This document shows positions 1 to 64,000 of a DNA stretch of 64,000 nt, piece by piece. Origin of the DNA: Eledone cirrhosa (taxonomy: Eukaryota). The notes under the pieces are model-generated. The model did not search any database and was not told the DNA's origin. It was given only the letters and a program-made list of their open reading frames with translations. The stretch lies in the NCBI GenBank assembly GCA_964016885.1, contig OZ024740.1, positions 336,040,001 through 336,104,000 on the forward strand. The letters are read 5' to 3'. Position 1 is the first letter of the stretch. Each line of letters opens with the position of its first letter. The translations under genes and the position numbers were made by a program.

Positions 1-12553: not shown

Positions 12554-13303
12554 ATATATATGCGTACGAACTTCTGTATGTTTTCTACTTTTTATTTATT
12601 TTTTCTAGTGTTACTTTATAATTGATAACTCCTCCCTCTTATTTTCTCTTTGACTTAATTTTTATTCTTATATATTATTTCATTTTCATATTTTATATTT
12701 TTATATCTGTATCGACCTTCAGTCTGACACTGCTTTGACTGATACACTCCCTTCCCTGTATATATCACATACATGTATGTGGTTGCGCGTGTGTGTATGT
12801 TTATACGCGTGCGTCTTTTCATCCTTGTATGTGTATATATTTCAATCCATACATATATTAATATCCTATTGAATTCTTAAACACGTGGTTAAAATACCTA
12901 ACAGGCTTCAATGACCAGTGTATATTATTTTATATTTTACGATGACCTCCCCTTCCCTTTTGGGGACAGTGTGAATTTTCTTTTTGAAGGACTGCTGGCT
13001 TTTCAAATTTAGTTGTCCTTCTAGCACTGACGGAAACCATCACTAATTATTAATATCGATGTAATTTTTTATATCGATATTGCATGGGCATCCAGTGCGC
13101 GCGTGGCCGTGTGAACTACCAAACCTAGTAGGGATTCATTGAAGTGTGGCAGGAAGAAGGACAGCTGATGGTCAGTGTGACAATATCTATTGGTCAAAAT
13201 TTATGATGACGTAGAAAAACAACAGCCAATAGCAGGACGAGCGAACATGATGTTTTTTTACGCTAACACCCCAGTGAGAAAATTTGACCCGAAATGATTA
13301 GAA

Positions 13304-13379
13304 GTGTCCGACGAACCTGCAGATCCAGAATCAGACAGATCCACACAATGATCGTGTCTCGGCGAAACAATTGTAACAC
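13304..13379 (+). ncRNA. Type I hammerhead-like motif (family D) at the 3' end of the PLE remnant
   Basis: GTGT-CCGACGA-..-GGC-GAAAC-AATT-GTA-ACAC; followed by a tail shared with 61665-61905, then (TA)n. Confidence 0.6.
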
Positions 13380-13415
13380 ACAAAAAATTGAGTTCAGATG
13401 CATCACTGATCTTTC

Positions 13416-13493
<78 letters not shown>

Positions 13494-13500
<7 letters not shown>

Positions 13501-13822
13501 ATGCTTTGGGAGCGTCATGTTGCCAATAAGAAACACACGCTCCAGTGCTTTCACTCCAATTTATTATAAATAAAATTTATAAATTTCCGGTTGGTTGGTT
13601 GGTTCCATAACCGGACGGTTGTTCATATGTTGTCAAAGTTCTTTCGTCACACATTCTGTGACCTCTTCAGTGACTGGGATTCTTTTCTTTGTTTATGTGC
13701 CTCTCCTTTGTTCTGTCCTACGCCATCTTGTTTTGGCAACATGACCCTCCCAAAGCATAACAATATCGGTTTCAACACACGTTTTCAGATAAAGAATCTT
13801 GCTAAACAAATTCAGAAACGAA

Positions 13823-13824
<2 letters not shown>
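13494..13824. mobile_element. Family B pLTR-like element with short inverted repeat; HHR on - strand at 13632-13674
   Basis: GTCA-CTGAAGA-GGTCACAGAATGTGTGAC-GAAAGAACTT-TGAC (reverse complement); inverted TTGGCAACATGACCCTCCCAAAGCATAACAATA; flanked by (TA)n. Confidence 0.8.
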
Positions 13825-13867
<43 letters not shown>

Positions 13868-13946
13868 AGAGAGAGAGAGTGCGTTCAGGTTTGCTTGAAT
13901 AATTGTGGAATATGATTAACAGTCAGTCTCTCTCTCACTCTCTCCC

Positions 13947-14025
<79 letters not shown>

Positions 14026-14112
14026 GAGTTAAACAAGATTCAATGAGTATATCAAATAATGAGTTTTACAGTAGATTAGAAGCACTCTACGAAAATAATT
14101 TTCCAGAGTTAT

Positions 14113-14394
14113 TAATATTAAAATACAAATATTAATAAAATAGATGTTCTTTTGATCAATTACATTTTATTATACATATTTCGGATGTACAACAGTACGT
14201 CCTCATCAGACAAAATATAATGATACATGACATACCCTGAGATTACTACCTTGATTAAATCTTAACCATTTAACATCTCAGGGTATGTCATGTATCATTA
14301 TATTTTGTCTGATGAGGATGATCTGTTGTACATCCGAAATATGTATAATAAAATGTAATTGATCAAAAGAACATCTATTTTATTAATATTTGTA

Positions 14395-14402
<8 letters not shown>
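14113..14402. mobile_element. Foldback element with ~130-bp arms, each carrying an HHR (14165-14215 on -, 14303-14353 on +)
   Basis: Arms 14113-14244 and 14276-14402; TTTTGT-CTGATGA-GGATG/CATCC-GAAA-TATGTATA-ATAAAA. Confidence 0.85.
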
Positions 14403-14451
<49 letters not shown>

Positions 14452-14737
14452 TCAGCTGGCTGGCACATCATTACATTTTACAATGAATACGTTTGTGTAG
14501 AACAAGAGGAAAGCGGAAGCGGAGGAGAGTTGCATTTATTCTTTTTATATATCTATATATCTCAAGAAATTTCTTCCGTCAACTGTATTCTTCTATTTCC
14601 TTTAGCTGCAATCTTCAGAATTTCTCATCTCCGCCATCACTACCACTACAACCACACCTATCCCCCTCCATGCTCATACTCACAATTCCTGCAATACTCT
14701 CCTATCCCACATACCCCCACACCACACCCTCTTAATC

Positions 14738-15023
<286 letters not shown>

Positions 15024-17127
15024 GCTTCCTTCCTTCCTGCCTGCTTGCTTGATTCTTTTTAAAAAGAGGAAATCAGTAATGCAGAAATAAACTTTCCAGT
15101 GAAACATGGAGAGAAAGGCAAAAAATAATAATAATGATAATAATTGATATGGAAAAAAAACATAAAGGAAATAGTTATTTTAACGATACACATTTTTCTT
15201 AAGTACACTCCTTGATATTTTTGTTGTTTTTTCTTGGTTTTGCGATGTTGTTGTTTTTTTTACTTGTTATTTATTGTTGTTTTGGGGGAATTTTTTATCT
15301 TCCAAAACCTAAAAAAAAAATATTTCCTGACATCGATCTTTGTCATTTTAATTATCTTAGTAGTTGTCTAATCATTAAATTCTTTATTTATAATTTTTCT
15401 TCTGTTGCATATTAATTTTATATCTTTTTATGTTTTGTTTTTGTTGGTGTTGTATTTTTTTTTTTGGGGGGGGGGGCAATTCTGACCTCTACCATTAAGG
15501 CTTCTGCGCTTATTGGTTAAATCGAGTGTTTAGCTTGTGATATCATTTAATCTCTCATTAGGCCTATTACTACAGTACTACAGTACTACACGGTGTAGAG
15601 TACCTCCCACTTTCACCCTCACGGAGAATTGAAGCACATCACTTAATAGCAGTGAACTTAATTCGATGATACACTACATACACTACACTACACACACATA
15701 CACTCACTTACACTCACATACACATACACACATACACACGGACACACACATACATACAGTGGCACACATGAGAACAAACATGCACACACAAACAAAAACG
15801 TGAGAGCATCTATATGGTTAGTCGATCTGCTAGAAATAGAAACTAATTAACTCTCAGATCACTGTATTAGAAAAAGAAGATTACATTAGATCATCTATTT
15901 CAAAAAAAACTAATATACCAAGCTACAAGACAACGTTGGAAGCAAAAATAACAGAGCATAAATTTAATTTGCGATAGCACTAACACAGTGTGATTCAATG
16001 TAAAGAGGTATGTGGACTCATATACAGTAGTCACGTATATAAGGGTGTAAACACACCTATATACAGTATTCACATATATAAAAGCATATATGAACCCATA
16101 TATATTACTCAGCGTGATGCTATATGTATTCTATAATACATAAATATATTCTATATAGGTCCATATGCGCCATTATTCCCATATAAAGTGCACCATATGA
16201 ACTAAATGCACTCAAGCTGCAGGTCAAATTAACATTATATCGACGAGCTCTTAACAGAAAGTATTACATATATTTCATCTAATCATGAAATAACTGTAAT
16301 AAAGTATTACAAAAAAATTTACTTCATCCACAACAAAAGGCTGCAAGCTGCTGAGCAAAACATCAAATGTCTATTATAATTTACAACATTCTATGAAAAC
16401 ATAAAAGTTGTAATTTTATGTCTGTCGGCGGTTGACCATGTATGTTAAAGAAACCAAGTATTGCAGCACATTAATATTACATAACACAAAACAATGTATG
16501 AGTGAAAAAATATTAGTTCATCATATAATAATCTTGTATAAAATTGTAAAAGTAGTAGATTAATTAATATAGCTAAATTAGAAGCAAAATAGAGTAAGAT
16601 GTTAAAACAAATAGAACATCCTATTAGTAAACTGAGGCTACTTTCTATATGTGGAAAGAAAGCTGAAATTTCTAGTTCTGAAATAACATCTTCATCATTG
16701 ACACAATATCAACCCCATAGGCTTTCCATGGGCTGAAACATTCATGGGCTGACTAAGATACTCTCTTGGATTGACCAAATGTGGTTTATTTGTAAACATA
16801 GTGCATAGAAAGAAACGATGCAGTTATTAATACGAATAGTTGAAATTAATGCATGCAAGATTTCACAGCTTTAGCATCACTCCTTCATAGTCAGCCTAAG
16901 AACGTTTCAGCCGACCCTCGAACAGCTTATCTAATCAAGCTGTAAACCATGAGAGATGCTTAACAGCGAAACTCCCACTGTCCTATCTTTAGAAAGGGGA
17001 AAAAGCATATTAAATGATTGAGTAGGAAATAATCTTCAATAATAGGATTGTCAGAGCTAAACTGAAAGGGAACACGTTTGAGTAGTTAACTCCTGGTAAT
17101 AAATATGTGCGTATGCACATATATATT

Positions 17128-17318
17128 ATGTGCCAATCTCTACGGCATTTGCCTTTCCCTTGGATAACGTCAGTGGCGTGGAGAGGGGAGACTACTATGC
17201 ATGGGCGACTGCTGGTCTTCCACAAACAACCATGCCCGGACTTGCGCCTCGGAGGGGAACTTTCTACGTGCAAATCCAAGGGTCATTCGCGATCGAAGGG
17301 AGGCTTTATCCTTTACCC
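17128..17318 (+). mobile_element. SINE 3' portion
   Basis: Homologous to 48265-48430 (GCCTTTCCCTTGGATAAC..GGAACTTTCTA..GGTCATTC..CGAAG). Confidence 0.65.
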
Positions 17319-17331
17319 TATATATATACAT

Positions 17332-17462
17332 AGGCTTCCTGGTGATTTCTCCCGAATGAAACAGTTCTAGTCCTGTAGAAGCTTTTTCTATATTAAATAT
17401 TTATACTCTGCTATGTATTGAGTAACTTACTTACTGTGGTTACCCCCGATTGACCCGGGATA
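17332..17462 (+). mobile_element. Family C pLTR-like fragment
   Basis: CGAATGAAACAGTTCTAGTCCTGTAGAAGC...TTACCCCCGATT matches 3880-3985. Confidence 0.6.
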
Positions 17463-17475
17463 AACACACACACGC

Positions 17476-17499
17476 ATATATATATATGCACATATATAT

Positions 17500-17557
<58 letters not shown>

Positions 17558-17607
17558 TTATATATACATATATATACATTTATATATACATGTATACATA
17601 TGTACAT

Positions 17608-17703
<96 letters not shown>

Positions 17704-18129
17704 ATATGTATATATCATATATCAGTATATATATGTATGTATGTGTTTTTGTGTGTGTGTATGTATGTATGTATATCCATACATCCAAAAATTGTATACA
17801 TATACGAGACTTTTCTTTAAAGAAATTTATTAAACGGTCGAGCGAATCTTATTTCAATAACGTAATTATTTTTTCACGTAATTTCTTGCTAACTTGTCTT
17901 TGTGGTTATGGTGTGGGAGAGAGGGGGGATAAGAATAAATTAAGTAGATACTTATCAATACTCTCTGGTGGTAAATTGTCAAAGAATCTTTATTTATCCT
18001 ACGAAAATGTGTGTGTGTGCGTGTGCGTGTGTATGCGTAAATATATGCGTGTAAATATATGCGTGTATATATATAATTATATATATATATGTACATATAT
18101 ATATATATATATATATATGTGTATGTATG

Positions 18130-18228
<99 letters not shown>

Positions 18229-18296
18229 TATGCATATATATATACATATTTATATTTATATATGTAATATACATTATATATAATATACATAATATA

Positions 18297-18329
<33 letters not shown>

Positions 18330-18528
18330 GTAATATACATTATATATATAATATACATAATATATATATATATATATATATAATATACATATATATATTT
18401 ATATATATATACAGATAATACAAACATACATATTATATATATATATATATATATAATATAATATACATATATATATATATATAATATACATATATATATG
18501 ATATACATATACATATATATATATATAA

Positions 18529-18561
<33 letters not shown>

Positions 18562-18574
18562 CATATATAATATA

Positions 18575-18608
<34 letters not shown>

Positions 18609-18690
18609 CATGTATAATATACATATATATATATACATATATATATATATACATGTATAATATACATATATATATACATATACATATATG
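17476..18690. repeat. Compound (TA)n/(TG)n/(GA)n microsatellite region
   Basis: Direct observation; a short unique insert lies at about 17790-18005. Confidence 0.85.
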
Positions 18691-18842
18691 TACAGTCACA
18701 CGGATTGCAGAACATACTCTCATACGTGTAGATATAAGTCACATAAACATTATTTGAAATCATCTGCAGCAGCTGTAAATTTCTTCATTAGAGAAATGTT
18801 TGATATTTGTTCATCTCTTTCATTCACATATTTGTTTTATAT

Positions 18843-18896
<54 letters not shown>

Positions 18897-19354
18897 TATT
18901 GTTATTTGTTTTACATTTTCTTACTTTCTGTATATTTCCCTTGCGATTTCCAGATGACACAGAATTACCAAATATGGTAAAATTGCAGAACTGATCTTAG
19001 TAGAAATTAAATAAACATATATTTTGTTATTATTTTTTGTAAAAAATAAAAGAAAACATAGAATTAATAATAATCATAATTAAATCAAACAAGGAAACAT
19101 CAGACATAATTATTCTATCTAGTGTAACCTTTAGACACTAATGCAGCTTGTGTATTTGAGATTAGTATAAAAGTGATGTTTTGATGTTCATGTACTTTCC
19201 ATTATCGATTAAATGAATTTTATAACTCGCACCTATTCAGGTTAGGTTAGTTATGTACGAGGTTGCAATTCATAGAAAGTTTCTTGGATGATGGGGGCCT
19301 AGTCTTAACATGAAACGCAACGAGAGCTATAACGACATGTTCAGAGACGCAATG

Positions 19355-19432
19355 AGCTACCCAGTCCAGGATACAAACCTATGATCTTATGTTAATGAGT
19401 CCGACACCCTAACCACTAGTCTATGCTTCTTC
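19355..19432 (-). mobile_element. tRNA-derived SINE head
   Basis: Reverse complement shows A-box-like TAGACTAGTGG-TTAGGGTGTCGGACTC and B-box-like GGTTTGTATCC. Confidence 0.5.
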
Positions 19433-20935
19433 GCCATTAACAATGTACGTACAGCATAGCGGTTTCAATTGACAATCGAGACACAGGTGAAAGTGCAGTC
19501 ACCACTGTAATACAAATACAGGGTTTAGTTGTATTCACCTTCCTATTCACAAGGGACCAAACACAGAGTGCAATGAGCTTTGAATCTGAGCCCCATATCT
19601 AATATAGATATTTCTGTCATCATTTAGTCTAAAGAAAGATAGTACTAATAACCTTGACATGCCTCTTCAAACTGATTACATTTCTAAAGATTCGCCACAC
19701 GAAACTACAGTAAACTGTAACTTCCTTAATATATGTGTAATGTGTAAGTGTGTGTGTGGGTGTGCGTGTGTCTGTCTGTCTGTTTGTGTATGTGTATGTG
19801 CGTGGGCGTGTGTGTGTGTGTGTTAGAGAGAGAGAGAAAGATTATAGGTTCCCGCAAAGCTTACATCTACTTCACAAACCAGTGGTCAACCCACGGCTAC
19901 AGTAGAAGACACGAGCCGAAACAAATTCGTAACCATATAGCCATGCCTGTACAATATTTCAATTTAAAGAAAGAACCAGCTCAGTGCAGGTGCTACCACC
20001 TTACCTTCCAGTTCTAACATCCTGGATGTTGTTTGATCAAAGGTGCGATGAATGAAAGATTGTCTGTGCCTGCACGTGACTGCAGGGGTAACTAAAACCT
20101 CGATCGAAAGCATGGTGGCTACAACCAAGTAATACACGATTCAAAAAATTTGATAGTATATGAATAAACATTGTTGTCCCTGATTGAGACGAATTGAGAA
20201 AACTCATCACTAGAAAAGCCATTAAAACAACCAAAAGATGTCAATGACAGCGATGAGCAAACATGTCTCAGATTACAGTGATAACTGCCTGTGGTCGACA
20301 GATGAGAGAAACCACGAGATGGGTGACAAGCAGATGAAATATAGAAAAAATTGAAAGAGGAAGACAAAGAGAAGTGTGTATATATGATGTATTTAATCAC
20401 GCACTAAGCAACTGAACGATAAATACTTCTCTGTAGAGAAACAATATATTATTTAACCGAAGCTGTGTAAATCTGGAAATAAATACATTGACATATGCAA
20501 ACATATCTTATACTATATATTATATATGTATCTCTCCGTGGGCCGAAAACGTGTGAAGGAAATGATTTGAGTTTCTACTATAATTCAAATTATCATATAC
20601 ACCTTTCTCTGTCCATAGAGAAATACGCCACTAATAGCTTTATAAGACCTCCAAATATGGTTCCACCAGTGAAATTGCAATTCCAATTTGCAAATTATTG
20701 GCTCATACGGTGGTACCTATGTCAGTTATGTATTAAATAGTGTACAAAGCAGTGCAGAAATACGATAAATAAACAGCTGTGCTGAAATGGTACGGGATTT
20801 AAACGGTCCACGGAGAAAAACTTTTACATATGTCAGTGGATTTATTCATAAACTACGCAGTCTCAGATAATTCTTCTACTGCTATGAATGTATCGTTTAT
20901 CACACCCACACATACAGTTGTGTATGTATATATAT

Positions 20936-21653
20936 ATATTGTTATACTTTGGGAGGGTCATGTTGCCAATAAGAAACACACGCACCATTTACTTTCACTT
21001 CAATTTATTTTAAATTAAATTTATAAATTTCCGGTTGGTTGGTTGGTTCCACAACCAGACGATTGTTCATATATTGTCAAAGTGGTTTCGTCACACATTC
21101 TGTGACCTCTTCAGTGACTGGGGATTCTTTTCTTTGTTTTTTGTGCCTCTCCTAGAAAGCATGAATGGAATAGTACCATCACAACTTACAATTAAGGACA
21201 AAATGAAAACACACACACACACATAGAACAAACAACCAACCAGTAACATGTAAATAAACAAATAAATAAACAAATATAAACACACACAGACACCCGGATG
21301 TAACACATGCGCAAACTAAGCACACAACACACACAAAAACAAGATGGCGTAGGACAGAACAAAGGAAAGGCACAAAAACAAAGAAAAGAATCTCCAGTCA
21401 CTGAAGAGGTCACAGAATGTGTGACGAAAGAACTTTGACAATATATGAGCAATCGTCTGGTCGTGGAACCAACCAACCAACCGGAAATTTATAAATTTCT
21501 AAATTTACAAATTTAATTTATAATAAATTGAAGTGAAAGCAGCTGGTGCGCGTGTTTCTTATTGGCAACATGACCCTCCCAAAGTATAACAATATCGGTT
21601 TCAACACACGTTTTCAGATAAAGAATCTTGCTAAACAAATTCAGAAACGAAAT
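20936..21653. mobile_element. Family B element with inverted pLTR arrangement; HHRs at 21076-21118 (-) and 21397-21439 (+)
   Basis: Left arm 20936-21151 is the reverse complement of about 21365-21593; GTCA-CTGAAGA-GGTCAC..GTGAC-GAAA..TT-TGAC; ends ACGAAAT then (TA)n. Confidence 0.85.
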
Positions 21654-21683
21654 ATATATATATATATATATGTTTGTTTCTGT

Positions 21684-21729
<46 letters not shown>

Positions 21730-21752
21730 ACAGAAACAAATACACTCACTAG

Positions 21753-21812
<60 letters not shown>

Positions 21813-21994
21813 TGTATGGGAATATGTATATATATATATACATATGTGTGTGAGTGTGTGCACGTATATATATATTTATATATAAAATTTCAAGTTATCA
21901 ATAATGTAGTGATAATATATCGTCACGTTAGAGATGAACAGCGTACGTGTAGGTTTGCTCAACGAGTATAAATTATATTCCGGAGAAAATGTAG

Positions 21995-23277
21995 AAAAGA
22001 TGTATATAAAATGAAAGTGCTTTAATAAAGGAATGTATTAGGTATTGACATATGTTTCTGTAACAGACGGAATACCTATGTATCGCTGCTTGCGTAATCA
22101 TATAATGTTAGCATGTATTCGATAGCAAATGTATAATCAGTTGTCACTTCTTCAGAGATATTGGATAAATTGGAAAAAGTCAGAAAATTAAAGTATTTAT
22201 ATTAGTTGTAAGAAAGGAAGAAGAGAAGGGATAGTATATGACAGATAACAATTCAATTTGGTGGTAAACAAGTATATAGAAGGTTTCTAATGAGAATACA
22301 ATGAGTATATGGCTTATTTTATCTAAATAAGAATTTTCGGGAGTGCCTATTTTAATCTATATTTGACCAATTGAACAATGGACAGGGCTGGTCGTTTGGT
22401 AGACAAGGCTTGGCAGCTGCGCGAAAATAACCAACAATTTAACCTAAAATGGGATATAATAGCGGCTGCCCCTGCATATCTAAGGACAGGAATTTTGTAA
22501 ATTGTGTAATATGGAAATATTTTGTATTATGAAATCCACAAATATTTTATTAAATAACAGAATAGAGCGATCGTTATACTGTAACCATCGCTTGAAATCT
22601 ACATTTACATATTACAAACGCTACCAGGATTGAACGCCTGTCTCCATCTCCGTTTGATTGTCAAAATACATATTAACATTCTCTATTAGTCTTAATTCTA
22701 TCAACTCTTCTATGCTTTACCATTTAATATAAACTGCTATAGATAAAATGAGATTTCTTGATTCAATTCCCTAATACATATACCAGCAGGCTACCAGCAT
22801 TGTTGTTATACAGTAGCAGTGAAAATCTCTCTCTTCCTTACTTGACACTTTATATCTGTATTAATACTGCTACACCAAACGACCAGCCCTGTCCATTGTT
22901 CAATTGGTCAAATATAGATTAAAATAGGCACTCCCAAAAATTTTTATTTAGATAAAATAAGCCATATACTCATTGTATTCTCATTAAAAATCTTCTATAT
23001 ACTTGTTTACCAGCAAATTGAATTGCCATCTGTCATATACTATCACTTCTCTTTTTCCTTTCTTACAACTAATATAAATACTTTAATTTTTCTGATTTTT
23101 TCCAATTTATCCAATATCTCTGAAGAAGTGACAACTGATTATACATTTGCTATCGAATACTTGCTAACATTATATGATTACGCAAGCAGCGATACATAGG
23201 TATTCCGTCTGTTACAGAAACATATGTCAATACCTAATAAACCTTTATATAAGCACTTTCATTTTATATTCATCTTT

Positions 23278-23279
<2 letters not shown>
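21995..23279 (+). mobile_element. 5'-truncated Penelope-like element: inverted pLTR (21995-22400), GIY-YIG tail, pLTR (22874-23279) with HHR
   Basis: ~400-bp inverted repeat; HHR CTGAAGA(23120)-A-GTGACA..TGTTAC-A-GAAA-CATATG-TC(23228) with a mirror copy near 22043-22157; ends in (TA)n. Confidence 0.85.
22411..22633 (+). pseudogene. Neptune-type PLE GIY-YIG C-terminal remnant
   Basis: WQLRENNQQFNLKWDIIAAAPAY/(frameshift)EFCKLCNMEIFCIMKSTNILLNNRIERSLYCNHRLK. Confidence 0.8.
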
Positions 23280-23314
<35 letters not shown>

Positions 23315-23347
23315 AGTGTAATTTTCTACACAAAACGAAGGTTATAG

Positions 23348-23920
23348 AGAAAATTGAGGTTGGTAATGGCACATGGAATATATAAGAGACAGAATACTTT
23401 TTTGTGAAAAAACATAATTTTATAAGGTAAGGAAATAATAAAGGGTATAAAAAATGACCGGTTTCGATGGGTCTGCAAAAGCCATCTTTTCAAATGTTGA
23501 TTAATATTAAGAAAAATTAATAATACGAAGAGTTAAAATTTGAGATTTGAAAATTCAAGTATAAAATTCATTGTGGGATTTCATAGCAGTTTTCATCTAG
23601 GTAGCAACAACAGGTTGACTGCTGTGTCCCTTTCTGGTAGTGAATGAGCAACCTGTTGTTGCTACCTAGATGAAAACTGCTATGAAATCCCACAATGAAT
23701 TTTATACTTGAATTTTCAAATCTCAAATTTTAACTCTTCGTATTATTAATTTTTCTTAATATTAATCAACATTTGAACAGATGGCTTTTGCAGACCCATC
23801 GAAACCGGTCATTTTTTATACCCTTTATTATTTCCTTACCTTATAAAATTATGTTTTTTCACAAAAAAGTATTCTGTCTCTTATATATTCCATGTGCCAT
23901 TACCAACCTCAATTTTCTAT
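23348..23920. mobile_element. Foldback element with ~270-bp arms and an HHR in each arm
   Basis: Arms about 23348-23618 and 23649-23920; TTGAA(A/C)A-GATGG/CCATC-GAAA-CCGG-TC at 23451-23497 (-) and 23768-23815 (+); flanked by (TA)n. Confidence 0.8.
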
Positions 23921-24221
23921 ATATATATATATATATACAAATAAAGATTCAGCGAAAATCGCATTTTCGGCGGGCAGGAAAAGCGAAGCGAAACGCAAAA
24001 ATCAGAAATGATACTGGCAAAGTGTTAAGAAGCCATACAAAGGTGGTCAAGAAAGCATTAACCACCCAAACCAAAAACCAAATCAGGCTAAACAGGTCAA
24101 AACAAAATAAATGATAAAAAATAAGTGATAACCAGACATGGACTCCCGTAATTGCTGTTAAAATCCGATGTAGAGTTTCTGTGACACCTAAATATATACG
24201 TGCACACACTCACACACACAC

Positions 24222-24366
<145 letters not shown>

Positions 24367-24376
24367 CATATATATG

Positions 24377-24408
<32 letters not shown>

Positions 24409-24437
24409 AGGGGGGAGAGTTTGCCGTGGTGATATGT

Positions 24438-24513
24438 AAAATCCCGACCGTGACTCCAGGCAGTTTCAGCTTGTGTGTTCAGCCGAAACCGCTTGGCACC
24501 GCGATTGGGATTT
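24438..24513. repeat. Short imperfect foldback centred on TTTC-AGCT-loop-AGCC-GAAAC
   Basis: AAATCCCGACCGTG..GTTTCAGCT / AGCCGAAAC..CGCGATTGGGATTT between microsatellites. Confidence 0.5.
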
Positions 24514-24517
24514 GAGG

Positions 24518-24605
<88 letters not shown>

Positions 24606-24614
<9 letters not shown>

Positions 24615-25507
24615 CGTAAGATAAGAAAATATTTTTGAAAAAATTTTTAAAAAAATTTTTTTTTACTTTCTTACTTAAATTTTCACTCCAACTAATTAGT
24701 TTCTGCAATGGGATAAAGACAGTTACGTAATCCAACTGTCGAGAATTCATTGCGTCATCAGGGAGTCTATTCTCAGCTGAGTCTCCAGGCAATGCGCGGA
24801 CACTGGCGGCTCATATAAAAATAATAATAATTCGGTAGAAAGAACAGCTGGCGAGGACTGGATTCGATGTACTGAAATTCTCACTGCTTCTAGTCAAATG
24901 GCCGATTCTAAAGAATCAATCACGTGACACAGAGGCTAGTTAGAAGGAATGGGATGGTAAGATGACTGACGCCTACTAACACCCCAAAAAAAATTTAGAA
25001 GTGGTTTTGGCAGGTTTGCTCGACAAATCAGTGATTTGGAGATAAATATAGATAATTTAATATATCAACTAACATAGGCGCACAGATGCACGTCCATGCC
25101 AGCAAATACACAGGTTATGTCATAGTACCTAGGTGGTTCAATGCAGGAGGGTGCAGAACAATAATATAAAAGACGTAAGATAAGAAAATATTTTTTAAAA
25201 AATTTAAAAAAAAATTTTTTTTTTACTTACTTACTTAAATTTTCACTCCAACTAATTAGTTTCTGCAATGGGATAAAGACAGTTACGTAATCCAACTGTC
25301 GAGAATTCATTGCGTCATCAGGGAGTCTATTCTCAGCTGAGTCTCCAGGCAATGCGCGGACACTGGCGGCTCATATAAAAATAATAATAATTCGGTAGAA
25401 AGAACAGCTGGCGAGGACTGGATTCGATGTACTGAAATTCTCACTGCTTCTAGTCAAATGGCCGATTCTAAAGAATCAATCACGTGACACAGAGGCTAGT
25501 TAGAAGG
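24606..25507 (-). mobile_element. Retrozyme/pLTR-like partial tandem (560-bp period, ~1.6 units) with two HHRs
   Basis: 24606-24947 is repeated at 25165-25507; (TA)n on both sides; no credible ORF. Confidence 0.85.
24685..24766 (-). ncRNA. Type I hammerhead ribozyme (second copy 25245-25326)
   Basis: ACTCC-CTGATGA-C-GCAATG..GACAGTT/AACTGTC..CATTGC-A-GAAA-CTAATTAG-TT-GGAGT; perfect 5-bp stem I and palindromic stem III. Confidence 0.88.
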
Positions 25508-25510
25508 ATA

Positions 25511-25544
<34 letters not shown>

Positions 25545-25551
25545 TTTTTTT

Positions 25552-26425
25552 CCCGTATTCTACCTTTACTTCGTACGAACTTTCATGTAGCTTGTTTTAG
25601 ATCTTTTAGAGTTAGCATTAGTATATATTTTTTTCGGGACTCAGAATTATTATCTCGTACTAGTTCACTTTGCTGCACTGGGTGGTTGCTGGCATTGTGC
25701 CCGGGATAGAAACCTTTATTATTTATTTCGTGGTAGTCTCTTTAGTATTTTGACCCCATTTGTTGACCCGTCACCGTATCATTTACGTACTTATACCTCT
25801 TAAAAGGGTCCTTGCCTATTCCGTCCCACCTAGTTCATTTACTTATTTCGTTATTTCTTTATTTATTTCTTTACTTCTTTCTTTCTTTATTTATTTATTT
25901 ATTCTAGCCTAACAATAGCTAGAGACCTAGGTCGTAGAACTTGCTTTACCTTTTTCTTTACACTTATCCGCTTTTCTTCACTCTCAGTATTTTTTCTTTC
26001 ATATATATGTTTACCCCCCATTGTTCTACCTACCGTTCCGACTTCCTCCCCCTCCCCCTCCCCAGTATCTTCTTTGACCTCATGCCCAGCTGTAGCTGGC
26101 ACTACCAACGCTTGATTGGGTCTACTCCACCCCCTCCCCTCTTTCTCCTACTGGCAGGTCTAGCCACCATCTCCCCTACTAATTTGCAATCACAGAATTA
26201 CTACTGATTTTTGACAATCACTTTGACCATATATGGAATTACCCCTTGAGAAGATCGGCTATTTAAATACCAGGATAAATTTTCATTTAGTCCAGAATTA
26301 GCCGTCGAAACGGCTTGAGCTCAGCCGTCGGGGTCTTACTGGTTCCTATTACCCACTCTACTACCCCAAGTATTGAGTACTTTGGTGCGTTATGGTCCAC
26401 CTGGTTCCTTACCACATTTCCTTCG

Positions 26426-26427
<2 letters not shown>
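25552..26427 (+). mobile_element. Longer family A pLTR/3' UTR-like copy containing the complete HHR
   Basis: T-rich UTR-like sequence, then the HHR and family A tail ending CCTTCGTTA before (TA)n. Confidence 0.65.
26241..26334 (+). ncRNA. Family A full type I hammerhead ribozyme, U3-A8 core
   Basis: ACCCC-TTGAGAA-GATCGGCTA..TAGCCGTC-GAAA-CGGCTTGAGCTCAGCCG-TC-GGGGT. Confidence 0.8.
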
Positions 26428-27256
<829 letters not shown>

Positions 27257-27309
27257 TCGAATAAGGAAAAGCGAAGTAGTTTCAGATGTTCAAGTCCTTT
27301 AATAATAAT

Positions 27310-27383
27310 GCTGTGTTATATATTTCAATGACGACACTGGCCACACTGTTCTGTGTGCGAGTGTCGTGACATCATCAGACAGC
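27310..27383 (-). ncRNA. Type I hammerhead ribozyme motif
   Basis: GCTGT-CTGATGA-..ACGACACT..AGTGTCGT..-GAAA-TATATA-ACACAGC, about 55 bp from (TA)n. Confidence 0.65.
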
Positions 27384-28630
27384 TTGTTACATAATAAGGT
27401 TATGTTTCCGAGGCAATCCAAATTGAATCGACATGGGAACGAACGAAGTGTGTGCTTTTGGGTTCTTCATCCGTTCCCCTGTGAGTACCAATTCACCCCC
27501 ACCGGTCTGCGCAGGCGCATGTCCGAAGGAAGTTGACCATTAGCTACCGCAGATTTCAACGAAATTCGCTTAGTCAGTTCACCCTCTCAGCCAAACAATG
27601 GCCCACCTAGGCCTGTACCATAGTTTACTGCTACCCATCCCGACTGTGGCAGTCAGCCGAAAGCCAGAGGGGCTGGGAGAGTGTTAGTTTTTACAGGTCA
27701 CAATACTACCTCTCACCAAGCGTGGACAGTACGACTGACCATCAACTCATAAGAGAAAATAAACTTAATTCTAGGTATCATGGTTTTACATTGGAAGTTA
27801 AGAGTGAGAGTTGGAAATAAAAATTAAAATCCTAAATCAAATATCAGAAATTATAAATTAAACAATTAAATAATTAACAATTAGAAATTAAAAATTTGTT
27901 CAAGTGAGAATCCGGATTGAGGTGAGTAAAAAAATATAGATTGAAGTGAGTAAATAATATGGAGAGAGATGTTTAAGTAAGAAGTTCTGAGAGAGGTTCT
28001 AATGTCACAGTTACTCTCCCACATATTGAACGACAGTGCCGTACATTAGAACGGAGGGTAAACTACAGTATTCAAGGCAGTAGTCAATCTGGTACACAGT
28101 CATAATTTCCATCACATGGAACAAAACCAAAGAAAAACAGACATAAAGTACACAAAAGAAAAGATCCAATAATGAATAAATGCAAAAACACAGAGTACTT
28201 ATATGCAAAATGATCCATATGATTGTCAATCTGTCAATGTATAGATTGAATTGAGGGGGCTTCCGTTCAAATGCAGGAAAATAGGGGTTTATCTTAGTTT
28301 TTGTTTCCGTGTATTTATCCGGCCGAAAGTTACTATTATGTCCGTCCAGTGTCAGGGGTTTCCATCCCCATGGTAGAGGGAATTTCCAGGGGTAGCTCAT
28401 GGTAGGTTCCTCTCTTTTCCTTATTCCATATTTACTCCGTCACTCCTATGTGGAAAAAGTACTTTGAGTGCTTGAATTGAATTGCATCAATATTTACCCT
28501 AATAATATATATATAAATATATATTATATTATATTGTATTGTTTTTTATACATTAAATTTTGCTCTGGTACTTACATAGAGCACTCTTCACTCCTATGAC
28601 TTTTTCTATTTTCAATGGAACCTTCAATAC

Positions 28631-28662
<32 letters not shown>

Positions 28663-29145
28663 GGAGTGTCCCCCAAACATGTATACACACTTTCATTACT
28701 GTACAGGCAATATTTATTAGAATGCACACCCTTTGTGTATACATTTATGTAGCAAGGCCCCACGCAACATCTATTTGTCGAATTTCATACACATCACTAG
28801 GCTATCGACGAAGTCCCTGACTGGTCCAAAGTGTCATACAGTAGGATAGAACATTAAACCAAGGTGTTTGAGAAAGGAAAGTCTTAACTATATATTAAAG
28901 CTCAAGTAAGAATCGAAACTCACAAGCTTACATGTATCTTTATCTCCCCTCCGGCATGTAGGTTATTCACTAGTTTTTAATCAAATATTTAAATTCGGTT
29001 CCATCAGAAATGAGCCAACAAGAGTTTTCAATTTTAAAACCATTAATTTTCATAGAAAAGGAATATAAAATTGAAAAGAGCAAAAATAAAAACAAAAATA
29101 ACAAACATAATTTAAAAAACAACAATATTAATTTTCCATTTTCTT

Positions 29146-29192
<47 letters not shown>

Positions 29193-29844
29193 TTCATTCA
29201 TATTAAATTCATGCAGAGTCTTACCGGATCTTGTATGGTCTGACAATTAATAAATTTTTAAAAAATTATATTTTTATGTTATATATAATTTTTTTACATT
29301 TTCATTAGTGGAATTGTCATGTTTGTTGTTTTGTTAATATTAAAATATGCTCGATTGGAAGTATTTTTGAAATAATAATAAAAAGATTATAAAAGAAATG
29401 AATTTAAAAATTGCAATCAATCGTGATCTTTTTCGTATTGTTGTTGTTTTTGTTAGAGCCATATTTTAATTATTTTTGATGACATAAAGCAGTTTTAGAA
29501 ACCTGAGGAATTCTTCATCATATGCCATAACATGAGTGTTTTTTTTTTATTTCTCTTCTGACCAAAGAATCTTCTTCCTAGACAAATTCATCATGGAGAT
29601 TTTAATTTGATAATTTAATTTCTGCCTGATGTAATTGGCTAAGATATTTAAATAGTGTAAAGACGATGTAGTAATAAACAGATGTAGTTTTCAATGATGG
29701 CAGTTAAATATCTAGACAGACACAAATGTATGTATGTATATATTCATATATAAGTGTGTGCATGTGTGTGTGTGTGTGTGTTTGCGTGTGTGTGTTTGTG
29801 TGTGTGTGCGTGTATGTTTCTGTGTATATTTGTGTGTATATTGT

Positions 29845-29918
<74 letters not shown>

Positions 29919-30576
29919 TGGTTAATTATTTTTCTGTTTGTTTAATAACATCTGGTTGAGATCTTTTATTCGGAATGTTGAGCGTAAATATTATTTCCTT
30001 TGTTAACACTTTGAATATACCCGCCAAAAACCGGGGGTTGCTTCCCTTGTTGGAAATAACACGTGACAACGAAATGTTTGAAGGCTACCTTCTGTAGCGT
30101 CGCATTTAGTTTGTTCACACCAGTTTAAGGCAGTAGAATGGAATCCCTGTTGATGAAATTAATCCCCTATTCGATCATGGAATACCACAAGCCTACGTGT
30201 TACATAAGTTGGATAAAAGATTTCGGATTCATAGAAACATTTCGGACGTATTGCAGAATAACGTCCGATTTGTCCAGGTCTGTTTTTAACCTGTTAGTTC
30301 TTTCTTTACTTTGGTATTGTGAGGTTGGGTTTTGCCTACCGCGATGTTCAATTTGTCAAGCTATTTAAACGTAATGTTATTACTCTAAGGATCTACCCTA
30401 ATTGAGTGCTTTGCTAACTCATTCCTATTGTAGGTCGACTTTGCTTGGCCACAGCCAACGCTTCGATTTTGACTAAGCTTCCACTTGTATATATATATAG
30501 ATAGAGGGAGTAAGAGGATAAGAAGTAAAGAAACATGCATGCATACTCTCTCCCACACCTTCACATACACACACAG

Positions 30577-30721
<145 letters not shown>

Positions 30722-33700
30722 GCGATGCTAAGAGCAGTTAAATCACTAATCATGGGAGTACTCAGTGCATGGAGATGTGCAGAGTGGGCATAGAGATATG
30801 TAAATCGCGACCACGGCACCGAGCGATTTCGGCTTGTAGGTTCATCAAGCTTTGTTCAAGAGTATAGTGATGTTTTTACGGTGTGACAAAATAGGTCACT
30901 AATCTTGGTAGTGCTTTGGTTGAATTTATGATAGTAGTAAATTGGACAGACAAGGAATCAGGAGAAGTGCGTAAATAGTGTGGGTGGGGCTAGGGGTTGT
31001 TAGTAGGCAGGAGTGAAGTAAGAGGAGAAGGGGCATAAGGGCCATAGGAATAGAGTGTCGAGGGTGTGTGAGGTAAGGTTATTTATAGACTCGACTTTGA
31101 TGCAGAAGGAGCATTTTAAAGTAGAGAATTAAAAATAAAAAATGGTTTATATAAAAAGTGGGTTAAATCTACACATTAATAAATAAAATAAATCTGAGCT
31201 AGTGGCCAATGTATGGACCACATACAAAATTTAACTCATGCCTCAAACTAACAAATGATCCTTGAGGCAAATAATATACACCTACCAAGCACGGGGACCC
31301 TAATCACTCGGCATTTAAGTCCGCGCAGCGACCTGTACCTTGCCTAAGCCGCCTTACACTCTTGCCCAAACACCCGCATTCCCCCAGTAACCTACATGCA
31401 GAGACCCTGGCACCACACCCCACTCGCTCATCCCTCACCAATATGTCCACCTATTTCCTACATTGTACCATCAATCAACCACTACTTACCTCGTAAGTTT
31501 CCTTTTGCATACTCTACTTCTCATGACCTAACCACCTATTCTTCACCGGTTCTTGTATGGGTGTATGTAGCACGTACATACGTGCGTGCATGTGTATGAT
31601 ACATGTAGATGCGTGTGTACAGACAATTTTACCACTTCCTCTCCCCATAGGGACATGACAAGGCCTGTGTTTATGCATGTGAGACTATGCATGATGTGCA
31701 TGTGCATGTGCATGTAGGTTTTCTTAAAAGGGTAGGTTTTGCTGATCAGGGATTTTATGGTGGTGCCTGGCTTTTCTACTACCTTAATCTTTAGTTATCC
31801 CAGATACATGCTTTCTTAAAGAAAATAGGAGAAGTCTGGTCACGATTAGAATAGCTTTTAACAGAGGCTAAACAACAAAAACAACTTTAATGTTCGCTGT
31901 CCATTACGCTGTATGAATTTCATAATTTCATAATATTCACAGATTTAGGAGCAGAACTGACCTACTAAAACATCAAATAGTATTTAAACTTGACAAGCGT
32001 TACGATGGCCAAAATCTAGTGCTTTCGTGTACCTGAAGATATTGTAAATGCAATTCATTTTACAATTTCAATTAAAGTAGAAGAATACTTGATTTCTATT
32101 TAAACTCCACATTTTTATTAAAATCGTCGTTTTGTTAGAGGAATATTGTTCAGCATACATAAACTAAGTGGTGTTCCTTCGAAAAGTATTAGATCGAAAG
32201 ACAGAGTTACTATGTCGATATAGTGTCTTTGTTAGGAATTACTAATTTATTGTCTTCTGAAATTGCAACAAAACCAAGGGAATATCAAAAGATCCTTCGT
32301 TGTTCATGTTTGTGTAAAGTCAATCCAAACATTAATAGAGACTGGGGGATACACAAATTTAGTAGTTCGGACACAAAAGATTTGCGAATCCAACTGAATA
32401 GAATAGAAGATTCTAAGAACATTGTTTCTTGCAAGATACATACATTCTGTATAGAAAGTTCTTGGTGTAATTAAAATAGAATTCACTTGCGAAAATACCT
32501 GAATACCAATAAATAGGAATAAAGCTACATTAATATTACAAAAGAATTTTACTGCTTGCTTGGTGTTTTAGATGCGATTTTTTTATATCATTTTGAAAGA
32601 ATTACATTCAAAGGGAAATTGTTTGGTAACTCAGTATTGTTTACCAACATCTTTCTCACGGAGCTTAAACAATTTCCGAGCAAACATTGTGTATGCCAAG
32701 GTTAAGGAAAATATTTTATTCAAAGAAACTACTAATGAAAGCTTATTGAATATTCATAAAATAGCAACTGTGAATATTGCTACATATTGTTGATAGGGTT
32801 TCATGTGGCTTAATAATTCTGCTAGTTTTATTACACACATTGTACTATTTCCCTTTTGTAAGAAAGCCCTCATAATTTTACTTCGTTATTGCTTTATTTC
32901 AGTACATTTCTCCAGAGGCTATAGAATGCAGGGACAATAACAATGATCGACTCATTAATGGCAACATTGCAGAATGCTGCCAAACTAATACAGCGTGAGA
33001 GATCTGTAATAAATGTGATAAGGAAACTTCTGAAACTTTAATCAAAGATATCTCAGAATATGAATAAACAAGAAGAAAACGATATAATTTTCAGATTAAT
33101 TTGATTTCAATCATGGATTCATTGTGATTGTATCAGTAAATGGGCATCTAAACGAGGATTACTTTCAAAACGACTTCTCTCATAAAAATGTATATGGATC
33201 TAACAGAGAGTAAAACATGTTTTTGACACAAATGGCAATATTTGAAATAATTGTTTGAAATCCCTAAAGGTACAGATTACAATATTACGCCACAAGTGGA
33301 CGGTTGAGACAATTGACACCTCTCACTTACATCATTTTTATATTCTGACATTCAAAGCCTGTTTTCTGTGAATCATAATTACAATTAAAGGAGATACTAA
33401 GGAAGAATTAATATGGATTATTACAAAGAAATGACGTGAATGTTGTTTATTTTTATTAGTTAAACAAAGGAGGAAGACCGATGCTCATGAGACCCATGCG
33501 TGTTGGTGAGATTGAAGGATATCTATTGATGTTTCATTGATTACTTGAATACGAACATAAGCAGAGAAAAACGTCGGTCAGGGGAAAATTCAAGGAGGTT
33601 GCGACTAAGTGGAGGGTGGGGAGAATGGTTGAAGTATTGAGAGAGTGATCTGGTCTGTGAGATGCAGTAAAGAACATGTCAGATCAGCCTGGAAAGAGGA

Positions 33701-34043
33701 GCAGGAGCAATTGTGGGAAGAGTAGCAGAAGTAGAGAAGAAATAGTGCACTTGCAAACAATTGTTGAAGTGTACTGGTAGTGAATACGTGTGCCAATTAG
33801 TCGAATGGCCTTGTTTTATATATTGTCTAGAGATTTTCTGCAATATACATGTGTGCAACTACCACAACAAGATGCTTTCAAATACGTCATGAAAAGGAAT
33901 GTGAGAAAGACCATTGGTAGAGTGAACATGTAATTCGGAGGGTCAGATATATTACACACGAAACACCGCTGATTCTGCTCGATTATCACATCTGTGACAT
34001 GCTTAGCCGCATACACCATAATGTAATGGGTAGGGACCCATGT

Positions 34044-34170
34044 GAAGGCGCGTGGCTTAGTGGTTAGATAATTATCAATTATAATTGGATTCGGAATCGT
34101 GAGCTTGCGATTCCCGAACCGGGTGCTGCGTTATGACCTTCAGCAAGATACTTTATTTCGCGTTGTTCTT
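34044..34170 (+). mobile_element. tRNA-derived SINE 5' part
   Basis: GGCGCGTGGCTTAGTGGTTAG (A-box), degenerate B-box, and CCTTCAGCAAGATACTTTATTTC shared with 48203-48226. Confidence 0.6.
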
Positions 34171-36081
34171 TTTGTCAGGTGTTGCAGCCTGTAGATAGCA
34201 TCAGCAATGGAATGACCAATGGAAACATTGTTTCTTTGGTCCGATTTGAAGAGTTTCAAGCGAATGAGGTCTGAAATCTTGTCGATCGATTGAAAAGATT
34301 GGACCCATGAATAACATACATTTACTCTCGTTATCATATCACAACTATTTCTATATTGGTGTAAAAATGATGTATTTCATAGCTATTACTCCTTGTCAGT
34401 ACATGCAGAGTTTCAGAGGTATGGGAAACAGTAGTGTCTGATTTTGTAAACAAACAATTTTCATTGGAAGTTTATTTTCATATTTTGCTGACTTAACCAG
34501 CTAGTTTGTGTGTATCTGTGCATGTGAGTATATATGGTGTGTGTATGTGTGTGGGCGTGCGTATTTCAAAATCTTTAATAACAATTTCGTTAAAATTAGC
34601 AATAGCTGTTTAATATAATATCTCATATATTCAAATGCAATAAAGTAGCTAGAAATAATACACACTAGTATCAAACTACAGTCGTCCCCTCACCAAGTAA
34701 TGCCTCGATAGTTAATGTACGGAGTATGTTTCAGAGGCAAACATCACGGAATATAAATCCACCATACCGAGAATTCGATCAAGGCCCAATTCAGTTATCA
34801 CATGTAATCATTTAGATAGGTAAATAAGTGTAATTCACATCATTGTGAAAAGAACTTCTAGCAGATGAAATACTGAGTAATCGAAGCCCCTCTAGTAGAA
34901 TTATTGCCGCAACAGTAGAAAAATGTAATAAATATATTAATTCTACCCGCCAATATTTTGAATAGAAGGGGGAACCTTCATTTCTGCTTTGCATACGAAG
35001 AAATTCAAGCTACAGTACTCTCCTGGATACGTTCCTGGTGCAAACAGATTGAATAGCAGAGTCACCGCGGCCCCGGAAATACCCTGGAATCTCGTCACTC
35101 ATCTCCTAGCATTCTCAGTATGCCCTCTCTTTTTCTTCAACGGTCCTTTGCAGCGCACCCAACCCTTTTCTTCCTACCACTTCATTTTCCACTCCTTTCC
35201 TTCCTTCTCCCTCAAAAAGGAGTCGCTTCGAATATATAGGGACGAATCTTCTAAAAGAAAATGTATCCTGCTAGCAGTATGGCATAGTTACAGGCTTATA
35301 GATGTGCATTCAAAATTTGATGCGAATATTATATACTGCACCCCTATACTATATCCTATGATTATTACGTTAACCCCTTGAAATTACACCAAGTTACGTG
35401 ACATGTTTTTAGTACTGTGAATTATAGGCACGCCAATAGACTAATAGACAGAATTCCTACTTAATAGTCTAACACGGCTTCAAAACCACCATAGCATCTA
35501 CGTATTAAATCCAGTTGAGAAGGATCATATACTTATGAGAAATTTTTGTTTCTACCCTTGGATGCGTCGACCACAATTGCTTACTGAAATGGATGGGGCT
35601 GAACATTAGTAAACATCTATATCCATCGTGCATTTATCCACCATATTCTAGCTTCGGTTTACAAAGCATTTACTGTATATATGGCGATACACGCCAGTAA
35701 AACATGCTTCTCATGCAACATGTTTACTTTGTATTTTGTATTCACACCTTAGCTAACATTGATACAATGAGTAAGAAATAATTGGCTCGTTAACATTCTT
35801 GTATGGAATCCACAATCAAACCAAAACTTTTCCGTTTCAACCACGATGCATTCTTGTGTCAACCCTCTGCTCGTGTGTACTGACTCTGAGTGCGGCAGAA
35901 AATGTAGAACAATATAAGACTTGAGTGTATGTAGACATGCACAGACATTCACTCACACATATAGCAATAACAGAAATTTGGTCATAGTCGGATGAAACCT
36001 CATACGGTTAGGTAAAATTACACCGGTGGATAGAGAGAACGGGTAGATAGATACATTATTAGATAGATAGATAAATAGATA

Positions 36082-36612
36082 TATTTCTTTATTTGCCACA
36101 GGGGAGTACAAAAATGGGACATTACAAGACGTGACGGCGGGGGTTTTACTTAAAAATCATATAACTTTAACATTAATAAATAACAATAAACTATATATAA
36201 TAAAATAACAATTGAAATCCCAAATAGGAGGGAACGTTACTGGAGGGTTGTTTTACACCCCGTGGATAGAACAACCCTCAACACCAGGAACACGTTTTGT
36301 AGGTGTTCCTGTCTTCCCTCTGTTTATCTTCCTCAACCTACAGGTTTATATACAGAGAAGGCCCATTCACTCGGGCCATTTTCACCACATTCACCCACCT
36401 TTCAGTGAATTTACTGAGGTGTAGCACCTCTCTCTCCACTCTCACCTTCCTTCTGAAGTGGTACTTAAAGAAGGGGATAAGTTGTTGTCCGGAGAGAAAG
36501 GTGTTTGCCCTCAGTCCTTTTAACCTCGTCCACCATATTACCTCTTTCGCTATAGCAACCAGACAGAGGAAAACCGCCTCTCCTTCATTCTTAAATGAAG
36601 GCGGCGGGGTGA
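36082..36612 (-). mobile_element. Tx1-like LINE 3' fragment (subfamily 2) in (GATA)n
   Basis: Encodes the ORF2 C-terminus (..RWVNVVKMARVNGPSLY); highly similar to 44551-45075; 3' end GTGGCAAATAAAGAAATATATC. Confidence 0.85.
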
Positions 36613-36631
36613 AGAAAAGGATGGTTGCATT

Positions 36632-36715
<84 letters not shown>

Positions 36716-36727
36716 TTTCTTTTTTTT

Positions 36728-36765
<38 letters not shown>

Positions 36766-36766
<1 letters not shown>

Positions 36767-38120
36767 GTTTCTTTATTCGCTACGAGAGCGCAAAAGATGG
36801 GGACAAATACAAAAGGGGGGGGGGGGGGGTTACATATATAAAAAATCGAGTAAACAGGTAATAACAATTAAATACAAACAATCGATATCCTCAATAGGGA
36901 GGAGGCGTTAACAGGGGTTACACACACCCCCGAAAAAATGTGCAACCCTCCTCTTCAGGAGCACGAAGAGCGAGTGCTCCCTTCCTCTCTTCTTTCTCCC
37001 CTTCTTCAACCTACAGGCTTATACAGAGAGAAGGCCCATTCACTCGGGCCATTCTCGCCACTTTCACCCACCTTTCATAAAATTTGCTGGGGTACAGCAC
37101 CTCTCTCTCCATCCTGATTCTTCTGCCAAAATGATATTTCAAAAAAAGAACCAGTTGTTGGCCGGAGAGAAAGGTGTCTGACCTCAGCCCTTTCAATCTC
37201 GTCCACCATATAACCTCTTTCGCCATAGCCATAACACAGAGGAAGATCGCCTCTCCTTCGTTTTTGAAGGGGGGGGGGGTGTGGCGGTTTGATCGTGACA
37301 ATGGACTCGGTGGTCAACCGGATTAGTCCCACCCGTGGCAATAGTCGTTCTACATAGCCCCACAGGTCGGTAACGCCCGGGAAGTGTACGAATGCGTGCG
37401 CGGTTTCCTCGTCGCGCACGCATCTCGGACAGATCTGTTTCGAAGCGTCCCTGCCCGGGCACCTGTGTCTGTAGAGCTTGTCCCGAACAGGTAGAGCTCC
37501 TCGGTAGCACTGCCAAGCCAGGGACTTTTGGAAGTTGTCCATCGGTCCCGGGCCGAACGTCCTACCGAACAGACAGACTAGTTCGTCCTCCTCCATGCCC
37601 AGAGTTTCTCCGAGAGCGTCGTCGCACTTGCTGCGAACCAACCCTCTATAGAATGTCGAGGTAGAGTCTCTACTGATTGCCGAGTCCGCTTGCCCGAGGG
37701 CCGTGAGCGCCTTGGTACATTCAATGTGCCAGGCGCCCAGTTTTCTCGGTCTTTGCTTGACCCAGGATTGCAGCTCGGTGAGCGAGACGAGTCGTGGAAA
37801 GGCTCGCCTCACAAACGGGGACCACAGCGGTTGACCGGTGAGGAATACCTGCAGGTGCCGTAGATTTCGTGCATGTTTACGCATAGTCACCCACGCTATC
37901 CCCAGCCCTCCGTTAGAAGGGTGTTGACAGTAGATGGATCTTCTCACCAAAGGGGCCCGCTTCTTCCAGAGGAATTGGAAGAGCTCCATTTTGGTGAACG
38001 TTTTCGCTGGACAAGGCACGATGGTCAAGCGGTAGTAGATGACGGATGCTATATAAGCTCGACCTTTCAAGGATAGTTTGCACACTTCTGGGCGAGTGCA
38101 AACACCTTGGCCGTTACCTC

Positions 38121-38121
<1 letters not shown>
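36766..38121 (-). mobile_element. Tx1-like LINE, 5'-truncated (1.35 kb), in (GATA)n
   Basis: ORF2 C-terminal region (CQHPSNGGLG, LAWQCYRGALPVRDKL, CPRC..HAFVH); (GATA)n at both ends. Confidence 0.9.
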
Positions 38122-38177
<56 letters not shown>

Positions 38178-38389
38178 ATTTCAAGGGCACAAAAGAAGGG
38201 GACAAATACAAGGGGGGGGGTACACAAAAGAACGATTAAAAAACCAAATAACAAATATAAAATTAACAATAAAGTCCTCAATAGGGAGGAGGCGTTTTGG
38301 GGGGTCGCACACACCCCCTAAAAAGTGTGCAACCCTTCTCCTCAGAAGCACAGAGAGAGGGTACTCCCTTGTTCTTCCATCTTTTTCAC

Positions 38390-41300
38390 CTACAGGCTGA
38401 TATAGAGAGAAGGCCCATTCACATGGGCTGTTCTCGCCACTTTCACCCACCTTTCATAAAACAGGCTGGGGTGGAGCACCTCTCTCTCCATCCTGATCCT
38501 TCTTCCGAAATGATATCGGAAGAAAAGGATCAGTTGTTGGCCGGAGAGAAAGGTGTCCGACCTCAGCCCTTTCAAACGCGTCCACCATACAACCTCTTTC
38601 ACCATGGCTATTACGCACAGAAAAACCGCCTCTCCTTCATTTTTGAAGGGGGGGGGGCTTGATCGTTATAATGGACTCGTTGGTCAATCGGATAGGTCCC
38701 ACCAGTGACAGCAGTCGTTCGACATAGCCTCACAGATCGGCGACGCCCGGGCAGTGTACCAATGCATGCGCGACGGTTTCCTCGTCGCGCACGCATCTGG
38801 GACAGATCTTTTTCGAGGGGTCCCTACCCGGGCGCCCGTGTCTGTAGAGCTTTTCTCGAATGGGCAGAGCCCCTCGGTAGCACTGCCAGGCTAGGGACCT
38901 CTGGAAGTTGTCCATAGGTCCCGGGCTAAATGTCCTACCGAACAGGCTGGCCAGTTCGACTTCCTCCATGCCTAGGGCTTCTCCGAGGGCATCGTCGCAC
39001 CTGCTGCGCACCAGCCCTCTATAGAATGTCGAGGTGGAGTCTCCACTGATAGCCGAGTCCGCCTGCCAGAGGGCCGTGAGCGCCTGGGCACACTCTGTGT
39101 GCCAGGCGCCCAGTTTTCTCGCTCTTTGCTTGACCCAGGATTGCAGCTCGGTGAGTGAGACGAGTCTCGCAAAGGTTCGTCTCACCGGTTGACCGGTGAG
39201 GAATACCTGGAGGTGCCGTAGCCTTAATGCGTGTTTACGCATCATCAGCCACGGCATCCCCAGCCCTCCTTTAGAAGGGTGTTGACAGCAGATGGATCTC
39301 CTCACCAAAGGAGCCCGCTTCTTCCAAAGGAATTGGAAGAGTGCGCGCTCCATTTTGGTGAGCGTTTCCCTTGGGCAAGGCACGACGGTCAGGCGGTAGT
39401 AGATGACGGACGCTATATAAGTGTTCGCCACCTCCGCCCGACCTTCCAGGGATAGTTTTCACTCGGCCCACTTCTGGGTCAGTGAAAACACCCTGTTCAT
39501 TACCTGACCCCAGTTCTTCTCCACCTGGAGGTCTGGTCCGAACCAGACTCCGAGCAACTTTACCGGGCCCTCTGTCCATCATCCAACGACGCCATCGGAG
39601 GGCATCCATTTTCCCCTCCACGTGCAGAGTTACAAACCGATCGACTTGTCCCGGTTCACCTTAGCCCCTGTAAACCTTTCGTACTCCTCCAGTAAGGTGC
39701 CTATCGCCCCGATTTCCGAGGTGGTCGACACCATTACTGTTACGTCATCGGCGTAGGCCGACACGGCTTTCCGCAATCCCGGTTCCAAAGGGATACCCTA
39801 CAACAACTCCAACTTCCGCAGCAGTGGCTCGAGGGCCAGTACATACATAAGGGAGGAGAGAGGGCACCCCTGTCGGATGGACCGCGTGATTTCGAACGGC
39901 TCCGAGAGGTAGCCGTTCACCTTGACTCTAGAGCTGATGCGGCTGCTGTGCATGGCAGTGATCCAGCCCTTGAAAACGGGTCCGAAACCTGCCGCCGCTA
40001 CCACCGCATCCAGGTAACCATGGTCGACCATATCGAACTCCTTAAATTAATCCAAGTTGATCAGGACCCAACCAAAGCTGGATTTGTTCCCAACCCTCTC
40101 TATGATGTATCGCATAAGGTGGAGGTTGTCGTGGATGGACCTGGACGGGATAGCAAATGTCTGCGCATCTACCACCAGGTTTCCCACGACAAGCGCCAAC
40201 CTCTTTGCTAACACCTTGGCCAAAATCTTTAACTCTGCATTTAGCAGAGTTATGGGCCTGAAATTACTTATTTCGTCCTCCTTGTTCTCGTCCTTCCTCA
40301 CTAGCGAGACTACGCCCTTGGTCACAGGACAGGGAATTCTCCCATTCTGTTTCCAGTTGCAGTAGACCGCCACAAGGAGATCGGAGAACAAGTCCGGCAT
40401 AGCTAGATATATGGAAGACCATCGTGACCCGGGGATTTGCGTTTGCCGCATTGGCTCAGCAGCTGAAATCGGCCCCTAGCAGGACTTCGCCACCTCGTCC
40501 GAAAGACGCGGCAGGCCATCGAGATATGGACCGAAGTCCACATCCCCATCCGGCCCGCCTTCCCACCCGAACAATCGGGCAAAGTGCCTTTGAAAGGCCT
40601 CACACATCTGCTTAGGTTCAAGGATCACCCATCCATCCTGGTCTCGCAAAGACCGGATAGTGGATCTAATCCCACTTTTGGCTTCTGTCACGCGGGCCCA
40701 GCTAACAGCTTTGGTCCCCTCGTTTCCTAGTGCACGTATTTTTCTTCGGACAACGCAGCCTTCGTGTTTCGCGTCAAAGAACTGGCCCAAGGCCGTTCTC
40801 GACGCTAGCACTCTGGCCACGTCGCCGCTTCTAATTGCCTCTACTACACTATCTACCAACTCCCTTTCCTTCCTATTTCTATCTGAGGCTAGCTCCTTAC
40901 TAAATCCTATTGAAACTACTCTAATCTCTCTTTTGAGAGATCCCAACCACCAGCTGTTGACGATCGCTCCTGTCAACCGCTCCTTAACTAAAGTACTAAT
41001 CAGGTCCCTGTACACTTTACTTGCCGGTAAGGACAAGTTCAGTTTCCAGTAACCGGGTCCCTGTCTATGGGTTCTATCAAGGTTGACTAAGCAGGTCACT
41101 AATTTGTTATCCGAATAGCCAACCATGAGCATCTCTGGACAGCTTAAAAGGTCCCTATCCTTATTTCTAACTAGGATCATCTAGGTACGACCTAGATGAT
41201 CCGCTGTGGTTTGCCCAAGTCCAGGTTGGCGCAGTCGGATAATCTAGTCGATATCTATCGGCCAGGTCAAATCGGCCGATTAACCCCTTGAGGCTGTTAC

Positions 41301-41557
41301 ACCCCCTCTATCGGGACATGCCCCTACATAGTCCCAACGTGCATCCAGGATACCATTCCAGTCCCCCACTAAAAGCAAGGAGCGGGACGCCCCCAGAAAA
41401 GTCTCTAGACGTTGGAAGAAGTCCGGCCGCGCTGACCGAAAAGGGGCGTAGGCGGCGACCAGCCTAAAGGCTCCACCTTCACCACTGCCAACGTCTAAGA
41501 TCACCAGTCCACCCTCCGGGTCCAGGTGTACCGTCTGTTCATGGGGACCTTTATCAT
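38390..41557 (-). pseudogene. ORF2 (APE endonuclease, reverse transcriptase, C-terminal zinc-binding domain), disrupted
   Basis: LVAAYAP, LLVGDWNGIL, GYSDNKLV, GPGYWKLN, KSPGHDGLP, NFRPITLLNAELKILAK, RQGCPLS, AYADD (YADD codons at 39744-39755), CPRC..HALVHC; probable start MIKV at 41557 followed by a deletion in the APE N-terminus; frameshifts and stops. Confidence 0.92.
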
Positions 41558-41618
41558 TTTGAGGCGTGGAGAGTCATCCACTGTCTTATAATTTGGCCTT
41601 TCGGTTTGCACCGAAGGG

Positions 41619-43100
41619 TTACTGTTTATTATATTGAGCAGTTTTTTTTTTGTTTGTTGATGTAAGTGTACTGTAATGTTTTTTCTGTGACGCTGTTAGT
41701 GTTGTGTAATGAGGAGGGGTGCTTTGTATTGTGTTGGTTTCTTCTGTATGTGTTTGGTTTCTGTTAGTGATATGTTTCCTTTTTTTCCTTTTTACTGGGC
41801 GGAACGGCTTTCCTTCATCTTCGCTATGCTCCGATGTAAGGAGGTTTTCGTCCGTGTTCGGGGGTAGGGGGATATTTTGTGGTAGTGTTGAGTTGGTGTG
41901 TGTATTTGTGCTTGTTTTCTGTGTGTGTGTGGGGGCGGGGTGATTGTGATTTGTTTCGTGGTCTTTTGTTTTTGTTGTTGTTGTTGTGGTGGTGGTGATG
42001 GAGATGGTGTTGTTGGTTTTTGTTGTCGTTGTGGTGGTGGTGGTGGTGGTGGTGATGGTGGTGTATTTTGTTGTTTTTGTGGTGGTGGTGTTGGTTGTTT
42101 TTGTTGTTGTTGTGGTGTTTGTAGCAGTGGTTTTTTTGTTGTTAGTAGAGGGCAGGCAGTCCTCAGGTGACCTCTTCCAGCGCAGTGGTAACAAGAAGGC
42201 CTCGTGCCTTCCACCGTAATATTGATGAAAGTTCGACCATCCAGTAGTACTCGGTCGAGTATTCCGGCGATTCTCTCTGGTGTCATCTGTATGAGAACCT
42301 CCAGACTTTTTCCCCCGAACAGTCCACTGGTGGACTCAGCTGCTGATACTAGAATGACCTTTTCTAGGTCCGTGAATCCTGTCAGGACGGACCCGATGTC
42401 TACTTCTGGCATTGAGCTCCTCGTTCTTCTTCCCATATATGTGGGAAAGAAGGTGTATTGTGGTGAGACTATAGGTGCCACCGAGCATTTTCGACCCAGA
42501 ATTTGGTCCTTCATTCGGACCATAATGCTGGCATAAAGCTTTCCTCTTTCAATAAAGAGTATGTCCTTTATAATGTCTTTCAGAACCAGCTCAATTTGAC
42601 TTTCTGTCAATTGAGTTGGTTTTCTTGTTGCGTTGGATATAGTCCTGAAAGTTATAGTATTCCTATATGTCTGTTGACGTACTTCTTCTGGGGAGGTTAT
42701 CGTAAAAGAACCATCCTCCCCAAAAGATACGTATTTTCTGGCATTTAATAAGTTTTGCTTAGCGTTAGTAATGTCTATGGGTTTGTATACGATCGTTTTT
42801 TTTACTGTTTGGGCAAAAGAAATTTTGCTGTTTTGTTGTTTTCGTTTCGTTCATTGTTGTTTGTTGTTGCAATGTTGGTTTTATTAATTCGATTTGTTGT
42901 GGTATTTTTTTCCATGTTATCTTTTTCAAAATTTGGGTTTTCACTCAAATTAACAGACATTTTCACAGTGTTTTTTTTTCATTCGAGAGGAGGGGGTAGT
43001 TCAACAGTTTGAATTGTTGTTCCCTCTTTTTCGCTTTTTTTGTGGGCGTGGCGTTAGCTTGCAATATGGCTTCATCGTTTTTAACGATATCAACAAACAT
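41619..43100 (-). pseudogene. ORF1 (gag-like, CCHC zinc knuckle, T/P/Q-rich tail), frameshifted
   Basis: ITVEGTRPSCYHCAGRGHLRTACP (CX2CX4HX4C) in ORF 41792-42610; upstream ATG at 43100. Confidence 0.8.
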
Positions 43101-43297
43101 TTTAAATAAAAGATTTTTCACCCCAAAATGGGCGAAAATATATTTACCCAACGTCAACAGTCCCAGGCGAGGGGTTAGAGTCAACAATAATAACAAAATT
43201 CAAATAACACACTCATAAATAACATAGTAGTAATCCAAAATCGAAGAGCCGATGTGAAAGACGTCCACTATCAACGATAGATAGATAGATAGATTAT

Positions 43298-43347
<50 letters not shown>

Positions 43348-43351
<4 letters not shown>

Positions 43352-43610
43352 TATAGATAGATAGATATATTTCTTTATTAGCCACAGGGGCACAAAAGAA
43401 GGGGACAAATACAAAGGGGGAAGTTTACATACAATAAAAACGGCTGGGGTGCAGCACCTCTCGTTCCATCCTGATCCTTCTTCCGAAATGATATCGGAAG
43501 AAACGGACCAGTTGTTGGCCAGAGAGAAAGGTGCCTGACCTCAGTCCTTTCAGACGCGTCCACCATACAACCTCTTTCGCCATGGCTATTACGCACAGAA
43601 ACACCGCCTC
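43348..43610 (-). mobile_element. Tx1-like 3' fragment with internal deletion, in (GATA)n
   Basis: 3' terminal motif joined to ORF2 C-terminal sequence nearly identical to 44027-44199. Confidence 0.85.
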
Positions 43611-43625
43611 TAGATAGATAGATAT

Positions 43626-43672
<47 letters not shown>

Positions 43673-43692
43673 TATAGATAGATAGATAGATA

Positions 43693-44409
43693 TATTTCTT
43701 TTATTTGCCACTAGGGCATCAAAAGTGGGACAAGTACAAAGGGGGGAGTTTACACAAAAAGGCGTCCTCAATAAGGAGAAGGCAATAACAAAATATAAAA
43801 ATAAAATAAGATATAACAAAAAATAAAATTTTTAACAAAATCCTCAATAGAGAGGAGGCGCCTTGGGGGGTCGCACACACCCCCGAAAAAAGTGTGCAAC
43901 CCTTCTCCTCAGGAGCACAGAGAAGGGGTGCTCCCTTGGTCTTTCATCTTCCTCACCTATAGTCTGATGTAGAGTGAAGGCCCATTCACACGGGCCATTC
44001 TCGCCACTTTCACCCATCTTTCATAGAAACGGCTGGGGTGCAGCACCTCTCTCTCCATCCTGATCCTTCTTCCGAAATGATATCGGAAGAAACGGACCAG
44101 TTGTTGGCCAGAGAGAAAGGTGCCCGACCTCAGTCCTTTCAGACGCGTCCACCATACAACCTCTTTCGCCATGGCTATTACGCACAGAAACACCGCCTCT
44201 GCTTCATCTTTGAAGGGGGGAGGCGGCTTGATCATTACAATAGACTCGGTGGTCAACCGGATCGGTCCCACCCTTGACAGCAGTTGTTCGACATAGCCCC
44301 ACAGATCGGCTACGCCCGAGCAGTGTACTAATGCGTGTGCAACGGTTTCCTCGTCGCACACGCATCTGGGACAGATCTTTTTGGCGGGGTCCCTACCCGG
44401 GCGCCCGTG

Positions 44410-44410
<1 letters not shown>
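43693..44410 (-). mobile_element. Tx1-like 3' fragment in (GATA)n
   Basis: ORF 43957-44361 ([28 protein letters not shown]); (GATA)n at both ends. Confidence 0.9.
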
Positions 44411-44476
<66 letters not shown>

Positions 44477-44497
44477 CTTTCTTTTTTAGATTATTAC

Positions 44498-44550
<53 letters not shown>

Positions 44551-44552
<2 letters not shown>

Positions 44553-45487
44553 TCTTTATTTGCCACAGGGGCGCACAAAAATGGAACATTACAAGACGTG
44601 TTGGCGGGGCTTTACATAAAAATAACTTTAACATTAATAAATAACAATAAACTATATATAATAAAATAACAATTGAAATCCCCAATAGGGGGGGGGGACG
44701 TTACTACAGGGTTGTTTTAGACCCCGTTGATAGAACAACCCTCAACACCAGGAACACGTTTTGTAGGTGTTCCTGTCTTCCCTCTGTTTATCTTCCTCAA
44801 CCGACAAGTTTATTTACAGAGAAGGCCCATTCACTCGGGCCATTTTCGCCATATTCACCCACCTTTCAGTAAATTTACTGGGGTGTAGCACCTCTCTCTC
44901 CACTCTCACCTTCCTTCTGAAGTGATACTTAAAGAAGGGGATAAGTTGTTGTCCAGAAAGGAAGGTGTTTGCCCTCAGTCCTTTTAACCTCGTCTACTAT
45001 ATTACCTCTTTCACCATAGCCACCAGACAGAGGAAAACCGCCTCTCCTTCGTTCTTAAATGAAGGCGGCGGGGTGATCCTCACGATGGACTCGGCTGAAA
45101 ACTGGATGCGTCCCACACGTGACAGTAGTTATTCGACATAATTCCACGGGTCGGTCACCCCTAGGGAATGAACAATTGCGTGCAGAACGGTTTCGATGTC
45201 CTGCTCGTATCTTGGACAGGTCCTTTTGGCAGGATCTCTGCCAGGGCGTCCGTGCCTGTAGATTTTGTCTCGAACTGGTAGAGCTCCTCGGTAGCACTGC
45301 TAGGCGAGAGATCTCTGGAAGTTATTCATAGGCCCTGGACGGAAAGTCCTCCAGAACAGACTGGTCAGTTCGTCCTCCTCGATGCCTAGAGTTTCCTCGA
45401 GAACGTCGTCGCCGAAGTGGAGTCTCTGCTGATTGCCGTTTCCTCTTAGTAGAGGGCTGTGAGCGCCTGTAGGCACTCGAGGTGCCA
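44551..45487 (-). mobile_element. Tx1-like 3' fragment (subfamily 2) in (GATA)n
   Basis: LAXQCYRGALPVRDKIYRH-type coding; diverged from subfamily 1; followed by GATAGATAG. Confidence 0.88.
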
Positions 45488-45619
45488 GATAGATAGTTAG
45501 ATAGTTAGTTAGTGAAGAGAATGGTGAAATAATGGATTAAATGGTATAAATGGAAACTGTTTGATGTATATATAAATGTATATATGGATAAACGGTTGCC
45601 TGATGATTGGAAATGTGAT

Positions 45620-45765
45620 GAGGTGGATGGATGGATGGATGGATGGATGGATGGATGGATTGATGGGTGGATGGGTGGATGGATAGATGGGTGGATGGGT
45701 GGATGGATAGATGGGTGGATTGATAGTGAGAGCGACAGATGGACGGATGAATGAAGAATGGATGG
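45620..45765. repeat. (GATG)n imperfect microsatellite
   Basis: Direct observation. Confidence 0.85.
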
Positions 45766-46476
45766 TTGCATTGATGAGATCAGAGTTGAAGTATGTATAA
45801 AACTGCGCTGAATATAATATGATATACACACAGGAAAACCTATGGTAAATGTATGATTTTATGAGTTTCAATTTAGTTCCAAAGTAAAGTATTTATTGGT
45901 TTATTTATTTATTCACTTTAGTTTTAGAAATGTTTTCATAAAACAATATTATGTTTCCAACAAATTGGTAAAACATATAAATAAATAAAATATCATAATA
46001 ATGTTTATTATATAATAGTAGGAATTTTCTTATCGCTATGGGAAAGATAAAAACTTTCACTACCTTTTTACGGACTGTTAACATTGAGTGTACAAATACA
46101 ATGAGATGGTCGAACTACTTACAAACGCATTACAGTAATGAAATTTTGATGTAACTGCACAAATACAATGTAAATTTAAAAAGATATTAACCATGTAAAA
46201 AGAATATAGTTATAAAAATATTAAACTCCAAGTTTGTAATACAACTGTGGGGTGGGGTTGAGAGCAATAACTACTGATATTTCCATGTTGTATTGTTTAA
46301 TCATATTATTACACGTGCAATACGAGATGTGTATAAGTAAGAGTATATTAGTATGTATGTAAATAGTGGGATTTAAATAGATAAAGGTATTTGTAATATA
46401 TACATATATATATGTGTGTGTGTGAGAGTTGGATTATATTCCTCATACAGGCATATACACATGTACGCCCACACAT

Positions 46477-46526
<50 letters not shown>

Positions 46527-46738
46527 TTATATATATGTATGCTTGTGTGTGGCGTAAATGTGTATATATATATATATATATATATATTATGTAAAAAGAG
46601 AGAGAGAGGGGTGGAGAAACAAATAAACATATATGCACACATTTTTTCTTTCCGTTTATATTTTAGTCATGTAGATATATACGCTTATATATGTATGTAT
46701 ACATATATATTTTTTTACACTCACACAGACACACACAG

Positions 46739-46840
<102 letters not shown>

Positions 46841-47247
46841 GTGTTGGGGGGGGGTATTATAATATAAGCTCTAACATACACTGTGGAAAAAATGGGTGGA
46901 GTTCCTTGTGGGTTTGTCATCCTACAGAAAGCAAATATTTTGCAGATTAAACTTTACATGAAACACAATGACGTAACGGCTCGTTCTTCTCGATCGATAT
47001 TTTGTGCTTTTCTATGTATGACACAATCTGTGAGAGAAAGCGTTACAAACAATACTGGAATTGGCTATGTATTTTCTGATATACATAAAAAAAAACAGCC
47101 ACACTTCCTTCTAACACTGACGCATCAAATCGATAAATTCATTTTAAAAAATACATGAAACCCATAACGACAGACACAAGCTGTTGTGTGACTGGAACAA
47201 AATATTTCTAACCACCAAGACAGCATTGTGACATTCTTTCATTGTTG

Positions 47248-47283
<36 letters not shown>

Positions 47284-48149
47284 TCTATGTGATGTAAGAA
47301 AAGAAAATGTCTGGAAGCAAGTTCTATACATGCATTTCTAGTTATCATTTTGCTTCTACTACTGCTACCACTACTACATCAAATTCGCCTCTTCAGATCT
47401 TGTGACTGCAACACATATGCACTTCAAGGTTTGCGCTTATTTCTATTTCATTCGACATGTTCTTGAAATAAATTATCTTCGCAATATCTAACAATCGGTA
47501 TATTCTTCGACTAGAACGCCCAAATCTTTAGAAGTAGTGAAACAGAGAATATATAAATAATTATTCAATATATAGTGAGTACTGCCATCAACCATTGGCC
47601 ACGTGGATATGAGCGTTAATGTCTGCCCTCCAGCATATCATTTTGTTTTCTTTTCGAGTGCTGATAATTGCCAATAGCGTTCCAAAGCAAACACTTATCT
47701 CGAGATACATTGCATTGATAGCATTGCAACCGATTTCCAAAGATATCAGGTTATTGTGAGGTTGAAGTAGAAGAACATTCACAGACAAATATACGTATTA
47801 TTTACCATTTCATGTTTCTTTTTAACTCAATAAAAGTGATTTGAATAAATATTTATTGTGATTGAGGAGAAGAAATACTGGCGAATCGAAATATAATTGT
47901 AGTATTTAATTAGTATAAAATTATTATAGTATTTAATTGTACGTCTTACTATTAAATTACATCTTTCTGGATTTGAGAGAATATATACCAGATATATTCT
48001 GGGCTTTATTTATTAGGCTTTACTTTTTAGCTACATGTTTTGAACTTGTAATAATGTGAGAAATTAATGGTTCTCTGATGCAGAACATCGTGATGGATAA
48101 AAACAAAACAATACATCAAATTAAAGGATCCTTATGTTCATTTTTTTAG

Positions 48150-48432
48150 TGAAGGCTTAGTGATTAGAGCACTGGATTCATTGCACCGGGCTGTCCAATG
48201 TGTCCTTGAACAAGACACTTTATTTCACTTTGTTCCAGTTCACACGTGAGCTGTGAGGTACATAATGCCAAGCTGTATCGGCTATTGCCCTTCCTTTGAA
48301 CAACATCGATGACATAGACAGAGGAGACTGGTATGCTGGTTTTCCATAAAAACATCTTGCTAGGACTTGTGCCTCACAGGGAACTTTCTAGGTACAAATC
48401 CCGTGGTCATTCGTGACCGAAGCGGTTCTTTA
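48150..48432 (+). mobile_element. tRNA-derived SINE, near complete and decayed
   Basis: GGCTTAGTGATTAGAGC head, GTGTCCTTGAACAAGACACTTTATTTC domain, 3' part shared with 17128-17318. Confidence 0.7.
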
Positions 48433-49156
48433 GTTTCGACTGTCTTGAATTCGAAACTTTATAATATCGATTATTATTTTTTTGCCATCCTTACCAGAAC
48501 CAATGAAAAACGTACTTGTAGTATAGCGTAACGTATTCAATAAAATTGTTCTGAGAATAACTTAGTGTATCTTATTCACTCGGCTATATTCGCCGAGCAT
48601 CGCAATATTTCACACAGGATATCACTCTTTATAGTTATATTTAATTTTGTTGTTAATTTTCGGTCTAATTAGTATTCCAAAAATTCCCTTATTGTTTATT
48701 CCGAACTTGAACATTCATATTGTGTATTGATTCCATCCTGTTCTGATGTGGCTATTGGATATAGAGCTAAGCGTGGTTGATGCATATTCATATTTCTGCA
48801 CCTGGCTGTTTTAAACACAACCACTTCTGACTGCTCCATTCATAACCACACATGACAGCTTCACACAAAGTCACACCTCCCTGCTGGTACACATGATTGT
48901 TACGTGCACTACCACACCTCGCTGCAGTGATTCGCACATTTATATCTCACTCTTACACACACAGAAACGCTTTGCTGCTGTTATACACACACATCCACAC
49001 CTGATTGTTATCATACACAGGAACACGGCTTGCTATAAGTATATATATATATTGGAAAATGTGTGAAATCCTTGGTACAATTAGGTATATTTGAAAAAGG
49101 AAAAGAATGACTTCACTTGTAGTTCTAAACCATTTAAAATAATTTTATAATATAAA

Positions 49157-49485
49157 TTTCGTTTCTGAATTTGTTTAGCAAGATTCTTTATCTGAAAACG
49201 TGTATTGAAACCGATATTGTTATACCTTGGGAGGGTCATGTTGCCAATAAGAAACACACGCATCAGTTGCTTTCACTTCAATTTATTATAATAAATTTAT
49301 AAATTTAGGAATTTATAAATTTCCGGTTGGTTGGTTGGTTCCACAACCAGATGATTGTTTATATATATATTGTCAAAGTTGTTTCGTCACACATTCTGTG
49401 ACCTCTTCAGTGACTGGGTATTCTTTTCTTTGTTTTTTGTGCCTCTCCTTTGTTCTGTCCTACGCCATCTTGTGTGTGTGTGTTG
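49157..49485 (-). mobile_element. Family B element (HHR 49372-49414) nested in another foldback, with 14-bp TSD
   Basis: TTTTATAATATAAA at 49143-49156 and 49486-49499; host inverted arms at about 49087-49131 and 49511-49556. Confidence 0.8.
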
Positions 49486-49764
49486 TTTTATAATATAAAA
49501 TTAAACCAAATTGTTTAGAACTACAAGTGAAGTCATTCTTTTCCTTTTTTCAAATACATATATATATATATATACATACATATGTGTGTGTGAGGGGGGT
49601 GCGTGTGTGTGTGTGTGTTTCTGTGTGTGTGTGTGCATACTTAACAAAATTAACAAAGAGAGGACAAGGCAACGAACAGAAACAATAGAAAACGAAAAAC
49701 AATTTTTTTAAGAGAAAGCTTAAAAAATTATTTAAAACAAATAAAAATACAAACGAAGGACACA

Positions 49765-49796
<32 letters not shown>

Positions 49797-49975
49797 ATAC
49801 ACATACACATATGTATGTATATATATATATATGCATATGTATATATGTATATATATATGTATATATATATTTGTATATATGTATGTATATATACATATAT
49901 GCATATGTATATATATATATATGTATATATATATATTTATATATATGTGTGTGGCGGGTGTATTATAATATATAT

Positions 49976-50028
<53 letters not shown>

Positions 50029-50744
50029 CGCATATGTGAAAATATGGGAATTCCAAATTCAGAAAATAGGGATGGCAACAGTGGCTTGCTATAAACAATC
50101 ATTTTAGGAAATCGGGTAAAATACCCCTAGGAACGGAAACATATGCCAAGTAGATGTTACGGAGAATCAAGCACTATATCTCTCGAATACGGCAGAATAT
50201 TCGAGAGATTCTCTGTAGCGGCTGTGACCACATGTTTCCGACTCTAGAGGTATGTCACTCAACTTTCTAAGCAACTGTTAATAGCGATCCACTGTTGTAA
50301 CAATTGTTTTTAACATTTAGAAGTCCCACATCTCATATAACCCTAGCGTTTCGATAATTCATAAGATTTATTTACTCCCACCTCTAGCTGCAAGTTGTTT
50401 AGTATAACACCTTAGATTTGACGGGATCTATTGCGAGCTGTTCCTTGACGTACTAGATGATGCACTTGAATGGTATCCGAATTATTCGGAGTTCATTTCC
50501 CGGTAGTGGCTGCTGACAACTTTTCTCCGTCTCTAAGATTATTTTACTCCATTTCTGATGCTATTGTTTATAGTGACCATATGTTTTTACAGTTATATTT
50601 TGTGTTTGAATTCGCAACATTTTCAAATTTCAAATCACCCAAGTGCTTCAATAATTCAGATGATTCATGTGTATGTATATATATATATATATACATATGA
50701 ATTATTTAGACTAGTATTATATCAATGCCCTATTTAAAAGACTG

Positions 50745-50806
<62 letters not shown>

Positions 50807-50922
50807 TTTAGTACAGCATTGACGAAGCTTTAGAATACGGCCAAGCTAGCGTATATGCATAATCGGTCTGTAGCTTGAGCACTCAGATGAGGAAAGACCC
50901 CAGAGTAATATATATATATATA

Positions 50923-51043
50923 GACCTCTTGCCCTTTCGACGGCAAATTCCAGACATCAATCTGGAATCTGCTGTCGAAATGGCAAGAGCTCAGCCGTCG
51001 GACGCCGACTGTCTACTATCTACTATCACAAGTATCAAGTACT
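50923..51043 (+). mobile_element. Diverged family A foldback
   Basis: CTCTTGCCCTTTCGACGGCA..CTGCTGTCGAAATGGCAAGAGCTCAGCCGTCGG plus the CAAGTATCAAGTACT tail. Confidence 0.6.
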
Positions 51044-53032
51044 AAGATAAAGTGCCTCTGCATTGGTATCAACTTACTGCTATGTGTTTTTAATCCCGCT
51101 TCTTTCTACCAAGTGTTGCGAACAGCAGATAGTATCAGCGAAAGAAAGTCCAATAGAAACGTTCTTTCCTTTGCCCAATCTGAAGATTGGCTCATTCCCT
51201 TTTTTATTTATGTAGATTAATATTGTAACTGTAACATATTCTTTAACTATTTACCGAGGACTTTGCAGTTTTATGCATTGGAACGGTTTGATTGTGTTCT
51301 GTGCACGTGTGTTCTGCGTGCTAACCTGGTCAAATTTTATAGAAGTAATGCAGCTAATGTTTAACCAATGTTCAATTTAAACCAATTGTATATCAATATC
51401 TTATTTAAACAAATGTTAGAGCTTGCTCTATTTAGACTAATATTATATCCTTGTCCTATTTAAACTCCTGTTATATTTAGACCAATGTTAGATCAATGCT
51501 TTAACTGGACTGATGATAGACGAATATTCTATTTAGACCAATGTTTGACGGATATATTTGATAATACGAACATTTAGTTCAATATTCCTACCAGGTTAAG
51601 GAAAAGGAAATAGCAAATAATATATAGTTAAGACTCTTCTCTACCTTCATCATGTTGATTGTTCATTCATCGACTTTGAAAAGATGAAAGCCTGAATTTA
51701 AAAAAATTCACTATAATATAATATACCCAATAAAATATACTTAATATAATATACTCCTCCCTAACAAGACGCCATTATTCTGTCTATATTTATACCACAA
51801 AGATAATTGACCATAAATGGTTTAATTTTGAACTGAAAGACACACTATTCACATTCGATTCACTGGACAGTTCGATTTGTGCATAGAAAAGAAATCGAAA
51901 AGTAGCAAGTATTGTTTGTTCATCAGTAATGACCGGTTTCGACAGAACTGTATTTACCGATTTAACAAAAGTACTTGATTTATGAAAATAATACGTTATA
52001 GATAACTTTGTGACAGACTATAAAGTTTTAGAAAACAATTAAAACTACCCTGACGCCGTTTTACAATATTAAAAGATTTCTTTCGATTCGATAAATAAGT
52101 GTAAAACATTTGTAAAATGTCTATTTAACTGATTCTCTTGATTGGAAAATTACCCAGTCTTTCTCCCGCCAGCCAGTCTCCAAAAGGATGTTTTCAGCTT
52201 AGTTGGAATATAGATTTAATCTGTTTTATTTCATTGATTGGTTTATATCGATTTCATTTCTAATACAGAAAACAAAATATGGAAAATATTTCTGCAAACA
52301 ATGAGAGGCCAAATTTTACTTACATACAAAGCGATCGACATATATGGTATATTTACCATATAAAGTTCTAAATTAGTGGACATAGGGAACAAACATATCG
52401 GTTACTAATATATATAATATAATATTGAAAAACTTTAATATAGCTCTGGAAGACTATTATGTATTTTTAAATTTGTCTTAAAGACGGGTATTATGTTTGG
52501 TCTTGTGCATATTTATATATTTGTATAGATTTATCTCAGTATTGATTAAATAGTAAATCTCCAAATTGACTCAAAAATAGTCACAAGTTTCTATGTGATT
52601 AAATTTAAACATCATATAAGGAAAATTAGATGATTTTCGTCTATGCCTTTCCTCTCAACACTACCAACTTAAATCAAATATTGAAACCGCGTTAAATTCT
52701 TAAGTCAATATTGAAACCAGTTCCAAACTTCAGATCAACTTGAAATCAAATATTTATAATTTCTGCATTAAAATTGCTTTCAATGTTTTCTGAATTAATC
52801 ATACAACAACATTTGATAACTCTTGACATAAATCCCCAAACATTCAAGGAATCTGTTCATGAAATAGTAAACAACTAAATAACACCTACCACAACTCTAC
52901 AGATTTATTTCATGACATTCAAAGGCAGTTTCCCATTTGTACTCTTTCTCAATTCTACGTAAATGTTTGGAATTTGGTGGATTATATCCTATAACTAAAC
53001 CAAAGTAATACATACATAACTAAACCAAAGTA

Positions 53033-53089
<57 letters not shown>

Positions 53090-53200
53090 ATGTGAGCAAA
53101 ACCACAGACCCTCCATCTCAACTCTACTTTTGAAAAGCAGAAGAACTGCGAAACCAGTAAAGGAACCAAATAAATATATATATTTTTTTTAAATAAGACT

Positions 53201-53241
<41 letters not shown>

Positions 53242-53256
53242 ATATATATATATATA

Positions 53257-53315
53257 GGAAAAAGTATGACCCCGACGGCAGAGCTCAAGCCGTTTCGACA
53301 GCTATTTCTGGACTC
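53257..53315 (-). mobile_element. Family A half copy in (TA)n
   Basis: GACCCCGACGGCAGAGCTCAAGCCGTTTCGACAGCTA. Confidence 0.7.
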
Positions 53316-53337
53316 TTAATAATATATATACATATAT

Positions 53338-53968
53338 GGAAATAGGATTTAGCTTCAAGCATAGCTGTATAGAAATATGTATAGGAATATCGTATTTCTA
53401 AAGAAATACGGTATGTTAAAGGGTAAACATTTAGGAAGCCGTAGCTATGCAAAAAGCACCGAGGCTAACGCCCTCTGGTGGTGTCCAGCAGAAGCAAAGA
53501 GGACAATCATCGATGCATTTCAGACTTAACTAGTTCTCGTCGGGACGATCCCTCCCACGCTTGCGACTGCTCGACTTGAGAACAGTCGAGAATATATAGT
53601 TTTCTCGTTTGTGTAAATGAGGTGATTAATCTCATTTGCATATGAAGTTGTATAAGTTGGCTCAACTTATAATAGAATAGAAATAGGATTTAGCTTCAAA
53701 CATAGCTCTATACAGATATGTATAGAAATATATTTCTAAAGAAATACGGTATGTTTACGGGGTAAACATTTAGGAAGTCGAGCAGTCGCAAGCGTGGGAG
53801 GGAGGTATCGTCCTGACGAGGACTAGTTAAGTCTGAAATGCATCAACGATTATCCCCGTTGCTTCTGCTGGACACCACCAGAAGGCGTTAGCTCCGGTGC
53901 TTTTTACATAGCTATGGCTTCCTAAATGTTTACCCTATATATATCAGTGTGTGTGTGTGTGTGGGTGT

Positions 53969-54022
<54 letters not shown>

Positions 54023-54073
54023 GTGTGTTGCTTCGGTTTAGTTGCTTTTCTGAAAGGATATATACACAGACAC

Positions 54074-54105
<32 letters not shown>

Positions 54106-54124
54106 GTATATATATATGTATATA

Positions 54125-54215
<91 letters not shown>

Positions 54216-54507
54216 AACATTTAGAAAGCCGTAGCTATGTAAAATACACCGGAGCTAACGCCTTCTGGTGGTGTCCAGCAGAAGCAACGGGGATAATCAT
54301 TGATGTATTTCAGACTTAACTAGTCCTCGTCAGGACGATACCTCCCTCCCACGCTTGCGACTGCTCGACTTCTTAAATGTTTACCCCGTAAAGATGCCGT
54401 ATTTCTTTAGAAATATATTTCTATACATATCTGTATAGAGCTATGTTTGAAGCTAAATCCTATTTCTATTCTATTATAAGTTGAGCCAACTTATGCAGCT
54501 TCATATG
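53338..54507. mobile_element. 341-bp-unit HHR element in partial tandem plus inverted copies; HHRs at 53506-53549 (-), 53807-53850 (+), 54296-54339 (-)
   Basis: AATAGGATTTAGCTTC at 53341 and 53682; 54210-54507 is the reverse complement of about 53639-53937; ATCGTC-CTGACGA-GGAC/GTCT-GAAA-TGCA-TC-AACGAT. Confidence 0.82.
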
Positions 54508-54555
54508 TATATGTGTATATACATATATCTATATATTATATATATGTATAAATAA

Positions 54556-54628
<73 letters not shown>

Positions 54629-54639
54629 TATATTGTTAT

Positions 54640-54942
54640 TGTTATTGTTATATTTGGGAATTGTTATTTTGCTAGTGTTGCCAATAAAAACACAAGCAGC
54701 ACCATATGAATTTTACTTTTTCACTTAACATTTTTATTACTCGTTATTGGTTAGTTAGTTAGAATTCTTTCGTCACGCATTCTCTGACCTCCTCAATTAC
54801 TATTTGTTCTCTTTTGTGCTTAATCTTCTTTCTGGTCTTAATCTGATACTACATTCCCAAATATAACAATATCGGTTTCAACCCGATTTCACATCAAGAA
54901 TCTTTTAACTGTAATGTTTTGCTTAACCATTCGAAACCAATC
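54640..54942. mobile_element. Diverged family B relative with inverted termini and HHR-like motif (about 54755-54802, -)
   Basis: ATTGTTATATTTGGGAA / TTCCCAAATATAACAAT inverted; TAGTAA-TTGAGGA-GGTCAGAGAATGCGTGAC-GAAAGAATTC-TAACTA. Confidence 0.65.
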
Positions 54943-57900
54943 ATATCTATCTATGGGTCCACAGTCGCATTCATTTCTGAAGAGGACATTGAACGTTTAG
55001 AAGCGTATAGCTTTTTCCAAAAGCTTTAGACATCATTGAAATTACCTAGCCACAATGTGTATGTGTGAGCATATATGTGTGCGTGTGTATGTGCATGTGA
55101 TGGTGGTGATCACAATATAGCCGAGAAGATATCCATTTTGTTTTAATATGTAATGAACTGAGTCGAACCTTTTCACAGACTGAATGATTATAATGTAGTT
55201 AGTAATAGCGTGTCAAAGAAAACAAACCACCCAAATTAAATTTGGTAGATAGACACTTAATAAATGCAACATTTTCACACGGTTCTGGTGAACAAAAACT
55301 AACAAACCAGTTGCCAACTCTAGATCTAATCAAACTTCACACATAAGAGGTGTTTGCTCAAACTTTTGACAACACGCCGTTGAGTGTGTGTATGCGTGTG
55401 CCTATGTGTGTGTATGTGTGTGTATTTATGTGTGTGTATGTGTATGTATGTGTATGTATGTGTACGTATGTGTGTGTATTCATGTGTGTATGTGCGTTTG
55501 TGTATGTGTGTGTTTTTGTTTTTGTTTATTCTGTTTTTTTTTTTCTTCAGAAACTGTTGATTGCATATCAAAATATGCTGAGGTAATCAGATGATTTTAA
55601 CGTTCGGTTTTCATAGATAATATTAATTCATAGTCTATAGGGATCAAATGATATATATATTCTGCCATGGTGTTTTATGGAAGTTTATGGGGAGGATTTT
55701 ATTGATCGTAATGAACACGACATCAAAGCAAAAATAACCATTCAGTTGATGTTTGGAAAGGAAATATAAATTATGTAAACGATAGATTGTTTGTGGTGAG
55801 AAGAAAAGATTCGATTGAAAATAGGTGATTGGTCTGGGGTAGAGAATAGAGGTGAGTATGAATATGTAAGCTTCACTGGTACCAATCTTTGAGGGTAGCA
55901 GAACATCTTAATTTTCTCACGGATCTCTTTTAATATCCTCATCATCACCATAAACATCATCATCGTTATCACCTCTACTACCATTGCTATCATCTTTACC
56001 GTTATTGCAGTCGTCAATTTTTATTCCATACATGAGCAAAATGCCTTCGATATTTGGGATAAATAGGAAATAGGATTGAGTAACGTCCATAAATGCCTTT
56101 AGATGGATTGGGTTGTTTTTTTATGATCGAATCTAAGATAAAAGGGTATGTCTGTTACCTAGAACGAGTGATATGGAATGGATGTGCATGGATTAAATAT
56201 GTTAATCCTGTTGATGTTTTTGAAAAGGAAATACATAAGTAAAGGGGGAATTCAAGAAGTACATTTCTGACGTAAAAATACCGTGTGTGTGTGCTTGTGT
56301 GCGCGCGCGCCCGTCTTTTATGTGTGCACTTGTGTGTGTTTTATTGCTTTGTGTGGAGAAAGGGCAGCATCCATAGTTTGTTTGTTTTTTGTTTTGTTTT
56401 GTTTTGTTTTTTTGTTTTGTTTTTTGTAACCTCCATGATGGGAGTGAGAAGGAGAAGCGGAATGTGTTTTCAAACCAGAAATCTGTGCCGAATGCTTGCA
56501 ACAGAGTAAACTCCAGTAAACTTACACAAGAGACAAATGTGATGCTAAATTAAACGACAGATTAAATCTAGCATCAAAGTGTGCCATGGTTGATTTCAGT
56601 TCAGAAGACAAAACGTCGAAACAAATACCACAGATCATCTTGTCCGATACTCTAACCATTCTACCAATTCGTCACCTTAGACGTAAGTAGTTAATGCAAA
56701 GTTATTGGGAGACATCACAATAATTGGTGCGATGAAGAGAAACAAATTACAAAGGAGAATTGGTATATGTTCAGTATAATCAGAGAAGAGACAGTGTGAA
56801 GAGAGATTTTAGTGATGGGATAATGATTTTTGTGTGATAGTGAGTGAAGTAAATTGTCCGTTGTGTTACTTGTGTTACGATGTAGTCAAGAATGTAGTCT
56901 AGAATATACGTAGGTATGTAGTATCATCAACATCTCAGATAAGTAAGCACGATACAATTGTTCGACCTGTGTAGTACCAGTAGCTCTTAAAGGTGGAAAT
57001 ATTTTATGGATAGCTGTGTTGTATATGTCTGTTGTAATCCCCACATGAAGTTATCAGACATAGTGAAGTAATTTCTTAGATTATATTGAATGGTTGTTGT
57101 AGAGACAGACCGCGATATATCACCTCTATGGATGAGAGCTATTGGTAGTTTTGTTATAGTTATTGCTGATGCTGTTGTTGATGTTCTGCTGCTGTTGTTG
57201 TTGCTGCTATTTATGCTGTTGATGCTGTTGCTGCTTCTGTTGCTGCTGCCGCTGCTGTACAATGTCTTGTGTGTTTCACATTCTTTCTGCCGGCACAGTC
57301 TCATTTAATTTATTTGCATTAAAAACAAAATTGTTGCCGTAAGTCCACATAAAGTCTATAAACTTTTGATTGGCAAACTGTTCTGCGAATCTGCAATTCT
57401 CAAGAGATTCAGATTTGCAACGTCTGAGTCTAGTTTTCTTACCGTTGCTAAATATAACACCCTTATTCCACTGTAGTTGCTTAGTGAAAACAACCAGGAA
57501 TGTACGTTATACAAACAGCGGGTGACATTCTACCTAATTATTTCTGGTTTGTTGAAAGGAAGCAGATCGAACCGAACATGATTTGAAATATTCATTGATT
57601 CAGGGGCAGATAAGCTTTCGTAAATCATCACGTGAACAATTTTGTTTTTATGTTTTAATCTGGCTGGGAAGAACGATACCATAATCCTTTCTCGGATCCT
57701 CTGTGACCAGTGGGACAGAAGAAGAGTACTCCAGATCTTGCCCAAGTGTTTGTTTGCAACAGATTGGACTCTCTTTTCTCAATCATTCACATAGGTCATC
57801 CAAGAGTTATTATATTCAATCAATGTGGTTATTCTAGTACATCGTAAAATGAAGCGTGATTATGTGATTGTCATGCCTTTTCTTAGAACACCAATGTAAA

Positions 57901-58479
57901 TTTACTTTTAAATAAAGTAATTTTACTTCTACTGGGAATCGAAACTAAATATCATACTCAGACTCCCCGAATAGCATTTTCACTATATATGTCTATAAAT
58001 TCTAAAGGTCAAACTACAATCGTTTGAACTGAAGTAATATTTAAATGTTTCCGGATTATTTTCAATGCTGAACAATCTTCTTATATTTATGTCTATAATC
58101 GACTTCCATATATAGTATTAGCTTCCATATATAGCATTTACTTCCATATATGGTATCACTCCAAATGTAGTTAAAATTATTTTTCTCCCACCTACATTAG
58201 TATTATAAGAAAATCGTAAAATAAAATGATATTTCATTTTAGATTTAATTGAATTGTTCTTTATTGTCTTTATTTCATTATGAGACAAACATATCGCTGG
58301 GTGACGTCACAGAGTGCGTATGAGCTTCAACGGAACTACACTTCCGGCTGGCGCTCCTATTAAGATGACTTTATTTGTATTTAAATCCATTTTATAGAGC
58401 AGTAAAAGCAAATCATTTCAAATAATGTTTATATTTAAGTATATCAAATAAAGCCGAAATGTATTCTGTTTTTTCATGC

Positions 58480-59690
58480 CACCAATTCAGCCATTACCAA
58501 CAGCACACCACCACCATTACTACCACCATAGCAATACCATTACCTACCATTACCTCCAACAACTCCAGTCTCACTAATTCTGCTACTACCTCTGCCACCA
58601 CCCCCAACACCTTCACATTTGTCTGAACACCAATCATCATCATCGTCCTCACGATCATCTGCTACGCTAACGCCCAAACCAATACGAATACCACTTTTAC
58701 ATTGATCAACTCCACGAAACACCTCCATTTACAACAGTCATTACCCCCAAATACCAACAATACCAGATCTATCAACACCATCATCATAATCATCATTGTC
58801 AATATCAACAGTACCACTAATAACACCACTATCATCAAATATATCGTCCTCGCCACCCTCATCACAGCTATCAACAACATTAGCAAGAGAATGTGTAAGT
58901 TGTTGTTGAACCTATTGGAAATAGTATTTAAATCTACATAGTGTCCAGGATACACTATGCTGAAAAAGACTTAGTAGTCATGGTTCGAGTACATTTGATC
59001 ATAGGTCTTCCCAGCCAGGGAGCAATAACAAAAATAGCAACAGCTCTAATATCACAACCATTACCATATTCATTAAACCACAACCACCACCACCACAACC
59101 ATATTCATTAAACACCATCAACATAATCATTTTCATACCTATCCATAACAAACTAGCTAATACCACCACAACTACATAAGCACCATCAACATAGTTCGCA
59201 CCAATACCACCAACTACACCAGCAAAAACATCAACACCAAAACCAGCAGCACCATGAATACCAATATTAACACCAACACCATCACCTACCTCATCACCAG
59301 CACCATTAACATTAGTATCACTACCTTCAATACCACCAACTTCCTCTCTATCACTATCATTAACACGATCATGTCTAACACTAGCATGTATCAATACCAA
59401 TAGAACCATTATCAACACCTTCAACACATTCACCCTCACATCTCTTACCACCCTCATTACCATCATCCCTTTTGCATATATCACTACAAACAGACACAAA
59501 CCACCACCACCACCACCACCATTAGCTTTATTCACTTTCACATCCATTTCCACACCCCAATATCCATCCTCTACCGCTAAATTATGTGCTCAGTAGTGTT
59601 TTATTTGTTATAAACATGCTGGTAGCGGTGATAGTAGTGGTGATAGTGTTGTGGGGAAATGGTTGTGGTAGTAGTGGTGGAGGTGGTGAT
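58480..59690. repeat. Degenerate (CAC/CAT/AAC)n low-complexity region
   Basis: Trinucleotide-like degenerate repeats; source of the V/G/M-rich spurious ORFs. Confidence 0.75.
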
Positions 59691-60018
59691 TGTATTAGGA
59701 GGGGGAAGAGAATTTAATATTAATCGAGTCGATCCATTTCACTGTGATGACATTGAACAAAACATAAACAGCTTCCTCGGTGAGTTAATAGAATTTCTGC
59801 TGCTTTTCTAAACATGCCTGCTCTGTCCCTACCACATCTCATGGAATATTGCATGAAATGCCTGATCACGTCAATATTTCAATTCTTCATAGCGGTGCAG
59901 TGGTGTCAAAAATGGTAGACTGATAGACAAAAAGGCTTCAGATTTTTAATAACATTTCATCCTCTGTTCAAATCCCACTATGGTTTGCTTTACTGTTATA
60001 TACATGCTCACACATATT

Positions 60019-60131
<113 letters not shown>

Positions 60132-60467
60132 ATGTATATATGTATATCTCTCTCTTCTTCGCTAAACTCCGCCAGTTGCAGACTGCGAATCAACATGAGA
60201 TATTTTTCTCCACCAACTTCGATACCCAGCCGCAGAGTTCAAAGAGAAAATATCAAGTTCAGTCCATAGGTTGACATTACCAAGCCATCGTTTTGGCTAC
60301 CGGCCTCTGCTTCTCTTATCAGCCAACCTTCCTTCCAGGCATAACCTACTCACACCACTAGTTGATCTTTTTATATGACTGTATACTTTGAGTACTCTTG
60401 ACTTGACAATTGATGTAATTGGTCCAAGTTTGGTAATGTTGAGCAGCTCACTGATAAGGTACGGTCG

Positions 60468-60526
<59 letters not shown>

Positions 60527-60528
60527 TA

Positions 60529-60602
<74 letters not shown>

Positions 60603-60671
60603 CATTTATATATACATATACATATATATATACATATACATATACATATACATATATGTATACACACATAC

Positions 60672-60719
<48 letters not shown>

Positions 60720-60720
<1 letters not shown>

Positions 60721-60913
60721 GAACATGTTCAAGACCCCGACGGCAGAGCTCAAGCCGTTTCGACGGGTATTTCTAAGAAATATAGCCGTCGAACCGGCTC
60801 GAGCTCTGCTGTCAGGGTCTTGAACATTTTCCTATTACCCACTCTACTGCCCTAAGTATTGAGTACTCTGGTGCGTTATGGTCCACCTGGTTCCTTACCA
60901 CACTTCCTTTGTT
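60720..60913 (+). mobile_element. Family A foldback element in (TA)n
   Basis: ATGTTCAAGACCCCGACGGCAGAGCTC..TTTCGACGG-loop-CCGTCGAACCGGC..GGGTCTTGAACAT plus tail. Confidence 0.8.
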
Positions 60914-60914
60914 A

Positions 60915-60960
<46 letters not shown>

Positions 60961-60967
<7 letters not shown>

Positions 60968-61199
60968 AATGAAGAATTAGAAATAGAAGCCAGGAATATC
61001 CGTCATCAGTGGTCTAGTAGCCATCATAGGTATTTCTTCGCATTACATACCATATACCTCAAGCTGGAGCGATACAATAATTAAATTAAGTTATTGGGAT
61101 AAAAAGATGGTCTGTAATGCGAAGAAATACCTATGATGGCTACTAGACCACTGATGACGGATATTCCTGGCTTCTATTTCTAATTCTTCATTTATTATA
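60961..61199. mobile_element. Foldback element with ~92-bp near-perfect arms in (TA)n
   Basis: 60961-61053 is the reverse complement of 61107-61199. Confidence 0.8.
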
Positions 61200-61278
61200 T
61201 ATATCCTATATGCAACAGCTCGTCATTTTTCATTTATATATATATATATATATGTGTGTGTATTAGCGACTAATTAAC

Positions 61279-61341
<63 letters not shown>

Positions 61342-61662
61342 TATAAAGTATGTCCATAGAATCATTTGGTAATATATATACACCATTTCCTCTCCCAATT
61401 AGCATAATCAACCACACAAAAAACCAATGAAACCAGGCTATAAGATTAAAAGGCACCTATGAAGAAATAGTAGATAAATAAACGACAGCAATATATGCGC
61501 GTTCAACCGCTATAGAATATTTACCCAACATTTCAATAGCACGTGGAAATCGAGTAAATATACCGTCAACCATACACAATTAGGTATAAAATTAAAGTTA
61601 GTAGAAAAAATGCATATACACATACCAGGATTACGTTTCAATATATATATATATATATATAT

Positions 61663-61905
61663 ATATTATCAAGAAAACGAAAAATCAGTGATGCATCTGG
61701 ACTTAGTTTATTTTGTGTTACAAATGTTTCGCCGGCATGTAGCTCGAGTCATGGTCCTTGTGATGATCTAGCTGATTCTACTTCTGCGGGTTCTTTCAGA
61801 CACGGGTGTTATGTCCGGAGCAAATTTTATCACCGGCGAAACATTTGTAACACGAAATAAACTAAGACCAGATGCATCACTGATTTTTCGTTTTCTTGAT
61901 AATAT
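61663..61905. mobile_element. Family D foldback with HHR-like motif on - strand (about 61714-61803)
   Basis: Arms about 61663-61735 and 61833-61905; GTGT-CTGAAAGA..CCGGC-GAAAC-ATTT-GTA-ACAC; homologous to 13304-13420. Confidence 0.7.
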
Positions 61906-61994
61906 ATACACTCTACTCTGATGAATATCGAGTGCTAATTTTGGCATACCGCCTACGGAAGCACCATAGCTACCACTATACACAAATATATATA

Positions 61995-62101
<107 letters not shown>

Positions 62102-62658
62102 AAACGTAATCCTGGTTTGTGTATATGCATTTTATATTAGTCACTAATATCCAAACCTCTCAATGAAAGAGATATCTCAGAGAAGCAATATTATATATTA
62201 AAATTAAATGAAAAAACTCTAATTAGGGTAGTATAAACAAGATAGACGGAAAAAAATTCTAACTTATATAGATCACCCTACCTTGGTTTCATATAGGAAA
62301 TAATTATTGGAACTACCAATAATTCAAGAACCACCCCAGTACAGCATCGCACGCTTTCATCTCTCATCACGCACAACCCTACCACATCCACACCCACACC
62401 CAGCACATTCGCCTCATCACATACACGCCACAATGTCTATGATATTCCAAAAGACCACACCCTCACAACTCACACCAACCATTTCTCCCCACCACCACCT
62501 CATCATTTTGTTCATCCCTCCACCTATGACACATGCCAAAACATTCCTCATAGCAAAACAACCAATCAAAACAACAGGAACTGACCACCATTAATGAATG
62601 CGAAGCGTTAAAGACATCTCTATGCTCTATATGTTTATTCTGTCATTACCACAGCAGA

Positions 62659-62743
62659 GGTCCGACGAGCTTTTGATTCCAGAGTCGAGCCAAATCGATA
62701 CAGATCGAACCTTGAGCTGATCAATGGCGAAACGCGCGTCACT
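62659..62743 (+). ncRNA. Type I hammerhead-like motif in a probable PLE 3' remnant (about 62140-62880)
   Basis: GGT-CCGACGA-GCTTTTGATT..GATCAATGGC-GAAAC-GCGC-GTC-ACT; palindromic stem III ACGCGCGT. Confidence 0.6.
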
Positions 62744-64000
62744 AAACGTAATGAAGACATAACAAATCGTCCTTTTTTTATTACGTTTACACCCTATTTA
62801 GTTCTACATCTCGTTACAGACGTGAAACTACGCATCGAGTGCTCACCTGGTCACCCACAGTAACTGCATGTTACACCCCCTATATATATGCACGCGTGAG
62901 TGTGTGTGTGTGTGTGCGCGCGCGCGTTGTGTGTGTGTGAGTGTTGTTGTGGGCGTGCGTGCGTGTGTGTGTGTGAGTGTGTGTGTGGGCGTGCGTGTGT
63001 GTGTGATGTAGGTAGTATTTATATTAAGAGTTTAGCGTATTTATGCATTACCAGCAGTAAACATGATACCACTTCAGATACCTGGAAATAGTTTATTTCC
63101 AGGTAGCTGAAGTGCTGAAGTGATTGATGTGTTAACTTCTTGAAACCGCTAGTAATGCATAAATAAGTCAAGCTGTCAACATAAATACTCTTATATTTCA
63201 GATTGTGTTGATTGTGCTTCACTTTCGAGTATACACGCAACTGTCTATATGAATATATATTATGTGTGTGTGTATATATATATGTGTATATATGCGTATG
63301 TGTATAGGTGTGTGTGTGTTCTGAAACACAATCACAATAGATATCAAGAAATATTATCGCAACTCCTCGCTAGAGACGAATAACACACAGCTAAAATCCT
63401 CAAAATTTCTATAAAGGCTACATCACAATATCTTTAAATATTTTTCACTATAAAATAAAACATATTACATTGCTGAAGCTTCATTACTAAGTCTATGTTT
63501 TCTTTTCAGAACCACAGGACACTTCGTACCTCATTAGTTACTGATGCTCGATTAAATTCAAGTACGATTTGGTGATATTCTTGCTACGCACACAACATCT
63601 TTGATTGTACTAAAAGGAAGACGCACGCATTCAACTGTGTGATATATAATGACTCACCAATTCACTACAGTCATTATCTCACATACATGACTCTCCTGTG
63701 GCTACTATAACAGCTCCTGTCCTCAAGACCTATGCGTTAATCTACGCAGTGCATTTGTTTATCGTGTTCTTATCAGTCTTTCTTTGTCTTATTTTCAATC
63801 CCAGAATTAAACAATTCCCCAAGCATTTCTTCCTAGAATGTATATCGCTGGAACACCTTCTGTCTATATTTTCTTTACTGACATCTAATTACAGATTCAA
63901 ACCGAATGTATCATCCTACATAAAATGTGCCTTTCCGATGACTGCAAAGTCAGGTTATGAGTTTTTTCCTTCATCTCAGATTATAGAAAAATAGAAAAGG

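Follow-up and report, generated by a model that had tools for sequence, protein, structure and literature searches.

A Tx1-like retrotransposon family in the (TATC)n/(GATA)n repeats of Eledone cirrhosa and its sister subfamily in (TGTC)n

Why should six copies of one kind of LINE lie in the same orientation along a single GATA-rich locus? In the window (the whole analysed stretch of 64,000 nucleotides from Eledone cirrhosa contig OZ024740.1), six copies of the Tx1-like APE/RT type, A to F, were found among (GATA)n tracts at 36.1-45.5 kb, every one on the minus strand, in agreement with the positions given in the earlier note. We consider it probable (roughly 80%) that the cluster represents six independent insertions of one Tx1-like non-LTR retrotransposon family that occupies (TATC)n/(GATA)n with a single orientation. 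The stacking within one GATA repeat follows from the family's habit of sitting mostly in such repeats and always facing the same way.

Layout of the cluster

Copy A (36082-36609, minus strand) is 5'-truncated, comprises the end of ORF2 and the 3' UTR, and belongs to an older subfamily shared with copy F; an imperfect GATA tract (36044-36081, plus) is located at its 3' end. The spacer between A and B (36632-36766, plus) consists of (GATA)13, (GA)n, a short AAGAAATATC-like stub which may be a tiny insertion remnant, and (GATA)9. Copy B (36767-38120, minus; 1,354 bp) is also 5'-truncated and has an open 386-aa frame with a zf-RVT-like region, and its 5' end shares a (GATA)14 tract (38121-38176, plus) with the 3' end of copy C. 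The latter (38177-43275, minus) is near full length, with a 5' UTR, an ORF1 with a CCHC knuckle and an ORF2 with APE, RT and a zf-RVT-like region, and both ORFs are broken by numerous stops and frameshifts. Its endonuclease hairpin reads WANHSGS, as in the strict-TATC clade.

A (GATA)n spacer with two interruptions (43276-43367, plus) separates C from copy D (43368-43611, minus; 244 bp), where a 178-bp block that is 97.8% identical to the young subfamily Y is fused to a 3' terminus from a different subfamily, either by internal deletion or as a chimera. Beyond a further (GATA)n spacer (43612-43691, plus) lies copy E (43692-44410, minus), of which 717 bp are 100% identical to Y and which is likely the newest insertion of the cluster. 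The spacer that follows (44411-44552, plus) contains (GATA)16, a short AAAGAAAG stub and (GATA)13, and leads to copy F (44553-45488, minus; 936 bp), which is 5'-truncated. A lone older copy (4617-6440, minus) retains the RT region and the 3' terminus, the end of ORF2 being absent.

All six 3' ends run into TATC and poly(A) is absent from them, as had been proposed from the window. The junction motif described as typical was found exactly, as AATAAAGAAATATATC, only in A and D, while E has AATAAAAGAAATATATC, B has AATAAAGAAACC, F has AATAAAGATATC and C is without AATAAA. The 5' ends were expected to abut or lie near (GATA)n; those of B, C, D and E adjoin it and that of A is 22 bp off, but F adjoins a degenerate TAAC/TATC flank. 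Similarly, the lone copy has a degenerate TATC/TC 3' flank, in keeping with the suggested GATA/GA tract, but TATC is missing at its 5' end. Instead of at least two subfamilies we count about five, since the best pairwise blocks are 73-92% identical with the sole exception of the D/E block. Within the window, GATA runs of at least three units occur only inside the cluster (12 of 12), and for this reason the association is not attributed to chance; outside the elements, the window holds three two-unit GATA runs versus 143 (TA)5+ runs. The statement that no copy sits in (TA)n is correct for the window, although some genomic copies do lie in (TA)n carrying TATC-like interruptions.

Target preference across the genome

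The family comprises three young subfamilies with intact ORF2 and hundreds of young copies, and copies were observed to be arranged in head-to-tail piles. In a genome-wide pattern count, 698 of 850 Y termini are followed by N-TATCTAT. The remaining 152 miss this strict pattern, and 14 such loci that we looked at are mostly unique sites or (TA)n with TATC-like interruptions. In a position-ordered sample of 21 Y copies, 17 of them 5'-truncated, at least two TATC units were found within 25 nt of the 5' junction in 18 copies and in 15 of the truncated ones, against a background of 0.10-0.17%. Both the termini and the truncated junctions exceed the level of >20% of flanks in one repeat that has been used to define target preference (PMC4494074). 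Family members also adjoin 24 of 30 sampled (TATC)5+ tract starts, with 35 of 36 matches in the sense orientation, which supports the idea of a strand-specific lineage. Neither poly(A) at the 3' end nor a T-tract target, both traits of mammalian L1, was found at the junctions read. A first sample (30/30 3' tracts; TATC at 19/20 longer copies) was set aside as biased, its query having included 33 bp of tract.

Target-site duplications of about 11-21 bp were observed where the insertion site is unique. For example, the off-target copies L283, L302 and L303 have such duplications and no added TATC. The TATC repeat is thus the true target, because truncated 5' junctions carry it and off-target copies gain no repeats. 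Through these duplications an insertion keeps target on either side, which supports the view that it preserves target for the next one.

Two other origins have to be weighed against targeted insertion. If the repeat were an element-encoded tail with a 5' head, elements would insert without preference and seed microsatellites themselves, which would suit the many long TATC tract starts that adjoin an element and the few units that are apparently RNA-borne at full-length 5' ends. Such a reading is highly improbable and largely refuted by the TATC found at truncated junctions despite unrelated truncation points, by the tail-less off-target copies and by the flanks of the sister subfamily G (see below), which are long, imperfect, different among copies and partly duplicated on either side; most copies lacking the repeat at the 5' flank, which the earlier note had named as the sign of a mere tail, is not what was observed. 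Local tandem or segmental duplication, or passive retention in repeat-rich DNA, can be given almost no credence. The resemblance of A to F (92.4%) and of the D/E block would agree with duplication, and some long G arrays could involve unequal crossover (L214), but the breakpoints differ, most copies are only 73-89% identical, E is identical to dispersed Y copies and A is nearer to an unlinked copy at another locus (L361; 95.2%) than to its neighbour F. Furthermore, copies >99% identical are already restricted to the target, leaving little time for passive sorting. A duplication origin of this cluster is refuted, and independent insertion into the repeat is retained.

Structure and relatives of the element

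The element is 5.6-5.7 kb long with two ORFs; in L064, ORF1 has 593 aa and the ORF2 frame 1,153 aa, and ORF2 itself is about 1,145 aa long. Pfam domains of ORF2 are Exo_endo_phos, RVT_1 and a sub-threshold zf-RVT. The best PDB match of ORF2 is L1 ORF2p (E 2e-48, versus 3e-19 for R2), and an AF2 model of the endonuclease (pLDDT 93.7) best matches L1-EN (1vyb, E 3e-18). With two ORFs and an ORF2 carrying an N-terminal APE and RT, the family is an L1-group APE-type non-LTR retrotransposon. ORF1 contains one CCHC motif and gives a weak Pfam match in copy C, while a Pfam search of the ORF1 protein P0002 gave no match; Atlas leads are zf-CCHC clusters (0.92) and RBD_ZCCHC3 (0.89). The nearest named outside relatives are a coral protein labelled 'TX1 149 kDa' and fish proteins with a ZCCHC3-type ORF1 (30-31%, 288-298 bits over residues 9-800; human L1 scored 168 bits in a different search). 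In a quick RT tree, from which Tx1L, Kibi and Keno were absent and Caretta had been removed by the length filter, the family forms its own clade with support of 98, and the deeper nodes are weak. Relatives at 42-46% exist as well, and a metagenome scan for their flanks found nothing. In four sequence runs, contigs of the family, at least 98% alike in part, were noticed under several organisms and gave no usable flanks.

Microsatellite-specific Tx1 families are known for (TC)n, (TTC)n, (TTCC)n and (TTTC)n (PMC4494074, PMC3812793). Kibi and Koshi, of the Tx1 clade in teleost fish, insert into (TC)n and (TTC)n (PMC4494074, PMC3812793) and resemble the present family as APE-type Tx1-group-like LINEs specific to microsatellites, but the family studied here belongs to an octopod and uses (TATC)n, with (TGTC)n as the target of one derived subfamily. 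The fish Tx1-like proteins that were retrieved, no labelled Kibi or Koshi among them, share only ~33-36% RT identity with the family, which forms a separate clade. The crocodilian Tx1 families, with (TTCC)n/(TTTC)n targets (PMC4494074), likewise use a tetranucleotide with a pyrimidine-rich strand; they differ in the repeat units, and the present family has young intact-ORF2 copies and a recent target switch. The word 'GATA' is absent from the main text of that paper, and a literature search, with Repbase and Dfam outside its scope, found no GATA- or GACA-specific Tx1 family. Other microsatellite-specific non-LTR elements are Waldo (ACAY) and Mino (AC) of the R1 clade, Dong (TAA) and Togen (TG) (PMC3812793, PMC4640811), from which the L1/Tx1-like ORF2 described here differs in both clade and target. 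The endonuclease shares its fold, catalytic residues and a hairpin equivalent to T192-S202 with human L1 ORF2p and Xenopus Tx1L, the loop having the length of that in L1-EN and no extended RDGH tip as in Tx1L (PMC1950540); unlike human L1, the element has neither a poly(A) tail nor a T-tract target. In Octopus vulgaris, 13 recently active 'L1-Tx1' families have been described (PMC13282606, where the word 'target' is absent from the main text). The present family is similarly a probably active L1/Tx1-like LINE in an octopod genome, and that library may hold relatives of it.

The (TGTC)n subfamily and the change of target

Of the three young subfamilies whose ORF2 is intact, subfamily G is found in (TGTC)n/(GACA)n instead, an observation beyond what the window alone could show. 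The genome contains 2,880 (TGTC)5 tract starts. Among 252 G termini, NN-GTCTGT comes next in 159 and NN-ATCTAT in 7. In the host flank from -60 to -17, TGTC is more frequent than TATC in 35 of the 45 full-length G copies and less frequent in one, as compared with 0 of 20 (TATC higher in 17) for Y and 1 of 20 (TATC higher in 13) for Z. Truncated G copies, by contrast, have TGTC at only 4 of the roughly 10 5' junctions that are real (15 rows, of which 5 are alignment breaks or an N gap). ADAR editing as the main source of TGTC was rejected, the far host flanks being TGTC-rich on both sides.

The intact ORF2 proteins of Y and G are 88.5% identical. In a tree drawn from 53 loci, of which 7 were left out as too short and 3 because their 5' end is missing, the targets change stepwise from TATC to a mixed stage and on to TGTC. 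This parallels two substitutions in the endonuclease hairpin, which aligns with L1 T192-S202, from A-N-R/H (TATC) to T-N-H (both) to S-N-N (TGTC), together with a complementary ATAGA-to-ACAGA change at the 3' end of the element. These branches also carry substitutions at many further positions of the endonuclease (26 columns), so the link between hairpin and target is a correlation along one lineage. Loop grafts in the T192-S202 region of L1-EN alter nicking, while single point mutants left specificity unchanged and loop flexibility seemed to weigh more than sequence (PMC1950540). A switch independent of the endonuclease was dropped, as the tree and the per-copy hairpins show an earlier A-to-T change. 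Judged from sequence comparison, the shift to GACA repeats likely followed small endonuclease changes.

GATA specificity itself likely arises because the APE nicks the GATA strand and a repeat-ending RNA primes reverse transcription there. ORF2p would bind the 3' stem-loop GCC-N5-GGC of its own RNA and nick the GATA strand, inside TA|TC or C|TA according to the junctions, which do not narrow the position to one base, after which the freed 3' end would anneal to a few terminal UAUC bases of the RNA. A further nick, some 11-21 nt away, would duplicate 3-5 repeat units, so that each insertion would leave two targets and piles would grow. The TGTC switch would then likely have come about through the hairpin, which in L1 probes the target DNA and here may probe the minor groove, and in the relaxed stage the RNA end would have passed from ATAGA...TATC to ACAGA...TGTC.

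A different division of labour is that an endonuclease relaxed by one hairpin residue accepts any flexible TRTC-like site, and the terminal repeat of the RNA, UAUC or UGUC paired with ATAGA or ACAGA, sets GATA or GACA by pairing with the nicked strand; a change of UAUC to UGUC with the complementary ATAGA to ACAGA would retarget the element, and the enzyme would have re-specialised later. We regard this as possible but doubtful. Among copies with the T-N-H hairpin, 5' flanks are dominated by TATC in 5 of 6 ATAGA copies (two of these represent a single duplicated locus) and by TGTC in 9 of 10 ACAGA copies, and the predicted fold pairs ACAGA with TCTGT. Pure repeat units beyond the duplication at the full-length 5' ends of L191 and L228 suggest that the RNA carries repeats, and RNA-target annealing has been proposed for SART1 and R1Bm (PMC7265360) and raised for L1 (PMC1950540). 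However, the case involves one evolutionary event, Y is TATC-specific though without ATAGA, L144 (an ACAGA copy of an 84%-divergent subfamily) is located in pure TATC, off-target Y copies pair with just 2-4 target bases, and the hairpin was altered both before and after the switch.

The gain and change of targets in site-specific LINEs have mostly been studied between elements that are ~30% identical. Y and G offer a natural pair with intact ORF2 and targets one base apart, with fossil intermediates that give the order of changes, and the roles of endonuclease and RNA could be tested by a few swaps between them, a question that bears on targeted insertion tools. If the RNA does choose, the target could in part be programmed by RNA, and the long GATA microsatellites here would for the most part be junctions that the element has kept and multiplied. 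The tract starts sampled suggest that the long GATA microsatellites of this genome are mostly retrotransposon junctions, a point to consider in annotating repeats and in using markers based on these tracts.

The LINE cluster and its GATA tracts

Six LINE copies (A-F) were observed at 36.1-45.5 kb of the window, all on the minus strand and with GATA tracts between them. A total of twelve runs of at least three GATA units occur in the 64-kb window and all twelve are located inside this cluster, so the GATA-separated minus-strand pile-up described in the earlier note is a real feature; outside the elements there are three two-unit GATA runs versus 143 runs of (TA)5 or longer. A segmental duplication, which that note had named as an alternative origin, was not supported: the 5' breakpoints differ among the copies, and copy A has a better match in an unlinked copy (95.2%) than in copy F (92.4%), which rules out local duplication as the source of the pile. 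The best common blocks among the six copies share 73-92% identity, with the exception of a 178-bp block at 97.8%. Copy E was found to be identical (100%) to a young dispersed subfamily over 717 bp.

We also noticed short A-rich stubs (AAGAAATATC-like) within GATA tracts at 36715-36730 and 44476-44490, which are possibly a seventh and an eighth insertion, extremely truncated. The spacer 5' of copy A (36610-36637) is similar to host DNA past copy F (45752-45780; gaaga..ggatggttgcattgat), and a TAATAAT interruption recurs in three GATA tracts of the cluster. At 7652-10903, a 485-bp tandem repeat with 99% identity runs for 4.5 copies one way and then 2.2 reversed, where the 1,070-nt arms are 100% complementary and long (TA)n runs lie at both edges; candidate explanations are a young foldback element that inserts into TA and an artefact of assembly. 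A pair of 221-bp units at 2265-2720, 82% alike, has (TA)n inside.

Element structure and relatives

Intact natural copies elsewhere in the 3.0-Gb genome are 5.6-5.7 kb long, with a 593-aa ORF1 carrying a single CCHC knuckle and a 1,153-aa ORF2 frame containing APE, RT and a sub-threshold zf-RVT. Among the matches listed, this 1,153-aa frame is open around 127 of 150 scored endonuclease matches. Intact ORF2 was found in three young subfamilies, Y, G and Z, with mutual identities of 83.6-88.5%. The top match of the endonuclease AF2 model (46 sequences, pLDDT 93.7) is human L1-EN, and among named proteins the nearest belongs to Argonauta hians (67% across a portion of the query), which makes an octopod host likely. 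In a quick RT tree with weak deeper nodes and no labelled reference elements, the family joins Argonauta and relatives at 44-54% in a single clade (SH-aLRT 98), separate from the Tx1-like proteins of fish and coral. ORF2 relatives at 42-46% identity from ENA/JGI assemblies (P0004-P0062, clusters of up to 732 members) form a sister group. Near 8643 (oriented) of sampled locus L125, a more distant Tx1-like 3' end (55% to ORF2) is followed by TTGTCCTGTG/TA repeats, which may represent either another target or a duplicated terminus.

Tetranucleotide repeats as targets

Exact-pattern counts gave 850 Y termini in the genome, 698 of which are followed by N-TATCTAT (reversed controls, 0). At least two TATC units lie within 25 nt of the 5' junction in 18 of 21 copies with a readable junction, sampled at the 20 loci that come first in position order, against a window background of 0.10-0.17%. 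These include 15 of 17 truncated copies, so the earlier note's alternative of an element-encoded tail is not borne out. Furthermore, among 17,144 (TATC)5 starts in the genome, the 30 that come first on contig C1 were inspected and 24 of them adjoin a family member, where several rows come from one cluster and are not fully independent; 35 of 36 matches there are in sense orientation. Loci L336 and L066 have a non-family sequence in common immediately upstream of a TATC tract, possibly another repeat ending in TATC.

Fourteen loci chosen as misses of the strict TATC pattern are mainly (TA)n with TATC-like interruptions and a few unique sites, and only four have two TATC units on the 5' side. 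Among these exceptions, target-site duplications were observed at L303 (14 bp), L283 (13 plus 3 of microhomology), L301 (11-12) and L295 (19-20), and no repeat tail had been gained. Target is therefore retained at either side of each insertion, which accounts for piles such as the window cluster and a series of nine G termini at 358735002-358781063 of contig C3, in a single orientation and mostly 5.6 kb apart. Comparable G arrays of 2-4 termini are present on C1 and C2.

Some copies with a 5' end like that of window copy C are flanked by (TGTC)n, and their terminus is AAATAAACAGAAATTTGTC in place of AAATAAATAGAAATTTATC. These G termini number 252, with 159 followed by NN-GTCTGT and 7 by NN-ATCTAT. 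The ATAGA pattern occurs 634 times in the genome, with TCTAT within the next 60 nt at all 30 loci examined. Host flanks were read from -60 to -17, beyond possible RNA-borne repeat units. Full-length G copies were TGTC-dominated at 35 of 45 loci, the last 20 of which were picked from the GTCTGT list (TATC-dominated 1, tied 9); Y flanks were TATC-dominated in 17 of 20 (TGTC 0) and Z flanks in 13 of 20 (TGTC 1). Duplications of 11-18 bp are visible at imperfect tracts. Truncated G copies show TGTC at only 4 of about 10 real 5' junctions; the misses are older (at most 97.3%) and may reflect later deletions.

Target choice and its change

A DNA tree of 44 copies with Y and Z forms a ladder from Z, Y and the window-copy-C clade (TATC) through a poorly resolved mixed stage to G. 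This ladder is paralleled by the endonuclease hairpin that corresponds to L1 T192-S202: the strict TATC group has W-A-N-R/H (A in 6/7), the mixed stage has W-T-N-H (T in 13/13) and 17 later copies have W-S-N-N. Since 26 endonuclease columns vary among the groups, this link with the target is a correlation. Grafting the Tx1L loop onto L1-EN altered its nicking profile and point mutants did not (PMC1950540). Within the T-N-H stage, 5' flanks are TATC-dominated in 5 of 6 ATAGA copies, two of which are one duplicated locus, and TGTC-dominated in 9 of 10 ACAGA copies. In the predicted fold, ACAGA pairs with TCTGT beside a GCC-N5-GGC-type stem-loop, which is predicted in 12 of 12 common termini.

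We favour, at a probability of about 80%, target-primed reverse transcription in which an APE preferring the GATA strand would make the nick, the RNA end would pair with the DNA over a short stretch, and the second nick would be staggered; the hairpin would take part in target choice. RNA-target annealing has been proposed for SART1 and R1Bm (PMC7265360). The main rival, compatible with this model, gives the RNA end rather than the endonuclease the deciding vote on the target, and we consider it unlikely.

Known microsatellite-targeting Tx1 families include Kibi (TC), Koshi (TTC) and crocodilian elements (TTCC, TTTC) (PMC4494074, PMC3812793), and Waldo, Mino, Dong and Togen target microsatellites in other lineages (PMC3812793, PMC4640811). 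The sections consulted of an Octopus vulgaris annotation report 13 active L1-Tx1 families and do not discuss targets (PMC13282606); those of PMC10294476 and PMC8869645 hold nothing further on GATA. No GATA- or GACA-specific LINE was found in the mainly open-access literature searched, a scope outside which lie Repbase, Dfam and the PMC4494074 supplements (Tx1 targets). The window family resembles Kibi and Koshi in its mode of working, microsatellite insertion; as its target is neither (TC)n nor (TTC)n, it is not assigned to either. It represents an apparently new target among microsatellite-specific Tx1-like LINEs, with the added interest of a recent, traceable switch from one tetranucleotide target to another.
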